Assembly: GCF_000027125.1 (NCBI RefSeq) | Contig: NC_017626.1 | DNA from: Escherichia coli 042 | Lineage (GTDB): Bacteria; Pseudomonadota; Gammaproteobacteria; Enterobacterales; Enterobacteriaceae | Strand: one strand, 5' to 3' | Length of the DNA: 64,000 nucleotides | Shown here: positions 1 to 64,000 of the stretch, piece by piece | Layout: each line of letters begins with the position of its first letter | How positions within the stretch are numbered: position 1 is the stretch's first letter | The notes under the pieces: generated by a model | Told to the model about the DNA's origin: nothing | The model's database searches: none | Seen by the model: the letters and a program-made list of their open reading frames with translations, nothing else | Position numbers and translations under genes: made by a program

Positions 1-2
1 AT

Positions 3-617
3 GAACATGTTATAAAAGAAAATATCCACAACACGGTCCAGTCACCGACAGAAAAAGACATTTCAAAAATAAACAGCTCTGATAAACCTTATAAAACCAG
101 CAGTGAGGAAAGTATTAAAAGTCAACTTTACAGCGATCAAAAAAAATATACAGACCTGCTACTACATTCTGAGAAAAATACAGAATGGTACAAATACGCA
201 TCCTCCGTGGAACGCTATGATAAATTCAAGAATTCTTCTAAGGAAATTAAAAATACCTACAAGCAAATTGTACAAGCGCAGAAAAAATTGAACCAAATGA
301 AATACATAAATAAATTAAGTGGTGAGCTTATCGATATCGCCGACAAAAAGTTAGCACCATTAATAAATGATAGTTTCAGCTATACACGAGATTTCTTTGC
401 TTACTCAAAACAGGAAAATAACATCTTCACGTTTGATAATTCTAAGTTTGAAGATCCAAAGGAAAAAAAAGGTTTAATGGTACAACACAGCAATGGACAA
501 CTGGTTATTACTGGTGAATATTGTCCTGAAGGTGTGCAAACAGCATTCACTCAAGACCAATATGATAAATTAATAAGATACATTAATATTTTCTTTACTT
601 TTCCGAAATGCGAATAA
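3..617 (+). CDS. hypothetical protein, 5'-partial (frame open from the window start); strongly AT-rich
   Basis: Frame 3 has no stop from position 3 to the TAA at 615-617 in very AT-rich DNA, where chance stops are frequent. The listed ORF 207..617 begins at an internal GTG. No motif recognised. Confidence 0.45.
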   Translation, partial: EHVIKENIHNTVQSPTEKDISKINSSDKPYKTSSEESIKSQLYSDQKKYTDLLLHSEKNTEWYKYASSVERYDKFKNSSKEIKNTYKQIVQAQKKLNQMKYINKLSGELIDIADKKLAPLINDSFSYTRDFFAYSKQENNIFTFDNSKFEDPKEKKGLMVQHSNGQLVITGEYCPEGVQTAFTQDQYDKLIRYINIFFTFPKCE

Positions 618-799
618 TACTTTACAGTATAAACTGCAATACAATTTATTATTGAACCCAATTCATACTATTTAAGGAATAACAATGCCCAGTGTTAGCT
701 TTCTTAACGAATGAGTTTTACGCAAATATGTTGGCATCTTTTTTAACAGGATGCACCGGTTAATGAATAGAACAACCGGGAGTAACATTATTTCTCTTT

Positions 800-830
800 A
801 GCAGAGGATGGCGCATGAACGCCATCCTGC
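800..830 (-). terminator. putative hairpin terminator downstream of glpQ
   Basis: Inverted repeat AGGATGGCG / CGCCATCCT just 3' of the glpQ stop on the minus strand; the U-tract is weak. Confidence 0.35.
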
Positions 831-837
831 AATAGCA

Positions 838-1914
838 TTACTCTTTATTAAGGAATTTTACTGCCTTATCAGGGAAATCAGTAAACAGCCCATTTACACC
901 CGCTTTGTTATACAGAGCATCATATAACTGATTCACATCAGTAGTGTATTCAGGCAGTTTATCTGACCGCACGGTATAAGGATGCACTACCAGCTTGTTC
1001 TGCTGAGCATCTTGCACCATGCCAGTGAGTTTGATATTACCCGGCTGCGATGTCTCCTCAATCAACATATGGTAATCCGGACCAATACCATCTGCATATT
1101 CCGCCACCTGTTTCATGGCTCCCGGCTTAAACATCCAGTCGTAGTTGTAATTAACCCAGCTTCCGTCCGGCTGTTTCTGCTGAGTTTCGTTCCAGTCGGT
1201 ATAGGCAATCAGCTGTACCAGATTGAGGTCCATGCCCATTTTAGGTTCCAGCTCATTCTTAATACGCTTCAGTTCATCGGCATCAAAACATTGCAAATAA
1301 ACTTTGTCGTCCTTACCGGTGTAACCATATTTCTTCAGCACTTCCAGCGTTTTTGCCGCAATATCCTTCCCTTCCTGATGATGGAACCACGGCGCTTTAA
1401 TTTCTGGATAGATACCGATATTTTTCCCGGTAGAGTGATTTAACCCCTGAACAAATTCAATCTCTTCTTCGAAAGTGTGTACCCGGAAGTCAGATTTACC
1501 CATCGGGAAACGGCCCGGATAAGTCTGTACTTTCTTACCGTTTTCAATATCGAAACCTTCGGTAAATTTCAGTGACTTAATTTCATCGAGCGTGAAATCT
1601 ATCGCGTAGTAACGACCGTCTTTGCGCGCCCGATCCGGGAAACGATCGGCAACATCAGTAACACGATCGAGATAATGGTCATGCAGGACAACCAGATGGT
1701 CGTCTTTGGTCATCACCAAATCTTGTTCCAGATAATCCGCTCCCTGCGCATACGCCATCGCTTTTGCTGGCAGCGTATGCTCCGGCAAATATCCACTGGC
1801 ACCGCGATGGGCGATGACTATTTTTTCGTTGTTATCCGCCGCCATTGCACCGCTTCCCATGACCATAGTGCTCATCATGATCGCCATGCTAAGGTTTTTC
1901 AGCGTCAATTTCAT
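838..1914 (-). CDS. glpQ: periplasmic glycerophosphodiester phosphodiesterase
   Basis: ORF 838..1971 matches GlpQ; start taken at MKLTLKNLSMAIMM (signal peptide), giving 358 aa. Confidence 0.93.
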   Translation of the reverse strand: MKLTLKNLSMAIMMSTMVMGSGAMAADNNEKIVIAHRGASGYLPEHTLPAKAMAYAQGADYLEQDLVMTKDDHLVVLHDHYLDRVTDVADRFPDRARKDGRYYAIDFTLDEIKSLKFTEGFDIENGKKVQTYPGRFPMGKSDFRVHTFEEEIEFVQGLNHSTGKNIGIYPEIKAPWFHHQEGKDIAAKTLEVLKKYGYTGKDDKVYLQCFDADELKRIKNELEPKMGMDLNLVQLIAYTDWNETQQKQPDGSWVNYNYDWMFKPGAMKQVAEYADGIGPDYHMLIEETSQPGNIKLTGMVQDAQQNKLVVHPYTVRSDKLPEYTTDVNQLYDALYNKAGVNGLFTDFPDKAVKFLNKE

Positions 1915-1918
1915 GCCA

Positions 1919-3277
1919 TTAGCCTCCGTTGCGTTTTTGCAGTAATTCCTGATGGCGACGTTTTTCGCCAATCATCACAACAATCAACAAGATAACCGCC
2001 AGAATGCTGCCGCCAATCATTACCATAAAGCCGCCATCCCAGCCGAAGAAGTCCACGGTGTAGCCAACAATCGCGCTCGCCGCCACCGAACCGCCCAGGT
2101 AACCAAACAGCCCGGTAAAGCCCGCTGCCGTACCTGCCGCTTTTTTCGGTGCCAGTTCCAGCGCATGCAGACCGATCAACATCACAGGACCGTAAATCAG
2201 GAAGCCGATAACAATCATACAGATCATATCGACGTTCGGATTGCCCGCCGGGTTCATCCAGTAAACGATAGTCGCGATGGTCACCAGTGTCATAAAGAAG
2301 ACGCCGGTGGCCCCACGGTTACCGCGGAAGACTTTGTCCGACATCCAGCCGCACAGCAGGGTGCCCGGAATGCCCGCATACTCATAGAAGAAGTAGGCCC
2401 AGGAGGATTTATCCAGCGCGAAGTGTTTCACCTCTTTCAGATAAGTCGGTGACCAGTCGAGGATGCCGTAACGCAGCAGATAAACGAACACGTTGGCGAT
2501 AGCGATGTACCACAGCAGTTTGTTCGGCAGCACGTACTGCATGAAGATTTGCTTCGCAGTCAGCTCCTGTTCCGCTTTTTCGTTATAGTCGTCCGGATAA
2601 TCATTTTTGTACTCTTCGATCGGCGGCAGGCCACAGGATTGCGGGGTATCGCGCATCATCGCAAAGGCGAACAGTGCCACCAGAATGGCGCAGAATGCGG
2701 GCATATAGAGCGCGGCGTGCCAGTCATTGAACCAGGCCATCCCCAGCAGGAACAGCAGCGGCGGAATACCACCACCGACGTTGTGCGCACAGTTCCATAC
2801 TGACACAATGCCGCCACGTTCTTTCTGCGACCACCAGTGCACCATAGTACGACCGCACGGCGGCCATCCCATCCCCTGGAACCAACCGCAGAGGAACAGC
2901 AGCACAAACATCACCGCAATGCTCGACGTCGCCCAGGGCACAAAGCCCATAAAAAGCATCACCGCCGCCGCCAGAATCAAACCTGCGGGCAGGAAAACGC
3001 GCGGATTCGAGCGATCCGACACCGAGCCCATGATGAATTTCGAAAATCCATAAGCAATCGAGATCCCCGAAAGGGCAAAACCTAAATCACCGCGTGAGAA
3101 GCCCTGCTCGACCAGATAAGGCATAGCGAGCGCAAAGTTCTTACGAACCAAATAGTAAGCAGCATAGCCAAAGAATATCCCCAGGAAAATTTGCCAGCGC
3201 AATCGACGATAAGTCGGATCGATCTCCGCGGCAGGTAAGCGCGCTTTGTGTGGCGCTGGTTTAAAAATACTCAACAT
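1919..3277 (-). CDS. glpT: glycerol-3-phosphate transporter (MFS)
   Basis: 452-aa ORF recognised as GlpT, 4 bp upstream of glpQ (glpTQ operon). Confidence 0.95.
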
Positions 3278-3384
3278 TGATAGCCTCCGTGGCCCGTGGT
3301 CTTATTTATGATTAACAGCCTGATTCAGTGGGAGAACCTGCCGTTTCTTGAGTTGCCGCGATGTTAAGAAAACATTCATAAATT

Positions 3385-3408
3385 AAATGTGAATTACCGC
3401 ACACATTA
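3385..3408. promoter_or_regulatory. CRP-like binding site (TGTGA-N6-GCACA)
   Basis: Sequence aaaTGTGAattaccGCACAcatta resembles the CRP consensus TGTGA-N6-TCACA. Confidence 0.4.
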
Positions 3409-3425
3409 TTAAATACGATGGGTTA

Positions 3426-3495
3426 AATGTTCAGAATGACGCATGAAATCACGTTTCACTTTCGAATTATGAGCGAATATGCGCGAAATCAAACA
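3426..3495. promoter_or_regulatory. GlpR operator-like tandem half-sites upstream of glpA
   Basis: Repeated TTCGAA / GCGAA / CGCGAAAT motifs resembling GlpR operator half-sites, just upstream of the glpA start. Confidence 0.35.
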
Positions 3496-3549
3496 ATTCA
3501 TGTTTTTACTATGGCTAAATGGTAAAAAACGAACTTCAGAGGGATAACA

Positions 3550-7614
<4,065 letters not shown>

Positions 7615-7626
7615 ACTCCTTTCTGA

Positions 7627-7659
7627 TGCCCGGTAAGCATGTTGTTACCGGGCATTTTT
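7627..7659 (+). terminator. rho-independent terminator of glpABC
   Basis: 10-bp perfect stem TGCCCGGTAA / TTACCGGGCA followed by TTTTT, immediately after the glpC stop. Confidence 0.8.
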
Positions 7660-7806
7660 GCGTACACGATTCCGTGCCCAATGTATGCGTTGCAACGCAG
7701 TGAAAATTCCTCTGAAAACGTCTCGCAAAGGCTGAAACTGGCAGATGTCAAAGGCCTGGGATAACCGTAATGTCGCGTCATCATAAATATCAGGTGACGG
7801 ACAACC

Positions 7807-8766
7807 ATGACCGAATCAACAACCTCCTCCCCGCATGATGCGGTGTTTAAAACCTTTATGTTCACACCCGAAACCGCTCGGGATTTTCTGGAAATACATC
7901 TACCAGAGCCGCTGCGCAAGCTTTGCAACCTGCAAACTTTACGCCTGGAACCCACCAGCTTTATTGAAAAAAGTTTACGCGCTTACTACTCGGATGTTTT
8001 GTGGTCTGTGGAAACCAGCGACGGTGAAGGCTATATCTACTGCGTGATTGAACATCAAAGCTCTGCAGAAAAGAATATGGCTTTTCGGCTAATGCGCTAT
8101 GCCACTGCCGCCATGCAGCGTCACCTGGATAAAGGCTATGACAGAGTTCCGCTGGTGGTGCCATTGCTGTTTTATCATGGCGAAACCTCGCCCTACCCGT
8201 ACTCACTCAACTGGCTGGATGAGTTTGACGATCCGCAACTTGCCCGGCAGTTGTACACCGAAGCTTTTCCGTTGGTGGATATCACCATCGTACCTGACGA
8301 TGAGATCATGCAACATCGGCGTATAGCTCTGCTGGAACTGATTCAAAAGCATATTCGCGACCGCGATTTAATCGGTATGGTCGACAGGATCACCACGCTT
8401 TTGGTTAGAGGCTTCACTAATGACAGCCAGCTACAAACGCTGTTTAATTATCTGCTGCAATGCGGCGATACCTCCCGTTTCACCCGCTTTATTCAGGAGA
8501 TTGCCGAACGTTCACCACTACAAAAGGAGAGATTAATGACTATTGCTGAACGGCTGCGGCAGGAAGGACATCAAATTGGCTGGCAGGAAGGTAAAATTGA
8601 AGGTTGGCAGGAGGGGAAATTGGAGGGGTTGCAGAAAGGCAAAGTAGAAGGTATGCATGAACAAGCCATTAAAATTGCCTTGCGCATGCTGGAACAGGGC
8701 TTTGAACGTGAGATTGTGCTGGCGACAACCCAACTCACTGATGCTGATATTCCGAACGGTCATTAA
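7807..8766 (+). CDS. yfaD: Rpn-family recombination-promoting nuclease (PD-(D/E)XK, transposase_31-like)
   Basis: 319-aa ORF with the conserved N-terminal HDAVFK motif and a repetitive EGK-rich C-terminal module. Confidence 0.85.
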
Positions 8767-8980
8767 AAGGAGAGATTAATGACTATTGCTGAACGGCTAC
8801 GGCAGGAAGGACATCAAATTGGCTGGCAGGAGGGTAAATTAGAAGGTTTGCAGGAAGGCATGCATGAACAAGCCATTAAAATTGCTTTGCGCATGCTGGA
8901 ACAGGGCATTGATCGTGACCTGGTGCTCGCGGCCACCCAGCTAAGCGAAGCCGATCTGGCAGCGAATAACCACTAATTAA
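8522..8980 (+). repeat. tandem direct duplication (about 215-245 bp units) spanning the yfaD 3' end and ypaA
   Basis: Copy 1 (about 8522-8764) and copy 2 (about 8765-8980) both begin AAAAGGAGAGATTAATGACTATTGCTGAACGGCT. Copy 1 carries an extra internal [16 protein letters not shown] sub-repeat. Confidence 0.85.
8779..8976 (+). CDS. ypaA: small protein duplicating the Rpn C-terminal domain
   Basis: 65-aa ORF preceded by AAGGAG 7 nt upstream of the ATG; near-identical to the last 76 codons of yfaD. Confidence 0.7.
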   Translation: MTIAERLRQEGHQIGWQEGKLEGLQEGMHEQAIKIALRMLEQGIDRDLVLAATQLSEADLAANNH

Positions 8981-9016
8981 CACAGGCCCACAGCCGATCC
9001 CCATGGGCCTTTGATA

Positions 9017-9820
9017 TCAATAACTACCTTTTATGCGTGGCCCATTTTTGCCTGATTTAAACATCGCCAGTCGTTGATCCAGGGCATCGCTGTAGAGCAT
9101 CGTGTCAACGCCAACAGCGACAAAGTTCGCTCCCCACGCCAGGCATTGCTGCGCCATATCAGGAGCCACAGCCAGAAAACCAGCCGCTTTACCCGCAGCA
9201 CGGATCCGCCGAATGCTGGTTTCAATAATTCGCTGCACTTCCGGGTGCCCGGCGTTATCCGGGTAGCCCAACGAGGCAGAAAGATCCGCAGGTCCAATAA
9301 ACACGCCGTCAATCCCTTCGACGTCGAGGATTTCGTCCAGGTTATCCAGTGCTGTTTTACTTTCCACCTGCACCAACAGACAAAGCGAATCGTTGACTTG
9401 CGCCATGTAATTCTCAATGCGTCCCCAGCGCGCAGCCCGTGCCACACTGGCCCCGACACCACGCTCACCGTAGGGAGGATAGCGCGTGGCAGACACCACC
9501 TGACGTGCCTGATCGGCAGTATCGACCATCGGGATCAGTAGAGTTTGCGCGCCAATATCCAGGACTTGTTTAATCAGCGACTTACTGCCTTCCACCGGAC
9601 GGATCACGGGTTGGCTGGCATAGGGCGCTACCGCCTGTAGCTGGTGATAAAGATCCTGAATGGTGTTTGGCGCGTGCTCCCCGTCAATCAGCAACCAGTC
9701 ATAACCGGAGGTGGCGGCAATTTCTGCCATATAAGAAGTAGTCGAGCTTAACCACAGACCAATTTGCACTTCGCCCTTGCGTAAACGTTCTTTAAAGGGA
9801 TTGGTTAATAATGCGTTCAT
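9017..9820 (-). CDS. rhmA: 2-keto-3-deoxy-L-rhamnonate aldolase
   Basis: Start taken at [13 protein letters not shown] (267 aa); HpcH/HpaI aldolase family, recognised as RhmA/YfaU. Confidence 0.9.
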
Positions 9821-9836
9821 GGTGTTCCTTAACCTA

Positions 9837-11078
9837 TTAATGATGTGCCACGTCGGTCTGCGCAACAGTGCGATTTACACGCAGAGTGAAAATAATCAGC
9901 GAACCGATGACCGCCACCGCTGCCAGCGTCAGTAATCCCGCCGCATCGCTGGCAAACAACGTTTCTGCTTTCACGCGCAGGATCGGGGCAATAAACCCAC
10001 CCACTGCACCAAACAGGTTTACAAAACCAATCCCCGCCGCCAGCGCCGTACCGGAAAGCAGTTGTGTCGGCATCGTCCAGAACACCGGCTGCACGGCAAT
10101 AAACCCGATGGCTGCAACACACAGCGCTACGATCGCCAGTACTGGAGAAAGCAGCCCGGAGAGACCAATACCAATGCCTGCCGCCAGTAATGTCAGCGCC
10201 GCGACATTACGCCGTTCGCCGGTTTTATCGGAATAGCGCGGAATAAGCCAGGTCCCAAACAAGGCCGCGACCCACGGAATGGCGGTGACCACCGACGCCG
10301 TAAAGCCCACTTTTGTCCCCAACAATGCAGCAACCTGCGTCGGCAGGAAGAAAATTAATCCGTAAACCGCCACCTGAATGGTCAGGTAGATAATCGCCAG
10401 TTGCCAGACTCGCCCATTACGCAGCGCATCGCTCAGTCGAGAAGTCACTTTCTGTTGTTCTTCACTTGCCAGTTGGTTGATAAGCAACGTTTTTTCTTCT
10501 TTACTCAGAAAACGTGCCTGCTCCGGCGTGTCATCAAGCCAAAAGAATGTGAATACCCCAGCGCCGACTGCCAGCAATCCTTCAATCACAAACATCCAGA
10601 ACCAGCCGGGATGCCCCATAAATCCATGCATCTCCAGCAGCGCGCCGGAAAGCGGTGATCCCAGTGTTAACGCCAACGGTGCGCCCATATAGAACAGCCC
10701 CATAATGCTGGCGCGATTACGCTGCGGAAACCATTGCGAGGTGAGATAAATCATACCAGGGAAGAACCCGGCCTCCGCAGCACCAAGCAGAGTGCGAACG
10801 ATCAGAAATTTCGCTTCAGTATCGGCCCATGCCATGGCTGCCGAAAGAAATCCCCACAGCAGTGTTGTCGTACCAATCCAGGTTCTGGCCCCCAGTTTGC
10901 GCATCAAAAGATTCGCCGGAACACCCAGAAACGCATATACCACAAAGAAAATGCCTGCTCCCAGCGCATAAGCTTCATTACTCAGCCCGGTATCAATCTG
11001 GTAGGTTTGTTTGGCAAAACCGATATTCGAACGGTCGAGAAACGCCAGCACATACAGCGCCAACTTGACATCCTCCAC
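9837..11078 (-). CDS. rhmT: L-rhamnonate MFS transporter, N-terminally altered or truncated by the adjacent IS
   Basis: 413-aa ORF with an MFS fold recognised as RhmT/YfaV. Its only available start is a GTG at 11076-11078, inside the IS terminal hairpin; native RhmT is recalled as about 429 aa. Confidence 0.7.
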
Positions 11079-11094
11079 GCCCTGAAGAACGTGG
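11073..11094 (+). repeat. IS terminal imperfect palindrome (tnpB-proximal end)
   Basis: TCCACG-CCCTGAAGAA-CGTGGA, 14 bp beyond the tnpB stop. Confidence 0.55.
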
Positions 11095-11107
11095 ATCCCT
11101 GCTACGT

Positions 11108-12316
11108 TCAGGCTGTCGCCTGAATCATTTCGGTGGGTTCCTGCTTCAACGAGCGGCCTGACTGCACCATCTCTCCACAGGCAAGAACGGCGTGCCCCGC
11201 CGCTAAAATGTTACGAGCGCCATTTACATCGGCGTTCGCTGTATATCCACATACCTGGCATCTGAATTGACTTTGTGACAGGCGATTTTCTTTCGCAGTA
11301 TGACCACAGCACGCGCAACGCTGGCTTGTGTACGCTGGCGGAACAGCAAGCAACTGACCGCCACTCCAGAGCTGCTTGTACTCAAGCTGGCGGCGCATTT
11401 CATACCAGCCCTGATCCAGTATCGAACGGTTTAAACCTGATTTTGCCCGGACATTGCGCCCCGGCTGGCTGAGCGTACCCGCTGCTGACTTTGACATGTT
11501 GCTGACCTTCAAATCCTCAATGACTATCATTGCGTGGTTTTTGCTGACGGTCGTTGTGACTTTGTGAAGGTAGTCCCTGCGGATATTTGCGATACGGGAA
11601 TGCAGTCGCTGTATTTTGCGTTTCTGCTTCTGCCAGTTGTTGCTGAATTTGACCCTGCGGCTTAACTGTCGCTGAAGTCTCGCCAGCTTCTTCTGGTTTT
11701 TCTGAAAACTGTTTACAGGCTCAAAGACTGTGCCATCTGACAGCGTGGCGAGTTTAGCCACGCCAGCATCCAGCCCGACCATTGATGCTGAAGGGTGAAC
11801 CGGAGTTGATACTTCACTTTCTGTCTGAATACTGATGTACCACTTACCGCAGGACTGGCTGACAGTGACATTTTTTACAACACCCGTGACCTGACGGCTG
11901 TTCCGGTAGCGCATCCAGCCCAGTTTCGGCAGAAAAATACGGCTGTTTTCCTGATCGAGCTTAACGCCCTGCGGATAGCGGAATGCATCATTCTGTCCCC
12001 GCTTTTTGAATCGGGGAAAAGCAGCCCGATTCTGGAAGAAGTTTTTGTAAGCCCGCTCAAGGTCTTTCAGTGACTGTTGCAATGGCTGTGAGGGCGAATC
12101 TTTAAGCCATTGCGTTTCAGTGGCGTTTTTCCACTCAACCAGCCAGGAAGCCATTTTCCCGTAAGGGATGTATTTATTACCGGCCTCATGATTCTCATTC
12201 TGAAGCGCCAGAGCGCGATTGAAAACGAAACGACATGCGCCTGCGAAGCGCCTCATTTCACACTCCTGTTGACCACCTGGTCTTAACTGGAATTTAAATG
12301 CCTGTAATCGTTTCAC
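11108..12316 (-). CDS. tnpB: TnpB (OrfB) RuvC-like RNA-guided nuclease of the IS200/IS605 family
   Basis: 402 aa with RuvC-I GLDAGV, RuvC-II IVIEDL, Ruv[12 protein letters not shown] and a zinc finger CACCGH...CQVCG. Confidence 0.9.
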
Positions 12317-12323
12317 AGGTCAA

Positions 12324-12929
12324 ATGATACTTTGGTCTATGAAAAAAGAAACCGATATCCGGCGTGGAAGGCATTGTGTTTTCCTGATGCATGTTCACCT
12401 GGTCTTTGTCACCAAATACCGACGCCAGATTTTTGACCATGACGCGACAGAAAAACTACGCACTTACTTTTCAAATGTATGTGCTGATTTTGAAGCTGAA
12501 CTGGTTGAAATGGATGGCGAACCAGATCACGTCCATTTGTTAATTAACTATCCTCCCAAACTGGCGATATCCAGTCTGGTAAACAGCCTCAAAGGCGTAT
12601 CGGGTAGGTTACTGCGACGAGATCGACCAGATATTGCAGTCAGGTATTACTACAAAGGCGTTTTGTGGAGTCCTGGCTATTTTGCCAGTAGCTGCGGAGG
12701 TGCGCCAATATCCGTCATCCGCCAATACATTGAACAACAGCAAACACCTGGTCAGGTGGAAAACCGCGCCTTATATCCCCGCCCTGAAGGACGGGGTTTT
12801 ACAGCGCACTGGATAAAGTCATGGACTCAACAACCTCAATCCAGCCATGCTCACTGGCGATGTCCTGGCCGTTTAACCAACGGCGCAGCATATTCAGTGC
12901 CATCATTGCGCACACTTCCTGACGGATAG
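12324..12929 (+). CDS. tnpA: IS200-type Y1 (HUH) transposase TnpA; annotated ORF is abnormally long at the 3' end
   Basis: HUH motif HVHLL and the C-terminal WSPGYFASSCGGAPISVIRQYIEQ motif. The ORF reads past the terminal hairpin into the yfaY-antisense flank (201 aa against a typical 140-155 aa). Confidence 0.75.
   Translation: MILWSMKKETDIRRGRHCVFLMHVHLVFVTKYRRQIFDHDATEKLRTYFSNVCADFEAELVEMDGEPDHVHLLINYPPKLAISSLVNSLKGVSGRLLRRDRPDIAVRYYYKGVLWSPGYFASSCGGAPISVIRQYIEQQQTPGQVENRALYPRPEGRGFTAHWIKSWTQQPQSSHAHWRCPGRLTNGAAYSVPSLRTLPDG
12777..12796 (+). repeat. IS terminal imperfect palindrome (tnpA-proximal end)
   Basis: CCCCG-CCCTGAAGGA-CGGGG, sharing the GCCCTGAAG loop with the hairpin at 11073-11094. 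Confidence 0.55.
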
Positions 12930-14007
12930 CCAGGCTGTAGCGCGTAGTGCTGAAACGCACACGCAGAGCGAAAGTGCCGTCTGGCGTGGCTAGCGCAAAG
13001 TTGAGATGTTCGTTCTCGAAACCAGAAACAGCCAGTGCCAGCCCGGCAAAATGGTTGGCCCGCCGTTCTGTAATCCAGTGCGCAGTTTGCGCCAGGGTTT
13101 CCTCCTGTGAAGGAACCACTTCACACGCCAGCAATGGAGCACCTGCGCGAGAAAGTTGCAAAGCCAATAAACCACCGGTGAATTGCTCGCTCAACGTCAG
13201 GCTGAACTGGCGGTTTTGCAATTCGCGGCTGATCTGCGAGGGCAGTCCTTCGGTACCTTCGAAAATCACGCTCTGTCCGGCAACACGTTTAACGTCCAGC
13301 CACAGTTTTTCCATCGCCTGTTTCTCGCTTGCCGGTCCGGTGAGTTTCAGTTCGATAATCGGCATAGAAGAGCGATAGCCCATTGTTACCCCCGGCGGCA
13401 GTTGCAGGGTGTCCAGGCTTTGTGCCAGATCGCTTTCCGAACGACCAAATGTAGTCAAACGCAGACAAACCGGCGGCTGCGGTAAAGAAAAACGCTCGCG
13501 CAGGCGCGGCAGGATTTCGTGCTCGACCATCACCTTAAATTCTGACGGTACGCCGGGGGTAAAGAACATCAGGCAACGATTAAGCTGCACGGCAAAACCA
13601 CAGGCGGTGCCTACCGGGTTATTGATAAATTCAGCACTGGCAGGTAGCTCCGCTTGTTTACGGTTGCTCGGTGTCATTACTCGTCCACGTTCGTGGAAAT
13701 AGCGTTCCATCTCTTTGAGCCAGGCCTCATGCAGCACCAGGCCTTCACCTTTTGCTGTTGCAGCGGCGAGTGCGCTTAAATCATCACTGGTCGGCCCCAG
13801 CCCGCCGTTAACGATCAGCACATCGGCGTGCTGACTCCGTTCGCGAAGAATGGTCACTAAGTCATCAAGGTTATCTCCCACCGTATTGCGGCGAGATAAT
13901 GGCAACCCCTGATGAAAGAAAAAATCGGCCAGCCAGGCAGCGTTAGTGTCAACGATTTGCCCGTGTAACACTTCATCCCCGGTGGATAGCATTTCCACTT
14001 TTAACAT
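12799..14007 (-). CDS. yfaY: CinA-like (competence/damage-inducible) protein
   Basis: 402-aa ORF starting MLKVEMLSTGDEVLHGQIVDTNAAW (MoCF-binding CinA N-terminal domain); recognised as YfaY. Confidence 0.85.
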   Translation of the reverse strand: MLKVEMLSTGDEVLHGQIVDTNAAWLADFFFHQGLPLSRRNTVGDNLDDLVTILRERSQHADVLIVNGGLGPTSDDLSALAAATAKGEGLVLHEAWLKEMERYFHERGRVMTPSNRKQAELPASAEFINNPVGTACGFAVQLNRCLMFFTPGVPSEFKVMVEHEILPRLRERFSLPQPPVCLRLTTFGRSESDLAQSLDTLQLPPGVTMGYRSSMPIIELKLTGPASEKQAMEKLWLDVKRVAGQSVIFEGTEGLPSQISRELQNRQFSLTLSEQFTGGLLALQLSRAGAPLLACEVVPSQEETLAQTAHWITERRANHFAGLALAVSGFENEHLNFALATPDGTFALRVRFSTTRYSLAIRQEVCAMMALNMLRRWLNGQDIASEHGWIEVVESMTLSSAL

Positions 14008-14106
14008 GGTTATCTCCTGCTTTTGTTATCGAATCACTATAACGCAAAGGAAGATAAGGCGTAGTAAGAAACTGAATGGCGCGACAGAATGCCGCGCCGG
14101 AAGGGA

Positions 14107-14649
14107 TCAGAAACTGGCGTTAACCCCAACATACGGGCCGTCAGCCACGGCGTTGTCGCGGTTACCGTCTTTACCAGAAAGGTTCAGGTAGCGATAGCCC
14201 GCCTCAATACTCACTGGACGCATAATGGTGTAACGCGCGCCCGCATTCGCTTCCTCATAACTTTTAATACCGCTGGAGAGCGAATCCGGAGAGTAGTAAT
14301 ACTCGCCAAACAAACGGAAGCTGTTGCCAATTTTCCACTGCAAACCACCTCCTACCGCTGCGGCATAACCTTCATCGCCGTAATTCGGGTTGGTGTAAAC
14401 GCCTTTTCCGCCAACGGTCGCCATTAACGGCCCGAGAGGCAGATTCAACCCCAGCCCCACGCCCGCGACGTCACCGTCGTCGTCGTTATGTGTCCAGTTA
14501 CCGCTTAACGCCAGGCCCGTCGATTCAGTCCCAAAACCGACACCAATATTGGTGTATTCTTTACCCGCCTGACCGCTGATGCTCATTGCATTGACCGATG
14601 CAGAAACCAACAGCATTCCGGCCAGACCTGCTAGCGCAATTTTTTTCAT
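14107..14649 (-). CDS. yfaZ: outer-membrane beta-barrel protein YfaZ
   Basis: Start taken at MKKIALAGLAGMLLVSASVNA (signal peptide), 180 aa, C-terminal Phe. Confidence 0.85.
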   Translation of the reverse strand: MKKIALAGLAGMLLVSASVNAMSISGQAGKEYTNIGVGFGTESTGLALSGNWTHNDDDGDVAGVGLGLNLPLGPLMATVGGKGVYTNPNYGDEGYAAAVGGGLQWKIGNSFRLFGEYYYSPDSLSSGIKSYEEANAGARYTIMRPVSIEAGYRYLNLSGKDGNRDNAVADGPYVGVNASF

Positions 14650-14927
14650 TTTCCCCTCTCCCACAAGCAATAAATCAAAATTCCCAAAGCTGCGGGATTG
14701 TACTGCCTGGCACAGAGGATTCAATGAGCGAAAAAAGGGATCTAGTCACTTATTGTAACTAAATACTTCTTAAATAATTAAACGCCGAAAAAATAAACAC
14801 ACTTTACCGATACACACAAAAATAATAATAAGTGCAGTTATCATCGCAAAAGAGATTACTGTCACTTTCACATATTTCTGAGTTACCGTATTCTCATGGT
14901 TTCTTTTTATTTATAAGGAATATCCCC

Positions 14928-15353
14928 GTGCGACAACGGACTATTGTATGCCCTTTGATTCAAAATGATGGTGCTTATTTGCTGTGTAAAATGGCCGACG
15001 ATCGCGGCGTTTTCCCCGGTCAATGGGCGCTTTCGGGTGGTGGCGTGGAGCCTGGCGAACGAATTGAAGAGGCACTACGCCGCGAAATTCGCGAAGAACT
15101 GGGAGAACAGCTGCTTTTGACAGAAATCACGCCGTGGACCTTCAGCGATGATATTCGCACCAAGACGTATGCAGATGGTCGCAAGGAAGAGATTTATATG
15201 ATTTACCTGACTTTTGACTGCGTTTCTGCCAACCGAGAAGTGAAAATAAACGAAGAGTTTCAGGACTACGCGTGGGTAAAACCTGAAGATCTGGTGCATT
15301 ATGATTTGAATGTCGCCACCCGAAAAACGTTACGTTTGAAAGGTCTTCTGTAA
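14928..15353 (+). CDS. nudI: Nudix hydrolase (nucleoside triphosphatase NudI)
   Basis: GTG start at 14928 with AAGGAA 8 nt upstream; Nudix box [24 protein letters not shown]; 141 aa. Confidence 0.85.
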
Positions 15354-15361
15354 TAATGATG

Positions 15362-15381
15362 ACAGCCATTACTGGCTGTCA
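15362..15381. terminator. putative bidirectional hairpin between convergent nudI and ais
   Basis: GACAGCCA-TTAC-TGGCTGTC, an 8-bp stem. Confidence 0.4.
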
Positions 15382-15391
15382 GATTGAAAAT

Positions 15392-15994
15392 TTAGTGGTT
15401 AACGAATTCCCCATCCAGATAAACTTTGCCTTTTTCCACATGCATGACTAAACCATCCAGATAATCAGGTTTAAATGTCGCATCACGCTTATCTTTAGCA
15501 ATATATGTCAGGCAATGATTATGGGTGAAAATAACGATATTTTTATCAGGCGCTTTGCTTTGTAAGTCCTTAATTGCACTATAAATCTCATTACCGCACT
15601 GAAGAAGTCGTTTATCTACCGTCAGCTTTTTACCCGCTGAAAACCAGGTCGCCGACTGAATGGTCCGGACGGTATTACTGGAATAAAGATCGAAATCAGG
15701 GATATCAGCACTAAAAGCGTTGCCCAGTTCACGGGCATCCTGGGTACCTTTGACCGTAATACCTGTTTTATCTGACAAGCATTGATTGGTTGAACGATCG
15801 CAACGTTCAGCATGGCGAAACAAAACGACAACCGGATGCTGCTGTGCCAGTCTGGCCAGCGTTTTATTGTCGATACGTGGCAAACCATTGCTACTCCAGG
15901 CGGCATGAGTACCCAGTCCGGCAATTGCAGCGAGCGCCAGTAAAATGATGAAATATTTTTTTGACTTCAACGAAGAGCGGCAAAAAGCTAACAC
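15392..15994 (-). CDS. ais: Ais/PmrG histidine-phosphatase-family protein (lipopolysaccharide core phosphatase)
   Basis: Recognised as Ais; start taken at the GTG giving (M)[14 protein letters not shown], 200 aa. Confidence 0.85.
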
Positions 15995-16186
15995 GTAAAC
16001 TCCACCTATAGACAAGCGCAACCAGACAATTACCGTGAAATTGAGCGACATTTCTGGCGATAATTAGCAGTTGGTGTAATATTAAAAATCCTGCGATGCC
16101 GGCAAAATGCCTCAAAATTTTGCCAAATGCAAAGCCTAAATAAGAAAAAATATAAAAATTTCAATATTTACGTCTAATATTAGTTT

Positions 16187-16203
16187 CTTAAGGTTAAGTT
16201 AAT
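16187..16203 (+). promoter_or_regulatory. PmrA (BasR) box upstream of arnB
   Basis: CTTAAG-GTTAA-GTTAAT direct repeat (consensus YTTAAK-N5-YTTAAK), about 80 bp upstream of the arnB ATG. Confidence 0.65.
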
Positions 16204-16283
16204 ATTCTATCCTTAAAATTTTGCTCCAAATGGCAAAATATACACAACACTCTTTATAGCAAATATAAGTGGACAGGTATTCA

Positions 16284-17441
16284 ATGGCGGAAGGAAAAGC
16301 AATGTCAGAATTTTTGCCTTTTTCGCGACCAGCAATGGGCGTGGAGGAACTCGCTGCAGTTAAAGAGGTTCTCGAATCCGGTTGGATCACAACCGGTCCG
16401 AAGAATCAGGCGCTTGAACAAGCCTTTTGCCAGTTGACGGGAAATCAGCATGCCATCGCGGTCAGTTCAGCCACCGCCGGAATGCATATCACGCTAATGG
16501 CGTTGGAAATTGGCAAGGGCGATGAAGTGATTACGCCTTCCCTGACCTGGGTTTCAACCCTCAATATGATTTCCTTGTTGGGTGCAACGCCGGTAATGGT
16601 GGATGTCGACCACGATACGCTGATGGTCACGCCTGAAGCGATCGAGTCAGCCATTACGCCACGCACTAAAGCCATCATTCCGGTGCATTATGCCGGTGCG
16701 CCAGCAGATATTGACGCCATTCGCGCCATTGGCGAACGTTACGGCATCGCAGTTATCGAAGATGCTGCCCATGCCGTCGGTACGTATTACAAAGGGCGAC
16801 ATATTGGCACAAAAGGTACCGCTATTTTTTCGTTTCACGCCATCAAAAATATTACCTGTGCGGAAGGTGGCCTGATTGTTACAGATAATGAAAACCTTGC
16901 CCGCCAGCTACGGATGCTGAAATTTCACGGTCTGGGTGTCGATGCCTATGACAGACAAACCTGGGGCCGTGCACCGCAAGCTGAAGTCTTAACACCGGGC
17001 TATAAGTACAATCTGACCGATATTAACGCCGCGATTGCCCTGACACAGTTAGCAAAATTAGAGCACCTCAACACCCGTCGGCGCGAAATTGCCCAGCAAT
17101 ATCAGCAAGCACTGGCAGCTCTCCCCTTTCAGCCATTAAGCCTTCCCGCCTGGCCGCACGTTCACGCCTGGCATCTGTTTATTATTCGTGTCGATGAACA
17201 ACGTTGTGGTATCAGTCGCGATGCGTTGATGGAAGCGTTAAAAGAAAGAGGTATTGGTACCGGGTTACATTTCCGCGCCGCTCACACACAAAAATATTAT
17301 CGCGAGCGTTTTCCCACGCTGTCGTTACCGAATACCGAATGGAATAGCGAACGCATCTGTTCGTTGCCGCTGTTCCCGGATATGACCACCGCCGATGCCG
17401 ACCGCGTCATCACAGCCCTTCAGCAACTCGCAGGACAATAA
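16284..17441 (+). CDS. arnB: UDP-4-amino-4-deoxy-L-arabinose aminotransferase
   Basis: DegT/ArnB PLP aminotransferase fold; start at [10 protein letters not shown], 385 aa. Confidence 0.93.
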
Positions 17442-18412
<971 letters not shown>

Positions 18413-18413
<1 letters not shown>

Positions 18414-20395
18414 TGAAAACCGTCGTTTTTGCCTACCACGATATGGGATGCCTCGGTATTGAAGCCCTGCTGGCTGCCGGTTACGAAATTAGCGCCATTT
18501 TTACCCATACCGATAATCCCGGTGAAAAAGCCTTTTATGGTTCGGTGGCTCGTCTGGCGGCGGAAAGAGGCATTCCGGTTTATGCGCCGGATAACGTTAA
18601 TCATCCGCTGTGGGTGGAACGTATTGCCCAACTCTCACCAGAGGTGATTTTCTCTTTTTATTATCGCCATCTTATTTGCGACGAGATTTTGCAGCTCGCT
18701 CCCGCAGGTGCATTTAATCTGCATGGTTCGCTGTTACCAAAATATCGTGGTCGCGCGCCGCTGAACTGGGTGCTGGTGAACGGTGAAACGGAAACTGGCG
18801 TTACATTGCACCGAATGGTGAAACGTGCCGATGCCGGGGCCATTGTGGCGCAACTGCGCATTGCCATTGCGCCAGACGATATCGCCATTACGCTGCATCA
18901 TAAGTTATGTCATGCCGCGCGCCAGCTACTGGAGCAGACATTACCCACCATTAAACACGGTAATATTCTGGAAATCGCCCAGCGCGAAAACGAAGCCACC
19001 TGTTTTGGTCGCAGAACACCGGAAGACAGTTTCCTCGAATGGCATAAACCGGCATCCGTGCTGCACAACATGGTGCGTGCCGTTGCCGATCCGTGGCCGG
19101 GTGCCTTCAGCTATGTTGGTAATCAGAAATTTACCGTCTGGTCGTCACGCGTGCATTCTCATGCGCCTGCAGCACAGCCGGGGAGCGTGATTTCTGTAGC
19201 GCCACTGCTGATTGCCTGTGGCGATGGCGCGCTGGAAATCGTCACCGGACAGGCGGGCGACGGCATTACTATGCAGGGCTCGCAATTAGCGCAGACGCTG
19301 GGCCTGGTGCAAGGTTCACGCTTGAATAGCCAGCCTGCCTGCACCGCCCGACGCCGTACCCGGGTACTCATCCTCGGGGTGAATGGCTTTATTGGCAACC
19401 ATCTGACAGAACGCCTGCTGCGCGAAGATCATTATGAAGTTTACGGTCTGGATATTGGCAGCGATGCGATAAGCCGTTTTCTGAATCATCCGCATTTTCA
19501 CTTTGTCGAAGGCGATATCAGTATTCATTCCGAATGGATTGAGTATCACGTCAAAAAATGTGATGTCGTCTTGCCGCTGGTGGCGATAGCCACGCCGATT
19601 GAATATACCCGCAACCCACTGCGCGTATTTGAACTCGATTTTGAAGAGAATCTACGCATTATCCGCTACTGCGTGAAGTACCGTAAGCGAATCATCTTCC
19701 CGTCGACTTCAGAAGTTTATGGGATGTGTAGCGATAAATACTTCGATGAGGACCATTCTAATTTAATCGTCGGCCCGGTGAATAAACCACGCTGGATTTA
19801 TTCGGTGTCTAAACAATTACTTGATCGAGTGATCTGGGCCTATGGCGAAAAAGAGGGTTTACAGTTCACCCTCTTCCGCCCGTTTAACTGGATGGGGCCA
19901 CGACTGGATAACCTTAATGCAGCGCGAATTGGCAGCTCCCGCGCTATTACGCAACTCATTCTCAATCTGGTAGAAGGTTCACCGATTAAGCTGATTGATG
20001 GCGGAAAACAAAAACGCTGCTTTACTGATATTCGCGATGGTATCGAGGCGTTATACCGCATCATCGAAAATGCGGGAAATCGCTGCGACGGCGAAATTAT
20101 CAACATTGGCAATCCTGATAACGAAGCGAGCATTGAGGAACTGGGCGAGATGCTGCTGGCGAGCTTCGAAAAACATCCGCTGCGCCATCACTTCCCACCG
20201 TTTGCGGGCTTTCGCGTTGTCGAAAGTAGCAGCTACTACGGCAAAGGATATCAGGACGTAGAGCATCGTAAACCAAGCATCCGCAATGCCCGCCGCTGCC
20301 TGGACTGGGAGCCGAAAATTGATATGCAGGAAACCATCGACGAAACGCTGGATTTCTTCCTGCGCACCGTTGATCTTACGGATAAACCATCATGA
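18413..20395 (+). CDS. arnA: bifunctional UDP-glucuronic acid decarboxylase / UDP-L-Ara4N formyltransferase
   Basis: 660 aa; N-terminal formyltransferase domain and C-terminal SDR domain ([10 protein letters not shown]). Confidence 0.95.
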
Positions 20396-21282
20396 CCAAA
20401 GTAGGCTTACGCATTGATGTCGATACCTTTCGTGGCACCCGTGAAGGCGTGCCGCGTCTGCTGGAAATCTTGAGTAAGCATAATATTCAGGCCAGCATTT
20501 TTTTCAGCGTCGGCCCGGACAATATGGGCCGCCATCTCTGGCGACTGGTGAAGCCACAGTTTTTGTGGAAGATGCTGCGCTCAAACGCGGCATCGCTTTA
20601 TGGCTGGGATATTTTACTGGCAGGTACGGCCTGGCCAGGTAAAGAGATTGGTCATGCCAATGCCGATATCATTCGTGAAGCGGCTAAACACCACGAAGTC
20701 GGCCTGCACGCCTGGGATCACCATGCCTGGCAAGCCCATAGCGGTAACTGGGATCGGCAAACAATGGTCGACGATATCGCACGCGGCCTTCGCACCCTGG
20801 AAGAAATTATCGGCCAACCGGTAACTTGCTCCGCAGCCGCTGGCTGGCGTGCCGACCAGCAGGTGATCGAAGCAAAAGAAGCGTTCCATTTGCGCTACAA
20901 CAGCGATTGTCGTGGAGCGATGCCGTTTCGTCCATTGCTCGAATCAGGAAAACCCGGTACTGCGCAAATTCCGGTGACCTTACCCACCTGGGATGAAGTG
21001 ATTGGTCGGGATGTGAAATCAGAAGATTTTAACGGTTGGTTACTCAACCGCATCCTGCGAGATAAAGGCACGCCGGTTTATACCATTCATGCAGAAGTTG
21101 AAGGCTGCGCTTATCAGCATAATTTTGTGGATCTCCTGAAACGGGCAGCCCAGGAAGGCGTGACATTTTGCCCTTTAAGCGAACTGTTATCAGGGACGTT
21201 ACCACTCGGACAAGTTGTTCGCGGAAATATTGCCGGACGTGAAGGCTGGCTGGGTTGCCAACAAATTGCGGGTAGTCGCTGA
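20392..21282 (+). CDS. arnD: 4-deoxy-4-formamido-L-arabinose-phosphoundecaprenol deformylase
   Basis: 296 aa, polysaccharide-deacetylase fold; ATGA overlap with arnA. Confidence 0.93.
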
Positions 21283-22934
21283 TGAAATCGGTACGTTACC
21301 TTATCGGCCTCTTCGCGTTTATTGCCTGCTATTACCTGTTACCGATCAGCACGCGTCTGCTATGGCAACCCGATGAAACGCGTTATGCGGAAATCAGTCG
21401 AGAAATGCTGGCATCCGGCGACTGGATTGTGCCCCATTTGTTAGGGTTACGTTATTTCGAAAAACCCATTGCCGGATACTGGATTAACAGCATTGGGCAA
21501 TGGCTATTTGGCGCGAATAACTTTGGTGTGCGGGCAGGCGTTATCTTTGCGACCCTGTTAACTGCCGCGCTGGTGACCTGGTTTACTCTGCGCTTATGGC
21601 GCGATAAACGTCTGGCATTACTCGCCGCAGTGATTTACCTCTCATTGTTCATTGTCTATGCCATCGGCACTTATGCCGTGCTCGATCCGTTTATTGCCTT
21701 CTGGCTGGTGGCGGGAATGTGCAGCTTCTGGCTGGCAATGCAGGCACAGACGTGGAAAGGCAAAAGCGCAGGATTTTTACTGCTGGGAATCACCTGCGGC
21801 ATGGGGGTGATGACCAAAGGTTTTCTCGCCCTTGCCGTGCCGGTATTAAGCGTGCTGCCATGGGTGGCGATGCAAAAACGCTGGAAAGATCTCTTTATTT
21901 ACGGCTGGCTGGCGGTCATCAGTTGCGTACTGACGGTTCTCCCCTGGGGACTGGCGATAGCGCAGCGGGAGCCTGACTTCTGGCACTATTTTTTCTGGGT
22001 TGAGCATATTCAACGCTTTGCACTGGATGATGCCCAACATAGAGCTCCGTTCTGGTACTACTTGCCGGTCATCATTGCCGGTAGCCTGCCGTGGCTGGGA
22101 TTACTCCCCGGAGCACTGTACGCAGGCTGGAAAAACCGCAAGCATTCCGCAACCGTCTATTTGTTGAGCTGGACGATAATGCCGCTGCTGTTTTTCTCCG
22201 TCGCTAAAGGCAAATTGCCCACCTATATTCTTTCCTGCTTTGCACCTCTGGCAATGCTGATGGCGCATTACGCTTTGCTGGCAGCAAAAAATAATCCTCT
22301 GGCGTTGCGGATTAATGGCTGGATTAACATCGCTTTTGGCGTCACTGGCATTATTGCTACGTTTGTGGTCTCCCCCTGGGGACCTATGAGCACGCCGGTG
22401 TGGCAAACCTTCGAGAGCTATAAAGTCTTCTGTGCATGGTCGATTTTTTCGCTATGGGCATTTTTCGGCTGGTACACCTTAACAAACGTCGAAAAGACCT
22501 GGTATTTTGCCGCACTTTGCCCGCTGGGGCTGGCGTTGCTGGTAGGATTTTCAATTCCTGACAGAGTCATGGAAGGAAAACATCCGCAATTTTTTGTCGA
22601 GATGACACAAGAATCACTGCAGCCAAGCCGCTATATTCTTACTGACAGCGTGGGCGTTGCCGCAGGTCTGGCATGGAGCCTGCAACGCGATGACATCATC
22701 ATGTATCGTCAGACAGGTGAGTTGAAATACGGCCTTAATTATCCGGATGCGAAAGGGAAATTTGTCAGCGGTGATGAGTTTGCAAACTGGCTTAATCAAC
22801 ATCGTCAGGAGGGGATTATTACACTCGTGCTTTCGGTTGACCGCGATGAAGATATCAACAGTCTCGCCATTCCGCCCGCAGATGCCATCGATCGTCAGGA
22901 GCGTCTGGTGCTGATTCAGTATCGGCCCAAATGA
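21282..22934 (+). CDS. arnT: undecaprenyl-phosphate-alpha-L-Ara4N transferase
   Basis: 550-aa polytopic membrane protein recognised as ArnT. Confidence 0.93.
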
Positions 22935-23266
22935 TCTGGCTAACATTAGTCTTTGCCAGCTTGCTTAGCGTTGCCGGGCAGTTGTGTCAGAAACAAGCAA
23001 CCTGCTTTGTGGCGATAAACATACGGCGCAAACATATCGTGCAGTGGCTGGGACTGGCGCTGGCTTGTCTTGGCCTTGCCATGGTGCTCTGGCTGCTGGT
23101 CTTGCAGAACGTACCGGTAGGCATTGCCTACCCGATGTTAAGTCTGAATTTTGTCTGGGTGACGCTGGCTGCAGTAAAACTGTGGCACGAGCCGGTATCA
23201 CTGCGTCACTGGTGTGGGGTGGCGTTCATTATTGGCGGCATTGTGATCCTCGGGAGTACGGTGTAA
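22931..23266 (+). CDS. arnE: Ara4N-phosphoundecaprenol flippase subunit ArnE
   Basis: 111 aa, SMR-like four-helix membrane protein. Confidence 0.9.
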
Positions 23267-23652
23267 TGGGCCTGATGTGGGGATTATTCAGCGTCATTAT
23301 TGCCTCAGCTGCGCAATTAAGCCTGGGTTATGCGGCGAGTCATCTACCGCCGATGACGCACTTATGGGATTTTATCGCGGCGCTGTTAGCTTTTGGCCTG
23401 GATGCCCGGATACTGTTACTCGGGCTGCTGGGTTATCTGCTTTCCGTTTTTTGTTGGTATAAAACGCTACATAAACTTGCGTTAAGCAAAGCCTATGCCT
23501 TGCTCAGTATGAGCTATGTGCTGGTATGGATTGCATCAATGATACTTCCCGGCTGGGAAGGAACTTTTTCGCTGAAGGCACTACTGGGAGTTGCTTGTAT
23601 TATGAGCGGGTTGATGTTGATTTTCCTGCCCACGACAAAACAACGTTACTGA
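23266..23652 (+). CDS. arnF: Ara4N-phosphoundecaprenol flippase subunit ArnF
   Basis: ATG at 23266 overlapping the arnE stop (TAATG); 128 aa starting [17 protein letters not shown]. Confidence 0.88.
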
Positions 23653-23912
23653 GTTTTCCCTGCCGCTGTACACTGCCGTTCCCACTCATCGGGGCTATAA
23701 CTGCTTGCCGAGAGGACTTTCACCGTATGCAGCTTTTCACGATTAATACAATAAAGCGCATTCTGCAAAGGTGAGAGTAAATCCCCCACTTTCACGGCGA
23801 AGTCACTCTTCACTTCGGCGATCATTTTTATCGCGCCGCCAGCATCGCAGAGCATAAGTACATGTCTGTTATCTTGTTTATTGCAGCACGATTTTTTGAC
23901 CAGCCATTCCAT
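23646..23912 (-). CDS. pmrD: signal-transduction connector protein PmrD
   Basis: Start taken at [26 protein letters not shown], 88 aa; convergent with arnF. Confidence 0.88.
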
Positions 23913-24021
23913 TGCATTATCCTGTTTGCTAAGAGTTTTCACATCAATTTACAGATTAACAGATAAACTCTTTATCAACGGCAATGGAATGGCAGAAATG
24001 AGAAGTGAAACGGAGGATTAA

Positions 24022-25377
24022 TTATTGCTGGCGTTGCACCCACTCTTTTAGCGCCTGACGTGAAATTTTAATACCGCCGTTTTTCAGCTCCGGCGGCAGA
24101 GTTAGCCAGCGCACCGGTTGTTGAAAACGAGCCAGCTTATCTTTCACCCATTCGTCAAGATCAACGGTTTGCTGGTCATACTCCACCACCGCTACCGGCC
24201 GATGACCAAACTCCTTGTCGGCAACGGGAACGATAAACACCTGCAAAACTGCAGGATGTGCAGCAATAACACGCTCGACTTCTTCCGGCTGAATACCCTC
24301 ACCGCCACTGAAGAACAGATTATCTAAACGTCCGACAATGGTCAGCTTGCCATTATGCATCTCACCGCGATCGCGCGTGGCGTACCAGCCTTCGTCATTA
24401 ATCAGTGGAACCAGTTGCCCGTTACGCCAGTAACCTTCTGCCATACTGGCAGCCCGCAGCCACACTTCATCATTAACGATTTTCACTTCCCGCCCCGGCA
24501 GCGGCGAACCGACGTCCGCCAGGCCGTCGGCTTCTTTCGCACACACCGTGGAGGCAAACTCGGTCAGACCATAGCCGCAAAAGCAACGAATCCCCTGCTC
24601 GCGCGCCTGTTCCGTCAACTCGACCGGGATAGCCGCACCGCCAAGTAACACCGCTTTCAGGGAAACGGAACTGCGGTTAACCAGCAAACGCCAGAGTTGT
24701 GTTGGCACCAGTGAAGCGTGAGTACAGCCTGCCAGCATTTGCTCCAATGGCTGTTTATCACGTACCGTCATCCGCGCGCCAGCGTATAACCAGCGCCACA
24801 TAATTCCCTGGCCGGAGACGTGAAACAGCGGTAAAGAGAGCAACCAGTCATCGTGCTCGCCAAACGGTATCAGCGATAACACACCTTGCGCACTGGCAAG
24901 ATGGGCCTGATAAGTATGAACAGCGGCTTTCGGCAAACCGGTAGAGCCGGAGGTCAACGTCATTGAGCACAGACGCGTCGGCTGCCACGCAGCGGCATGT
25001 GCGCCTTCAACCAGCTGAATGTGCAGCGACGTTAACGCCGGAAACGTGTTTTCCCCATCCGGCACCAGCGCAAATTGCAGCGTCAGATTGGGGAGCAATT
25101 CCTCAAGTAACGGTTGCGGCAGCTGTGGATTCACGGGCAGCACCCGCGCCCCGCATTGCAGTAACGCCAGCCAGGCCAGCAGCGTTTGCGGCGAATTCCA
25201 CGCCCGCAACATCACGCCGCTGCCCTCAACAACGCCCTGCGCCGCAAAGCCGGAGGCTAATTCATCGACGCGAGCACAAAGCTCGCGCCAGTTAAGTTGC
25301 TCGTCATTAAGACGTAAGGCGATGGCTTCTCCCCGCACTTGCCGCCAGTGACGCCACGGCCAGTCAGAGAAGATCAT
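24022..25377 (-). CDS. menE: o-succinylbenzoate-CoA ligase
   Basis: 451-aa adenylate-forming enzyme recognised as MenE. Confidence 0.93.
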
Positions 25378-26337
25378 AACAGCCGCTCCAGTGCATCAAC
25401 TTCCACTAACGGTAGCGGGCTACCCGGCCAGCGACGAACCTGCTGCGCCTGCATCAGATCCAGCGTGTCCAGCCCCGGAATGGTGTCTGGCGTTAACCAG
25501 GCGGCAATCCGCGCCAGTTGCGTTAAGCCTAAGCTCGACTCAATAGAAGAACTGATCACCGCCGTCAGCCCCAACGCGTGCGCTGCCTGTACCTGCTCGC
25601 GTACTTTTTCCAGACTGCCCGTGAGCGTGGGTTTGATAACTACCGCGCGCACGCCCTCTTCAGCCACAAAGGCAAAATCCGGCTCGCGCAGGCTTTCATC
25701 CCAGGCAATGGCAATGCCGGTTTCACGGGCAAACGCACGCGAATCATCGCGGGTTTTGCACGGTTCTTCGAGAAACGCGATGCGGTGGCGATAATCCGGG
25801 TTAACGTATTTGGCAAACTGCTGGCCTTTCAGCGGTGTCCAGGCGCGATTCGCGTCAAGACGCAAATGCAGATCCGGAATTGCCTCCAGCAACAGATTAA
25901 CCACCATGCCGTCGCGCACCGCTTCGTACAATCCCACTTTGACCTTCGCCACTTTCTCGCCTGGCATATCGGCAAGTTTCAGGATCAGATCGTCAGGATC
26001 GCCATTACACAGTGGTGCCGCACGGTAATTGGCCGCCCGCGGGAGCGTGTCTGCCAGCTCCGCCAATGCACAGCTTATGCCAAAGGCGACGGAAGGCATT
26101 TGCGGTAATTCGCAATCGCCTGCCAGCCAGTTATTTACCCAGGCAAGCAGCACACTTTGCGCCTCTTCCCAGGTTTCCTGACTAAAGCCCGGCAGTGGGG
26201 AGATCTCCCCCCCACCCTTCACGCTCGCCCTCACGCAGGCAAACGTACAGCCCGTCGCGGGTTTTTAACCGCCTGTCGCGCAGAACCACCCCCGCGTCCA
26301 TGGGGATCTGCCAGCGGTATACCTGCGCGCTACGCAT
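25374..26337 (-). pseudogene. menC: o-succinylbenzoate synthase, reading frame interrupted by a +1 frameshift (964 nt instead of 963)
   Basis: ATG at 26337-26335 overlaps the menB stop (TAATG). After codon 43 the frame shifts at a C7 run (26207-26213, G7 on the coding strand) and reaches a TAG at 26184-26182. The rest of MenC continues in another frame to 25374. Confidence 0.8.
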
Positions 26338-37929: not shown

Positions 37930-39387
37930 TTACATCAGCGGCATTGCTAACCGCACAATGCTAATCAGCGGTTGCGGCCATACACCCAGCACCAGTACCA
38001 GCAGTGCAGAGATCAGCACCACGATACCTCCCGCGCTGTACTGCCAGTTTGATGGTGCATCGCGACCCAGTTGTTCCGGGGCGTGAAGATACAAGCTCAC
38101 CGCCACGCGCAGGTAGTAGTAGAGGCCGATTGCCGAACCAACAACCACGGCACCCACCAGCCACCACAAGTGTGCCTGGACACCGACCGCCAGCACGTAG
38201 AACTTACCGATAAAGCCCAGCGTCATCGGAATACCGGCCAGAGACAGCATCATCACCGTCATCACCGCCGCGAGGATCGGACGATGCCAGAACAGACCGC
38301 GGTAAGAGAACAGGGAATCAGCATCCGGTCCACGATACGGGCTGGACATCAGGCTGACCACGCCGAACGCGCCGAGGCTGCTGAACAGATAACCGGCCAG
38401 GTAAACCCCTACCGCTTCCATCGACATCTCGCCGGTTTGCAGCGCAATCAGCGCCACCAGCAGATAGCCGAGGTGAGAAATAGACGAGTAACCGAGCAGA
38501 CGTTTGATGTTGGTCTGGCTCAGCGCCATCAGGTTACCGAAGATGATGGAGGCAAAGGCGATAATCGCCAGCACCACGCGAATCGCTTCGCTGTCACCCA
38601 CCGGTGCGTAGAGGAACAGACGCATCACCACACCGAAGATAGCGATTTTGCTCGCCGTCGCCAGGAAGGTGGAAACCGGCGCAGGTGCGCCCTGGTATAC
38701 GTCTGGCGTCCACAGGTGGAACGGCACCAGAGAGAGTTTGAAGCCGAGGCCAACAATCATCAGTCCGAAACCTGCCAGCAACAGCGGCTCGTTGAGCATA
38801 CCGTCGCCGAGGTTTTTACCCAACGCGACAAACGACAGGTCGCCAGACTGCGCATACACCAGCGCCATACCGAACAGCAGGAAAGAAGACGCTGCGGCAG
38901 AAAGGATAGTGTATTTGATACTGGCTTCCAGCGAACGTTTCTGGCGGAAAGCGTAACCGACCAGGCCAAACAGCGGCAAAGAGATCAGTTCGATACCGAG
39001 GAACAGAGACGCCAGATGGTTGGCATTCGCCAGCAGGATCCCGCCCAGCGCGGCAATTAACACCAACAGGTAGAACTCATCCTTGTTGTCGTTATAGCCT
39101 TCAAGCCACGGGTAGGCGAAAGTACAGGTGGCGAGGCTCGCCAACAATACCAGCCCGGTGTAAAGCATGGCGAAACCATCAACACGCATCAGCGGCGTAA
39201 CGTCCATAGCGCCCGCCTGGCCGACAAACCAGAGCGAAACCAGCGCCGCGTTAAGCCCAATAACCGAGAGCGTAGCGTTGAGGAAATGATTGCGTCGCCA
39301 CGCAATGGAGAGCATCACAACCACCACCGTCAAGCCGACGATCAGCAACGGTAGCAGTGCGATCAGGTTTTGTGGAGTTATTGTCAT
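37930..39387 (-). CDS. nuoN: NADH:quinone oxidoreductase subunit N
   Basis: 485-aa polytopic membrane protein, last gene of the nuo operon. Confidence 0.95.
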
Positions 39388-39393
39388 GGCGAT

Positions 39394-40923
39394 TTACGGC
39401 CTTGTAGTAGTAACGGAATTAACAAACCACTGCTGGATATTGCCAATCGCGGAATGCGAGGTATCCAGAATCGGCTGCGGATAGAAGCCCAGCAGTACCA
39501 GCAGCACCACCAGCAACAGGATCATAAACAGCTCACGCAGCGACATCCCTGGCAGTTCCTGGCTGGCAATCTGGCTTTTCGCTTTACCGAAGTAAGCGCG
39601 ATGCAACATCGCCAGCGAATAAACAGATGCAAAGACCAGCCCAAAGGTAGAGATAACGGTAATCACCGGGACAACCTGGAAGCTGCCGAACAGAATCATA
39701 AATTCGCCGACGAAGTTACCGGTGCCAGGCATCCCAAGCGTTGCCACCGCAAAGAACAGCGACAGTGCTGGCAGCCATTTCATCTTGCTCCACAGACCGC
39801 CCATCATGCGCATGTCGCGGGTATGGATACGTTCATAAAGCTGACCGCAGAGAATAAACAGACCCGCTGCCGACAAGCCGTGCGCAATCATCTGGATTAC
39901 CGCGCCCTGGTAGGCCAACTGGCTGCCGGTATAGATAGCAATCAGCACGAAGCCCATGTGGGAAACCGAGGTGTAGGCGATCAGACGTTTGATATCGGTC
40001 TGGGCGAAGGCCATCCACGCACCGTAGAAGATGCCGATAACACCCAGCCACATGGCGATTGGCGCGAACTCTGCCGACGCGTTCGGGAACAGCGGCAGGG
40101 AGAAACGCAGCAGACCATAAGCAGCGGTTTTCAGCAAGATCCCCGCGAGGTCCACGGAACCGGCGGTCGGAGCCTGGGAGTGCGCATCCGGCAGCCAGCC
40201 ATGCAGCGGTACCACCGGCATTTTCACCGCAAACGCGATGAAGAAGCCCAGCATCAGCAAATATTCCACGCCGTTAGACATTGGCGTATTCAGCAGCTCT
40301 TCATAGTTGAAGGTCCAGACGCCAGTCGCATTGTAGTGAACAAAAACCAGCGCCAGGATGGCGATCAACATCACCAGACCACTCGCCTGGGTGTAAATGA
40401 AGAACTTGGTTGCCGCCGTGATACGCGTTTTACCGTCAGAGGCTTTATGCCCCCACAGTGCGATCAGGAAGTACATCGGCACCAGCATCATTTCCCAGAA
40501 GAAGAAGAACAGGAACATGTCGATGGCAAGGAACACGCCGATAACGCCGCCCAGGATCCACATCAGGTTGAGGTGGAAGAAGCCCTGGTATTTTTCGATC
40601 TCTTTCCACGAACAGAGTACCGCCAGCACACCGAGCAGACCGGTCAGCACGACCATCAGCAGCGATAGCCCGTCAATGGCGAGATGGATAGAGATACCAA
40701 AACGCGGGATCCACGGCATGTCGAATTCAGACTGCCACTGCGGAATTCCGGCGGATTGCGTCAGTGAATAACCGCCCTGCAACCACAGTTGCAGCGACAG
40801 CGCCAGCGTCAATCCCATGGTGATCAGCGCGATCCAGCGCGGCACCTTGACGCCAAAGCGTTCGGTCTGCCAGCACAGGAAGCCGCCGATAAAGGGAATT
40901 AATATTAGCCAGGGTAGTAACAT
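39394..40923 (-). CDS. nuoM: NADH:quinone oxidoreductase subunit M
   Basis: 509-aa antiporter-like subunit. Confidence 0.95.
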   Translation of the reverse strand: MLLPWLILIPFIGGFLCWQTERFGVKVPRWIALITMGLTLALSLQLWLQGGYSLTQSAGIPQWQSEFDMPWIPRFGISIHLAIDGLSLLMVVLTGLLGVLAVLCSWKEIEKYQGFFHLNLMWILGGVIGVFLAIDMFLFFFFWEMMLVPMYFLIALWGHKASDGKTRITAATKFFIYTQASGLVMLIAILALVFVHYNATGVWTFNYEELLNTPMSNGVEYLLMLGFFIAFAVKMPVVPLHGWLPDAHSQAPTAGSVDLAGILLKTAAYGLLRFSLPLFPNASAEFAPIAMWLGVIGIFYGAWMAFAQTDIKRLIAYTSVSHMGFVLIAIYTGSQLAYQGAVIQMIAHGLSAAGLFILCGQLYERIHTRDMRMMGGLWSKMKWLPALSLFFAVATLGMPGTGNFVGEFMILFGSFQVVPVITVISTFGLVFASVYSLAMLHRAYFGKAKSQIASQELPGMSLRELFMILLLVVLLVLLGFYPQPILDTSHSAIGNIQQWFVNSVTTTRP

Positions 40924-41013
40924 GGCGATCTTTATTCCTTGTAAAAGTCCCGTCAGGACCGGATTTTCAACGAATTCTCACGACAGAAAATTCTCTTCGG
41001 ATTGTGGTTGTAG

Positions 41014-41050
41014 TGTCGGATGCGCCGCGAAGGCGGCTTATCCGACCTAC
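41014..41050. repeat. REP-like palindromic unit in the nuoL-nuoM intergenic region
   Basis: GTCGGATGCGCCGCGAAGGCGGCTTATCCGACCTAC resembles the REP consensus (GATGCG...CTTATC.G.CCTAC). Confidence 0.6.
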
Positions 41051-41088
41051 GTTCTTATATGCCCAGGGGCAAGCCCACAATCCTTAAC

Positions 41089-42930
41089 TCAACGCAGTAC
41101 CATCAACAGTGCCAGCACCACGACCGCACCGATGCTCATGGATGCCACATACCAGCGCAGATAACCGTTCTCGCTTAACAGCAGACCTTTACCTGCAAAG
41201 CGGGAAAGGACAGCCGGGATGTTCATCATTGAGTTCAGCGGATCGCGTTTCAGCAACCAGGCAATACCCAGGAACGGCTTGACGAACACTTTGTCGTACA
41301 GCCAGTCAAAGCCCCAGGCGTTGTACCACCAGGTGCCCAGCAGACGGCCCGGCGCACTGTTGGCGATGGAGGTCACCAGAGTACGTTTACCCAGCCACAG
41401 CCAGGCTGCCAGCAGAATGCCGACCACCGCGACCACGCCAGAGGTAATTTCCAGGGTCAACATGCTGCCGTGCGCCAGCTCCGTCGTTTGCGGAAGCACG
41501 CCCTGCAGCGGCGGTACAATCAGTGCGCCAACGAAGGTGGAAAGGATCAGCAGCACAATCAGCGGCAGGCTGTGAGTTATCCCTTTCACGGCGTGAGCGT
41601 GAATTTGTTCTTTTCCGTGGAAGACGATGAAAATCATACGGAAGGTGTAGAGCGAGGTCATAAATGCACCGACCAGACCTGCCACCATCAGATTGATATG
41701 TCCATTCGCCATCGCACCCGCGAGGATCTCATCCTTACTGAAGAAGCCCGCAGTGACCAGCGGCAGTGCCGACAGTGCTGCGCCACCCACCAGGAAGCAG
41801 AGATAAACCAGCGGAATAGATTTACGCAGACCGCCCATCTTGAAGATGTTCTGTTCGTGATGGCAGGCCAGAATGACGGAACCGGATGCCAGGAACAGCA
41901 GCGCTTTAAAGAACGCGTGAGTCATCAAGTGGAAAATCGCCGCATCCCATGCCTGCACGCCAAGCGCGAGGAACATGTAGCCAATCTGGCTCATGGTAGA
42001 GTAAGCGAGAACACGTTTGATATCGGTCTGTACCAGCGCGGCAAAACCGGCCAGCAGCAGCGTAACCGCCCCGACAATGCCCACCAAATGCAGAACTTCC
42101 GGGGTCATCAGGAACAGGCCGTGGGTACGGGCGATCAGGTAGACACCTGCGGTTACCATGGTTGCGGCGTGGATCAGCGCGGAGACAGGCGTCGGGCCCG
42201 CCATCGCGTCGGCAAGCCATGTCTGCAACGGCAACTGCGCAGATTTACCGACCGCACCGCCCAGCAGCATCAGCGTCGCCCACATCAGCATGTTATTGCC
42301 GTCAGCAAAGTGCGCTGGTGCCAGTTCCACCATTTCGCGGAAGTTCAGGGTGCCCAGTTCGTTGTAAAGAATGAACAGCGCGAAAGCGAGGAACACGTCA
42401 CCCACACGGGTCACGACGAACGCTTTCATTGCCGCTGCACCATTCTTCGGATCGGTGTAATAGAAACCGATCAGCAGATAGGAGCACAGGCCCACGCCTT
42501 CCCAGCCGAGGTACATCAGCAGCAGGTTGTCGGCAAGCACCAGAACTACCATGCTGGCGATGAACAGGTTGGTGTAAGCGAAGAAGCGAGAGTAGCCCTC
42601 TTCACCGCGCATATACCAGGAGGCGTACATGTGAATAAGGAAACCCACACCAGTGACCACCGAGAGCATGGTCAGCGACAGGCCGTCCAGCACCAGGTTA
42701 AAACCGATGTTAAAGTCGCCTACCGACATCCACGTCCACAGCGGCTGGCTGTATGCCTGCTCACCGTTAGCGAAGAAGTCAACGCCGATAAAGGCAGTTA
42801 CCAGCGCCGCCAGGCCCACAGAGCCAACGCCCACGATCGCCGAGACGTTTTCAGACCAGCGCCCACGGGAGAACGCCAGCAGGACGAAGCCAATCAATGG
42901 CAAAATAATGGTTAAGGCAAGCATGTTCAT
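41089..42930 (-). CDS. nuoL: NADH:quinone oxidoreductase subunit L
   Basis: 613 aa. Confidence 0.95.
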
Positions 42931-43229
42931 CCGCGCATCTCACTTACTGAATCGATGTTCAGGTTCTGGCGACGACGGTGAAGTTGCAGCAGCAGCGCAA
43001 GGCCGATACTCGCTTCTGCCGCCGCGAGGCTGATGGCGAGAATGTACATCACCTGACCGTCGGTCTGGCCCCAGTAGCTTCCGGCGACCACAAAGGCCAG
43101 CGCGGAAGCGTTAATCATGATTTCCAGACCAATCAGCATAAACAGCAGATTGCGACGGATAACCAGACCGGTTAAGCCAAGAACGAATAAGATTGCCGCG
43201 AGGATCAGTCCATGTTGTAAGGGGATCAT
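42927..43229 (-). CDS. nuoK: NADH:quinone oxidoreductase subunit K
   Basis: 100 aa; 4-bp overlap with nuoL. Confidence 0.95.
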
Positions 43230-43780
43230 GCGTGCTCCTCCGTTTTTCTTTTCGCGCTGTCGTCTTTACGATTGCTCAGCACTTCACCCGCTCGCTCTTC
43301 ACGACCAACGTGGAAGGCCACAACCAGACCCGCGAGCAGCAGCATAGAAGCCAGTTCCACCGCCAGTACGTAAGGCCCGAACAGCGTAATACCCACTGCT
43401 TTAGCACTGATTGGCGTACCGTCGATACCCTGATCGTTAACACCGAGGATGGCGTAAACAATCACCACCAGCATGATGGCCGACAAAATTGCCGGACCAA
43501 TCCACACCTGCGGTTTCAGCCACTGGCGTTCCTGTTCAATTTCTGAACCGCCCAGGTTGAGCATCATCACCACGAACACGAACAGCACCATAATGGCACC
43601 CGCGTAGACGATAATTTCCAGCGCACCGGCGAAGTAAGCGCCCAGTGAGAAGAACACCCCAGAGATCGCCAGCAGCGAAATAATCAGGTACAGCAGTGCG
43701 TGTACCGGATTGGTATGGGTGATCACTCGCAAGGTCGCAAGTATGGCTATCAGGCCACAGATATAAAAAGCGAACTCCAT
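43226..43780 (-). CDS. nuoJ: NADH:quinone oxidoreductase subunit J
   Basis: 184 aa. Confidence 0.95.
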
Positions 43781-43791
43781 TGCCCCTCTCC

Positions 43792-44334
43792 TTACGGTAA
43801 CAGGCTCTTGACGTCGATAGGCTTGGCTTCGTTCTCTGCTTCGCCCTTATCTTTGCCGTCGATTGCCATACCTGCCATCCGGTAGAAGTTATATTCCGGG
43901 TATTTGCCCGGACCGGAGATCAGCAGATCCTCTTTCTCGTAAACCAGATCCTGGCGCTTGTATTCCCCCATTTCGAAATCCGGGGTTAACTGAATCGCCG
44001 TGGTCGGACAGGCTTCTTCGCACAGACCACAGAAAATGCAGCGTGAGAAGTTGATGCGGAAAAATTCCGGATACCAGCGACCGTCTTTGGTTTCTGCTTT
44101 TTGCAGCGAGATACAGCCGACCGGGCAGGCTACCGCGCAGAGGTTACAGGCTACGCAACGCTCTTCGCCGTCCGGGTCGCGGGTCAGAACGATACGACCA
44201 CGATAACGGGGCGGCAGATAGACCGGCTCTTCCGGGTACATTCGCGTTTCGCGTTTGGCGAACGCGTGCAGGCCGATCATCCAGATACTACGAACCTGGG
44301 TGCCGAAACCTACTAACAATTCTTTTAAGGTCAT
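43792..44334 (-). CDS. nuoI: NADH:quinone oxidoreductase subunit I (2x[4Fe-4S])
   Basis: 180 aa with two CxxCxxCxxxCP ferredoxin motifs. Confidence 0.95.
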
Positions 44335-44348
44335 GGTCTTATTGCCCC

Positions 44349-45326
44349 TTATTGCGCCTGCCAGAGAATGACAGCCGCCGTTACCAGCAAGTTGATCAGC
44401 GTCAGCGGCAGGCAGATTTTCCAGCCGAAGGACATTACCTGGTCATAACGCGGACGCGGTAACGACGCACGAATCAAAATGAACATCATCATAAAGAACG
44501 CGGTTTTCAGCGCGAACCAGATGAATGGCGGTAACAACGGGCCTTGCCAGCCACCGAAGAACAGCGTCACCATCAGTGCAGAGATGGTCACAATCCCGAT
44601 GTACTCACCCACGAAGAACAGACCGAACTTCATGCCGGAATATTCAATGTGGTAACCATCCGCCAGTTCCTGCTCGGCTTCCGGCTGGTCAAACGGGTGA
44701 CGGTGACACACCGCCACGCCCGCGATGGCAAAGGTAATAAAACCAAAGAATTGCGGGATGACGTTCCACACATGCGCCTGGCTGTTGACGATGTCGGTCA
44801 TGTTGAATGAACCGGCCTGCGCCACCACGCCCATCAGGGAAAGCCCGAGGAACACTTCGTAGCTCAGGGTCTGCGCAGAAGCACGCATCGCACCCAGCAA
44901 CGAGTATTTGTTGTTACTTGACCAGCCCGCAAACAGCACCGCGTAGACCGCCAGACCGGCCATCATCAGGAAGAACAAAATCCCGATGTTCAGGTCGGCA
45001 ACCACCCAACCCGGACTGACTGGCACAATCGCAAAGGCCAGCAGCAGCGAGGTAAAGGCAATCATCGGTGCCAGGGTAAAGATGACGCGATCTGAGAATT
45101 TCGGGATCCAGTCTTCTTTAAAGAACATCTTGATCATGTCCGCGACCAGCTGGAGCGAACCGCCCCAGCCAACACGGTTAGGTCCGTAACGGTTCTGGAA
45201 CAGACCCAGCAGGCGACGTTCGCCAAAGCTCATGAATGCCCCACAGGTGACAACCACCAGCAGGATCACCACCGCTTTGAGGATGGTCAGCAGGATCTCA
45301 ATCAGTTCCGGTGATATCCAACTCAT
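44349..45326 (-). CDS. nuoH: NADH:quinone oxidoreductase subunit H
   Basis: 325 aa. Confidence 0.95.
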
Positions 45327-48055
45327 TGTTGTGCCTCCTTGAGATCCTCAAGATGCGCGCCAGCCAGCACCGGAGCAATGCCGGACATACCCATCGGCAA
45401 GCCAACCTGCCCTGCCGTCAGTCCTTCGGCGATTTCAACCGGCAGCGTGACCGTGTTGCCATCGTAACTAAAGGAGACGCGTGTACCCGCGTTCACACCC
45501 AACTTCGCGGCATCCGCTGGGTTGAGTTTGATGTACGGCTGCGGCATACGGCTCTGGAAGACCGGAGCACGCTGTGACAATTCATCGCTGCCAAACAGGT
45601 GGTAGTACGGCGCGATACGCCATTTCCCGTCCTGCGGCTGGAAGCGTGCCGGTACGCTGGTGAAGTAATCCAGACCATTTTCGCTGGTTTCAAACAGACG
45701 CACGCCCGGATCGCCAAAGCGCAGTTTACCGCCCACTTCGTCCTGGAATTTGTTCCACGCCTGCGGGGAGTTCCAGCCCGGTGCCCAGGCAAACGGCACT
45801 TGCGAACGGTGCGCGGTCGGCTGGTTGTTACCTTCCATCGAGAAGGTGAACATGGTGTCAATATCCTGCGGCTGACGCGGCTCATGAACGCTGATGTTGG
45901 CGCGCATGGCGGTACGACCGCTGTAACGGTGCGGTTCACGGGCCAGTTTCTGCCCGCGAATGCGGAATGTCGCATCCGGCGCGGCATCTTTGATACCCGC
46001 CAGCTCCGGGATTTTCGCCACAACGGCGTCAATCACATGGTCGAGCTGCGTCCAGTCAACTTCACGGCTCAGCAGAGTGCTGTGCAGCGAGTGTAACCAG
46101 CGCCAGCTTTCCAGCATGACAGTTTTGCTGTCGTAATAAGCCGGATCGTAAACCTGGAAGAAACGTTGGGCACGGCCTTCGTTGTTAATCACCGTACCGT
46201 CGCTTTCAGCAAAGCTGGCAGCAGAAAGTACCAGATGGGCGTTTTCCATAATCGCTGTGCGTTGATGGTCAACCACCATCACCAGCGGCGCTTTAGCCAG
46301 CGCAGCATTCACGCGGGTAGCGGAAGCGTGACGATGCAGATCGTTTTCCAGCACCACCACCGCGTCGGCGCGTCCGGTTTCCAGTTCAGTTAACGCTTCT
46401 TCAAGCGAACCGCCACCCATAATGCCCAGCCCCATGCTGTTTACAGAGCGGGCAATCATGGTGATACCGACGTCAGCGCCGCGACCTTTCAGGGCTTTTG
46501 CGACGTTAGCCGCCGCCTGAATAACTTCGGTGCTGCCGGCGTTCGTCCCGGAGATAATCAACGGTTTCTTCGCCCCCGCCAGAGCCTGCACGATGACGTC
46601 GATTTTGCTTTGCAGCTCAGGTTCGATACCGTCAACCGCTGGCGCGGAGTTATCCAGCGCATGGGCGATGGCAAAACCTAAACGCGCCTGATCTTCAACC
46701 GGTGCGCGGTAAGTCCACGCCGCGATATCATCCAGACGGGTGTCATCAACGTTGGTAACAAACAGCGGATGCTTCGCACGTTGACCGATGTTGAGGATTG
46801 CCGCAATCTGCCAGTCAGCCACTTTCTGTGCTGCCGCCATTTCGCGTGCTTTACCTTTCACCGCCTGACGAACTGCCAGCGCGACGCGCGCGCCGGTCTG
46901 GGTAACGTCTTCGCCCAGCACCAGTACCGCATCGTAAGATTCGATTTCGCGCAGTGCCGGCGTATAAATGCCGCCTTCACGCAGTACTTTCAGCGCCAGT
47001 TGCAGACGTTCCTGCTCACCGTGAGCGATACCGGTATAGAAGTTTTCTTCGCCCACCAGCTCACGCAGCGCAAAGTTGCTTTCCACGCTGGCACGCGGAG
47101 AACCAATGCCGATCACTTTCTTCGACTGACGCAGAATATCTGCTGCGCCCTGCATTGCCTGTTCGGCGTTGAGGGTAATGAAATCATCGCCACGACGCTG
47201 TACTGGCTGACGCGGACGATCTTTCAGGTTGACGTAACCGTAACCGAAACGACCACGGTCGCAGAGGAAGTAGTGGTTTACCGTACCGTTGTAACGGTTT
47301 TCGATACGACGCAGTTCGCCGTAACGCTCGCCGGGGCTGATGTTACAGCCGATGGAACATTGCTGGCAGATGCTCGGCGCAAACTGCATATCCCATTTAC
47401 GGTTGTAACGCTCGGAGTGCGTTTTGTCGGTGAATACGCCAGTCGGGCAAATCTCTACCAGGTTACCGGAAAATTCGCTTTCCAGCGTGCCGTCTTCCGG
47501 GCGACCGAAGTAGACGTTGTCGTGCGCACCGTAAACGCCCAGGTCCGTGCCGTCAGCGTAATCTTTGTAGTAACGCACGCAGCGGTAGCAGGCGATGCAG
47601 CGGTTCATTTCGTGAGAGATGAACGGCCCCAGGTCCTGATTGCGGTGGGTACGTTTGGTGAAACGGTAACGACGGAAGCTGTGTCCGGTCATCACAGTCA
47701 TATCCTGAAGATGGCAGTTACCGCCCTCTTCACATACCGGACAGTCGTGCGGGTGGTTGGTCATTAACCACTCGACCACACTTTCACGGAACTGTTTCGC
47801 TTCTTCGTCGTCAATGGAAATAAAGGTGCCATCGGAAGCCGGTGTCATACAGGACATCACCAGGCGACCACGCGTGTCTTCCGCGTTTTGGTATTGCTTC
47901 ACCGCACACTGGCGGCAAGCACCGACGCTTCCCAGCGCCGGATGCCAGCAAAAGTAAGGAATATCAAGGCCCAGAGACAGACAAGCTTCCAGCAGGTTGT
48001 CCGCTCCGTTGACCTCGTATTCTTTGCCGTCTACATGAATTGTAGCCATTAGCAT
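45323..48055 (-). CDS. nuoG: NADH:quinone oxidoreductase subunit G
   Basis: 910-aa ORF; the true start may be 6 nt downstream, at [11 protein letters not shown] (908 aa). Confidence 0.95.
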
Positions 48056-48101
48056 GCTTCCAGTTTTCTCAGTCAGAGACTGAGCGTTAATCGAAATTCG
48101 G

Positions 48102-49439
48102 TTACCAGCGCTCTTTCAGCAGGTTCGGCTGAATCCCATTAATCAAATGGGTATTGCTGAACGGCTGTTTGATTCCCGCCTCAAATTCTTCGCGGAAATA
48201 TTTGATGGCGCTCTGTAACGGCTCCACTGCACCAGGTGCGTGGGCACAGAAAGTTTTACCCGGGCCTAAGAATCGACACAGTTGCTCAAGTGTTTCGATA
48301 TCGCCCGGCTGACCTTCGCCACGCTCCAGCGCACGCAGAATTTTCACGCTCCACGGCAGACCGTCGCGGCACGGCGTACACCAGCCGCAGGACTCACGGG
48401 CGAAAAACTCTTCCAGGTTACGCACCAGCGACACCATGTTGATCTCATGGTCAACCGCCATCGCCAGCGCCGTACCCAGACGGCTTCCCGCTTTACCGAT
48501 ACTTTCGAATTCCATCGGCAGGTCAAGGTGTGCTTCGGTCAGGAAGTCAGTCCCCGCGCCGCCTGGCTGCCAGGCTTTGAATTTCAGACCGTCACGCATA
48601 CCACCGGCGTAATCTTCAAGGATTTCACGCGCAGTAGTACCGAACGGAAGTTCCCACAGGCCCGGATTTTTCACCCGACCGGAGAATCCCATCAGCTTGG
48701 TGCCAGCATCTTTACTTTTCGAGATGTTCTGATACCACTCCACACCGTTAGCAAGGATCGCCGGAACGTTACACAGGGTTTCGACGTTATTGACACAGGT
48801 CGGTTTGCCCCATGCACCGGAGGTTGCCGGGAATGGTGGCTTCGAGCGTGGGTTAGCGCGACGCCCTTCCAGGGAGTTGATTAACGCTGTTTCTTCACCG
48901 CAGATGTAGCGCCCTGCCCCGGTATGGACGAACAGTTCGAAATCGAAACCTGTTCCCATAATGTTTTTGCCGAGCAGGCCTGCTTCGGTGGCTTCGGCAA
49001 TGGCACGGCGCAAATTCACTGCCGCTTCGATATATTCGCCGCGCAGGAAGATGTAACCACGGTAAGCTTTCAGCGCAAATGCGGAGATGAGCATGCCTTC
49101 CACCAGCAGGTGCGGCAGTTGTTCCATCAGCAGGCGGTCTTTATAGGTGCCCGGCTCCATTTCATCGGCGTTACACAGCAGGTAACGGATGTTCATGGAT
49201 TCGTCTTTCGGCATCAGGCTCCATTTCAGGCCGGTAGAAAAGCCTGCACCGCCGCGCCCTTTCAGACCGGAGTCTTTTACCTGATTAACGATTTCGTCCG
49301 GAGACAGCCCGGTCAGCGCCTTACGCGCCCCTTCGTAGCCGTTTTTGCTGCGATATTCGTCCAGCCACACTGGCTGTTTGTCATCGCGCAGACGCCAGGT
49401 CAGCGGATGCGTTTCGGGAGTACGGATAATGTTTTTCAT
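48102..49439 (-). CDS. nuoF: NADH:quinone oxidoreductase subunit F (FMN, NADH-binding)
   Basis: 445 aa. Confidence 0.95.
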
Positions 49440-49936
49440 TTATACCGCTCCAGCAGTTCAGGGATCGCTTCCGGGGTCAGATGTGCGTGAGTATCCTCAT
49501 CGATCATCATGTTTGGCCCTTTGTCGCAGTTCCCCAGGCAGCAAGTTGGCAGCAGCGTAAAGCGGCCATCAAATGTCGTTTGCCCTGGTTTGATGTTCAG
49601 CTTTTTCTCCAGCGCCGCCTGAATACCCTGGTAACCGTTGATGTGACAGACCACGCTGTCGCAATAACGGATCACATGGCGACCAACCGGCTGGCGGAAG
49701 ATCTGGCTGTAGAACGTTGCCACGCCTTCGACGTCGCTCGCCGGAATACCCAGCACATCGGCGATCGCGTGGATCGCGCCATCCGGCACCCAGCCACGCT
49801 GCTTCTGAACGATTTTCAGCGCTTCAATGGACGCCGCACGCGGGTCTTCGTAGTGGTGCATCTCGTGCTCAATCGCTTCACGCTCTGCCGCACTCAGCTC
49901 AAAAGCCTCGGTTTGTGGTTGTTGATTCTCGTGCAT
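49436..49936 (-). CDS. nuoE: NADH:quinone oxidoreductase subunit E
   Basis: 166 aa. Confidence 0.95.
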
Positions 49937-49938
49937 AA

Positions 49939-51741
49939 TTAGCGGTCCACATCTGACATAACAAAATCGATACTGCCCAGATAAACAATCAGGTCAGACA
50001 CCAGGCTGCCGCGGATCGCCGCCGGAATTTGCTGCAAATGCGCATAACTCGGCGTACGGATACGGGTGCGATAACTCATGGTGCTACCGTCGCTGGTCAG
50101 GTAGTAACTGTTGATCCCCTTGGTCGCCTCAATCATCTGGAAAGATTCATTGGCTGGCATCACCGGACCCCACGACACTTGCAGGAAGTGGGTGATCAGG
50201 GTTTCGATATGTTGCAACGTGCGCTCTTTCGGCGGCGGCGTGGTCAGCGGGTGATCCGCTTTGAACGGGCCTTCCGGCATGTTGTTGAGGCACTGCTCAA
50301 GAATGCGCAGACTCTGGCGCAGCTCTTCCACTTTCAGCATTACGCGGGTGTAGCAGTCAGAAACACCACCACCCACCGGGATTTCAAAGTCGAAGTTTTC
50401 ATAGCCAGAATACGGACGCGCCTTACGCACGTCGAAGTCGATCCCGGTGGCGCGCAGGCCCGCGCCAGTGGTGCCCCACTCCAGCGCCTCTTTCGCGCCA
50501 TAGGCGGCAACGCCCTGGGAACGACCTTTCAGAATAGTGTTTTGCAGCGCCGCTTTCTCGTAAGACGCCAGACGTTTCGGCATCCAGTCGAGGAACTCAC
50601 GCAGCAGGCGATCCCAGCCACGCGGCAGGTCGTGCGCTACGCCGCCAATACGGAACCACGCCGGGTGCATACGGAAACCAGTGATTGCTTCCACCAGATC
50701 GTAAATTTTCTGACGATCGGTAAAGGCGAAGAACACTGGCGTCATCGCGCCGACGTCCTGAATAAAGGTGGAGATATACAGCAGGTGGCTGTTGATGCGG
50801 AACAGTTCGGAGAGCATTACGCGAATGACGTTAACGCGATCCGGCACGGTGATCCCGGCCAGTTTCTCTACCGCCAGCACGTAAGGCATTTCGTTAACGC
50901 AGCCGCCGAGGTATTCGATACGGTCGGTGTACGGAATGTAGCTATGCCAGGACTGGCGCTCGCCCATTTTCTCCGCACCACGGTGGTGGTAGCCGATGTC
51001 TGGTACGCAGTCGACAATCTCTTCGCCATCGAGCTGCAAAACGATACGGAAAGCACCGTGCGCCGACGGGTGGTTCGGACCGAGGTTGAGGAACATGAAG
51101 TCCTCGTTTTCGGTGCCGCGCTTCATCCCCCACTCTTCGGGTTTGAAGGTCAGGGCTTCCATTTCCAGATCCTGTTTGGCTTTGGTCAGCTCAAACGGCG
51201 AGAATTCGGTAGCGCGCGCCGGGTAATCTTTACGCAGCGGGTGGCCTTTCCAGGTTTGCGGCATCATGATGCGGCGCAGGTTCGGGTGACCGTCGAAAGT
51301 AATGCCAAACAGATCCCAGGTTTCACGCTCATACCAGTTGGCGTTCGGGAACAGTTTGGTGAAGGTCGGTACGTGCAGGTCGTTTTCTGCCAGCGCCACC
51401 TTCAGCATGATGTCGCGGTTACGATCGATAGAAATCAGATGGTAGAAAACGGAAAAATCCGCGGCAGGTAACCCTTCGCGGTGTGTGCGCAGACGTTCGT
51501 CCATGCCGTGTAAGTCAAACAGCATGACGTAAGGTTTCGGCAGTTTCTTTAAGAAATCGGCCACTTCCAGTAATTGTTCACGCTTGATCCACACAACGGG
51601 AACCCCGGTGCGAGTCGCCTGAACAGTAAAGGCATCCGGCCCAAAACGGTTGCGCAGTTCGCCAATCACCGGATCATCAAGATGATCGCGGGTCTGCCAG
51701 GCGGGTTCTTGCGCGGTTAAGTCGGTCATATTGTTCACCAT
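49939..51741 (-). CDS. nuoC: NADH:quinone oxidoreductase fused subunit C/D
   Basis: 600-aa ORF; an alternative start at MTDLTAQ would give 596 aa. Confidence 0.93.

Positions 51742-64000: not shown

Follow-up and report, generated by a model that had tools for sequence, protein, structure and literature searches.

Signals for CRP, GlpR, and FNR in the divergent glpTQ/glpABC control region of Escherichia coli

The window analyzed here is a stretch of 64,000 nucleotides (64 kb) from Escherichia coli 042, and all positions are counted from its first nucleotide. Within it, glpT and glpA face away from each other as the first genes of two back-to-back operons; glpQ lies beyond glpT, and glpB and glpC follow glpA, as judged from the open reading frames (ORFs) and the RefSeq annotation. 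An earlier note on this DNA, made from the sequence alone, had placed a 272-bp regulatory region at 3278-3549 between the divergent glpTQ and glpABC operons, and this is exactly the gap between the ORF ending at 3277 and the ORF starting at 3550. The features that we assign to this gap and its borders are listed in Table 1. Of 5,426 complete E. coli genomes, 5,419 contain the control region, and over 3000-3800 the window is 100% identical to several complete genomes, such as that of strain 118UI from urine. In E. coli K-12 MG1655, the corresponding region separates the same genes, is also 272 bp long, and is 96.7% identical to that of the window; subtracting 2,349,097 from an NC_000913.3 coordinate gives the position in the window. 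The K-12 glpTQ-glpACB control region is reportedly the subject of studies by Larson, Cantwell and van Loo-Bhattacharya (1992, J Biol Chem 267:6114) and by Yang, Gerhardt and Larson (1997, Mol Microbiol 24:511). The earlier note had called the arrangement expected biology, and this agrees with the literature: the region is well studied, reviews and RegulonDB-based papers count it among the most heavily regulated in E. coli, and RegulonDB gives glpTQ 21 annotated sites for five factors.

One observation outside the glp locus concerns the stretch between yfaV and yfaY (11108-12749). K-12 presumably carries rhmD and rhmR (yfaW, yfaX) at this position, and the RefSeq genome that matches the window annotates an IS200/IS605-type TnpB (InsQ) together with a truncated tnpA. 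In this lineage, an insertion-element remnant thus seems to have taken the place of the L-rhamnonate genes.

Table 1. Features of the glpT/glpA control region and its flanking genes. Conservation is the mean column conservation over 45 Enterobacteriaceae sequences.
Feature	Position	Strand	Basis	Conservation
glpT, glycerol-3-phosphate/phosphate antiporter, first gene of glpTQ	1919-3277	-	ORF; NCBIfam NF008433 equivalog, E = 3e-294; RefSeq annotation	
Divergent glpT/glpA control region, 272 bp, 38% G+C	3278-3549	.	gap between both ORFs	
glpT ribosome-binding region, GGAGG on minus strand	3280-3292	-	conservation, 45 Enterobacteriaceae sequences	0.88
glpT leader	3293-3353			0.50
glpT transcription start glpTp1, 77-nt leader	3354	-	5' RACE and 454 sequencing, PMC2760140 supplement	
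glpT -10 block	3357-3369			0.78
glpT -10 hexamer TAACAT (box ttttCTTAACATcgcg)	3361-3366	-	PMC2760140 supplement	
GlpR-like operator AATGTGAATTACCGCACACA, 14/20, overlapping the CRP site	3386-3405	.	consensus score; independent matrix rank 5	
CRP site core TGTGA-N6-GCACA, TGTGAattaccGCACA	3388-3403 (22-mer 3385-3406)	.	best consensus match; published footprint on EHEC orthologue; conservation	
CRP left half-site	3388-3392			0.92
CRP spacer	3393-3398			0.65
CRP right half-site	3399-3403			0.94
Near-continuous conserved stretch	3425-3497			0.77-0.90
GlpR-like operator AATGTTCAGAATGACGCATG, 12/20	3426-3445	.	consensus score; aligned Enterobacter sequence is the palindrome AATGCGCAAAAAAGCGCATG	
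Literal CGAA-containing short repeat TTCGAAttatgagCGAAtatgcgCGAA	3461-3487	+	TRF and motif positions	
Best GlpR-like operator TATGCGCGAAATCAAACAAT, 15/20	3478-3497	.	consensus score; independent matrix rank 2; conservation	
FNR box ATGCG-CGAA-ATCAA, 7/10, overlapping GlpR operator 3478-3497	3479-3492	.	FNR(D154A) DNase I footprint, PMC5352689	
Block upstream of glpA	3510-3535			0.86
Putative extended -10 TGgCTAAAT (TGGCTAAAT) of an FNR-dependent glpA promoter, implied start about 3527	3512-3520	+	comparative spacing	
GlpR-like operator AATGGTAAAAAACGAACTTC, 14/20, overlapping the putative glpA -10 and start	3518-3537	.	consensus score; conservation of block 3510-3535	
glpA Shine-Dalgarno-like AGAGGGA	3537-3543	+	read from sequence, relative to ATG at 3550	
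glpA, anaerobic glycerol-3-phosphate dehydrogenase subunit A, first gene of glpABC	3550-5178	+	ORF; NCBIfam NF008313 equivalog, E = 0; RefSeq annotation	

For the comparison across genera, a degenerate DNA pattern for the FAD-binding motif of GlpA retrieved 120 loci from reference genomes. From these, 44 Enterobacteriaceae gaps were aligned to the window, and conservation was averaged by column over the resulting 45 sequences (Table 1).

The CRP-like site that the earlier note had reported as TGTGA-N6-GCACA at 3388-3405 is present, with TGTGA, the spacer ATTACC, and GCACA in this order; the motif stands, while its end lies at 3403 and had been set 2 nt too far. It matches TGTGA-N6-TCACA at 9 of 10 positions. 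As a bare 16-mer with at most one mismatch, such a core is found twice in the 64-kb window against 1.97 expected, which corresponds to chance level. The 22-mer at 3385-3406, which agrees with the CRP consensus AAATGTGATCTAGATCACATTT at 15 of 22 positions, reaches a score unmatched at any other position of the 64 kb. The sole other 9/10 core in the window, TGTTAAAAGCCTCACA at 31032-31047, is located between menF (29722-31017) and elaB (31096-31401). Among the 44 other species, about 38 retain a 9/10 core, combined with about 12 different spacers. At the glpT promoter of enterohemorrhagic E. coli (EHEC), CRP-cAMP protects AATGTGTGCGGCAATTCACATT from DNase I; Kurabayashi et al. 2017 (PMC5352689) located this footprint at -30 to -52, where it overlaps the -35 region. 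The protected sequence is the reverse complement of positions 3386-3407 of the window with one difference in the spacer; the 22-mer of EHEC O157:H7 is thus present here, with GGTAAT in place of GGCAAT on the glpT strand.

The glpT transcription start, listed as the known glpTp1, was mapped at -77 from the ATG together with the -10 box cTTAACAT (Mendoza-Vargas et al. 2009, PMC2760140 supplement), and the corresponding position, 3354, agrees with the numbering in PMC5352689. As the center of the CRP core is 3395.5, the site lies at -41.5 from this start, which is the class II position. Another candidate glpT promoter, the sigma-70 scan match TGAACA-17-AATAAT on the minus strand (3433-3405), scores no more than shuffles give and would set the CRP site at +1; it was rejected. 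A second CRP site, expected around 3437-3453 (TGACG-N7-TCACG), was also discarded, as it scores below 7/10 at canonical spacing.

Scoring for GlpR was carried out with the 20-bp consensus WATGTTCGWTAWCGAACATW, reportedly that of Zhao et al. 1994. As positive controls, it recovers in K-12 glpD a 20/20 match and, directly adjoining it in tandem, a 14/20 site, and in K-12 glpFK sites with 15, 14, and 14 matches out of 20. A consensus search that allowed up to three mismatches gave no match. Natural GlpR operators being too degenerate for such a search, match counts were instead compared with those in 5000 dinucleotide shuffles of the 272 bp; the degeneracy of GlpR operators is likewise remarked on in the Reg-Seq paper. 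Three 20-mers with at least 14 matches occur in the 272 bp against a shuffle mean of 0.18 (P = 0.0006), and at a threshold of at least 12 matches there is no enrichment (P = 0.33). When the whole 64-kb window is divided into 272-bp tiles, two or more sites of at least 14/20 are present in the control region only. A matrix derived from the glpD and glpFK operators alone ranks the site at 3478 second and that at 3386 fifth in the window. The individual sites considered here score 12 to 15 out of 20, and any one of them alone could be due to chance. As a group, they lie well above the background with which the earlier note had proposed comparing them.

The GlpR-like sites are arranged as two pairs, 3386/3426 and 3478/3518. 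The members of each pair are 40 bp apart, the 20-mers in between have low scores, and the register of one pair is shifted by 12 bp relative to the other. The operators at 3386 and 3426 share the direct repeat TTAAATGT at this 40-bp spacing. The earlier note had located the GlpR-like sequences at 3426-3495; their GlpR-likeness holds up, and they also extend beyond this interval on both sides, to 3386-3405 and 3518-3537. Like the sites here, the glpD and glpFK arrays consist of degenerate 20-bp palindromes related to TATGTTCGATAACGAACATT; in those arrays, the palindromes are placed in phase. The strong sites here are spaced by 40 bp compared with 20 bp in those arrays, and the best score is 15/20, whereas glpD contains a perfect 20/20 operator. 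In glpFK, as here, GlpR operators overlap CRP sites. Reviews and the Reg-Seq paper give four to eight GlpR sites per glp operon, and reviews describe several operators in this region to which GlpR binds, as well as its release by glycerol-3-phosphate (citing Larson 1992 and Yang 1997).

The best of the four, at 3478-3497, is kept in the alignment: 43 of the 44 other sequences score 15 to 18 out of 20 there, and the remaining one carries a 1-nt deletion; the column conservation of this site is 0.90. The positions of all four operators are those that we infer from consensus scores and conservation.

Operators inside glpA are implied by a title in the literature; the best candidate, a 13/20 match at 3924-3943, was not supported, as it is without synonymous-site constraint; a scan of 3550-4500 revealed no other match above 12/20. 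This sequence, AGCGCGCATTATCGAACCTG, is the third-best match to the glpD/glpFK matrix in the window and may represent either chance or an E. coli-specific internal operator. A separate observation on glpA is that positions 3859-3879 form its second most constrained 7-codon window at synonymous sites (codon entropy of 0.61 against a mean of 1.17, 32 species). Stronger constraint is seen only in the glpA/glpB overlap (5155-5175), and 3859-3879 contains no GlpR-like match.

The earlier note had also described tandem CGAA-containing repeats across 3426-3495. A literal repeat of this kind is confined to 3461-3487, about one-third of that interval. CGAA is present on the plus strand at 3463, 3474, 3484, and 3530, and TTCG at 3461; Tandem Repeats Finder (TRF) reports 3463-3487 with a period of 10, 2.4 copies, and a score of 36. 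The remainder of 3426-3495 contains GlpR-like sequence without CGAA, such as the ATGTTCA half-site at 3427-3433.

Inside the CGAA stretch lies a signal that is absent from the earlier note, an FNR box. A variant of FNR, FNR(D154A), protects about 70 bp of the EHEC glpT promoter, including TTGAT-TTCG-CGCAT (PMC5352689). This sequence is the reverse complement of 3479-3492, so that the FNR box is common to EHEC O157:H7 and the window. In that study the box is treated solely as a distant element of glpT, at -123 to -136, and glpA is not mentioned. In E. coli the box matches TTGAT-N4-ATCAA at 7 of 10 positions, a level met about once per 190 bp of the window and thus not above chance. The homologous box reaches 9/10 in Yersinia, Serratia, Hafnia, Brenneria, Buttiauxella, and Cedecea, where it reads TTGTTCCTTATCAA or TTGCTCGATATCAA. 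In Yersinia, Serratia, and Brenneria (loci L016, L025, L040, L053, and L074), the glpT-glpA gap is much longer, roughly 310-590 bp, and a near-perfect CRP-type palindrome, GTGATnnnnATCAC, lies exactly 60 bp upstream of the FNR box, compared with 90 bp for the CRP site in E. coli.

The presence of this box raises the question of which protein the CGAA stretch serves. It is possible, although we consider it somewhat doubtful, that 3461-3492 serves chiefly as FNR box and glpA promoter and not as an array of GlpR operators, and that the protein label given to it in the earlier note is wrong for this part. The footprint speaks for this, and so does the fact that 20-mers starting at 3446-3477 score at most 11/20 for GlpR. 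In addition, the operator at 3478-3497 departs invariantly from the GlpR consensus by CAAAC in place of CGAAC, and this change gives rise to a perfect FNR half-site, ATCAA, in all species. Nevertheless, the same operator is the best GlpR match in the region, and it is better still in Enterobacter (TATGTTCGAAATCAAACAAA, 17/20). Activator sites that overlap GlpR operators have also been described for glpFK. The FNR and GlpR readings of the stretch may both hold.

Downstream of the FNR box, the comparison across genera points to a promoter for glpA. The module ATCA[AC]-N-TG[GT][CT][CT]NA[AT]T is present in 55 loci, and in 51 of these the distance from the ATCAA half-site to TGnCYnAAT is exactly 19 nt; the module occurs in 0.26% of shuffled upstream regions. 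If TGnCYnAAT is read as an extended -10 element, the FNR box falls at -41.5, the standard position for class II activation by FNR, and transcription of glpA would start near 3527. From this comparative geometry, we infer a glpA promoter with an FNR-activated layout. No glpA start site was found in four genome-wide data sets. Larson et al. in 1992 are said to have placed the glpT and glpA starts 132 bp apart, which would put the glpA start at about 3486 rather than 3527. There may thus be two glpA promoters, or the promoter predicted at 3527 may be wrong.

Conservation of the block upstream of glpA could in principle reflect RNA rather than DNA. A structured leader element of the glpA mRNA in 3503-3535, with UUUUUACUAU and AUGGUAAAAA as the arms of a hairpin, would fit the inverted repeat 3503-3512/3519-3528, whose arms are 90% complementary and pair in the minimum-free-energy fold. 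We regard such an element as very improbable, as the fold of the glpA leader has a z-score of only -1.43, the hairpin has a conserved right arm but a variable left arm, and Citrobacter breaks pairs without compensation (for example, C-G to A-A). An Rfam search of the leader region gave no match. Leader structure was also dismissed for the region as a whole, as neither the glpA nor the glpT leader folds better than shuffles (z = -1.4 and -1.2).

With regard to other DNA-binding proteins, a chromatin immunoprecipitation (ChIP) peak of FNR at glpT/glpA is listed by Myers et al. 2013 solely for a strain without H-NS and StpA. The same study reports an H-NS ChIP-chip peak in aerobic culture at 2350232-2350761 in older K-12 coordinates. 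By offset arithmetic, this peak corresponds to about 3113-3642 of the window and spans the whole AT-rich control region. A possible IHF site at 3487-3498 matches its consensus in relaxed form only and is not claimed.

A more far-reaching proposal, which we put forward as speculative and on balance improbable, is that 3479-3492 is a dual-specificity site for GlpR and FNR, placed at -41.5 relative to an extended -10 promoter of glpABC that depends on FNR, is deeply conserved, and starts at about 3527. The invariant CAAAC half-site would then represent a compromise, maintained by selection for both proteins across the Enterobacterales, and this promoter would be distinct from any CRP-dependent glpA start further upstream.

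Nine substitutions distinguish the region from that of K-12 (3331, 3396, 3416, 3420-3424, and 3434). From 3435 through the glpA ATG the two are identical, and consequently they share the operators at 3478 and 3518, the FNR box, and the putative glpA promoter. They also agree in the CRP half-sites; the difference at 3396 (A here, G in K-12) falls in the CRP spacer, that at 3331 in the glpT leader, and that at 3434 (G for A) inside the 3426 operator. The other six, at 3416 and 3420-3424, lie in the spacer that separates the CRP site from the 3426 operator. The leader, the CRP spacer, and 3416-3424, in which substitutions from K-12 are found, are poorly conserved among Enterobacteriaceae in the case of 3416-3424 and have the values given in Table 1 for the others. 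All nine differences leave the conserved core bases untouched. A further observation is that seven of the nine differences, among them GGGTT for TTACA (3420-3424), fall within 3416-3424 and at 3434, and that this is the stretch of the control region in which Escherichia departs most from other genera.

We interpret the region as the known glpTQ/glpABC divergent promoter-operator region, in which three signals act on two back-to-back operons (probability of about 0.93). The catabolite and glycerol-3-phosphate repressor control of both operons that had been proposed from the sequence is supported by the CRP footprint (PMC5352689), the -41.5 position, the GlpR scores, and reviews. That the CRP, GlpR, and FNR motifs are instead chance matches in an AT-rich intergenic spacer without regulatory function is a reading that we find scarcely credible. 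It can draw on the chance frequency of the 16-mer CRP core, on the lack of enrichment of GlpR-like matches at the lower threshold, and on how common 7/10 FNR boxes are. Against it, the CRP 22-mer is unique in the window, the count of GlpR-like sites at the higher threshold far exceeds that of shuffles, the binding sites are kept across genera while the glpT leader varies, and footprints and a mapped start have been published.

Under the interpretation as a functional divergent control region, the three signals would act as follows. Class II activation is an established mechanism of CRP. cAMP-CRP bound at 3388-3403, at -41.5 from the glpT start, would activate glpTQ in this manner. GlpR would act through degenerate 20-bp operators, with the pair 3386-3405/3426-3445 covering the CRP site together with upstream glpT promoter sequence, and the pair 3478-3497/3518-3537 lying over the predicted glpA promoter, where one operator would cover the FNR site and the other the -10 element and start. 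When glycerol-3-phosphate is absent, GlpR would occlude CRP, FNR, and RNA polymerase, and glycerol-3-phosphate would release it. FNR on 3479-3492, located 19 nt upstream of TGnCTAAAT, would convey the oxygen signal to the glpA promoter starting at about 3527.

The region, a textbook case of dense combinatorial control, is already known and carries little weight as a discovery. What is mildly new is comparative evidence, drawn from sequence, that would place the footprinted FNR box geometrically in a conserved glpA promoter, where it may double as a GlpR operator. Expression of glpT determines the uptake of fosfomycin (PMC5352689 and reviews). Since all conserved core bases are kept in this uropathogen-type allele, regulation of the two operons, and with it the CRP- and FNR-dependent susceptibility to fosfomycin, should resemble that of K-12 and EHEC.

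Follow-up and report, generated by a model that had tools for sequence, protein, structure and literature searches.

Introduction

The Rpn modules illustrate well how one gene can lie inside another, with a toxin that carries its own antitoxin. Meydan et al. (2019) used Ribo-RET to map an in-frame internal start in each of the five rpn genes and described the internal product of rpnE as closely similar to the product of an independent gene, ypaA (bioRxiv 10.1101/520783). Zhong et al. (2023, PNAS) published ribosome-profiling tracks of the rpnE-ypaA region, detected SPA-tagged RpnE_S and YpaA in MG1655, renamed the latter RpnE_Ss and solved the structure of RpnA_S (PMC10400941). The same paper reports an internal transcription start, taken from dRNA-seq, in all rpn genes. 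In that work the small protein (RpnS) blocked the toxicity, SOS induction and nuclease activity of the long protein (RpnL) for RpnA, RpnB and RpnP2, and neutralisation of the long by the small protein was shown for RpnA, RpnB, RpnC and RpnP2, and not for RpnE. Hypervariable four-residue repeats, beginning 8-20 residues past the initiating methionine, vary in number between strains, those of the Ss proteins included, and one repeat added to RpnC_S or to RpnC_L led to loss of neutralisation unless both proteins carried it (PMC10400941). RpnE itself is the one paralogue found to be inactive on overexpression, with no toxicity, SOS induction or recombination detected, in experiments that left intact both the internal start in the RpnE construct and the chromosomal rpnE-ypaA of the host (Kingston et al. 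2017, PMC5350276).

The locus described here is a further allele of rpnE-ypaA, which is a textbook case of a small partner duplicated as a separate gene. The arrangement of rpnE, its internal start and ypaA was already published in 2019 and again in 2023, and our finding therefore adds no new biology; the residual novelty is limited to the role of YpaA and to the mismatch in repeat number. The case also matters for annotation, since the NCBI pipeline names rpnE a transposase and often ypaA a truncated pseudogene, and both labels are misleading.

Results

Layout of the rpnE-ypaA locus

In the window (the whole 64,000-nt stretch of DNA that was analysed), the rpnE-ypaA region lies between glpC, which ends at position 7614, and the convergent yfaU (9017-9865, minus strand). 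The features of the region are collected in Table 1. The two genes, rpnE (formerly yfaD) and then ypaA, are present in an allele other than that of K-12.

Table 1. Features of the rpnE-ypaA locus, in positions of the 64-kb window
Feature	Position	Strand	Basis
rpnE (yfaD), full-length ORF, RpnE_L, 319 aa	7807..8766 (including stop codon)	+	ORF list; NF007418; rpnE annotation in strain 118UI
PD-(D/E)XK / Transposase_31 (YhgA-like) nuclease domain, residues 8-209	7828..8433	+	Pfam PF04754; six RpnA-type residues
Shine-Dalgarno AAGGAG of the internal start, codons K240-E241 of RpnE_L	8524..8529	+	sequence, pattern search
rpnE_S, in-frame internal ORF, 76 aa, starting at M244	8536..8766	+	sequence; MG1655 Ribo-RET and SPA tag (published)
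Seven 12-nt units, hypervariable four-residue repeats, helix 1 of RpnE_L/S	8578..8661	+	codon reading, repeat searches
Copy 1 of the tandem duplication (RBS and rpnE_S)	8522..8764	+	direct-repeat search
Copy 2 of the tandem duplication (RBS and ypaA)	8765..8976	+	direct-repeat search
Shine-Dalgarno AAGGAG of ypaA, 1 nt past the rpnE stop (TAA 8764-8766)	8767..8772	+	pattern search
ypaA (rpnE_Ss), free-standing 65-aa RpnE_S paralogue	8779..8976	+	NF007418 positions 244-308; PF27070; 7TH0
Four 12-nt units within ypaA	8821..8868	+	codon reading, repeat search
G+C-rich hairpin between ypaA and convergent yfaU, likely shared transcript end	8984..9010	not assigned	terminator-like scan, scored on minus

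The long protein is an RpnE orthologue and the small proteins resemble RpnA_S

RpnE_L matched Pfam PF04754 over residues 8-209 (E = 6.2e-88, model positions 1-202 of 203) and scored 707.6 bits against the RpnE equivalog model NF007418, for which the cut-off is 583, whereas its score against the RpnA model NF007361 (416 bits) fell under the cut-off, indicating that the protein is an RpnE orthologue and not an RpnA. Over residues 1-256 RpnE_L and the RpnA model run colinear in numbering, and all six of the residues whose mutation changed RpnA activity (D11, D63, E82, Q84, R94 and D165 in RpnA numbering; PMC5350276) are present at the same positions. The first-pass annotation of this DNA, which had read the ORF under its older name as a Rpn-family PD-(D/E)XK nuclease, is borne out by these results. 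By analogy with the paralogues, RpnE_L would have putative nuclease activity, toxicity and capacity to induce the SOS response.

YpaA aligned to positions 244-308 of NF007418 (124 bits) and matched the RpnA_S crystal structure 7TH0 by sequence (E = 4.9e-4). The same structure was its top fold match (probability 0.97, 39% identity), in a comparison in which the single-sequence model had a pLDDT of only 70 and the Foldseek E-value was 0.27. Precomputed annotations place PF27070 (HTH_Rpn_C) on the C-terminus of RpnE and on this exact YpaA, and a Pfam-A scan of YpaA returned no significant family. When full-length RpnE was compared with PDB sequences nothing meaningful was found, and 7TH0 was retrieved by the small protein alone. 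Stronger-looking matches to designer pentatricopeptide proteins in the PDB search with the small protein arose by adding up many weak matches to repeated hairpins of helices and were not retained. A search of PADLOC-DB v2.0.0 (2023), with no Rpn model among the matches, gave no relevant match and only a weak one, in the C-terminal domain, to the putative invertase C3a178 (E = 7.6e-5).

The inactivity of overexpressed RpnE suggests a different reading, in which RpnE is domesticated or inert and RpnE_S and YpaA serve a purpose other than toxin control, such as DNA-binding regulation by small helix-turn-helix proteins. We consider this doubtful. None of the three in vivo assays showed activity of RpnE (PMC5350276), RpnS proteins show relatedness to helix-turn-helix motifs by HHpred (Zhong et al. 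2023, PMC10400941), and the locus sits among metabolic genes, all of which would suit such a role. However, the catalytic and functionally important residues are all conserved, the whole protein is 92-100% identical across E. coli and related species, the inactivity may reflect the co-expressed antitoxin, and in the paralogues it is these same hypervariable repeats by which toxin-antitoxin pairing is tuned (PMC10400941).

rpnE contains an internal start that recurs in a tandem copy

The ATG at 8536-8538 is codon 244 of the 319-codon ORF, in frame and with 76 codons left. The first-pass annotation had correctly placed this in-frame start and its 76 codons, and had given the spacer between AAGGAG and ATG as seven nucleotides where it is six (AGATTA). 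The 64-kb window has four instances of AAGGAG-N6-ATG, where shuffled sequences give an expectation of 0.32. Mutation of the RpnA codon positions equivalent to K240-E241 abolished RpnA_S (PMC10400941), and the internal start in the MG1655 allele of rpnE is supported by Ribo-RET/Onc112 profiling and by the SPA tag (bioRxiv 10.1101/520783; PMC10400941). The initiation region in the window is identical to that of the MG1655 allele.

The start of ypaA lies 12 nt past the rpnE stop and is preceded by an identical AAAAGGAGAGATTAATGAC; upstream of the ypaA ORF the sequence reads AAAAGGAGAGATTA, the same as before the internal start, and 17 nt comprising the RBS and start are shared by both copies. A direct-repeat search aligned 8522-8615 with 8765-8858 (94% identical) and 8647-8748 with 8854-8955 (84% identical). 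These repeats confirm that the ribosome-binding site, start and coding sequence at the end of rpnE recur as ypaA with its ATG at 8779, as had been noticed in the first-pass annotation. The sequences 5' of 8522 and of 8765 diverge at these points and are unrelated, indicating that the duplicated unit is exactly the RBS and the small ORF (243 nt).

Within each copy lies a second, shorter repeat. Tandem Repeats Finder reported a 24-nt period, three times over, at 8581-8652, and codon reading resolved a unit of 12 nt coding for G-x-x-E, present seven times in the intragenic copy and four times in ypaA and starting at residue 15 of the small protein; these are the nested EGK-rich sub-repeats of the first-pass annotation. 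The lengths of 76 and 65 residues follow from the difference of three units and a tail indel of one codon. Between the rpnE_S and ypaA copies 14 codon differences were synonymous and 10 non-synonymous, with no non-synonymous difference in the first 55 aligned codons, and those in the last helix were conservative (E/D, I/L, T/S, T/A). This synonymous bias points to purifying selection and argues against ypaA being a decaying remnant.

The terminator-like scan found no hairpin between rpnE and ypaA, and the hairpin at 8984-9010 was the sole one of its kind. A simple consensus scan found no sigma-70-like promoter in 7600-9100, a null result that carries no information, given that dRNA-seq is the source of the published internal transcription start. 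No Rfam match was found at E <= 1 in 6000-11000.

rpnE is a fixed chromosomal locus of E. coli and ypaA is often absent

In a megablast of the locus against 5,426 complete E. coli genomes, rpnE was found in 5,420, always in the chromosome, at the same site and annotated rpnE. Strain 118UI has the same locus as the window (100% identity), and the locus of MG1655 aligns to it in four pieces at 96%. The junction between the tail of S and the start of Ss, which marks the presence of both copies, was detected in 3133 of the 5426 genomes; the others, about 42% and among them O157:H7 EDL933, have a single copy and lack ypaA. The internal RBS and in-frame start were kept in all sampled strains and species. 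The tandem arrangement was also found in E. fergusonii (7/4 units in S/Ss), in a cryptic Escherichia clade (2/6) and in E. marmotae (4/4), in the last of which the Ss tail is frameshifted. The duplication is therefore older than these species, which fits the 16% nucleotide divergence of the tails. A comparison with E. fergusonii defined no boundaries of a mobile unit, because homology continues into a yfaU remnant.

Some of the single-copy alleles join parts of both copies. Strains 130 and HCM-25C-3 carry a single copy in which a ypaA-type tail (…SEADLAANNH) is fused to the rpnE body, and in alleles L051 and L052 a seven-unit S array is joined to an Ss tail and the long ORF is broken. These recombinant single-copy alleles (L005, L006, L051 and L052) arose by deletion when the two copies recombined, and they demonstrate that exchanges between the copies do happen.

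The RefSeq product name, 'ISNCY family transposase', would make the locus an insertion sequence, and a 13-nt inverted repeat (92% identical) does flank the module at 7744-7756 and 9006-9018. However, chance alone would yield roughly one inverted repeat of this kind in a stretch of 1.4 kb, and the right arm of the present one runs into the terminator hairpin. Moreover, the locus occupies one chromosomal site in nearly every E. coli genome and in the other Escherichia species with no plasmid copies, and the fold is that of PD-(D/E)XK nucleases. With its sole inverted repeat at chance level and the locus chromosomally fixed, the transposon reading is scarcely credible and was rejected.

The distribution of ypaA bears on whether the gene functions at all. 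NCBI flags it 'incomplete; missing N-terminus', and taken at face value this flag would make ypaA a non-functional remnant of tandem duplication. Pseudogene flags are present in 118UI and many other genomes, the gene is missing from the genomes noted above, and its tail has decayed in E. marmotae. In all sampled E. coli genomes that carry it, however, the ORF is intact and the RBS and ATG are unchanged; the divergence of the copies is synonymous-biased, the gene is retained across Escherichia species, and YpaA was detected by SPA tag (PMC10400941). The pseudogene flag stems from the comparison of a short protein with a long family model, of which it covers the C-terminal end alone. We regard a remnant as very unlikely.

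Repeat number differs between the two copies

The number of 12-nt units varied between strains from 2 to 10 in S and from 2 to 8 in Ss, and YpaA-like proteins in the protein database ranged from 57 to 89 residues in steps of four; the first-pass annotation had proposed comparing repeat copy number across strains, and it does vary. In 13 complete E. coli genomes, from strains that are phylogenetically related, the S/Ss pairs comprised eight distinct combinations (7/4, 2/3, 10/6, 10/8, 3/4, 7/3, 7/2 and 8/6), none of which had equal counts. Left out of this count were the seven-unit 'Ss' of L051 and L052 (P0044 and P0040), which are the S part of single-copy fusions, and P0036, P0045 and P0031 (2/7, 4/7 and 8/7), which occur only in draft or metagenome contigs; L026, L029 and L031 are among those contigs and have Ns or frameshifts in the repeat region.

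These counts bring up the possibility that YpaA is not a redundant antitoxin: with its repeat number out of register with the resident RpnE_L/S, it could serve as a reserve cassette of specificity, changing the tail of RpnE_L by recombination with the intragenic copy, or as a modulator that pairs with RpnE_S and thereby titrates it. The counts differ in every sampled E. coli combination and in E. fergusonii and the cryptic clade, a single extra unit abolishes cross-neutralisation in RpnC (PMC10400941), and the recombinant alleles join an rpnE body or an S array to an Ss-type tail. However, the sample is small and the strains are related, and with some six count classes, 8-10 combinations that all lack a match fall short of significance. 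E. marmotae has equal counts, though with its Ss tail frameshifted, and equal arrays are more prone to deletion, which would explain the pattern without any function for the mismatch. We hold a non-redundant YpaA of this kind to be possible, if on balance improbable.

A rule that S and Ss never share a repeat number was considered and set aside: it holds in the sampled E. coli (the 13 complete genomes and protein-based look-ups) but is statistically not decisive, and E. marmotae breaks it. Overall, the unequal counts are a suggestive but not significant pattern with a neutral account, in which equal arrays recombine and delete more readily.

Discussion

The most probable interpretation, which we hold with good confidence, is that rpnE is a gene-within-a-gene module of the toxin-antitoxin type, in which the small protein holds the nuclease inactive, and that ypaA is its tandem duplicate. 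RpnE_L is of the PD-(D/E)XK nuclease type and ends in a three-helix domain. From the ATG at 8536 ribosomes most likely also make this C-terminal domain alone (RpnE_S, 76 aa), which, by analogy with RpnA, RpnB, RpnC and RpnP2, may pair with the identical domain of RpnE_L through the long first helix and so keep the nuclease off; such a pair could, again by analogy, serve in anti-phage defence. A 243-nt unit of RBS and small ORF was duplicated in tandem before the Escherichia species diverged, giving rise to ypaA, which has the same translation-initiation region and no duplicated promoter. Since sequence upstream of 8522, where an internal promoter would be expected, was not part of the duplication, and since no hairpin precedes ypaA, co-transcription is probable, and we infer that ypaA is most likely transcribed together with rpnE_S and translated just past the rpnE stop. 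The number of 12-nt units presumably changes by slippage or unequal recombination and would set the length of helix 1; in RpnC this number decides which small protein neutralises which long protein. Zhong et al. suggested that RpnL itself brings about repeat gain and loss and recombination of this kind. The anatomy of the locus, its family membership, its conservation and its variation between strains are shown here, and expression of both small proteins in the literature, whereas toxicity of RpnE_L, its neutralisation by RpnE_S and any role of YpaA are inferred.

Several observations count against this interpretation. RpnE was inactive on overexpression, albeit with the internal start and the chromosomal rpnE-ypaA in place. 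The neighbours of rpnE are metabolic (glpC and yfaU) and do not form a defence island, PADLOC gave no relevant match, the consensus scan gave no sigma-70 promoter, and ypaA is absent from 42% of complete genomes.

For YpaA itself, the four units that it carries against the seven of RpnE_L and RpnE_S, taken with the effect of a single unit in RpnC, indicate that it may not act on the resident RpnE_L. It could instead be kept out of register with RpnE_L and RpnE_S, either as a recombination donor that switches the nuclease tail or as a titrator of RpnE_S that would help release the toxin, and would then not be a back-up antitoxin. We put this forward as a speculative and rather unlikely proposal.

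The gene-within-a-gene interpretation is also that of the first-pass annotation, which had stated that toxic members of the family are reportedly neutralised by a small protein from an internal start and had proposed a toxin-like nuclease with an intragenic and an orphan copy of its small partner and with slippage-prone repeats. The former is published for RpnA, RpnB, RpnC and RpnP2 (PMC10400941), and the latter matches the published description of the locus (bioRxiv 10.1101/520783, PMC10400941). Translation from the internal start and of ypaA, the initiation of which it had suggested mapping, is likewise published for the MG1655 allele, the internal start by Ribo-RET and both small proteins by SPA tag (bioRxiv 10.1101/520783, PMC10400941). 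The interpretation is thus supported, with every element of it in print and most of the checks that it proposed already done in the literature.

Comparison with known systems

The closest relative of the locus is rpnE_L/rpnE_S/rpnE_Ss of MG1655, which has the same locus and position (glpC - rpnE - ypaA - yfaU) and, as in the window, an internal RBS and ATG, a downstream duplicate and a four-residue repeat region. The two alleles differ in the number of repeat units, which is seven (RpnE_L/S) and four (YpaA) in the window versus two and three in MG1655, in four substitutions in the N-terminal 243 residues, and in the penultimate residue, which is G in the window in place of C.

RpnA, RpnB, RpnC and the plasmid-encoded RpnP2 have in common with RpnE the PF04754 nuclease domain and the internal start at M244 with its RBS from K240/E241, and their three-helix small protein (7TH0) and repeat-tuned pairing are likened to those of RpnE. 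Toxicity, SOS induction, neutralisation and phage defence are features of these four paralogues, whereas RpnE was inactive on overexpression (PMC5350276). A downstream free-standing copy of the small gene is found only for rpnC, in some strains, and for rpnE. In other bacteria, genes for DUF4351 (PF14261) or HTH_Rpn_C (PF27070) proteins stand beside rpn, so that the small antitoxin-like domain has a gene of its own, like ypaA; but whereas the free-standing genes of other bacteria take the place of an intragenic copy, rpnE has its free-standing copy in addition to the intragenic one.

Results

In many complete genomes, ypaA, the free-standing tandem copy of rpnE_S, is labelled a pseudogene by NCBI's pipeline ('incomplete; partial in the middle of a contig; missing N-terminus'), with the annotated feature beginning directly after the stop codon of rpnE, the product of which is named 'ISNCY family transposase' by the same pipeline. 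Despite the pseudogene flag, the ypaA reading frame is unbroken and is preceded by its own ribosome-binding site (RBS) and ATG; the flag is raised because the protein is short and aligns solely to the C-terminal part of the model for the RpnE family. In E. marmotae, the ypaA protein begins MAIAE… and has four repeat units, the same number as rpnE_S of that species, but a frameshift in its tail (…IDRDLAARSHPAKRSRSGSE) eliminates the third helix; this orphan copy seems to be undergoing decay.

Natural knock-outs of the long RpnE protein were observed in strain UTME-10 and in a divergent Escherichia lineage. In the latter, the small ORF and its RBS are unbroken despite the frameshift in the long ORF, thereby leaving an orphan small protein.

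Features of the rpnE-ypaA locus in the window and in compared loci (L numbers)
Feature	Position	Details
Inverted repeat, 13 nt, 92%	window 7744-7756 / 9006-9018	arms GATGTCAAAGGCC / GGCCTTTGATATC
ypaA pseudogene feature	window 8765-8976; L001 2568-2777	NCBI pipeline annotation
ypaA pseudogene feature, further loci	L003, L004, L007, L009-L013, L015, L016	NCBI pipeline annotation
rpnE truncated by IS2	L008 1307-1939	strain UTME-10; insertion after about 211 codons
rpnE long ORF with frameshift	L041 473-1386	divergent Escherichia lineage (Logan SRR13494856); ends at 242 aa
E. marmotae ypaA copy	L048/L050 1301-1492	protein P0112

The entire rpnE-ypaA unit is flanked by an inverted repeat, which is probably meaningless since a 1.4-kb stretch should contain about one pair of this kind by chance alone and its right arm overlaps the terminator hairpin.

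Short-read and metagenome assemblies of the repeat-rich locus frequently contain N runs, frameshifts or implausible combinations, and repeat counts from such draft genomes (L026, L029 and L031) and metagenome contigs (L027, L028 and L036-L040) are not trustworthy. Separately, a 76-aa E. coli YpaA variant (P0002), from a 5.1 Mb contig, has an 11-residue stretch of helix 2 present twice, in place of additional G-x-x-E units, indicating that length variation in YpaA is not confined to the four-residue repeat array.

In the repeat arrays of both rpnE_S and ypaA (window 8578-8661 and 8821-8868), glycine occupies each fourth position (G-x-x-E). The repeat weakly matched models of the FliH N-terminus (E = 1e-7 to 4e-4) as well as Pfam Yae1_N (E = 0.22). 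These regions of FliH and Yae1 consist of G-x-x-x-G repeats, with an implied role in the pairing of helices; the likeness is compositional and does not indicate homology to either.

Follow-up and report, generated by a model that had tools for sequence, protein, structure and literature searches.

A complete IS609-type element adjoins a 2,348-bp deletion at the rhm locus of Escherichia coli 042

The rhm locus and what was lost

In K-12 and other strains with an intact locus, the gene order is yfaU (rhmA)-yfaV (rhmT)-rhmD-yfaX (rhmR)-yfaY. In the window, by which we mean the whole 64,000-nucleotide stretch of E. coli 042 DNA analysed here, a complete 1,748-bp IS609-type element of the IS200/IS605 family with divergent tnpA and tnpB genes lies on the minus strand between rhmT and yfaY (Table 1). 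A preceding sequence-only reading had proposed that an IS200/IS605 element encoding a Y1 transposase and a TnpB takes the place of rhmD and rhmR. The nature of the element was borne out by matches to NF033573 and NF040570 as well as by PDB relatives, and the replacement by alignment to intact loci, which showed that 2,348 bp of the intact reference (L003 5066-7413) are missing. The lost segment comprises the first 62 nt of rhmT, rhmD, rhmR (yfaX), the operon upstream region, and the last codon and stop of yfaY. The altered 5' end of rhmT noted in the same reading is accounted for by this loss, as residues 1-21 are gone and the remainder is fused in frame to sequence of the element's right end (RE) up to position 11078 or 11111. 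On the other side, the C terminus of yfaY changes from ...TLSV to ...TLSSAL. Of the extent first given for the element (11065-12800), the start is exact, whereas the end has to be moved to 12812, because IS sequence supplies the final four codons of the yfaY ORF together with its stop.

The presence of rhmD and rhmR elsewhere at the locus would speak against a replacement; a tblastn search of the 64-kb window found neither gene, and a composite probe gave no extra rhmD or rhmR match among the junction-carrying genomes listed. With no dehydratase gene, regulator gene or rhmR upstream sequence left at the locus, and none of them elsewhere in these genomes, the pathway can soundly be predicted to be inactivated, such that L-rhamnonate would no longer be dehydrated. 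The truncated rhmT (rhmT') and rhmA lie directly downstream of tnpB, and a promoter and terminator scan detected no terminator-like site in between; transcription of rhmT'-rhmA may therefore still occur.

Table 1. Features at the rhm locus of E. coli 042 (window coordinates)
Feature	Position	Strand	Description
rhmA (yfaU)	9017..9820	-	2-keto-3-deoxy-L-rhamnonate aldolase, intact; NF007521, 596 bits (cutoff 441)
rhmT (yfaV) remnant	9837..11064	-	Without its first 62 nt; from alignments to intact loci
Presumed guide from flank	11045-11064	-	GTTGGCGCTGTATGTGCTGG
Presumed omega-RNA region	11045..11235	-	tnpB 3' end and RE; placed by family rule (PMC8612924)
IS609-type element	11065..12812	-	Left end (LE) at 12812, RE at 11065, read on top (minus) strand
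RE subterminal hairpin	11074..11095	-	DNA fold -13.0 kcal/mol, z -2.9
tnpB	11108..12316	-	402 aa, intact
tnpA	12339..12755 (start 12324/12339)	+	Y1 HUH transposase; HUH at H64/H66, Tyr130
LE subterminal imperfect hairpin	12766..12807, core 12777-12796	-	DNA fold -12.2 kcal/mol, z -2.2
yfaY	12799..14007	-	NF002978, 806 bits; last residue and stop replaced by IS-encoded SAL-stop
TTAT target motif	12813..12816	-	Abuts LE, within last yfaY codons

The IS609-type element

Judging from RefSeq naming and approximately 98% identity to the K-12 insQ locus, the element is of the IS609 type; the IS609 family name for the transposase comes from one RefSeq record. Homology to intact loci ends at window position 11064 and restarts at 12813, and the same 1,748-bp extent was found for IS609 at six other E. 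coli loci. The boundaries of IS609 were set by three empty-site comparisons (yajI, a tetR-like gene and yedK), in each of which the element had inserted 3' of TTAT and the empty site equalled the left flank plus the right flank exactly, with neither target duplication nor loss of flanking sequence. TTAT was present 5' of LE in every IS609 copy examined and, by the family rule, the TTAT beside LE is presumed to act as the TAM of TnpB as well. The element terminates in ...GGATGTCAA at 11065. The LE and RE hairpins resemble each other, with TTCAGGGCG in both loops, and take the place of terminal inverted repeats. A published survey found LE to be cleaved most often at TTAT and RE most often at TCAA (PMC9956272). 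The plus-strand GC skew is -0.04 and the window has the K-12 orientation on the left replichore, which suggests, with the direction of replication deduced accordingly, that the minus strand is the lagging-strand template.

The tnpA product matches NF033573 with 146.9 bits (cutoff 55) over positions 2-126 of 126, and its PDB relatives include 2a6m and 2xm3 (IS608 and ISDra2 TnpA). The natural stop codon, TAG in the TUM14759 copy, is mutated to CAG at 12753-12755 and the ORF continues to 12929. A RefSeq flag on tnpA ('missing C-terminus') prompted us to consider a truncated IS, which was rejected since the 1,748-bp unit recurs at the six other loci and the mutated stop codon lies behind the flag. 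TnpB matches NF040570 with 388 bits and ISDra2 TnpB (8exa) with an E value of 8e-55, and carries the RuvC residues D183, E267 and D363 and two CxxC pairs at 334 and 353 (zinc ribbon). All eight IS609 copies compared (8 of 8) have an intact tnpB, with a pN/pS of 0.28, and the comparison across copies indicates that tnpB is conserved by purifying selection and that tnpA is decaying or neutral. As tnpA evolves neutrally and has lost its stop codon, the element in this position is probably immobile now. The presumed omega-RNA region gave sub-threshold Rfam matches at the expected place (HgcC, 20.1 bits versus 50; RAGATH-18, 29.5 bits versus 44.9) and an RNA fold that is not distinctive (z -1.1).

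Anatomy of the junctions

On the yfaY side LE abuts TTAT, at a position where the intact reference reads CTTTAT/CTGTCTGA (slashes mark breakpoints and junctions). On the rhmT side RE is joined to the base immediately following a second TTAT on the same strand, in codon 21 of rhmT, and the reference at this breakpoint reads CCGTTTAT/GTTGGCGC. The other end of the deletion is the IS terminus, to the base, such that the complete IS is kept, the deletion begins at its exact terminus and the distal end falls at a target motif. TTAT occurs on the top strand 49 times per 7,701 nt (0.64%), and a TTAT at the rhmT end by chance is unlikely (approximately 0.6%). The deleted interval contains 14 TTATs, and the closest intact strain has TTTAT at both sites. 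From the sequence, then, the deletion is bounded at both ends by target sites of the transposase.

This anatomy makes it very improbable that an unrelated or break-induced deletion, for example a cut by TnpB or another nuclease followed by illegitimate end joining, merely adjoins the IS. Such an event would leave unexplained both the end at the last RE base and the end exactly after TTAT; the RE terminus and the rhmT site have no microhomology in common, and the guide expected for a copy at the yfaY site (CTGTCTGATTCC...) is unlike the rhmT site, although the locus does lose DNA in other ways, a 3,862-bp IS-free deletion being common. The paired TTTAT pentamers of the closest intact strain are also what would be needed had the deletion come first, by slippage or microhomology that left a single TTTAT, with IS609 inserting there later by chance. 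However, the deletion without the IS (yfaY-TTAT/GTTGGCGC) was found in none of 5,426 complete genomes, and an IS known from only a handful of sites would be very unlikely to land on that one TTAT among all those in the genome, which renders this order of events extremely improbable.

Distribution and age of the allele

The junction was found in 185-189 of the 5,426 complete E. coli genomes and in four metagenome contigs, and the allele is 100% identical in strain 118UI; an assembly artefact was rejected on these grounds. An apparently distinct IS at this junction in one contig (L018) is most likely the product of chimeric assembly with a plasmid-borne relative having the same tnpB 3' half. The lineage, with a strain labelled ST69 among its members, represents approximately 3.5% of complete E. 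coli genomes and is predicted not to use L-rhamnonate by this pathway. As a phenotype this is unremarkable, since about a quarter of strains have lost the pathway by other routes: rhmD and rhmR are missing from 27% of complete E. coli genomes, mostly through another, IS-free deletion. A literature search found nothing on rhm loss by phylogroup. The novel point is the anatomy of the deletion, the gene loss being otherwise ordinary.

The same allele sits on at least two diverged haplotypes and is therefore old, transferred or recurrent. Window-type alleles share their junctions exactly with PCN033-type alleles; the two types differ at 32 of 1,748 IS positions and by approximately 2% over the IS and both flanks, which points to an old allele. 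In PCN033-type alleles, rhmT has lost another 72 bp. In their flanks the two junction haplotypes are not each other's closest relatives, a mismatch that would fit an old allele with reshuffled flanks and would fit independent origins too. A recurrent origin, with the same deletion arising independently in at least two lineages and both TTATs being strongly preferred, could account for identical junctions around diverged IS copies. It is also in keeping with two rhm copies that are no nearer to one another than either is to IS609 copies elsewhere, with flanks that follow a different intact haplotype in each allele up to 5-57 bp from the junctions, and with a third flank type in one metagenome contig. 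We nevertheless consider it unlikely: with 14 TTATs to choose from in the interval and tens of thousands genome-wide, a repeat of both sites is improbable, ordinary recombination in E. coli over an age corresponding to 2% would leave the flanks reshuffled likewise, the mosaic relationships among IS copies suggest gene conversion, and the window and PCN033 copies have two exclusive states in common. Being mosaic, the flank haplotypes and the IS copy relationships are uninformative as to a single or multiple origin.

Proposed route to the deletion

We consider it highly probable that IS609 inserted at the yfaY TTAT and that the adjacent 2,348 bp were then removed via the target specificity of the element itself, since a further top-strand TTAT marks the exact end of the lost segment. 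The most likely cause of the gene loss is the element. The sequence-only reading had offered insertion plus adjacent deletion, or recombination between copies, as the event history; the finding of TTAT at both ends agrees with this outline, and recombination becomes one of two live routes.

We favour, with about an even chance of being correct, a route through two copies. IS609 would insert normally 3' of TTAT at the extreme end of yfaY, on the lagging-strand template, and a second copy in the same orientation would arrive at the rhmT TTAT, for example after hopping locally at the replication fork. The interval would then be deleted by homologous recombination between the two direct 1.75-kb copies or by unequal sister-chromatid exchange, a step that a TnpB-made break might stimulate. 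The outcome would be a complete IS between yfaY and a 5'-truncated rhmT, without rhmD, rhmR or the sequence upstream of rhmR. An IS at yfaY with its flank intact would be marked by the junction GGAATCAGACAG/TTGACATCCTCCAC, LE at the rhmT TTAT by GCGCACYGG/ATAAACGGAATTAAAC and the excised state by CAGCGCCAAC/ATAAAGTCATGG. An IS at yfaY with its flank intact was present in 0 of 5,426 complete E. coli genomes, and LE at the rhmT TTAT in 0 of these genomes and 0 metagenome contigs; a degenerate pattern covering the observed and the yfaY-intermediate junctions gave four matches in metagenome contigs, all of them to the observed junction. IS609 is a low-copy element (median of two places per genome), and two insertions 2.3 kb apart would therefore need a hypothetical local-hop bias of IS609, which counts against a route through two copies. 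A literature search found nothing on IS609 target choice.

The other live route starts from a single IS at yfaY and would remove the adjacent DNA in one transposase-mediated step. TnpA would cut RE at its 3' end (after TCAA) and, rather than the LE junction, would cut a TTAT further downstream on the same single strand, which the LE guide would recognise much as it recognises a target in integration; the RE 3'-OH would be joined to the DNA following the rhmT TTAT and the interval of 2,348 nt would exit as a circle, which amounts to integration without prior excision. The predicted anatomy is the same as for two recombining copies, a single unobserved precursor is enough and fits a low-copy IS, both sites lie on the lagging-strand template no more than approximately one Okazaki-gap apart, and the recognition geometry is that of normal integration in published accounts of IS608 and ISGst elements (PMC10055086, PMC5027513). 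On the other hand, the TTAT neighbouring LE should out-compete a distant one, the papers listed by one literature search on IS605-family TnpA contained no 'adjacent deletion' or 'flanking deletion', and the final sequence, being identical under both routes, offers nothing in favour of a single step. We regard this route as the less likely of the two. In either case the activity of tnpA, decayed today, must be assumed for the past.

It is tempting to go further and to speculate that the Y1 transposase makes flanking deletions itself, from RE to a downstream same-strand TTAT, and that the deletion allele re-aims the omega-RNA guide so that TnpB cuts intact rhmT (TTTAT followed by GTTGGCGCTGTATGTG), favouring spread or retention of the allele. 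This combination could explain the identical junctions on several diverged haplotypes together with purifying selection on tnpB only; we consider it decidedly unlikely. A second IS609 flanking deletion was sought, and the yajI, tetR-like and yedK sites were all simple insertions.

Removal of the adjacent DNA via the element's own target specificity would make the rhm allele a clean natural case in which a 'peel-and-paste' IS200/IS605 element, usually deemed non-deleting, is tied to a precise deletion with its own target motif at both ends. The case is also testable, in that a transposase side reaction can be set against recombination between local hops, and a possible re-aiming of the TnpB guide at the wild-type allele can be examined.

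Comparison with known systems

The K-12 IS609, located between ydcO and ydcL and consisting of insQ (tnpB) and a tnpA pseudogene, matches the present copy at approximately 98% identity across its 1,748 bp and has the divergent tnpA/tnpB layout, the ends and the TTAT flank in common with it. Among the four sites checked (yajI, tetR-like, yedK and rhm), the rhm copy alone has non-contiguous flanks; the yeaQ, ydcO and yfeD sites lie outside this check.

Homologous recombination between direct IS copies leaves deletions, and intramolecular transposition gives adjacent deletions for IS1, IS10, IS903 and Tn3-type elements. As in those cases, one complete IS remains at the rhm locus and the deletion runs from the exact IS end. 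In contrast, no target-site duplication is present as a tell-tale, and the distal end is the tetranucleotide needed by a single-strand transposase.

The experimentally studied elements ISDra2, IS608 and ISGst2 resemble the rhm element in that they encode a Y1 TnpA together with TnpB, have subterminal hairpins, insert 3' of a short motif without duplicating the target, and show a bias for the lagging strand. They differ in that they are described as undergoing precise excision and simple insertion, whereas here the insertion is accompanied by 2,348 missing bp, and in IS608 and ISDra2 tnpA and tnpB are co-oriented rather than divergent. The TAM of ISGst2 is TTTAT (PMC10055086), which matches both sites here. 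Cleavage of the donor joint by TnpB and omega-RNA has been described, as has 'cut-and-copy' retention (PMC8612924, PMC10055086), and in the rhm copy, too, an intact TnpB and RE abut the flank that would supply the guide. Because of the deletion, however, the predicted guide and TAM match the intact rhmT allele (TTTAT/GTTGGCGCTGTATGTG) and not the true pre-insertion site in yfaY, so that TnpB, if active, would cleave the wild-type rhmT allele instead of acting solely as a safeguard on excision.

Anatomy of the deletion

Alignment of the window with intact rhm loci shows that homology stops at 11064 and restarts at 12813. In K-12 and seven other intact strains the genes follow the order yfaU (rhmA)-yfaV (rhmT)-rhmD-yfaX (rhmR)-yfaY, as the sequence-only reading had claimed when it placed an IS200/IS605 element in the position of rhmR-rhmD. 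Compared with these loci, the window allele is missing 2,348 bp: the first 62 nt of rhmT, the entire rhmD and rhmR, 219 bp lying upstream of rhmR, and the final codon of yfaY with its stop. These homology limits and the content of the missing DNA make the earlier observation correct almost to the base, including the proposed alteration of the rhmT 5' end: RhmT is left without residues 1-21, and the YfaY C-terminus changes from ...TLSV to ...TLSSAL. Elsewhere in the window, at 7807-8976 on the plus strand, rpnE (319 aa) is followed by a 65-aa ORF repeating its C-terminal part, which RefSeq lists as a partial hypothetical protein, in a region whose length varies between strains.

Gene layout of the rhm locus in the window, from the ORF list and NCBIfam scans
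Feature	Position	Strand
rhmA	9017-9820	-
rhmT remnant	9837-11064	-
TnpB, 402 aa	11108-12316	-
Y1 transposase gene (tnpA)	start 12324/12339	+
yfaY	12799-14007	-

On the top strand of the element, which is the minus strand of the window, its left end (LE) adjoins CTTTAT in yfaY, which is a normal insertion junction. In intact strains the yfaY TTAT is followed by CTGTCTGA..., which is absent beside the right end (RE) in the window; RE is joined instead to GTTGGCGC... of rhmT, and intact strains carry CCGTTTAT directly 5' of that sequence. The lost segment thus begins directly past one top-strand TTAT and finishes with another, a motif found 49 times on this strand in 7,701 nt (0.64%), with 14 occurrences inside the lost segment. 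As one end of the deletion is the IS terminus to the base and the other is the target motif of the element, a break unrelated to the IS, which could not readily give such ends, is very unlikely as their source, and we allow it only a slim chance. Plus-strand GC skew is negative and the window, in K-12 orientation, lies on the left replichore, indicating that the top strand of the element is the lagging-strand template, the use expected for this family (PMC5027513).

The IS609 element

The Y1 HUH transposase and TnpB named in the sequence-only reading were both confirmed. TnpA matches the IS200 transposase profile along its full length and has both the HUH motif and Tyr130. On the guided-TnpB model of NCBIfam, TnpB reaches 388 bits; it also aligns with ISDra2 TnpB (8exa, E 8e-55) and retains D183/E267/D363 and two CxxC pairs. 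The RefSeq "partial" flag on tnpA suggested a truncated IS, which was ruled out by copies with identical ends at no fewer than six other chromosomal sites, namely ydcO/ydcL (the K-12 insQ site), yeaQ/yoaG, yedK, yfeD/gltX, yajI and a tetR-like gene. These shared ends, together with empty-site comparisons at yajI and yedK (versus K-12) and at the tetR-like gene (versus strain ST2747), in which left flank plus right flank equalled the empty site in 3/3 cases, define an IS609 unit of 1,748 bp that starts with CC(G/A)GTGCGC and ends with GGATGTCAA. IS609 inserts 3' of TTAT without target duplication, in agreement with a published survey that gives TTAT as the most frequent cleavage motif at left ends and TCAA at right ends (PMC9956272), and folding gave similar subterminal hairpins at LE and RE.

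The "partial" flag is explained by mutation of the tnpA stop codon, which is TAG in the TUM14759 copy and CAG in the window and 7/8 copies compared, so that the ORF reads through LE into antisense yfaY, to 12929. The region from the mutated stop onward (12753-12929) takes in LE plus 117 nt of yfaY in antisense, and the resulting product of 196-201 aa ends in a locus-specific tail. In an eight-copy alignment (window 11108-12755), tnpB is intact in 8/8 copies with a pN/pS of 0.28; tnpA has a pN/pS of 0.95, with internal stops in three of the eight, and evolves neutrally. The element is probably immobile nowadays, and TnpB seems to have been kept despite the lack of a functional transposase.

Large E. 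coli plasmids (76-142 kb; matches H268-H292) commonly carry a related IS200/IS605 element; its tnpB 3' half is ~98% identical to that of IS609, compared with only ~60% for the tnpB 5' half and tnpA. One metagenome contig that is chimeric at the rhm junction (L018, 227-1966) is probably due to this relative. Downstream of the yedK IS609 site, all similarity between strain L2_E1649 and K-12 is lost ~17 bp beyond TTAT (L006 3246-4164 versus L015 3130-3260), with a ybcM-like region in the former and yedL in the latter; this is an unrelated island boundary beside the IS.

Proposed routes to the deletion

Two routes yield exactly the window sequence. The first, to which we give about an even chance, invokes a second copy inserting in the same orientation at the rhmT TTAT, for example by a local hop at the fork. 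As the lagging-strand template is required for both copies, they would automatically be direct, and the interval would be deleted either by homologous recombination across these 1.75-kb repeats or by unequal sister exchange; cleavage by TnpB, at a donor joint or an empty site, might promote this step (PMC8612924, PMC10055086). The second, which we consider less likely, is a one-step transposase reaction joining RE to the downstream TTAT flank, in which the RE 3'-OH would be transferred to DNA past a downstream TTAT captured by the LE guide, with integration geometry but no prior excision, releasing the interval as a circle. That the deletion came first and the IS inserted later is improbable, as the deletion without the IS occurs in 0/5,426 complete E. 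coli genomes. In the same genome set, the IS is never seen at yfaY beside an intact flank, nor is LE seen at the rhmT TTAT (0/5,426 each), and a metagenome scan gave four contigs carrying the observed junction but neither intermediate. Both routes are compatible with these data.

Distribution and haplotypes

Of the 5,426 complete genomes, 185-189 carry the junction; they come from many hosts and include one strain labelled O15:H18 ST69. PCN033, SCU-102, 19KM1776 and 7CC match a variant-junction probe slightly better than the remaining junction genomes do, and PCN033 alone represents this group in the detailed haplotype comparison. Its junctions are identical to those of the window on a different haplotype, with differences at 32/1,748 positions in the IS, 14/871 in the rhmT remnant and 35/1,195 in yfaY. 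The window flanks show 51 mismatches to the intact-locus strain NRZ14408 and 87 to PCN033, and, up to 5-57 bp from the junctions, the two alleles match different intact haplotypes in their flanks. Among IS609 copies taken from eight loci, relationships are star-like and mosaic, and the two rhm copies do not pair as sisters. This pattern would be explained by an old allele with flanks reshuffled through ordinary recombination; allele transfer or independent recurrence could also have produced it.

Predicted consequences for the pathway and the guide

Neither rhmD nor rhmR had a tblastn match in the window, and a composite probe with pieces of both found no extra match in the 60 junction-bearing genomes listed. 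Because the dehydratase step, the cognate regulator and the upstream region are gone, inactivation of the L-rhamnonate pathway is a sound inference from the gene content. Residual rhmT'-rhmA expression is possible, since tnpB is immediately followed by these co-oriented genes, a scan found no terminator-like site between it and them, and an ORF coming from RE sequence continues in frame into rhmT. PCN033-type alleles carry a further 72-bp in-frame deletion between short CAGCGC repeats in the rhmT remnant (L020 5285-5295, corresponding to window 10133-10204), which suggests that the remnant is free of selection.

Other losses also occur at this locus. DNA of rhmD/rhmR of any kind is found in only 3,980 of the 5,426 genomes (none in 1,446), and about one-fifth of complete E. 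coli genomes carry an unrelated, IS-free deletion of 3,862 bp that starts within rhmA and reaches the yfaX-yfaY spacer, joining GGGAGG to GTTGGAC (strain 4114, L013 2940-3000; window ~9480 joined to the spacer). Further variants include loss of rhmD alone, insertion of IS1203 and, in one MG1655 record, a frameshift in rhmD.

Under the family rule, DNA just past RE supplies the omega-RNA guide (PMC8612924). The DNA now beyond RE is GTTGGCGCTGTATGTG..., and intact rhmT alleles have TTTAT immediately 5' of it; with both present, TnpB, if active, would be expected from the guide rule to cut the wild-type rhmT allele. The expected omega-RNA position (window 11052-11181, minus strand; tnpB 3' end plus RE) gave sub-threshold Rfam scores for HgcC (20.1 bits) and RAGATH-18 (29.5 bits).

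Among the papers listed by a literature search on IS605, TnpA and deletion terms, none contained "adjacent deletion" or "flanking deletion". Pathway loss being common among genomes, the phenotype is ordinary, and the element is already known; what is worth keeping is a target-site-bounded deletion beside a single-strand transposon, together with a predicted re-aimed guide.

Follow-up and report, generated by a model that had tools for sequence, protein, structure and literature searches.

An IS609 copy in Escherichia coli 042 with a covarying, probable omega RNA scaffold and a predicted guide in rhmT

The window analysed here, 64 kb of E. coli 042 DNA, contains a complete copy of IS609 (IS200/IS605 family) lying between yfaY and a truncated rhmT. 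Over the whole element the copy is 97.9% identical to the insQ/tnpA element beside ydcO in K-12, and its rhmT and yfaY flanks match K-12 sequences. The features of the locus, from the right end (RE) towards the left end (LE), are:

11049-11064, minus strand: predicted 16-nt guide GUUGGCGCUGUAUGUG, rhmT nucleotides 63-78, from the first non-element base onwards
11065-12812, minus strand being the element top (active) strand: complete IS609 copy, 1,748 bp, ends from alignment of nine copies and their flanks
11065-11214, minus strand: probable omega (right-end) RNA scaffold with four covarying stems, from model R1 and covariation
11065-11073, minus strand: RE terminal nonamer GGAUGUCAA, conserved in E. 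coli copies and other genera
11074-11095, minus strand: RE subterminal hairpin UCCACGUU-CUUCAG-GGCGUGGA, predicted TnpA site (as ssDNA) and stem 4 of the RNA
11098-11133, minus strand: stem 3, a hairpin holding the tnpB stop codon, from covariation in alignment A2
11140-11181, minus strand: stem 2, outer CCUGU/GCAGG and inner GAG-UGGU/GCCG-CUC, a RAGATH-18-like hairpin
11187-11203, minus strand: stem 1, GCGGCG-GGGCA-CGCCGU, five of six pairs changed on both sides
11108-12316, minus strand: tnpB (insQ-type), intact, 402 aa, from profile NF040570 and the ISDra2 alignment
12339-12929, plus strand: tnpA (Y1 HUH transposase), divergent from tnpB, from profile NF033573
12777-12796, minus strand: LE subterminal hairpin CCCCGUCC-UUCA-GGGCGGGG, conserved in all copies
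12813-12817, minus strand: TAM and TnpA target TTTAT (core TTAT), the native yfaY 3' end, abutting LE

The ends were mapped on nine E. coli copies at eight distinct sites and on 29 loci from other genera. In both sets ...GGAUGUCAA is the right-end terminus at the position equal to 11065, and the flanks past that point are mutually unrelated. The first-pass annotation, made from the letters of the window, had put the flank immediately beyond a terminal palindrome at 11073-11094; the palindrome exists, one base away at 11074-11095, but the element runs 9 nt further, to 11065. All nine sampled E. coli copies and 28 of the 29 other-genus loci have GGATGTCAA as their right end, the exception (L062) having GGATTTTAA. 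By analogy with IS608, cleavage presumably falls after the TCAA (UCAA in RNA) of the nonamer. On the other side the E. coli copies align to 11065-12817, common TAM included, and the LE flank terminates in YTTAT in every one of the nine. In relatives this flank is TTAT, TTAC or TGAC and for the most part, though not in L012, changes together with the LE guide base, located 5' of the hairpin. The same yfaY TTTAT allele is present in IS-free genomes. No target duplication was seen at the flanks of the nine sampled copies, TTAT being confined to the LE side. With its Y1 HUH transposase, its subterminal hairpins in place of inverted repeats and its insertion 3' of a short target, the element belongs to IS200/IS605, as IS609. 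Judged from these sequences, the TAM of the copy is TTAT/TTTAT.

The K-12 IS609 has the same divergent tnpA and tnpB (insQ), LE and RE hairpins, GGATGTCAA end and TTTAT flank; its insertion site differs and hence so does its guide. The K-12 tnpA has an internal stop, which the 042 tnpA lacks. Substitutions private to the 042 copy are few, e.g. CCAGTGCGCTG at LE and CGTTC on the loop side of RE.

TnpB scores 388.4 bits against NF040570 (guided_TnpB, cut-off 100) and 310 against the narrower NF038281, below its threshold of 425. The complete RuvC triad and zinc finger noted at first pass are confirmed: D183, E267 and D363, together with C334/C337...C353/C356, all align with the motifs of ISDra2 TnpB. 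A profile score above cut-off, the RuvC D-E-D and CxxC...CxxC assign the protein to the RNA-guided endonuclease family. ISDra2 TnpB of Deinococcus radiodurans (PDB 8bf8, 8exa, 8h1j) is a full-length homologue (E = 8e-55 versus 8bf8), relative to which 15 residues are inserted in the IS609 protein behind the catalytic Glu. This is a protein-level comparison; the ISDra2 RNA likewise overlaps the tnpB 3' end up to RE and takes its guide from the flank, whereas the ISDra2 TAM is TTGAT and tnpA is divergent in the element described here. The tnpA product matches NF033573 over residues 2-126 of 126 (146.9 bits, cut-off 55), and its translation shows the HUH motif (HVH) and a catalytic-type Tyr in VIRQYIEQQ. 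No stop codon interrupts the tnpA open frame within the element; the frame continues across LE into the flank, and RefSeq labels the gene partial. Among the nine sampled copies the full 402-aa tnpB frame is present in all, whereas tnpA is broken in five; the persistence of tnpB and its RNA during tnpA decay is a useful by-product of the analysis.

A protein homologue search listed 120 matches, 80-100% identical and from Escherichia where named, which were useless for covariation; the needed diversity came from a scan of genome contigs. Covariance model R1, built on 23 non-Escherichia loci with no Escherichia sequence, aligns over positions 1-150 of 150 to 11214-11065 on the minus strand (166.5 bits, E = 9e-51), its sole strong match within the 64 kb; it also matches the LE hairpin weakly. 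The module recurs at the 3' end of more distant relatives, bar a few truncated or fragmentary loci, and is retained in the tnpB-less remnants L058, L060 and L063. It is on the tnpB-sense strand, overlaps the final 107 nt of tnpB including the stop codon (UGA 11110-11108) and runs to RE at 11065, ending at the element boundary where the following bases are unrelated between copies. An omega RNA had been proposed at 11040-11110. The scaffold is real, but the extent was off: about 150 nt are involved, two thirds of them upstream of that interval, which contains only the last 46 nt of the scaffold and the guide.

The predicted secondary structure is supported by compensatory changes. In alignment A1, 95.8% of pair cells are paired versus 36-52% with partners slid, and 18 pairs are changed on both sides versus 5-10 slid; none of 500 shuffles reached any measure. 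The corresponding pairing in alignment A2 is 93.0% versus 42-55%, again with 0 of 500 shuffles reaching the observed values, and 19 of 38 pairs have both-side changes. The closing pair of stem 1 is AU in 15 sequences and GC in 11, through synonymous codon changes inside tnpB, and compensatory changes preserve the stem in L063, a remnant without tnpB. Inner pairs of stem 2 alternate between GC and AU (15:7 and 17:4, A2). In stem 3 (A2), pair 111:147 is GC in 12 and AU in 9, and pair 112:146 is CG in 8, UG in 8 and UA in 3. The RE hairpin has both-side changes in four of its eight pairs (A2), with variants such as CCAUGUCC/GGACAUGG and CCCCUUCC/GGGAGGGG among the other-genus loci; since it also serves TnpA on DNA, part of its conservation is not RNA-specific. 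Folding of the single scaffold sequence is unexceptional (z = -1.78; 13 of 200 shuffles fold as well) and uninformative alone, hence the use of comparative data.

Columns 115:144 of stem 3, a G:A position that fails to pair in 12 of the 22 sequences scored, were taken out of the model. A long-range helix proposed by RNAalifold (GAUGU 11230-11226 with AUGUC 11071-11067) has one-sided changes only, no covariation, and was excluded. A pseudoknot is conceivable in which the loop of stem 1 (GRCA) pairs with the UGUC that precedes the guide; variation is almost absent on either side.

Searched against Rfam at a permissive E-value, the scaffold reached the gathering score of no family and did not match IS605-orfB-I/II. 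RAGATH-18 (RF03064) matches at stem 2 with 29.5 bits (E = 0.007, gathering score 44.9), HgcC (RF00062) with 20.1 against 50 and sot0042 (RF02656) with 14 against 88; family membership was dropped on these sub-threshold scores. Published work places the sot0042 and RAGATH-18 RNAs at tnpB 3' ends or derives them from there, and finds in HgcC the RE-like hairpin motif that they contain (PMC4615843, PMC11061315). The IS609 RNA has in common with the HgcC consensus the RE hairpin and GGAGGAgGUCA, and with RAGATH-18 the CCUGUGGAG...GAAGCAGGAA hairpin. As all three matches are sub-threshold and the families come from archaeal IS1341-type and IS607-type elements, the IS609 RNA is a relative rather than a member. 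Our covariance model detects this class of RNA, for which Rfam has no family reaching threshold, both within Enterobacterales and outside the order.

With the element end at 11065 the guide begins at 11064; its length of 16 nt we take by analogy with ISDra2. The first-pass suggestion that some 16 nt of flank serve as guide agrees with the end mapping, which leaves 11064-11049 within rhmT, and its origin in rhmT is right. It is not the start or 5' flank of that gene: rhmT coding sequence follows directly past the element end, but the first 62 nt (20 codons plus two bases) are absent and the flank begins at nucleotide 63. In K-12, rhmT reads ccgTTTAT|GTTGGCGCTGTATGTG, identical to the guide and directly after a native TTTAT, and the predicted guide thus has a TAM-flanked target in wild-type rhmT. 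The TAM is also the TnpA target beside LE, hence beside the guide match in the empty site.

We consider it probable that 11065-11214 (minus strand) is the IS609 omega RNA scaffold, followed by a guide of about 16 bases (11064-11049), and that it acts with TnpB. What the sequences show are the ends and TAM of the element, a conserved structure with covariation, an intact TnpB and, in wild-type rhmT, a match flanked by the TAM. We infer that in strain 042 the RNA is transcribed from the tnpB-sense strand and processed, most likely by excision from a tnpB transcript reading on into rhmT. The promoter scan found no minus-strand sigma-70-like promoter near the scaffold 5' end and the terminator scan no terminator after the guide; how the RNA arises is accordingly proposed by analogy. 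For E. coli K-12, RNA-seq is reported to have shown transcripts that overlap the tnpB 3' end (PMC4615843). The 402-aa TnpB would bind the omega RNA, and the complex would cut DNA carrying TTAT/TTTAT followed by GTTGGCGCTGTATGTG. One such target would be the donor joint yfaY-TTTAT|GTTGGCG (yfaY...GACTTTAT|GTTGGCGCTG) made by TnpA excision, the other any wild-type rhmT allele. The cut would force repair from a sister copy still carrying the element, which would be retained, as for related elements.

An experimental parallel is ISGst2 TnpB2 of Geobacillus stearothermophilus, which has the same TAM, 5'-TTTAT: TnpA excision leaves a scarless donor joint that is cut by TnpB with its omega RNA, favouring transposon retention (Meers et al., PMC10055086). 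ISGst2 is a distant element from another host, and the activity shown for it experimentally is here proposed for the IS609 copy. An enterobacterial relative is an IS609-type TnpB whose ends were matched to ISfinder IS609 and which was used together with its predicted omega RNA and TTAT as the TAM (PMC12781874); it is a metagenomic ortholog rather than the E. coli protein, and was assayed for trans-cleavage only. Against an active nuclease stand the inactivity of some natural TnpBs in assays, e.g. HpyTnpB of IS608 (PMC10055086), and the fact that the IS609-type TnpB was not the active enzyme chosen and taken forward in that study (PMC12781874).

The most serious alternative is that scaffold and guide are encoded but the copy, or E. 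coli IS609 generally, is silent: a vertically inherited relic, either because too little TnpB or RNA is produced to be of use or because the protein lacks cleavage activity. This is a real but distinctly lesser possibility. The insertion is fixed in a lineage, with the identical junction in 189 of 5,426 genomes; the broken tnpA of five sampled copies indicates that much of the family is no longer mobile; and both the lack of a minus-strand promoter-like site in the promoter scan and the inactivity of IS608 TnpB in comparable assays (PMC10055086) fit silence. Yet tnpB is full-length in every sampled copy despite tnpA decay and compensatory changes maintain the RNA structure across genera, which argues for continued selection on the TnpB-RNA pair, and the K-12 transcripts at the tnpB 3' end (PMC4615843) also speak against silence.

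A TnpB-RNA complex that is mainly a DNA-binding regulator, like TldR, acting perhaps on transcription into rhmT or on tnpA, appears very improbable, although TnpB-derived RNA-guided repressors exist (PMC10705468) and tnpB transcription would lead straight into the truncated rhmT frame. TldRs lack the RuvC residues and have short guides, whereas this TnpB retains D183, E267, D363 and its zinc finger, and no TAM-flanked guide match is evident besides the donor joint and wild-type rhmT. Finally, that conservation at 11098-11214 reflects coding for the TnpB C-terminus and DNA-level TnpA signals rather than RNA (coding sequence makes up 107 of the 150 nt, the fold of the single sequence does not stand out, and the RE hairpin and terminal nonamer are TnpA substrates in the IS200/IS605 family, as known from IS608) is already disfavoured and scarcely credible, because the stems are kept through paired synonymous changes and extend beyond the end of the tnpB frame into sequence that is not coding, the remnants lacking tnpB still have all 150 nt with a compensated stem 1, and TnpA of this family needs only a hairpin and a few flanking bases.

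IS609, its TnpB (RNA-guided endonuclease at NCBI), the TTAT TAM and the omega RNA principle are all published, and the region is the ordinary omega RNA module that terminates this well-known insertion sequence of E. coli. The earlier prediction is thus supported in biology already known, and its picture of a programmable nuclease, with a guide set by where the element inserted, is how TnpB elements are already described. Little weight attaches to the region as a discovery; the practical product is an exact map of ends, TAM, 150-nt scaffold with four stems, and guide.

The element replaces 2,348 bp exactly between the native TTTAT in yfaY and the native TTTAT in rhmT, a deletion that takes away rhmR (yfaX), rhmD and 62 nt from the start of rhmT. 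Recombination between two copies, still a conceivable source, has no direct support: neither single-insertion precursor, rhmT-TTTAT|LE (rhmT...CCGTTTAT|CCGGTGCGCC) or RE|yfaY-downstream (GGATGTCAA|CTGTCTGATTCC), was found in any of the 5,426 genomes. That the element's own enzymes made the deletion instead is a speculative idea that we regard as unlikely; TnpA bound at LE might carry out a strand exchange that involves the TTAT|LE junction of the element and another TTAT further upstream on the same strand. We know of no description of adjacent deletions mediated by IS200/IS605 elements, and a TTAT-to-TTAT deletion, if enzyme-made, would be a new way for such elements to remodel genomes. As a by-product of the deletion the predicted guide now matches wild-type rhmT, and the locus could cut incoming DNA that restores the rhamnonate genes.

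The IS609 copy carries a conserved RNA scaffold at the tnpB 3' end, on the window minus strand; the prediction of an omega (right-end) RNA, the guide RNA of TnpB, in the first-pass annotation was right overall, but its coordinates and its description of rhmT were not. The gene order at this locus is rpnE, yfaU (rhmA), yfaV (rhmT), the tnpB/tnpA pair, yfaY, yfaZ and nudI, whereas in K-12 yfaV and yfaY are separated by rhmD and yfaX (rhmR), without a transposon. The pair shows 97.9% identity to the K-12 insQ/tnpA element beside ydcO, known as IS609 (IS200/IS605 family), and has matches in 5,424 of 5,426 complete E. coli genomes (median 4 places per genome). The window is E. coli DNA, and strain 118UI (NZ_CP032515) is 100% identical over window 11000-12900. 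At window 7807-8976, rpnE is followed by a short C-terminal duplication, named ypaA in K-12; the arrangement is identical there and unrelated to the omega RNA.

Nine E. coli copies, flanks included, from eight distinct sites were read on the tnpB-sense (window minus) strand. At the right end (RE) all nine terminate ...GGCGTGGAGGATGTCAA and diverge completely thereafter; at the left end (LE) YTTAT precedes all nine, and the element starts CC(A/G)GTGCGC(T/C)G...AAAACCCCGTCCTTCAGGGCGGGG. These shared ends place the RE at 11065, the LE at 12812 and the target motif next to the LE (TAM), TTTAT, at 12817-12813, the copy being 1,748 bp long. A scan with one genome per species gave 52 related loci, in 29 of which the alignment to the window ends at the base equivalent to 11065; flanks are unrelated in 29/29, and 28 terminate in an invariant GGATGTCAA (the exception, L062, has GGATTTTAA). 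They come from Citrobacter, Serratia, Pantoea, Xenorhabdus, Photorhabdus, Morganella, Klebsiella, Arsenophonus and Janthinobacterium, and from Methylococcaceae and Zetaproteobacteria MAGs. The first-pass annotation had ended the element at a terminal palindrome at 11073-11094; the hairpin is present, but lies one base away at 11074-11095, and IS609 extends 9 nt past it. The comparison with other copies that it had proposed thus sets the boundary at 11065, with rhmT as the next bases.

K-12 rhmT reads ...ATT CCG TTT ATG TTG GCG CTG TAT GTG..., and at the window RE junction ...GGATGTCAA is followed directly by GTTGGCGCTGTATGTG..., so the right flank begins at rhmT nt 63, immediately 3' of a native TTTAT. 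The guide had been expected from the start, or 5' flank, of rhmT: the flank is indeed rhmT sequence, but in the window this gene is without its first 62 nt. On the left, K-12 yfaY ends ...ATGACCTTAT/CTGTCTGA and the window reads ...ATGACTTTAT/CCAGTGCG... (slash, junction); this TTTAT is also native, since IS-free genomes carrying exactly GACTTTATCTGTCTGA exist. The copy stands in place of 2,348 bp of K-12 sequence bounded exactly by two native TTTAT motifs, one in rhmT codons 20-21 and the other at the yfaY 3' end (window 11064 and 12813; K-12 locus L002 4092-6439); yfaX/rhmR and rhmD are missing together with the rhmT start. The rhmT junction is common to 189 of the 5,426 complete genomes; junctions expected for insertion at just one of the two TTTAT sites occur in 0/5,426. 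Two same-orientation copies may have recombined, through unsampled intermediates, or TnpA may have made the deletion.

Scaffold, right end and predicted guide of the IS609 copy
11203-11187, minus strand: stem 1, GCGGCG / CGCCGU
11181-11140, minus strand: stem 2, outer CCUGU / GCAGG, inner GAG-UGGU / GCCG-CUC
11133-11098, minus strand: stem 3, contains the tnpB stop UGA (11110-11108)
11095-11074, minus strand: stem 4 (RE hairpin), UCCACGUU / GGCGUGGA
11073-11065, minus strand: terminal nonamer, GGAUGUCAA
11064 downward, minus strand: predicted guide, rhmT sequence

Two alignments were used to assess this structure. In A1 (28 sequences of the 200 nt that precede the right end) the RNAalifold structure has 39 pairs, and 18 of these change on both sides; paired cells make up 95.8%, dropping to 36-52% with partners slid 1-3 columns, and 0/500 shuffles match the observed values. 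A2 (23 sequences × 150 nt, structure written by hand) leaves out the window, all sequences from Escherichia genomes and any >90% identical to the window (Citrobacter copy L013); 19 of its 38 pairs have both-side changes and 93% of cells are paired (42-55% when slid). Searched against the whole 64-kb window, the covariance model built from A2 (R1) has a single strong match at 11214-11065 on the minus strand, within the interval that the first-pass annotation had proposed for such a search, covering model positions 1-150/150 (166.5 bits, E = 9e-51); apart from a faint secondary match at the LE hairpin, nothing else falls below E = 1. In more distant relatives R1 likewise detects the module at the 3' end, except in a few truncated or fragmentary loci. 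This comparison settles the presence of a conserved RNA structure.

The closing pair of stem 1 is A-U in 15 sequences and G-C in 11, via paired synonymous changes, and three remnants (L063 1410-1639, L058 1448-1677 and L060 1419-1648; Arsenophonus, Photorhabdus and a gammaproteobacterial MAG) have lost nearly all of tnpB and kept the full 150 nt scaffold. Together these argue that constraint on the 150 nt acts at the RNA level, beyond coding or TnpA binding alone, and the remnants suggest a 5' limit near window 11214. L063 has a compensated stem 1 and combines the scaffold with an LE-like hairpin, as in a PATE/MITE. At loci L029, L031-L034, L036, L043 and L055 (Photorhabdus, K. pneumoniae) nucleotide alignment ends at the base equivalent to 11136 and R1 matches full length (98-106 bits) with ~10 extra bases; their scaffold appears to differ in its 3' third.

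On the tnpB-sense strand no Rfam family reaches its gathering score. The sub-threshold matches are RAGATH-18 (11181-11138 minus, 29.5 bits vs gathering score 44.9, E = 0.007), HgcC (11175-11052 minus, 20.1 vs 50 bits, E = 0.09) and sot0042 (11235-11074 minus, 14 vs 88 bits, E = 1.3). RNAs of sot0042 and RAGATH-18 are located at, or derived from, tnpB 3' ends, and HgcC carries an RE-like hairpin motif common to both (PMC4615843, PMC11061315). The archaeal HgcC shares the RE hairpin and GGAGGAgGUCA with the IS609 element, and the IS607-type RAGATH-18 a CCUGUGGAG...GAAGCAGGAA hairpin; both score below threshold. The Rfam similarities point to kinship with these families and not membership. R1 detects the IS609-type RNA in many genera, whereas no Rfam family covers it. 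The single-sequence fold of the region is unremarkable (z = -1.78).

TnpB (402 aa; NF040570 profile, 388 bits) aligns over residues 3-376 to ISDra2 TnpB (E = 8e-55); in this alignment its catalytic positions hold D183, E267 and D363, and its zinc positions C334/C337/C353/C356. TnpA covers the IS200 transposase profile in full (2-126/126), with an HUH motif and, within VIRQYIEQQ, a Tyr. The full 402-aa tnpB frame is intact in all nine sampled E. coli copies, five of which have a tnpA disrupted by a stop or frameshift. Open tnpA frames have no stop codon inside the element (window 12339-12929; loci L003-L010) and continue through the LE hairpin and TAM into the adjoining flank, hence the RefSeq label 'partial' in every copy.

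All sampled E. coli copies have TTTAT or CTTAT as their LE flank. Among relatives (LE of L012-L063) the final TAM base in most cases follows the nucleotide directly 5' of the LE hairpin: ...AAAA goes with TTAT, ...AAAG with TTAC and ...CAAG with TGAC, L012 being an exception (AAAA with TTTAC). Such co-variation fits the transposon-directed target recognition that Barabas and co-workers reportedly described for IS608 in 2008. An IS609-type TnpB has been employed with a TTAT TAM (PMC12781874), and the TAM of ISGst2 TnpB2 is TTTAT (PMC10055086).

By analogy with ISDra2 and Geobacillus elements, the omega RNA would direct TnpB to GTTGGCGCTGTATGTG preceded by TTAT/TTTAT, the donor joint that would be produced if TnpA excised the copy; the wild-type rhmT allele has the same sequence. 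Cutting at this sequence would favour element retention. Transcription, processing, guide length and cleavage for the window copy are those we infer from these relatives; the sole RNA evidence is published, namely E. coli K-12 transcripts that overlap the 3' end of tnpB (PMC4615843), and no promoter-like site was found on the minus strand near the scaffold. The finding is a standard TnpB-element description on a catalogued IS, already known in kind and family. Transcription of tnpB would run directly into the truncated rhmT transporter gene. The RE is open in the rhmT frame: the RefSeq chimeric yfaV begins with a CTG (11109-11111) that overlaps the tnpB stop, and a GTG at 11078 opens a 413-aa frame (9837-11078) that begins MEDVK; these residues are RE-derived except for the final base of the Lys codon.

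Follow-up and report, generated by a model that had tools for sequence, protein, structure and literature searches.

IS609 right-end hairpin beside a 5'-truncated rhmT remnant in Escherichia coli 042, with a probably incidental in-frame GTG

Results

The window analysed here is a 64,000-nucleotide stretch of the Escherichia coli 042 chromosome in which the genes run in the order glpC, rpnE, rhmA (yfaU), rhmT (yfaV), an insertion sequence, yfaY and yfaZ. By its sequence the element is IS609, a known E. coli insertion sequence of the IS200/IS605 family. It spans 1,748 bp (11065-12812, minus strand), with its left end (LE) at 12812, its right end (RE) at 11065 and its active top strand corresponding to the window minus strand. 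The K-12 annotation 'insertion sequence:IS609' is of equal length, and six other E. coli copies from six different loci, 97-98.5% identical to the window copy, align exactly over 11065-12812 and diverge directly outside. The right ends of all aligned copies finish in GGAGGATGTCAA before the sequence diverges. TTAT lies directly 5' of LE on the minus strand in 7/7 copies at seven loci, while the RE flanks differ from copy to copy and none of the seven has a target duplication. Both ends carry subterminal hairpins and lack terminal inverted repeats. The right-end cleavage tetranucleotide TCAA occupies 11065-11068 (minus), with the IS/rhmT junction between 11065 and 11064. At the other end the TTAT at 12813-12816 (minus), target and left cleavage tetranucleotide, belongs to native yfaY, whose sequence at this point is GACTTTAT|CTGTCTGA in a strain free of the IS.

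The element carries divergent tnpB and tnpA genes. tnpB (11108-12316, minus) encodes an apparently intact InsQ-type RNA-guided nuclease of 402 aa in the same orientation as the rhmT remnant (rhmT'). Its product has Pfam matches to HTH_OrfB_IS605, OrfB_IS605 and Cas12f1-like_TNB, matches ISDra2 TnpB structures with E=7.8e-55, and has GLDAG, IEDL and NADVNGA motifs and two CxxC pairs legible in the translation. The tnpA ORF (12324-12929, plus) encodes a Y1 HUH transposase (Pfam Y1_Tnp E=4.9e-42, residues 18-139) with HVHLL and YIEQQ motifs. Its frame meets no stop before the IS ends and runs through LE into yfaY antisense, its stop position reading CAG in the window copy against TAG in a copy annotated as intact. 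Most IS609 copies likewise lack a tnpA stop within the IS, and PGAP labels the window tnpA partial.

Alignment with K-12 RhmT, which at 429 aa has the length that the preliminary description had given, places the rhmT breakpoint at window position 11064. Contiguous K-12 homology covers 8647-11064 at 97.1% identity, breaks off at 11064 after the G that closes rhmT codon 21, and restarts at 12812, in the final codons of yfaY. Relative to K-12, 2,347 bp between these points are absent, with IS609 in their place. The missing segment takes in rhmT codons 1-21 together with their AAGGAG ribosome-binding site, the genes rhmD and yfaX/rhmR, the intergenic DNA between rhmR and yfaY, and 7 nt from the yfaY 3' end. 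The rhmR-rhmD-rhmT-rhmA operon context is thus not kept: rhmD and rhmR (yfaX) are missing, as is the stretch upstream of rhmR that presumably contained the operon promoter. This loss had not figured in the preliminary description. What is left of rhmT (9837-11064, minus) starts with the final base of codon 21 and continues through codons 22-429 to the stop. Because the IS replaces these 2,347 bp, rhmT' is a 5'-truncated remnant. Downstream, rhmA (9017-9820, minus) encodes an intact aldolase according to the PGAP annotation of the 100%-identical strain 118UI (NZ_CP032515.1). On the other side yfaY (12799-14007, minus) has acquired an IS-derived 3' end, terminating in TLSSAL* where K-12 has TLSV*, and is annotated by PGAP as intact.

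The 413-codon ORF is a chimera, as had been proposed, in which M-E-D-V and two bases of the following K codon come from the IS. The native N-terminus is not retained. RhmT codons 1-21, encoding MSTALLDAVVKKNRVRLIPFM, are swapped for IS sequence, which removes a 16-residue cytoplasmic tail containing four K/R and about 5 of the roughly 19 residues of the first transmembrane segment (TM1). The suggestion that this segment is probably missing or replaced thus goes too far: 17 TM1 residues, the Asp-Arg (D-R) motif among them, are kept, and the product matches Pfam MFS_1 almost completely (E=1.7e-48, profile positions 4-347, compared with 2-347 for K-12). By Kyte-Doolittle values and charge counts only, the best TM1 hydropathy drops from 1.48 to 1.12-1.31 and the anchor of four K/R is replaced by a net-acidic EDVK. 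A PDB sequence search returned DgoT and sialin homologues in an alignment whose displayed part did not reach TM1.

The palindrome next to the junction reads, on the plus strand, TCCACG (11074-11079), CCCTGAAGAA and CGTGGA (11090-11095). It had been described as a 6-bp palindrome around a 10-nt loop. The letters and coordinates stand; its size does not, as the segment 11074-11095 (minus) folds, both as DNA and as RNA, into a 9-bp stem UCCACGUUC/GGGCGUGGA closed by a UUCA tetraloop, two of the pairs on the transcribed minus strand being G.U. The 6-bp palindrome alone is within chance, because 38 short inverted repeats lie within 2.2 kb. The hairpin is nevertheless genuine, since it is conserved in all IS609 copies, has a twin at LE and covaries. 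These same observations bear out its identification as an IS terminal hairpin and, to judge from the aligned copies, it is the right-end subterminal hairpin of IS609. The LE hairpin (12777-12796, minus) has the form CCCCGUCC UUCA GGGCGGGG, with the same loop as RE, and its stem position 3 is a compensatory C-G where the RE stem has A-T. Read in the 8-bp register of the LE stem, the RE stem has its foot at 11075, 10 nt from the predicted cleavage point; at LE the TTAT lies 16 nt from the hairpin foot (counted by hand from the sequence). By analogy with related elements, the single-stranded RE hairpin is predicted to be the structure bound by the Y1 transposase TnpA.

The RE hairpin forms the end of a longer predicted structure. 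A candidate omega-RNA scaffold (11065-11215, minus) overlaps the tnpB 3' end and RE, with a minimum free energy of -58 kcal/mol (z=-2.2). Its covariation was assessed in 9 relatives of 77-96% identity that include Klebsiella, Salmonella and divergent E. coli plasmid copies. Paired cells amount to 92.3% over the scaffold, against 37-45% with partners slid by 1-3 columns, and to 95% in the RE hairpin; only 9 related sequences were compared, and both percentages are inflated by the structure having been taken from the window sequence. Eight scaffold pairs have changed on both sides, one RE pair covaries through AU, UG, CG and GU, and the scaffold covariation score was reached by 0/500 shuffles. 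A scan against Rfam gave no match at the gathering score; the sub-threshold matches were RAGATH-18 (29.5 against 44.9) and HgcC (20.1 against 50) at the scaffold and sot0042 (15.6 against 88) at the LE hairpin. In TnpB systems the tnpB 3' end and RE form the omega-RNA scaffold, and about 16 nt past RE serve as the guide. The structured RNA is most likely such a TnpB guide (omega) RNA, with the RE hairpin as its last stem. Its predicted guide, assigned from its place directly 3' of RE, would be GTTGGCGCTGTATGTG (11049-11064, minus), covering rhmT codons 21-27. Gomes-Filho et al. noted an 'RE-like' hairpin with a UUCA tetraloop both in HgcC and in transcripts from the tnpB 3' end; sense transcripts of the latter kind were reported from E. 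coli K-12 RNA-seq (PMC4615843).

The GTG at 11076-11078 (minus), from which the 413-aa product would be read, lies in the 3' arm of the hairpin at the coordinates and with the sequence originally given, and is the first ATG, GTG or TTG of the 413-codon frame (9837-11078, minus). Since the first stop met upstream in the rhmT frame is a TAA at 11211-11213, this GTG is one of several possible starts. RefSeq/PGAP annotates yfaV (9837-11111) from a CTG at 11109-11111 (minus; 424 aa), which overlaps the tnpB TGA stop as CTGA. A TTG at 11061-11063 (minus; 408 aa), native codon 22 and the first whole codon past the IS, lies 8 nt downstream of an invariant GGAGG (11072-11076, minus). Predicted anti-Shine-Dalgarno duplexes amount to -3.1 kcal/mol for the GTG, -2.9 kcal/mol for the CTG and -9.3 kcal/mol for the TTG, which has the best Shine-Dalgarno support of the three. 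The 424-, 413- and 408-aa products can all be found among public records, and at least 1,000 contigs carry each of them.

It had been proposed that rhmT keeps an open frame by using this GTG. The comparison of IS609 copies argues against that view. The codon occurs in 7/7 aligned E. coli right ends, reading outward in each, and it opens an outward ORF of 16-87 codons at 6/6 other copies fetched; its Shine-Dalgarno support is weak. Its middle T is paired in the stem (A-T; pair counts AU4/UG2/CG1/GU1), and in three relatives, two Klebsiella copies and Salmonella RM11065, GTG has become GGG and the pairing base has changed too. Because the codon changes when its stem partner changes, the GTG appears to be a by-product of the hairpin and not a conserved start. 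Its being in frame with rhmT is probably incidental, a one-in-three outcome of where the element landed. Both the GTG and the GGAGG sit within conserved helices of the RNA fold. Some translation of rhmT' is plausible, given the predicted ideal spacing of GGAGG from TTG and the co-oriented tnpB without a terminator.

tnpB, rhmT' and rhmA all share one orientation. A crude scan of the minus strand found no sigma-70-like promoter inside the IS or between tnpB and rhmT', and a scan of the same kind found no terminator between these two genes. Among 5,426 complete E. coli genomes the RE-rhmT junction is present in 189 and the LE-yfaY junction in 187. Two carriers in an evenly spaced sample of the ranking are 100.0% identical over 3,884 bp, which indicates that the allele is young or clonal; with sampled carriers this close to identical, the open frame does not speak for selection. 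Among genomes free of the IS the closest, at 99.3% identity, have a complete operon. In E. coli the rhm locus has been inactivated independently in several lineages.

Discussion

Taking the anatomy, the breakpoints, the conservation and covariation of the hairpin and the population frequency as observed here, we explain the locus as an IS609 right-end hairpin next to a remnant rhmT' with an incidental in-frame GTG, a reading to which we give a probability of roughly 80%. In this explanation IS609 lies between yfaY and rhmT, where it replaces 2,347 bp. TnpA would bind the RE hairpin as single-stranded DNA and cut 10 nt away, after TCAA; as RNA, the same hairpin would be the last stem of the guide RNA associated with tnpB. 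The remnant is 5'-truncated and has lost its ribosome-binding site and upstream region as well as its regulator and partner dehydratase, and any rhmT' mRNA would probably arise by read-through from tnpB, in competition with guide-RNA formation. The feature is real yet ordinary: IS609, end hairpins of this type and the truncation of genes by insertion sequences are already known, and rhmT' is a gene remnant. With rhmD, rhmR and the DNA upstream of rhmR gone, the L-rhamnonate pathway is broken whichever start is chosen, and a working pathway is excluded. We infer that rhmT' has lost its transporter function; a product that keeps 408/429 residues and nearly the whole of MFS_1 may still be partly functional.

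The closest counterpart of the window element is the IS609 copy of K-12 at the ydcL-ydcO locus (insQ/tnpB and a yncK/tnpA remnant), which shares its length of 1,748 bp, 97.9% identity, the divergent tnpA/tnpB layout, both end hairpins, the TTAT flank and the GTCAA end. The window copy differs in its locus, in a C>T change in the RE stem that turns C-G into U.G, in two changes within the first 11 nt of LE, and in being tied to a 2.3-kb deletion instead of a simple insertion. IS608 of Helicobacter pylori also has subterminal hairpins, TCAA at RE and insertion 3' of TTAx. In the IS608 model RE cleavage occurs 10 nt 3' of the hairpin foot, the same RE spacing as here, and the LE spacing is 19 nt (PMC3201880), compared with 16 nt in the window element. 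The 4-nt guide 5' of the LE hairpin shows a parallel change, from AAAG (target TTAC) in IS608 to AAAA (target TTAT) in the window IS609. IS609 differs further in its divergent, IS605-like arrangement of tnpA and tnpB. The predicted RNA resembles TnpB omega-RNAs, sotRNAs and HgcC in extending over the tnpB 3' end and RE, with a UUCA-tetraloop hairpin last and flank-derived sequence beyond it, although as a prediction it scores below gathering for both HgcC and RAGATH-18. Finally, other IS-truncated genes with fusion ORFs have likewise lost the native start, gained an in-frame start from the IS and been given different starts by different pipelines. The IS end found here differs from theirs in being a single-strand transposon hairpin and putative guide-RNA scaffold, and not an inverted repeat with an outward -35 box.

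How the 2,347 bp were lost admits two routes. Both K-12 breakpoints fall exactly 3' of TTAT, as CCGTTTAT|GTTGGCG in rhmT and GAC(C/T)TTAT|C in yfaY. As TTAT accounts for no more than 0.73% of the positions along the same strand, a random deletion endpoint there is unlikely, and both junctions look transposase-made. One possible, if rather doubtful, route is that TnpA itself made the deletion junction. IS609 would have inserted first at the yfaY TTAT, after which RE (TCAA|) would have been joined to GTTGGCG at a downstream TTAT| in rhmT on the same strand, with the LE guide acting in trans, the intervening 2.3 kb freed as a circle and the omega-RNA guide re-programmed to rhmT. Besides the breakpoints, and TTAT being the target in 7/7 copies, this route draws on chemistry that would agree, by analogy, with the excision and integration steps published for IS608 (PMC3201880), and on the top strand lying on the lagging-strand template, as judged by a GC skew of -0.04. 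Against it, two IS609 insertions in the same orientation followed by homologous recombination would give an identical product, and this second route fits the data. The tnpA of the window copy is moreover without a stop codon, and a non-exhaustive literature search found no published precedent for flanking deletions by IS200/IS605 elements. Full-length matches to single-insertion progenitors of either kind, RE followed by native yfaY or the native rhmT 5' end followed by LE, were absent from the 5,426 complete genomes. Because no progenitor junction was found, the two routes cannot be told apart. Searches of the literature on IS609 with TnpB, on yfaV/rhmT and on IS608/TnpA flanking deletions found nothing on an IS609-rhmT junction.

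An extension of the TnpA route concerns the nuclease. In K-12 rhmT, TTTAT stands directly 5' of a sequence identical to the predicted guide, that is, TTAT plus a perfect match. After a TnpA-catalysed deletion, the TnpB guide GTTGGCGCTGTATGTG would match wild-type rhmT beside a TTAT TAM, and wild-type rhm DNA entering the cell could then be cleaved by the nuclease, fixing the deletion in place. We regard this scenario as quite improbable. If true, it would be a natural transposon-made deletion protected by the element's own RNA-guided nuclease.

It is unlikely that rhmT' gives rise to a functional chimeric transporter. Here tnpB read-through would be translated from a signal within the IS, be it GGAGG with the TTG at 11063, the GTG at 11078 or the CTG at 11111 coupled to the tnpB stop, and the N-terminally altered RhmT would still insert into the membrane and transport a sugar acid. 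The co-orientation of tnpB and rhmT' with no terminator-like site between them would allow such read-through, GGAGG 8 nt from the TTG makes a strong duplex, and PGAP picked the CTGA stop/start overlap. A near-complete MFS_1 domain, the 17 retained TM1 residues with their D-R motif and the intact rhmA point in the same direction. However, the basic cytoplasmic anchor has given way to a net-acidic one with a less hydrophobic TM1, and GGAGG and the GTG are buried in conserved RNA helices. L-rhamnonate, if imported, would have no route of breakdown now that rhmD and rhmR are missing, and with the sampled carriers near-identical an intact frame needs no selection. Even for wild-type RhmT no substrate has been assigned, and the protein aggregates when purified (bioRxiv 10.64898/2026.05.20.726482).

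That full-length RhmT natively begins at the IS junction has next to no chance of being correct: beyond the existence of public 413-aa annotations nothing speaks for it, whereas K-12 and several other rhmT sequences run 21 codons further upstream in unrelated DNA, K-12 rhmT has an AAGGAG ribosome-binding site, and every comparison has IS609 upstream of 11064.

For annotation, the preferred reading, a 5'-truncated remnant beside an IS609 end, means that such a remnant has entered the databases as an intact 'MFS transporter/yfaV', in versions of 424, 413 and 408 aa that differ in their N-termini. Wherever IS609 is inserted in frame, the outward GTG and GGAGG of its right end will give rise to false or ambiguous gene starts. 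The biological interest is modest and lies in both deletion endpoints being IS609 target sites and in the independent inactivation of the rhm locus in several E. coli lineages.

Discussion

The 3' end of yfaY (window 12799-12817) is chimeric with the left end of IS609, which supplies the final yfaY codons and the stop, so that the protein ends in ...TLSSAL* here as opposed to ...TLSV* in K-12; this chimeric gene nevertheless carries an "intact" annotation. K-12 ydcO is a further host gene with an end defined by IS609, its 3' end overlapping the right end of the element by 4 nt (K-12 locus L010, 5906-5909). The tnpA ORF of the window copy (12324-12929) has CAG at the position of the TAG stop present in L004, the sole copy annotated as intact. 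Most IS609 copies thus have a transposase frame that continues past the left-end hairpin into the flank, and in the window copy this extends the frame by 58 residues, antisense to yfaY.

The 8-mer GCGCTGTA occurs both within the 13 nt that open the left end of the window copy, CCAGTGCGCTGTA (12800-12812), and in the rhmT sequence adjoining the right end on the outside, GTTGGCGCTGTAT (11052-11064). Other IS609 copies read CCGGTGCGCCGTA in the left end and match at 7 of 8 nucleotides, the full match arising from one of the two private left-end changes of the window copy. The resemblance is probably due to chance.

IS609-like right ends are also common on Klebsiella plasmids, with 77-84% identity (e.g. 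Klebsiella L011 and L012; also Salmonella L013). The right-end search matched 1,120 Klebsiella records, and the matches listed are mostly IncF-type conjugative plasmids. Several of the plasmid matches are unannotated or tagged 'hypothetical' or 'virulence factor'. Elsewhere in the window, in the rpnE/ypaA region (7807-8976), rpnE encodes 319 aa compared with 299 aa in K-12, and its C-terminus is repeated by short duplicated segments (QEGK-type repeats) and by a 65-aa ORF.

Other E. coli lineages show independent inactivation of the rhm locus. Strain 13P477T (L009, NZ_CP019273.1, 3780-3850) carries an IS-free deletion joining yfaX' to rhmT' with a 12-nt overlap. Genome-comparison rows H129, H135, H157 and H158 include strains with IS1203 or IS1A inside the yfaV-yfaY locus, where yfaV is annotated as two pieces, and strains with additional deletion alleles. 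The predicted TnpB guide of the window copy (11049-11064), together with its TTAT TAM, perfectly matches wild-type K-12 rhmT (K-12 locus L002, about 7076-7095). If the TnpB nuclease is active, it would be programmed against the intact rhmT allele.

Follow-up and report, generated by a model that had tools for sequence, protein, structure and literature searches.

Loss of the native stop codon extends the tnpA reading frame of an IS609 copy in Escherichia coli 042 into DNA antisense to yfaY

The 201-amino-acid reading frame at positions 12324-12929 of the analyzed window (the whole stretch of 64,000 nucleotides from E. coli 042, contig NC_017626.1) represents the transposase gene tnpA of an IS609 copy in which the TAG stop codon of the family is replaced by CAG at codon 144. 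Relative to the family the copy differs by one substitution at this codon, the substituted allele is frequent in the E. coli population, and the C-terminal tail opened by it is not conserved. The long frame reflects an allele that is widespread in this decaying mobile element of E. coli and is not a new protein.

On the plus strand, the frame starts with an ATG at 12324 and is closed by a TAG at 12927-12929, as given by the list of open reading frames, which agrees with the first-pass annotation in that the frame stays open to 12929 and encodes 201 aa. Domain searches of the 201-aa product placed Pfam Y1_Tnp at aa 18-139 (E 4.9e-42) and NCBIfam transpos_IS200 at aa 13-138, the latter covering the whole 126-position profile with 146.8 bits versus a cutoff of 55. 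Both the HUH motif (H69-V-H71) and the catalytic tyrosine, Y135 within RQYIEQQ, are invariant in the protein alignment, and the product has the Y1 (HUH) transposase make-up by which the IS200/IS605 family is defined. The domain boundary and the position of Y135 are also in line with the earlier observation that the recognizable TnpA ends at about residue 137, at QYIEQQ. Furthermore, aa 11-145 align to Y1 transposases of known structure with 133-159 aa, from Sulfolobus (2f4f/2ec2), ISHp608 (2a6m/2vhg) and ISDra2 (2xm3), the E-values for ISHp608 and ISDra2 being 1e-17 to 5e-20. The tnpA core, located at 12324-12752 on the plus strand, comprises 143 codons, which is the entire TnpA in reference IS609 and its relatives. 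In the window this core is intact, without frameshift or internal stop and with HUH motif and tyrosine present, and differs from TAG-bearing copies by just three to four conservative exchanges (V6M, R31K, K51N/A47T, A131V). In a genome with an identical locus, PGAP annotated the same gene as a pseudogene of 426 nt ('incomplete; missing C-terminus'). The exact 201-aa product is already deposited in public databases, where it occurs on at least 1000 contigs.

Judged by homology and anatomy, the element carrying this frame is IS609, a member of the IS200/IS605 family of the IS605 type with divergent tnpA and tnpB genes. It extends from 11065 to 12812 (1748 bp), its top strand corresponding to the minus strand of the window, with LE on the right and RE on the left. 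Full-length identity to eight other E. coli IS609 copies amounts to 97.4-98.2%; the copy annotated as IS609 in K-12 MG1655 is 97.9% identical over 1753 bp and has the same 1748-bp extent, and the O157:H7 copy, the TnpA of which is named 'IS609 family transposase' by NCBI, is 97.4% identical. Homology to the eight copies stops at 11064/65 and 12816/17. Since the latter edge includes the shared TTAT target at 12813-12816, the end of the insertion sequence was set to 12812. (T/C)TTAT adjoins LE in eight of nine E. coli copies, the ninth (the yidH copy of ATCC 8739) showing ATTTAT, and the empty site in yfaY of K-12 reads CCTTAT followed by C, from which it follows that TTAT is the target and that the element ends at 12812. 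The target (minus strand) abuts LE and is not duplicated at RE, and the RE flanks of the copies are unrelated, corresponding to the insertion 3' of a specific tetra- or pentanucleotide without target-site duplication that characterizes IS200/IS605 elements.

The palindrome CCCCGCCC-TGAA-GGACGGGG occupies 12777-12796 and lies inside the tnpA frame, as the first reading of the locus had stated, and a related copy is found near the opposite end of the element, at 11075-11094. Neither palindrome recurs elsewhere in the 64-kb window, where 0 occurrences are expected by chance (pattern search), and the two coincide with the direct-repeat family D4, in which 11074-11094 is paired with 12776-12796 at 86% identity. 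The element thus possesses the subterminal imperfect hairpins in direct orientation, without terminal inverted repeats, that are expected for the IS200/IS605 family. LE (12756-12812, minus strand) contains the imperfect hairpin 12777-12796, which is kept in all copies and outgroups and consists, on the minus (top) strand, of an 8-bp stem with one G-T pair and an outer GCGC stem; the DNA fold of LE reaches -11.7 kcal/mol on this strand, and the structure of the plus strand is poorly defined. RE (11065-11107, minus strand) contains the hairpin 11075-11094, and its top strand ends with ...GATGTCAA, directly followed by yfaV sequence. The arrangement with LE next to tnpA, RE next to the 3' end of tnpB and both hairpins on one strand is the usual anatomy of the IS200/IS605 family.

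Some variation was seen immediately beyond the LE hairpin. The yidH copy of ATCC 8739 (L007) and the relatives from Klebsiella (L014/L015) and Yersinia ruckeri (L018) carry GGGGATATAAGGCGC at this position, by which the palindrome becomes perfect and far more extended (RNA fold -34.9 kcal/mol, z -6.4), and most E. coli IS609 copies, including that of the window (12797-12803), have GGGGTTTTAC(A/G)GCGC in place of GGGGATATAAGGCGC. Moreover, the Klebsiella and Y. ruckeri relatives abut TTAC, not TTAT. A role of the LE hairpin as terminator of yfaY was considered and rejected, as K-12, which has no insertion sequence there, lacks the hairpin and all IS609 copies carry it.

The second gene of the element, tnpB (insQ), is located on the minus strand at 11108-12316, 7 nt from the tnpA start, and encodes an intact RNA-guided nuclease of 402 aa. 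TnpB matched the Pfam families HTH_OrfB_IS605, OrfB_IS605 and Cas12f1-like_TNB as well as NCBIfam guided_TnpB (388 bits), and PGAP lists the gene as an intact CDS in the genome with the identical locus. An Rfam scan of 10800-13100 returned sub-threshold matches alone, among them RAGATH-18 (29.5 bits versus a gathering threshold of 44.9, E 0.0065) and HgcC (20.1 versus 50 bits) on the minus strand at 11052-11181. This interval comprises the 3' end of tnpB and RE, where the omega/reRNA guide of TnpB would be expected.

Codon 144 of the frame (12753-12755, plus strand) is CAG, encoding glutamine, and DNA alignments revealed TAG at this position in reference IS609 and in all outgroups checked. The O157:H7 reference TnpA (WP_000604943.1; 143 aa, annotated with 432 nt) ends with a TAG that aligns to 12753-12755 of the window. 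Seven outgroup loci, from Salmonella, Photorhabdus, Klebsiella (two loci), Morganella, Proteus and Yersinia ruckeri, likewise have TAG at codon 144, and their proteins of 138, 143 or 146 aa all end with ...QQQTP(G/S/D); the outgroup DNA was obtained through exact-protein look-ups, and a 165-aa relative (P0061) was left out since its locus had no match to the codon-144 motif. Because TAG occurs in the O157:H7 reference as well as in the outgroups, it is the family state, and the copy in the window has lost its stop by one T-to-C transition at 12753. An assembly or sequencing error was rejected as its source, since no fewer than 40 complete genomes share the locus with 100% identity along 2101 bp. 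The copy therefore departs from IS609 proper in the intact 143-aa TnpA with TAG at codon 144, having CAG there, and otherwise shows every defining feature of IS609 and the IS200/IS605 family that can be tested from sequence.

Two alternatives had been offered in the first-pass annotation, namely loss of the native stop or a family whose TnpA terminates in flanking DNA. The former was confirmed and the latter fails for the family, the outgroups having TAG; reference proteins reaching about 200 aa through an extension conserved at the C-terminus, named beforehand as the finding that would speak against a lost stop, did not appear in the protein alignment. The idea that TnpA of the IS609 family regularly lacks a stop within the element, and without exception ends in flanking DNA, has next to no probability: most E. 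coli copies do behave in this manner, but the idea is refuted by the TAG at codon 144 in all outgroup genera and in 1256 E. coli records, and the relatives of 138-146 aa all end at the same residue. With CAG as the majority allele in E. coli, most IS609 tnpA frames of this species end in flanking DNA, and the family as a whole does not. The label 'crippled copy' was not borne out, since the core is intact. Nor is CAG specific to this copy. Outside E. coli, a relative on a JGI metagenome contig (L013, protein P0098; 81% identical) has independently lost the same stop, with CAG and a frame of 239 aa, and its tnpB is apparently interrupted by group II intron genes (RVT_1, GIIM). The papers retrieved for IS609 contained inventories and two statements on inactivity in K-12, none of which addresses the stop codon.

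The read-through tail (12756-12929, plus strand) comprises aa 145-201, follows Q144, the CAG codon, and ends with the TAG at 12927-12929. Since the last 57 nt of the element contain no other in-frame stop, the frame continues through LE, giving QVENRALYPRPEGRGFTAHWI, and enters the DNA antisense to yfaY. It crosses the boundary at 12812 and then proceeds for 117 nt antisense into yfaY; as the yfaY stop lies inside LE, a total of 131 nt at the end of the ORF is antisense to this gene, which substantiates the overlap with the yfaY C-terminus proposed from the first inspection. About 19 aa of the tail are encoded by LE, the other 39 codons residing in the TTAT target and the yfaY antisense DNA. 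The tail is common to other copies just up to ...GFTAH(R/W)I and depends on the flank thereafter: among the E. coli homologues, ten distinct tails follow the LE-encoded stretch, corresponding to ten flanks, with total lengths of 155-254 aa. The tail gave no family match in Pfam and NCBIfam searches of the 201-aa product. Its open length is unremarkable: taking all six frames of the window together, 24% of codon positions are followed by a stop no sooner than 58 codons later. The structure model of the 201-aa product, based on an alignment of 27 sequences, is poor (mean pLDDT 46, pTM 0.41), and within it the tail has the lowest confidence (pLDDT 30-35) and is devoid of secondary structure. These results suggest that the 58 aa of the tail are a mere by-product and that the long frame arose accidentally from the flanking DNA, and nothing points to a meaning of the tail itself.

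Termination of tnpA transcripts after the LE hairpin, at the UUUU of 12797-12800, would make the CAG mRNA a non-stop message and the 201-aa protein a rare product, which would be tmRNA-tagged and degraded, thereby silencing TnpA. Both the early termination and the silencing that would follow from it are quite improbable: at the 3' end of tnpA, CCCCGCCCUGAAGGACGGGGUUUUAC does resemble an intrinsic terminator of small size, with an RNA fold of -11 to -16 kcal/mol, but a terminator scan did not call the LE hairpin on either strand, just four T's follow it, and the RNA stem contains a C-A mismatch with weak z-scores of -1.5 to -2.2.

In order to describe the distribution of the two alleles, exact 48-mers around codon 144 were compared with E. 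coli records. The CAG version was present in 4010 of 4349 matching records (approximately 92%), and the TAG version in 1256 of 4315. The CAG allele was encountered at no fewer than 10 insertion sites, and TAG copies were seen at four sites, namely tetR (ytfB-yjfZ), yeaQ/DUF1869, yidH and yfeD/gltX. Of 5426 genomes, 187 contain the yfaY-IS609 junction itself; when this junction was searched in its TAG version, even the closest match in the 5426 genomes differed by 1 mismatch, and hence no copy at the yfaY site in the 187 genomes carries TAG. The genome NZ_CP102488.1 has the identical locus, and a 64-mer with TAG finds its closest counterpart there in the yfaY copy, from which it differs by 4 mismatches, so that no TAG allele is available in this genome to supply normal TnpA. 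The occurrence of CAG at 10 or more sites implies movement of CAG elements, their mobilisation in trans or a recurrent change.

Movement of CAG elements under their own power would mean that the stop-less allele is functional, TnpA tolerating a variable and harmless tail and CAG copies being, or having recently been, autonomously mobile. The spread over at least 10 distinct sites is explained most simply if CAG elements transposed, either with their own extended TnpA or with TnpA provided in trans, and many CAG copies, such as those of the window and of the tetR site in WCHEC, keep an intact core. In the 155-aa TnpA of ISHp608 (PDB 2a6m), the residues after the tyrosine-bearing helix presumably lie outside the conserved fold. 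Nevertheless, this interpretation is considered unlikely: pN/pS of the tnpA core is about 1, several CAG copies contain extra internal stops, the one clearly recent extra insertion (O157:H7 TR01, yfeD/gltX) has TAG, and the spread of CAG could be due to trans mobilisation, gene conversion or recurrent mutation instead.

More precisely, the tnpA core had a pN/pS of 1.04, versus 0.29 in tnpB. These values were calculated from 8-9 E. coli copies, which were chosen partly by allele, form non-independent pairs and show signs of mosaicism. In this small sample, tnpA appears to evolve without detectable constraint and tnpB to be conserved under purifying selection. Synonymous divergence in the 8-9 copies was 0.016 for tnpA and thus lower than the 0.043 of tnpB, and SNP patterns among the copies L003-L010 and the window are mosaic, suggesting exchange between copies. 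Internal stops were found in the CAG copies of K-12 (yncK, codon 96) and O114 (codon 62). For K-12, IS609 has been described as inactive, without transposition in mutation-accumulation lines (PMC5009759; PMC2891674). The additional IS609 of O157:H7 TR01 at yfeD/gltX (L010) has TAG, intact tnpA and tnpB and SNPs in common with the lineage at the yeaQ site. Its features suggest a recent transposition, which would indicate that TAG copies can still move and that IS609 is not dead everywhere.

Two of the insertion sites are polymorphic for the codon: at tetR, O157 has TAG versus CAG in WCHEC005237, and at yeaQ, 503025 and O43 have TAG versus CAG in O114. At the tetR site, lineage-specific SNPs at -31 and +18 nt around codon 144 are retained; being unchanged, they limit the exchange to a point event or a patch of less than 49 bp. 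No other SNP among the nine copies follows the codon-144 pattern. A recurrent, mutation-driven conversion of TAG to CAG would account for these observations. The sequence T-TAGG agrees with the Vsr target CTWGG in four of five bases, and Vsr activity may extend to such 4-of-5 matches. Very-short-patch repair of T:G mismatches, always restoring C, could thereby turn the amber codon into CAG again and again. Overproduction of Vsr has been reported to promote CTAGG-to-CCAGG mutation (PMC2715241). Support comes from the finding of TAG and CAG at the same orthologous sites (tetR, yeaQ), with a point-like or <49-bp change at tetR, and from the absence, among the nine copies, of any other SNP with a matching pattern; suggestively, a G follows the codon in both stop-loss lineages (E. 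coli IS609 and the metagenomic P0098), and a T or C does so in four of six TAG-keeping outgroup genera. On the other hand, TAGG is retained in Klebsiella, in Y. ruckeri and in many E. coli copies, and it deviates from the canonical context CTWGG. Short-tract gene conversion would produce an identical pattern, the sample is tiny, and the change at the polymorphic sites may have gone in either direction. Recurrence by mutation is therefore held to be doubtful, and the same low probability is attached to Vsr as its mechanism. If Vsr is responsible, T-to-C changes at GGTTAGGTG should be elevated in vsr+ as compared to vsr- strains. The broader proposition, that the IS609 tnpA amber is unusually unstable in E. 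coli and repeatedly becomes CAG at orthologous insertions, possibly via Vsr, or alternatively that the stop-less allele is mobile with C-termini depending on the insertion site, is rather improbable as well. Were the Vsr bias true, host repair would destroy the stop of the transposase and help to immobilise the element while tnpB stays selected.

Flanking genes of the element were also inspected. The CinA-family gene yfaY (12799-14007, minus strand; 402 aa, Pfam MoCF_biosynth) has its last codons and its TAA stop (12799-12801) inside LE, and its product ends with ...ESMTLSSAL* versus ...ESMTLSV* in K-12. On the other side, yfaV (rhmT; about 9837-11111, minus strand), encoding an MFS transporter, has lost its original 5' end to a deletion and obtains start and first codons from RE. 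In the genome with the identical locus, the PGAP CDS of yfaV corresponds to about 9838-11111 of the window, its start at approximately 11111 overlapping the tnpB stop, the ORF list gives a GTG at 11078, and homology to K-12 ends at 11064. Both neighbours thus borrow signals from IS609, yfaY its stop from LE and yfaV its start from RE. Compared to K-12 (locus L002, 6092-8438), IS609 takes the place of 2347 bp, in which rhmD and yfaX are contained completely, along with the initial 62 bp of yfaV and the final yfaY codon. The missing DNA is delimited by one TTAT within yfaY and another within yfaV (in K-12, CCGTTTAT followed by GTTGGCG). The 2347-bp deletion is consistent with two IS609 insertions of the same orientation having recombined, or with a deletion from TTAT to TTAT brought about by TnpA. 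The configuration is common to approximately 187-196 of 5426 genomes, and no intermediate is evident.

Based on the genomic comparisons, the locus is very probably a fixed IS609 that is no longer autonomous and whose transposase gene is in early decay after the loss of its stop. The IS609 copy is placed between a truncated yfaV and yfaY and has a normal Y1 core of 143 codons, which in the family is closed by a TAG about 20 nt ahead of the LE hairpin that TnpA itself binds. A T-to-C change at 12753 turned TAG into CAG, and the frame runs on through the LE hairpin, across the boundary at 12812 and antisense to yfaY as far as a chance TAG at 12927. The first 19-20 residues of the tail represent translated LE and the remainder is set by the flanking DNA, the stop-less allele being old and common among E. 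coli IS609 copies. The extended protein is probably useless or impaired, and the element probably immobile in this genome.

A transposase frame with a lost stop is an ordinary finding and already reflected in current annotation. It accounts for the fact that tnpA appears as a 201-aa 'transposase' in older or automatic annotation versus a PGAP pseudogene 'missing C-terminus', and it traces the 155-254 aa spread of E. coli IS609 TnpA entries to one missing stop codon and not to different proteins. Furthermore, E. coli IS609 offers an example of neutral tnpA decay with tnpB conserved, and the occurrence of both TAG and CAG at identical sites might be used as a modest test case, provided by nature, for context-dependent mutation or short-patch conversion. 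Beyond annotation, its importance is small.

Among known systems, the O157:H7 IS609 reference and the K-12 copy (yncK/insQ) share with the window copy the ends, the hairpins, the TTAT target and the divergent orientation of tnpA and tnpB. Codon 144 is CAG in the K-12 copy as well, which in addition has its internal stop at codon 96, whereas the O157:H7 reference has TAG and a 143-aa TnpA as opposed to the CAG and the 201-aa frame of the window; moreover, the window copy has replaced 2.3 kb of host DNA (rhmD-yfaX). IS605 and IS606 of Helicobacter pylori are distant sequence relatives with divergent orfA/orfB that resemble the element in their layout: a Y1 gene and tnpB are divergent, tnpA points toward LE, the hairpins are subterminal, and insertion occurs beside a short specific sequence without target duplication. 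The TnpA proteins of ISHp608 (2a6m/2vhg) and ISDra2 (2xm3), the mechanistic models for Y1 transposases, have the HUH motif and the C-terminal tyrosine helix in common with the product of the window, but they are 140-155 aa long and end with their own stops. Finally, tnpA and tnpB are co-oriented in IS608 and divergent in the IS609 of the window.

Follow-up and report, generated by a model that had tools for sequence, protein, structure and literature searches.

The ais and arnB genes of Escherichia coli are read in opposite directions from one AT-rich spacer, and the question raised by this locus is which signal in the spacer switches on the arn polymyxin-resistance genes and whether that same signal also serves ais. 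We addressed it in a stretch of 64,000 nucleotides, hereafter the window, in which bases 15390-16700 are 100% identical to strain Ecol_316 and 98.5% identical to K-12, and belong to the E. coli chromosome; this segment is present in 5418 of 5426 complete E. coli genomes. Gene coordinates (Table 1) are those of the RefSeq annotation moved onto window positions. The ais-arnB spacer measures 289 bp from the ais GTG at 15994 to an ATG at 16284, or 307 bp when counted to ATG 16302, and its G+C content is 33% against 51.6% over the whole window. An earlier note, made from the letters alone, had described a shared region of 290 bp, in agreement with the shorter of these spacers, and had delimited the control region as 16052-16283; the left edge of that interval corresponds to the longest open reading frame (ATG 16051) and had to be moved, the annotated ais start being the GTG, from which homology to other Ais proteins begins at residue 1. 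A scan of 15900-16400 against Rfam at E <= 1 gave no RNA family in either the ais or the arnB leader. Elsewhere in the window, 11108-12749 carries an IS200/IS605-family tnpB and a truncated tnpA between yfaV and yfaY, at the place where K-12 has rhmD and yfaX (rhmR).

Table 1. Features of the ais-arn locus, in window positions
Feature	Position	Strand	Remarks
Hairpin terminator between convergent ais and nudI	15360-15381	-	9-pair stem
ais (pmrG) CDS	15392-15994	-	GTG start, 200 aa; RefSeq annotation
ais transcription start	16097	-	dRNA-seq MG1655 2365723(-), mapped
ais -10 hexamer CATTTT	16104-16109	-	-12 to -7 of mapped start
ais -35-like hexamer TTTGCA	16128-16133	-	-36 to -31; 18-nt spacer to -10
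PmrA/BasR box CTTAAGGTTAAGTTAAT	16187-16203	+	CTTAAG-GTTAA-GTTAAT, between ais and arnB
Box half-site 1 CTTAAG	16187-16192	+	followed by 5-bp spacer GTTAA
Box half-site 2 GTTAAT	16198-16203	+	
arnB -10 hexamer TAAAAT	16214-16219	+	10 nt past box
arnB transcription start (A)	16228	+	dRNA-seq MG1655 2365854(+), mapped
arnB 5' untranslated leader, 74 nt	16228-16301	+	includes AAGGA 16291-16295
arnB CDS	16302-17441	+	379 aa; RefSeq PGAP start
arnC	17445-18413	+	RefSeq annotation
arnA	18413-20395	+	RefSeq annotation
arnD	20392-21282	+	RefSeq annotation
arnT	21282-22934	+	RefSeq annotation
arnE	22931-23266	+	RefSeq annotation
arnF	23266-23652	+	RefSeq annotation
pmrD	23646-23912	-	RefSeq annotation

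The signal proposed in the earlier note was a good match to the PmrA/BasR direct repeat, two hexamers with 5-bp spacing. We confirmed its exact position on the + strand, and the match proved to be perfect to the published form of the box, with half-site 1 CTTAAG, half-site 2 XTTAAT and a 5-bp spacer (PMC3973317); the arn promoter of EPEC has been reported to contain the same 17-mer (PMC10729948). Compared with the loose consensus YTTAAK-N5-YTTAAK, the box has a single mismatch, the G that opens the second hexamer, and this loose pattern with 1 mismatch is not enriched in the 64-kb window (5 matches vs 2.9 expected). The pattern CTTAAK-N5-NTTAAK matches once in the 64 kb, both strands included, at the box itself (0.10 expected). 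Since the window-wide count for the loose consensus was not significant, we turned to orthology-based statistics, and it is from the orthologous arnB upstream sequences that the box draws its significance. A second sequence in the window, TATTTAAGAAGTATTTAGT at 14758-14776 (-) in the yfaZ-nudI spacer, weakly matches both the PmrA-type (1 mismatch) and the PhoP-type (2 mismatches) pattern and is probably an AT-rich chance occurrence.

A scan for ArnB with one genome per species yielded 80 Enterobacterales loci, and a relaxed box, YTTAAK-N5-NNTAAN, was sought within 400 nt upstream of arnB in 81 sequences. The arnB strand carried it in 77 of the 81 and the opposite strand in 5, and shuffled upstream sequences carried it in 2.5 +/- 1.5 cases (maximum 7). 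When 76 unique sequences were anchored on the box, TA at nucleotides 11-12 and T at nucleotide 16 after it were near-invariant; outside the box, strong conservation was limited to this TAnnnT -10 element, which follows after a fixed 10-nt gap. Across lineages half-site 1 hardly changes (CTTAAK), and half-site 2 varies by lineage: GTTAAT in E. coli, GTTAAC in E. albertii, ATTAAC in the Citrobacter freundii group, TTTAAT in Salmonella and CCTAAG in Klebsiella and Enterobacter. The greater steadiness of half-site 1 fits the published identification of the first half-site as the high-affinity one (PMC3973317). The distance from the box to the ATG is 115-126 nt in Escherichia, Salmonella and Citrobacter and ~160-185 nt in Klebsiella, most Enterobacter and Kosakonia. 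Four lineages, E. coli, E. albertii, Citrobacter sp. R56 and S. diarizonae, are the only ones with ais beside arnB; the box is kept in genera where ais is not a neighbour and is therefore a feature of arnB, independent of ais. Within E. coli, the segment from the box to the start site is found at >=95% identity in 5410 of 5426 genomes.

Some lineages carry additional elements. In Salmonella and Citrobacter an extra CTTAAK half-site begins 8 bp upstream of the box (loci L004-L012 and L017; for example ~2870-2905 of L017 and ~2860-2895 of L010), as in CTTAAT-TT-CTTAATGTTAATTTAAT; the E. coli equivalent is degenerate (ATTAGT). Two Phytobacter loci have two full boxes upstream of arnB, 32 bp apart, and five Buttiauxella loci have a second, perfect box, CTTAATTTAACCTTAAT, 53-179 bp farther upstream, which possibly serves a divergent gene.

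The position of the box relative to the mapped transcription start bears directly on how it works. A re-analysis of MG1655 dRNA-seq data (GSE215300) gave primary starts at 2365854(+) for arnB, 2365723(-) for ais and 2099734(-) for ugd, each seen only under antibiotic stress (PMC12987492). We transferred them to the window with an offset of 2349626; the spacer contains no indels relative to MG1655 and 5 substitutions, none inside any element. The box occupies -41 to -25 relative to the arnB start, which itself falls 8 nt past TAAAAT, at the long end of the usual range. The arnB promoter has no TTGACA-like -35, and the box occupies its place. This is a class II, "-35-replacing" geometry, as in the PmrA activation complex seen by cryo-EM on the Klebsiella pbgP box, in which the box replaces the -35 and PmrA contacts sigma region 4, beta and beta' (PMC10570014). 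A generic sigma-70 -35/-10 scan misses both mapped promoters, those of arnB and ais. Two further readings of the region were discarded: a 9-codon upstream open reading frame (ATG 16230) is not conserved, its Salmonella counterpart being ATG CGT TAA, and the TGGCA motifs do not have the spacing of a sigma-54 promoter.

The arrangement can be compared with several known promoters. The Salmonella enterica pmrG-pbgP (pmrH) region has orthologous genes in the same divergent arrangement. In S. diarizonae the box, CTTAATGTTAATTTAAT, lies 115 nt from the arnB ATG, a distance identical to that in E. coli, with the same 10-nt gap to a -10 (TAGGGT) and with the ais -10 and -35 blocks conserved. Salmonella differs in half-site 2 (TTTAAT instead of GTTAAT), in the extra CTTAAT half-site mentioned above and in the stretch from the ais promoter to the box, which is 10 bp shorter. 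The original footprinting on the Salmonella pmrG-pbgP region was reportedly done by Wosten and Groisman in 1999. In Klebsiella pneumoniae, box1 of pbgP (CTTAATATTATCCTAAG) precedes the same operon with head-to-tail hexamers and a 5-bp spacer, as in E. coli, replaces the -35 and is followed after 10 nt by the -10 TACATT; this box is also the one for which a PmrA-DNA crystal structure (PDB 4S05) and the cryo-EM activation complex are available (PMC10570014). Unlike in E. coli, half-site 2 is CCTAAG, ais is not adjacent to arnB and ~171 nt separate the box from the start codon, since a proximal PhoP-dependent promoter and a PhoP box, both absent from E. coli, lie in between (PMC2565834). The E. 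coli ugd promoter (CTTAATATTAACTTAAT, 10 nt, TATTCT, start) shares the architecture of arnB and was induced in the same dRNA-seq, although both its half-sites are perfect, its discriminator is 6 nt rather than 8 nt and no second regulon member is transcribed divergently from it. Promoters with a PhoB pho box (e.g., pstS) likewise replace the -35 by a direct repeat of 11-bp period, and the PhoB site, stated to lie at -41 to -25 (PMC10570014), coincides with the position of the arnB box relative to the mapped start; the regulator is different, as is its recognition sequence, CTGTCA versus the TTAA core of the PmrA box.

PmrA belongs to the OmpR/PhoB family and binds its hexamers head-to-tail as an activated dimer (PMC10570014). 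Binding to a PmrA box in vitro has been demonstrated with PmrA from both Klebsiella and Salmonella, using the Klebsiella box (PMC2565834, PMC3973317, PMC10570014). In the literature searched we found no BasR footprint on an E. coli arnB fragment, and the only electrophoretic mobility shift assay, on a 60-mer, was with QseB (PMC10729948). In MG1655, both Fe and pH 5.8 induce a P_arnB-gfp reporter, and the response to pH 5.8 requires pmrA, pmrD and phoP (bioRxiv 10.1101/2020.05.05.080051), and Arn expression depends on BasRS (PMC10962826). The earlier note had regarded a lack of PmrA-dependent induction from this fragment as fatal to its proposal; the published pmrA-dependent reporter in effect put this to the test and the reading survived it, with annotation, comparative data, mapped starts (PMC12987492) and reporter all in agreement.

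We are highly confident of a model in which a PmrA-P dimer on 16187-16203 replaces the -35 and drives arnBCADTEF, with ais co-induced, most likely from the same box. Its sequence, position, conservation, -10 spacing and start-site agreement come from this analysis, and the binding, the structural mechanism and the pmrA-dependent induction come from the literature. According to this model, Fe3+, Zn2+ or mildly acidic conditions would stimulate BasS/PmrB, or PmrD would protect PmrA-P after PhoPQ activation; the PmrA-P dimer would then bind CTTAAG and GTTAAT head-to-tail, touch sigma region 4, beta and beta' of RNA polymerase and, together with the -10, promote sigma-70 transcription from A16228. 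The resulting 74-nt leader and seven translationally coupled genes would lead to the addition of 4-amino-arabinose to lipid A and hence to polymyxin resistance, and ais would be read the opposite way from its own weak promoter, starting at 16097. The arnB control region is thus a textbook PmrA/BasR switch, already known and ordinary, and current understanding is unchanged by these results. In enterobacteria, polymyxin/colistin resistance arises from the chromosome mainly through the arn operon, and the box is the meeting point of PmrAB, PhoPQ-PmrD and QseBC signals; what the analysis adds to the annotation is an evidence-backed map of the box, both -10s, both starts and corrected start codons.

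A different role for PmrA was proposed from work in atypical EPEC (PMC10729948, 2023), namely that PmrA on the box represses arn by occluding RNA polymerase and that the real activation comes from its paralogue QseB once PmrB has phosphorylated it. QseB-P shifts a 60-mer that equals window 16167-16226, and in a pmrA qseC double mutant arnB and eptA are up and the polymyxin MIC is 16-fold higher (PMC10729948). However, these mutant phenotypes are explained equally well if QseB-P replaces PmrA at the same repeat, and induction of the MG1655 reporter at pH 5.8 needs pmrA (bioRxiv 10.1101/2020.05.05.080051). A constitutive basR allele moreover leads to heavily modified lipid A (PMC10962826), cryo-EM shows PmrA bound to the orthologous box as part of an activation complex (PMC10570014), and the activator-type geometry from box to -10 is conserved in 76 sequences. 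We consequently regard repression by PmrA as very improbable; activator geometry and pmrA-dependent reporter argue against it as the main mode, leaving room for QseB at the repeat. Still less credible, and close to being dismissed, is the notion that the repeat is a functionless chance match in an AT-rich spacer or that PhoP controls arnB directly. The near-chance count of the loose pattern with 1 mismatch (5 vs 2.9) and the 33% G+C of the spacer would suit a chance origin, but the comparative data already contradict it, with the box in 77 of 81 sequences, its strand bias and its fixed spacing to the -10, and the mapped arnB start agrees with the geometry of the box. As for PhoP, its box, (T/G)GTTTA-N5-(T/G)GTTTA, is absent from 15995-16301 at <=2 mismatches, and the E. 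coli pbgP promoter has been described as containing a PmrA box and no PhoP box (PMC2565834).

On the other side of the spacer, the earlier note correctly had ais transcribed divergently from the shared region, the two mapped starts, 16097 (-) and 16228 (+), being 131 bp apart, whereas the box occupies an activating (-35) position for arnB only. In a five-way alignment of the spacer the conserved blocks are the ais -10, the ais -35, the box and the arnB ribosome-binding region, with AAAATGCCT (ais -10) and GCAAA (ais -35) invariant. The interval -41 to -25 of the ais start reads TAGGCTTTGCATTTGGC and contains no PmrA repeat, so that a class II arrangement is not seen there, and the sole box has its centre at -98. 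Four diverged lineages have 83, 83, 83 and 73 bp between the ais -10 and the box, values that are equal or one helical turn apart, a pattern that would be compatible, for four sequences, with a phase-dependent long-range effect. The core promoter TTTGCA-18 nt-CATTTT is itself invariant from Escherichia to Salmonella. Several other candidates on this side were rejected. The minus-strand TAGACG-16-TATATT (16176..16149), a hit of the generic sigma-70 scan, does not qualify as the ais promoter, the mapped start 16097 and the conserved blocks being elsewhere; of the TTTTGCC/GGCAAAA repeats on either side of the box, those upstream of it are the ais -35 and -10 blocks and not a separate operator; and TTTAAGGCATTTT on the ais strand is no PmrA half-site, E. 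coli having TTTGAG and the block being the ais -10.

Our literature search on the pmrG/ais promoter gave no match, and E. coli pbgP, pmrC and pmrG mRNAs have been handled and measured as PmrA-activated, in low Mg2+ versus Fe3+ (PMC3140997). Most likely, ais is co-induced through the same box, 98 bp upstream of its start, by a route that we infer. One tentative version, which we consider rather doubtful, has one box act by two mechanisms: class II for arnB and, for ais, from a distance, as an upstream site locked in helical phase. The centre of the box relative to the ais start is -98 in Escherichia, as in Citrobacter R56, and -88 in Salmonella, and from there it would work by making contacts from upstream or by removing H-NS from the AT-rich DNA of the spacer. 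The 83, 83, 83 and 73 bp spacing is the only hint of such helical phasing. It is also conceivable, if on the unlikely side, that the box serves arnB alone and that ais is co-induced otherwise, through an undetected weak PmrA site, relief of the AT-rich spacer from H-NS silencing, supercoiling by divergent transcription or some indirect regulator. ais possesses a conserved -35 and -10 of its own and a separate start, nothing like a PmrA repeat occurs at -41 to -23, the box centre is far from that start, dozens of genera keep the box with no ais beside arnB, and the spacer, at 33% G+C, is listed as an H-NS-bound "promoter island" (PMC3661553). Against this separation, the spacing between the ais -10 and the box is held despite poorly conserved intervening sequence and although the arnB side often has indels; the starts of ais, arnB and ugd arise under the same conditions (PMC12987492); and pmrG is treated as PmrA-activated in E. 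coli (PMC3140997). Co-induction of ais through the shared box thus remains our preferred reading.

The distance between the box and arnB depends on the start codon chosen, for which public annotations differ: NC_000913.3 has a protein of 385 aa (equivalent to ATG 16284) and RefSeq PGAP one of 379 aa (ATG 16302). The two codons are in frame, 18 nt apart. ATG 16302 and the AAGGA that precedes it (Shine-Dalgarno, 16291-16295) are universal among the 81 sequences compared, whereas ATG 16284 is kept in only 5 of them, those nearest E. coli, and the matching codon is a stop in many genera. From this pattern of conservation, ATG 16302 is likely the true arnB start. The separation of about 80 bp between box and arnB given in the earlier note thus holds for the NC_000913.3 start (80 bp) and becomes 98 bp for the conserved one.

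Downstream, the seven arn genes lie on the same strand in canonical order with spacings of +3, -1, -4, -1, -4 and -1 nt. arnB and arnC are separated by a 3-nt gap; arnC/A (TAATG), arnD/T (TGATG) and arnE/F (TAATG) overlap by 1 nt, and arnA/D and arnT/E (both ATGA) by 4 nt. Every junction from arnC to arnF is therefore an overlap, as had been claimed, with the correction that arnD/T is TGATG and not TAATG. Terminator-like sites inside the operon are at chance level (9 vs 11 +/- 3.9), which together with the coupled arnBCADTEF order and the annotation bears out the proposal of a single polymyxin-resistance operon. At its far end, the convergent arnF and pmrD share 7 nt at their 3' ends (23646-23652), so there is no space for a terminator between them.

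Two insertions alter the locus in natural isolates. In E. coli MB06232, from seawater (region 2788-3510 of locus L086), an IS1A ends a few bases before arnB; homology to the window restarts at 16293, 9 nt before ATG 16302, and the strain is without nudI, ais and the entire arnB promoter, including the box. In E. coli EC5931, from human blood, an IS1 lies in the ais-arnB spacer (1700-2520 of locus L084), and its 9-bp target duplication, CTTAAGGTT, is the first half of the PmrA box (window 16187-16195). The full box stays on the arnB side and ais retains the duplicated half alone; the insertion may also affect arn expression, and it provides a natural case bearing on whether ais needs the full box.

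Follow-up and report, generated by a model that had tools for sequence, protein, structure and literature searches.

Strain-private frameshifts in short mononucleotide runs, in which a one-base change inactivates an otherwise intact gene, are a familiar class of bacterial pseudogene; rph-1 and ilvG in E. coli K-12 and many genes of Shigella and Salmonella Typhi are examples. Homopolymer-length errors in deposited genomes take the same outward form, i.e. a single-base miscount of a run that is unique to one record. Slippery runs at which a one-base shift restores the productive frame also occur in programmed recoding systems, e.g. the +1 frameshifting of prfB and the programmed transcriptional slippage of IS elements, Thermus dnaX and Shigella mxiE. 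Efficient transcriptional slippage is known chiefly from A/T runs of at least 9, contingency tracts typically comprise 8 or more bases, and bypass of indels in homopolymer runs is possible at about a percent level. In E. coli, a menC null mutant has neither menaquinone nor demethylmenaquinone and does not respire fumarate, DMSO or TMAO, yet grows normally in air. The feature described here, a broken menC in the genome record of E. coli 042, is of a well-known and ordinary kind: a strain-private frameshift or an uncorrected base-calling error, with no designed recoding signal.

Within the 64,000-nt stretch of strain 042 DNA that was analysed (contig NC_017626.1; the window), menC, the gene for the menaquinone (vitamin K2) synthesis enzyme o-succinylbenzoate synthase (OSBS), occupies 25374..26337 on the minus strand and is broken by a single extra base. 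The initial annotation had described a gene of 964 nt, not a multiple of three, whose ATG overlaps the menB stop, whose first frame is lost in a run of seven Cs and whose remainder lies in another frame, and translation bore out each of these statements. The ATG at 26337 shares the last base of the menB stop. The 5' frame (26182..26337, minus strand) comprises 43 native codons followed by 8 out-of-frame codons and a TAG at 26184-26182; it reads ...EREGWG, then GDLPTAGL and stop, 51 codons in all. Across the run the coding strand is GAA GGG TGG GGG GGA GAT CTC CCC ACT GCC GGG CTT TAG, and the G7 homopolymer (26207..26213, minus strand; C7 on the plus strand) marks the site of a +1 insertion relative to a universal G6. 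The downstream portion (25374..26206, minus strand; EISPLPGF...ERLL and stop) is uninterrupted in the next frame up to the normal stop at 25374-25376. Candidate internal starts of this 3' frame are the GTG codons at 26234, 26222 and 26153, and no Shine-Dalgarno sequence is obvious on inspection 5' of any of the three. From the OSBS structure papers, the 3' frame presumably contains all of the catalytic residues. The C7 at 26207-26213 is the sole G/C homopolymer of at least 7 bases found by regular expression in the 64-kb window, the remaining 22 homopolymers of this length being A/T without exception. A GC-rich 14-bp perfect palindrome, GGGGAGATCTCCCC, read from the sequence at 26197..26210, takes in part of the G run; the hairpin predicted for it does not exceed shuffled controls in stability (z = -0.75).

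Removal of one G yields a 320-aa product which, as had been predicted, is an o-succinylbenzoate synthase; the same protein is already present in the public protein collection as the E. coli enzyme. The repaired product is homologous over its full length to the characterised E. coli OSBS, aligning with 1FHU_A over residues 1-320 (E = 4e-212) and with 1FHV and 1R6W over the same 1-320; in relatives, the same protein has precomputed Pfam assignments to MenC_N and MR_MLE_C. As written, menC differs from this enzyme in that its frame is broken after codon 44. Owing to the shift in the G7 run the capping and barrel domains do not share a single uninterrupted frame, and no one ORF covers both the barrel and the N-terminal portion of the capping domain. 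By megablast the 964-nt menC query is 99.9% identical to the menC annotated in 20 RefSeq complete genomes, where the gene has 963 nt, and with one G taken away its DNA is identical to the intact gene in all 20; a direct alignment with Ecol_316, one of the 20, has one gap column in the run as its sole difference. Because the change is a single column in an otherwise identical gene, the difference is, on these alignments, no chance feature. The gene is carried by 5,419 of 5,426 complete E. coli genomes and is thus a core gene.

The surroundings of menC are those of the canonical menFDHBCE cluster. The ORF map and an annotated relative place menC in the men operon between menB and menE, and the overlaps of its start with the menB stop and of its stop with the menE start are preserved. 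On the minus strand, menE (24022..25377), whose start overlaps the menC stop in ATGA, encodes a 451-aa product, and menB (26337..27194) a 285-aa product, both exact matches in the collection; menH (27209-27967) and menD (27964-29634) match CBG35339.1 and CBG35340.1 exactly. The DNA of menF (29723-31018, minus strand) is identical to that of the draft relatives L003 and L068, in which a 431-aa gene is called. The earlier statement that all other men genes are intact therefore holds, for MenB, MenE, MenH and MenD from exact matches to full-length proteins and for menF from the identity of its DNA to that of relatives. LrhA of the window is likewise an exact match, to CBG35362.1. Between menD and lrhA the window has 21 genes, which makes lrhA the 22nd after menD; the two accession numbers differ by the same amount, so the window runs collinear with that record. 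Within menH, a compensating -1/+1 indel pair lies 5 nt apart at 27556-27561 relative to the Ecol_316 allele and recodes two MenH codons; the allele is common to the 042 lineage, the exact protein being found on 98 contigs.

Six Gs had been expected in orthologues, and when the comparison was run G6 proved effectively universal. Two probes were searched by megablast against 5,426 complete E. coli genomes. The 39-nt G7 probe, which seeds only where all seven Gs are present, matched 0 of the 5,426, whereas the 38-nt G6 control matched 5,180; the low-complexity filter is therefore not the cause of the empty G7 result. This RefSeq set is without a genome of the 042 lineage, its best identity over 24 kb being 98.9%, and the identity bands of an 81-nt probe are too coarse to tell G6 from G7 plus one SNP. 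A metagenome scan with a pattern allowing either length returned G6 in 40 of 40 contigs and G7 in none, and a regular expression applied across the fetched loci gave the same picture (50/50 G6, 0 G7).

The products that G7 would generate were also sought. By exact look-up in a collection of 15 billion proteins the 51-aa N-terminal piece was not found, and exact look-ups of the C-terminal products of 286, 282, 241 and 230 aa returned none on record; the collection spans 153 billion gene positions and includes assemblies of public sequencing runs. A 259-aa C-terminal ORF is on record, but solely on contigs that are G6 or otherwise disrupted. Five such contigs were read, and the four shown (L006-L009) are cut at a contig end or otherwise disrupted, with G7 absent from all four. 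On these comparisons the extra G is private to this one genome record.

Three draft assemblies of the 042 lineage carry G6 in DNA that is otherwise free of substitutions relative to the window. These are L068 (GCA_050688495.1), with 0 substitutions over 21,171 nt (window 23087-44257), L069 (GCA_049245695.1), with 0 over 13,247 nt, and L003 (GCA_036599305.1), with 0 over 8,760 nt. A one-base gap at the 26207-26213 run is present in the alignments to L001, L003-L005, L013, L068 and L069. Apart from this base, menC and no less than 21 kb of surrounding sequence match relatives with an intact gene base for base, so the extra base, if really present, is extremely recent. An old, decaying pseudogene was considered and rejected: menC has a single lesion only, and the relatives with 0 substitutions over 8.8-21.2 kb are G6. 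As a separate observation, the window shows a mosaic boundary between 26213 and 27104. Only 6 substitutions distinguish positions 1-26000 from the Ecol_316 group, but the divergence is 1-3% from about 27.1 kb onward, a step which places a recombination breakpoint in or just after menC and menB.

The quality of the record itself was assessed against two draft relatives, L068 (window 23087-44257) and L071 (window 43586-64000). Over the approximately 41.6 kb compared, a stretch rich in A/T runs of 7-8 bases, no further private homopolymer indels and one substitution were found. This agreement at the other homopolymers indicates that the record is not generally error-prone at such runs. The A7 at 60508-60514 sets the window apart from Ecol_316, a more distant genome, yet recurs in L071. 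The only substitutions relative to close relatives are at 22514 (arnT, A vs G) and 55911 (alaA, G vs A). The arnT change is synonymous, since the relatives carrying G encode an identical ArnT protein, and the alaA change is probably silent too, the AlaA allele of the window being a common one; either change could be private to this record.

A different picture is given by the two complete NCTC PacBio genomes of the 042 lineage, LR134238 and LR134246 (L004, L005, L013, L072 and L073). Compared with the window they have numerous one-base indels, for the most part in short mononucleotide runs, by which menE, arnA, arnB, nuoG, nuoA, ackA and alaA are split and menB and nuoB are called at altered lengths. 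Assembly error is the probable cause, and may be the reason for the absence of both genomes from the RefSeq set searched. Because both are full of single-base indels, their G6 call counts for little.

Strain 042 was sequenced to 8x depth by capillary Sanger chemistry (dye terminator, ABI3700) from two insert libraries and was finished, with 110 chromosomal pseudogenes reported (PMC2808357). In the genome paper and the supplementary files, menC receives no comment beyond its entry among the conserved genes of Table S2, neither menaquinone nor anaerobic respiration is treated, and the paper contains no statement on re-checking of pseudogene mutations (PMC2808357). A literature search on menC or menaquinone in enteroaggregative E. 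coli, EC042 and FN554766 returned nothing relevant. In the protein collection, MenC from the 042 record is absent, as an intact protein or as a fragment, while neighbouring CBG proteins are present, which suggests that the depositors treated menC as a pseudogene without translation. The CBG3xxxx series is taken here to represent the chromosome of the enteroaggregative E. coli O44:H18 strain 042 (FN554766).

The proposal of a pseudogene or a homopolymer sequencing error, put forward as an either/or in the initial annotation, is supported, and the two halves of it are rated about equal. The reading preferred here, for which the chances are close to even without quite reaching that mark, is that G7 is a real one-base expansion and a strain-private null allele of menC. 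Slipped-strand mispairing at the homopolymer would have extended the G6 tract to G7, a classic product of that process. The frame would then shift after Gly44 and the protein would be truncated at 51 residues, with the first 43 native codons cut off from the rest. If the extra base is present in the DNA of the cell, menC would be null, the pathway would be blocked at o-succinylbenzoate synthase, and the strain would be without menaquinone and demethylmenaquinone; ubiquinone-dependent aerobic growth would be kept and anaerobic respiration on fumarate, DMSO and TMAO lost. The anatomy of the frameshift, its uniqueness and its recency are direct results of the comparisons. We infer the presence of the base in the organism, and with it this phenotype, from several lines. 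The extra G is the only difference from the intact menC of the 20 RefSeq genomes and of L003, L068 and L069. The otherwise clean record, the finished state of the genome and the apparent calling of menC as a pseudogene by its depositors also suggest a real mutation, and a precedent, by analogy, may be seen in the menC disruptions of two sequencing-run assemblies, L008 (a one-base deletion) and L007 (IS186). What weighs against it, as far as the sequences searched can tell, is that no second independent sequence carries G7 (0/5,426 genomes, 0/40 contigs, 0/50 loci) and that no G7-specific gene product appears on record among the 153 billion gene positions. The sole indel in approximately 41.6 kb is moreover a homopolymer indel, as a base-calling error would look. 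The 042 event also departs from known strain-private pseudogenes in being seen in one sequence only and in affecting a core respiratory gene that is kept intact in the lineage, without accompanying decay.

The same uniqueness is the main strength of the competing explanation, that the capillary-Sanger sequence miscounts the run through a consensus or base-calling error and that the organism has G6 and a functional 320-aa MenC, which we regard as a serious contender at somewhat under an even chance. Miscounting a homopolymer by one base is the most frequent type of sequencing error, the run is the only G/C run of at least 7 bases in 64 kb and overlaps a GC-rich perfect palindrome, and G7 is found in this record alone, with G6 elsewhere even in relatives with zero substitutions over 8.8-21.2 kb. 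No G7-derived gene product has been recorded from any independent assembly, and menC is otherwise free of signs of decay. The paper is silent on re-checking of pseudogene mutations. Points against an error are the 8x coverage from two insert libraries, followed by finishing (PMC2808357), and the usual practice of annotators to inspect a frameshift in a conserved gene. Strain 042 is reported to have given volunteers diarrhoea (PMC2808357), so that a natural null of core menC in it would be somewhat unexpected. Whereas homopolymer errors are many in LR134238 and LR134246, the 042 record is without other such discrepancies over approximately 41.6 kb and matches its draft relatives at every other homopolymer compared. 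A Sanger compression artefact at the palindrome is not relied on; the stability of the predicted hairpin is unremarkable (z = -0.75), so that such an artefact is not specifically supported. The indirect evidence on the question of an artefact is thus mixed, because the uniqueness of G7 points to one and the otherwise clean record points away. Far less probable is that G7 is real but leaky, RNA polymerase dropping one G, or a tRNA-Gly slipping by +1 on GGG-GGG-G before GGA, in a minor share of transcripts or ribosomes that would yield sufficient MenC for a low demand for quinone. The run is perfectly slippery, so that the tRNA can re-pair after a +1 move, and the premature stop only 8 codons downstream leaves a short window for frame correction. 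Set against this, G7 occurs in no other genome and there is no conserved or selected recoding site, inspection found neither an upstream Shine-Dalgarno-like stimulator nor an A-site stop codon, unlike prfB, and seven G/C bases are short for efficient transcriptional slippage. That all seven Gs are genuine while strain 042 nevertheless produces sufficient MenC, a core respiratory pathway being sustained by error-prone decoding of a fresh frameshift, is given a very small chance. A designed mechanism of frameshifting or transcriptional slippage, as the slippery run had been thought possibly to permit, finds no support, G7 being shared by no other genome. As a programmed recoding site the run was rejected, both because the out-of-frame arrangement is not conserved (G7 in 0 of 5,426 genomes vs G6 in 5,180; 40/40 contigs and 50/50 loci G6) and because inspection found no A-site stop and no Shine-Dalgarno-like sequence at prfB-type spacing, and G7 is not an A/T run of at least 9. 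The likeness to prfB and to the slippage systems goes no further than the run itself, for the 042 menC site is conserved in no orthologue, has no visible stimulatory elements and is no long A/T tract. Least credible, to the point of being close to negligible, is that menaquinone synthesis is switched on and off by phase variation of the G tract as a contingency locus, a reading whose sole support is a G homopolymer within a coding region. The tract falls short of the usual size of contingency tracts and its length is invariant (G6 in 5,180/5,426 genomes with G7 in 0, and G6 in 40/40 contigs and 50/50 loci); a contingency locus was rejected since no length polymorphism was found in any dataset searched.

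Other disruptions of menC can be garnered from the contigs that carry the 259-aa ORF. Contig L007 (SRR33956737) starts, over its positions 1-40, with the IS186 terminal inverted repeat (CTTAAGTTAGCGCTTATG) abutting GGGAGATCTCCCC, at approximately window 26209; the IS186 repeat (CATAAGCGCTAACTTAAG) was confirmed at both ends of K-12 IS186A. IS186 is thus inserted in the menC of another E. coli exactly at the G-run palindrome. IS186 prefers GC-rich sites, and the repeat abutting GGGAGATCTCCCC in L007 identifies the GC-rich palindrome as an IS186 target. In contig L008 (SRR10568411) the run is G6 and an apparent one-base deletion lies in a CCC equivalent to window 26170, the gene caller splitting menC into 66-aa and 259-aa pieces. 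Of the other two, L006 is a metagenome scaffold that is apparently misjoined and L009 is truncated at the contig end. The disruptions in L007 and L008 indicate that menC knock-outs occur sporadically.

The value of the finding is mainly practical, E. coli 042 being the enteroaggregative prototype and in common use as a reference genome. Should the base be an error, menC needs correcting in the reference and in the metabolic models built on it. Should it be real, the stock behind the reference is a mutant deficient in menaquinone, and any work with it on anaerobic respiration or gut colonisation would be biased. A new mechanism emerges in neither case.

The NuoL and NuoG alleles of the window are too common to mark the 042 lineage. 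ElaD (window 33088-34257) has 389 aa, vs 402-416 aa in other lineages, and this 389-aa allele is confined to about 82 blocks of the collection index, essentially the 042 lineage. Between yfaV and yfaY, at window 11108-12929, lies an IS200/IS605-type element (402-aa tnpB plus tnpA). At this position other strains (L011) carry rhamnonate genes, an MR_MLE dehydratase and an IclR regulator, and the Ecol_316 group has the IS200/IS605-type arrangement.

Follow-up and report, generated by a model that had tools for sequence, protein, structure and literature searches.

Two palindromic elements in a 64,000-nt stretch of the Escherichia coli 042 chromosome (the window analyzed here) were confirmed as true copies of the known E. 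coli REP. The first is located in the spacer between nuoL and nuoM and is complete, the second is located between the convergent genes yfbR and yfbS and is degenerate. The explanation that best accounts for both, and which we consider quite likely, is that the nuoL-nuoM element is a y-type REP carried as a passenger within the nuo operon and that the yfbR-yfbS element is a relic derived from REPs which would function as a terminator. No other repeat of E. coli is as abundant as the REP, a family described some 40 years ago. Both elements are ordinary members of a long-known family, the yfbR-yfbS locus is already annotated and functionally mapped in K-12, and the confirmation of two more copies adds little knowledge. 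It provides a useful negative result, as the only large gap of the nuo operon would be explained by a passenger repeat and not by a hidden gene, a promoter or a terminator. Only mildly unexpected is that insertions have recurred in this spacer throughout the Enterobacterales and that it is dimorphic within E. coli.

A comparison of the open reading frames with the K-12 annotation identified the window as an E. coli chromosome segment which, between nuoN and pta, is collinear with that of K-12. The genes nuoN to nuoA are located on the minus strand and are followed by lrhA, alaA, yfbR, yfbS, hxpA, yfbU, yfbV, ackA and pta. The nuoL gene (41089-42930, minus strand, 613 aa) ends with a TGA stop codon 38 nt upstream of the REP, and the start codon of nuoM (39394-40923, minus strand, 509 aa) follows 90 nt downstream of it. 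The intercistronic spacer between the two genes (40924-41088, minus strand) comprises 165 nt, compared to 163 bp in K-12, and the exact 165-bp version was also found in strains such as FDAARGOS_497. It is the largest gap of the nuo operon, followed by the gaps between nuoB and nuoC (~93-105 bp) and between nuoF and nuoG (46 bp). Between nuoH and nuoN, the remaining junctions are overlaps or gaps of at most 14 bp, so that the earlier note was right to describe the spacer as the one sizeable gap among the membrane-arm genes.

The nuoL-nuoM element was assigned as a single y-type REP (palindromic unit) at 41014-41050 on the minus strand, based on a feature pattern, its fold, alignment and copy number. 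Along the plus strand its letters are TGTCGGATGCGCCGCGAAGGCGGCTTATCCGACCTAC, and the sense strand of nuo (41050-41014) reads GTAGGTCGGATAAGCCGCCTTCGCGGCGCATCCGACA. By definition, the REPs of E. coli are imperfect palindromes 30-40 nt in length that carry a conserved GTAG 5' to the foot of the stem, and they are grouped into the types y, z1 and z2 (PMC3333891). The element is an imperfect palindrome of 37 nt, within this range, and carries the GTAG at the foot of its stem (GTAGG, 41050-41046, minus strand). The hairpin extends to 41010, where CTAC is paired with GTAG. A pattern built from the defining features of REPs (GTAGGNCNGATAAGN{6,24}CATCNGNC) gave one match in the 64 kb (41015-41050, minus strand), with 0.00 matches expected from shuffles, and the same pattern recovers canonical REPs in K-12 comparison loci. 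On the mRNA strand, the hairpin has a predicted free energy of -26.2 kcal/mol (z -6.66) and none of 200 shuffled sequences was as stable. The predicted fold contains a 2x2 internal loop of AA and GC (GAU-AA-GCCGC ... GCGGC-GC-AUC). Binding by TnpA-REP requires both the GTAG and this AA/GC stem mismatch (Ton-Hoang et al., 2012, PMC3333891). Judged from its letters, the element would be a non-autonomous palindromic repeat of the type recognized by the TnpA-REP/RAYT of E. coli.

In a full-length alignment to K-12 REPs the y type was the best match (score 33; 10.8 ± 1.9 for shuffled sequences), and this score to the K-12 y copies was not matched by any of 500 shuffles. Like other y-type REPs of E. 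coli (nomenclature of Bachellier and Gilson), the element shows a 37-nt palindrome, the GTAG, an extragenic position, here inside the 165-bp spacer, a high copy number and a GATAAG 5' arm facing a GCGCATC 3' arm, which forms the AA/GC bulge. It differs from the canonical copies by compensatory changes (GGTCGG/CCGACA versus GGCCGG/CCGGCA), i.e., T-A pairs in place of C-G pairs, and its upper stem exceeds that of the aligned canonical K-12 copies by 2 nt. Because of these compensatory substitutions and the longer upper stem, consensus strings of the y and z2 types gave no match with up to 3 mismatches. With a 49-nt query centered on the element, related places were found in 5425 of the 5426 complete E. 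coli genomes, 33 per genome as the median (counted at E ≤ 10, with at least 40 pieces in 198 records), whereas its flanks of 41 nt and 54 nt occur at exactly one place each. The repeated part is therefore the REP core alone. An inverted REP partner was not found in the spacer, which holds one unit only, so that the element is a singleton and not half of a BIME. Singletons account for 84 of the 584 REPs of K-12 (PMC3333891).

The Rfam database contains no general REP family, and naRNA4 (RF02564), which originates from REP325, is its only REP-derived family. The nuoL-nuoM element shares REP sequence and hairpin with naRNA4, but scores only 23.2 and 23.1 bits on the two strands (E ~0.045) against a gathering threshold of 59.5 and is thus not a member of this family. 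In the copy of the K-12 record NC_000913.3 used here, repeat_region features are lacking, also for the match to a canonical REP sequence at 5565-5600, and a missing REP annotation in this record is therefore uninformative. In the accessible part of the supplement of Harris et al. (2026, bioRxiv 10.64898/2026.03.23.713779), neither REP166 or REP167 nor K-12 coordinates near 2393xxx were found. Judged by the order of the numbers, the element (K-12 2393131-2393166) is probably one of these two REPs. A literature search found no paper naming nuoL, nuoM and REP together, the RepRanger supplements list neither nuoL nor nuoM, and the “entropy riboswitch” paper names the nuo operon only as a whole. 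The earlier note had called the unit in the spacer REP-like, and GTAG, AA/GC bulge, y-type alignment and multi-copy core bear this out. The comparison with REP families that it had suggested gave a match at both loci, the y type by alignment in the nuo operon and REP168 of MG1655 between yfbR and yfbS.

The genes yfbR (56745-57344, plus strand, TAA stop codon at 57342-57344) and yfbS (57403-59235, minus strand, TGA stop codon at 57405-57403) converge on a gap of 58 bp, which is nearly filled by a compound palindrome (57348-57400). Its core stems GTCGCATC (57360-57367) and GATGCGAC (57383-57390) pair perfectly over 8 bp, and the interval 57358-57397 given in the earlier note spans this core. 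Including the outer pairs, the fold reaches -31.7 kcal/mol (z -4.7). The sequence is conserved, with at least 95% identity in 5425 of 5426 E. coli genomes, and partial matches were counted at 10 places per genome (median). Of the REPs, it matches the 3' arms only, with GCGTCGCATCAGGC on its plus strand and with GTCGCATCCGGCG on its minus strand, and the 3'-arm motif CGCATCMGGC occurs once per strand. Neither GTAG nor a GATAAG arm is present in the palindrome, GTAGGYCKGATAAG had no match there with up to 2 mismatches, and the AA/GC bulge is absent, the core stem being perfect. Applying the criteria of PMC3333891, TnpA-REP should not recognize this element, which lacks both the GTAG and the bulge. 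It may best be described as a REP-derived relic or chimera, in which two REP 3' arms are paired as a perfect hairpin.

In K-12, REP168 is listed at 2409497-2409515, which corresponds to 57380-57398 of the window and spans 19 nt (supplement of bioRxiv 10.64898/2026.03.23.713779). The same supplement places REP168 inside a 46-nt bidirectional terminator of yfbS:yfbR (K-12 2409473-2409518, window 57356-57401), recorded in log and stationary phase, and shows an overlap with an in vitro Rho/NusG site. The claim that a REP lies between the convergent genes yfbR and yfbS was therefore correct for the locus, which is that of REP168, but the element is not canonical and consists of REP 3' arms only. 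As the annotation covers just 19 nt, naming the whole palindrome a REP goes beyond it. No terminator-like site with a U-tract was found between 57150 and 57600 on either side of the palindrome; termination at this place is thus not of the classic intrinsic type. The K-12 mapping, transferred by sequence identity, suggests that the palindrome would serve as a shared 3'-end and termination hairpin for yfbR and yfbS. The hairpin starts 6 nt past the stop codon of yfbR and 2 nt past that of yfbS. Ribosome stalling by stop-proximal REPs was described to need a REP whose distance to the stop codon is below 16 nt (Liang, Rudd and Deutscher, 2015, as summarized in PMC12306157), and the palindrome resembles such REPs by this distance criterion only.

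The nuoL-nuoM REP lies outside this rule, since its 38 nt from the nuoL stop codon are too distant for stop-proximal stalling. Between 40700 and 41300, neither a terminator-like site nor a sigma-70-like promoter was found, and the REP hairpin is not followed by a U-tract. Direct RNA sequencing detected a full-length nuoABCEFGHIJKLMN transcript of 15.3 kb (PMC11481537). The lifetime of the nuo mRNA is ~4 min for most segments of the 14-kb operon, which leaves room for a deviation at the spacer (PMC4332155). According to 3'-end data, transcripts from nuoG to nuoN end at a terminator after nuoN, and no Rho site or terminator near K-12 2393xxx is entered in the accessible part of the same supplement (bioRxiv 10.64898/2026.03.23.713779). 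The published bidirectional terminator hairpin after nuoN, as given in that supplement, would correspond to about 37880-37910 of the window (K-12 2389998-2390028). Transcript data that are already published thus argue against a strong regulatory step at the nuoL-nuoM spacer. With a full-length transcript and a roughly uniform lifetime of 4 min, the REP is neither a terminator nor a strong stability switch in nuo. Any influence that it has on the NuoL:NuoM/N ratio or on decay intermediates would be modest. The proposal of the earlier note that REPs within operons can modulate mRNA stability and polarity is generally established, but in nuo the full-length transcript and the ~4 min lifetime suggest that such an effect is small (PMC11481537, PMC4332155).

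The REP is expected to be transcribed within the nuoA-N mRNA as a hairpin of -26 kcal/mol, nested in a longer stem. Most likely, it is a tolerated passenger. By analogy with the general behavior of REPs, it might at most act as a passive barrier to 3'-to-5' exonucleases and guard decay intermediates covering nuoA to nuoL. The REP is dispensable, being absent from 13% of the E. coli genomes and from most of the sampled Enterobacterales.

For the analysis of the spacer in other species, one genome per species was scanned for the conserved start of nuoM, which gave 120 loci, and spacers were extracted from 115 of these species. The shortest of these spacers measures 18 nt and the longest 295 nt. 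Spacers of 18-19 nt occur in Yersinia and Providencia, spacers of 27 and 41 nt in several genera, and a common class of 74-79 nt includes many Enterobacter, Citrobacter and Atlantibacter. No REP is present in the spacer of about 89 of the 115 species, with spacers down to 18-27 nt, and 56 species have spacers of at most 119 nt without any repeat. REPs of the GTAG type or pairs of a REP and an inverted REP were found in about 26 species. Their sequences are genus-specific, as in Citrobacter and Klebsiella (e.g., GTAGGCCCGGTAAGCG...CACCGGGCA). C. koseri, Citrobacter R56 and K. spallanzanii carry full pairs of REP and inverted REP where E. coli has its single REP. In the spacers of 32 of the 115 species, an element of ~130-150 nt was identified, an imperfect palindrome centered on GTACTTAAGTAC.

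The 76-nt class shows which part of the spacer is common to the genera. It consists of TTCGTTGAAAATC, a small hairpin and the Shine-Dalgarno sequence of nuoM (AAGGAA, in the window at 40935-40940, minus strand). The small hairpin (GUCCU-GAC-GGGAC, 40947-40959, minus strand) is located ~7 nt upstream of the Shine-Dalgarno sequence. It is conserved between genera, and among 23 distinct sequences 3 of its 4 consensus pairs show compensatory changes. As the REP lies at a site shared by several genera and this conserved core is also seen in the 76-nt class, the REP is part of an accessory insertion zone outside the conserved spacer core. In the last ~20 nt before the ATG of nuoM, two types of ribosome-binding region were observed, AAGGAAT...CGCC and AGGGACA..., which were called ancient. 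Both types are distributed patchily within Citrobacter, Enterobacter, Klebsiella and E. coli, and the GGGACA type is present in Yersinia, Providencia and Hafnia.

The REP is enclosed by an outer inverted repeat which appears in the predicted folds. Its 5' arm reads GGAUUGUGG in the mRNA (41075-41083, minus strand) and its 3' arm CCACAAUCC (40999-41007, minus strand), and both arms are single-copy in E. coli. A further small hairpin was found in the folds between the outer 5' arm and the REP (UGCCCCUGGGCA, 41060-41071, minus strand). In comparison with the full pairs of Citrobacter and Klebsiella, it could represent what is left of a collapsed inverted REP partner. This arrangement allows the reading that the functional unit is not the REP but the whole compound hairpin, i.e., the outer stem (41075-41083/40999-41007) together with the inner palindrome, as a conserved module of RNA processing or stability in which the REP is a replaceable filler. 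A REP or BIME is found at the same place inside the outer helix in E. coli, C. koseri, Citrobacter R56, K. oxytoca, K. spallanzanii, Superficieibacter and others, among them Phytobacter. The sequence of the outer arms differs between genera while their complementarity is kept (GGAUUGUGG/CCACAAUCC, GGAUUGCGGUU/AACCGCAAUCC, GACUGUGGGA/UCCCACAGUC, UUUGAGUGCG/CGCACUCAAA), which hints at a constraint at the RNA level rather than pure neutrality. The helix persists in Citrobacter MGH106 despite the loss of most of the BIME, and E. coli of the K-12 type retains it by means of G-U pairs. However, the outer arms are not cleanly alignable, and complementary flanks can arise without selection, either by “palindrome perfection” through template switching or from a REPIN-like doublet. 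The whole module is also missing in many species (the 76-nt class and shorter spacers) and entirely absent from the second spacer haplotype of E. coli, and we regard this reading as unlikely.

A second possibility is that the REP is a selected regulator, which acts as a partial Rho-dependent attenuator and stabilizes the upstream mRNA, so that expression would step between nuoA-L and nuoMN as with REP325 in yjdMN. Intercistronic REPs of malE-malF and hisJ-hisQ were reportedly recognized as stabilizers by Newbury, Stern and Higgins in 1987-88. Like these and REP325, the nuoL-nuoM element is a REP hairpin between cistrons which is transcribed in the mRNA. The subunits NuoL, NuoM and NuoN are single-copy subunits of one complex, and a step-down between their genes would be without obvious benefit. 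The hairpin is canonical and very stable, and it is kept in 87% of the E. coli genomes. REP325 was described as a dual terminator and stabilizer, and canonical REPs between tandem genes tend to accompany upstream-biased expression genome-wide (Harris et al., 2026, bioRxiv 10.64898/2026.03.23.713779). However, the systems from malE-malF, hisJ-hisQ and REP325 have at least two units and a measurable upstream bias in expression, whereas nuo has a single unit, a near-uniform mRNA lifetime and full-length transcripts (PMC4332155, PMC11481537). For REP325, partial Rho-dependence occurs only with the full array of 12 hairpins, and the accessible supplement entries mentioned above show neither a Rho site nor a terminator near K-12 2393xxx. 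The 13% of E. coli genomes and the majority of related species which do without the REP also speak against such a role. Selection of the REP as a regulator seems quite improbable on this evidence.

Within E. coli, the spacer occurs in two haplotypes. Haplotype A, the REP-bearing form present in the window, was found in 4698 of 5426 complete genomes, and haplotype B, which is 230 nt long and has no REP, in 724. Haplotype B carries a palindromic element of ~150 nt and a different ribosome-binding region (AAGGGACATACTTAGCT). The two forms differ and cannot be aligned over a region which begins directly behind the nuoL stop codon and reaches about nt 27 of nuoM, whereas the flanking coding DNA is ~99% identical between them. 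The spacer of haplotype B is identical to that of Escherichia whittamii over all 230 of 230 nt. A single mosaic was observed in the O157:H7 strain TR01. It has an A/B/A structure, with A flanks which include the first 6 nt of the REP (GTAGGT) and a B core, and may reflect either genuine recombination or an error of the assembly. The view that the TR01 spacer, having kept the GTAGGT, is a typical alternative allele derived from a REP-bearing ancestor was dropped, as TR01 is a one-off mosaic.

The palindromic element of haplotype B belongs to a low-copy dispersed repeat, the imperfect palindrome centered on GTACTTAAGTAC which also occupies the spacer in 32 of the 115 species. Elements of this kind (~110-150 nt) occur at a median of 3 and at up to 6 places per E. 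coli genome. In K-12, 5 places were found for the ~150-nt element, one of them between the pheM leader and pheS, and the element had no match in Rfam. A class named “RSA” was described in K-12 with a length of 150/151 bp and 6 copies (PMC5172473). By size and copy number only, the element may correspond to this class. The spacer could be a long-lived landing pad where unrelated palindromic mobile elements, genus-specific REPs or BIMEs and the ~150-nt element, have inserted repeatedly, and the state with two deeply diverged cassettes in E. coli could be maintained or exchanged, by which the translation of nuoM and nuoN or the processing of their mRNA is tuned. We consider this scenario rather doubtful and retain the passenger REP as the preferred reading. 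The variation of the spacer and the two haplotypes represent a natural experiment on how intercistronic repeats relate to the expression of a stoichiometric membrane complex.

It is very unlikely that both elements act as DNA, as sites for gyrase, IHF, HU or Pol I which organize supercoiling or the nucleoid. BIME-1 and BIME-2 clusters as well as REP325/naRNA4 were suggested to have such roles (summarized in PMC12306157), and the nuoL-nuoM REP shows a weak similarity to naRNA4. However, this similarity of 23 bits is far from the gathering threshold of 59.5, and the REP has no partner and no L linker, which carries the IHF site in the structure of BIMEs (PMC3333891). In addition, no measurable chromosome compaction and no REP-REP contacts were observed (Harris et al., 2026, bioRxiv 10.64898/2026.03.23.713779). 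That both palindromes are chance inverted repeats outside the REP family, as the failure of the y and z2 consensus strings at up to 3 mismatches might suggest, can practically be dismissed given the unique pattern match with 0 expected, the alignment score reached by 0 of 500 shuffles, the tens of related places per genome and the annotation of REP168.

Two further observations concern other parts of the window. The nuoG RNA motif (Rfam RF01748) was identified in the nuoF-nuoG spacer (48057-48099, minus strand), where it scores 50.3 bits, the gathering threshold being 33. It is the only Rfam match in the window which reaches the gathering level. Upstream of nuoN, the plus strand contains two open reading frames of 325 aa and 167 aa (36280-37863), compared to 141 aa and 282 aa for yfbO and yfbP in K-12, and this flank is probably variable between strains.
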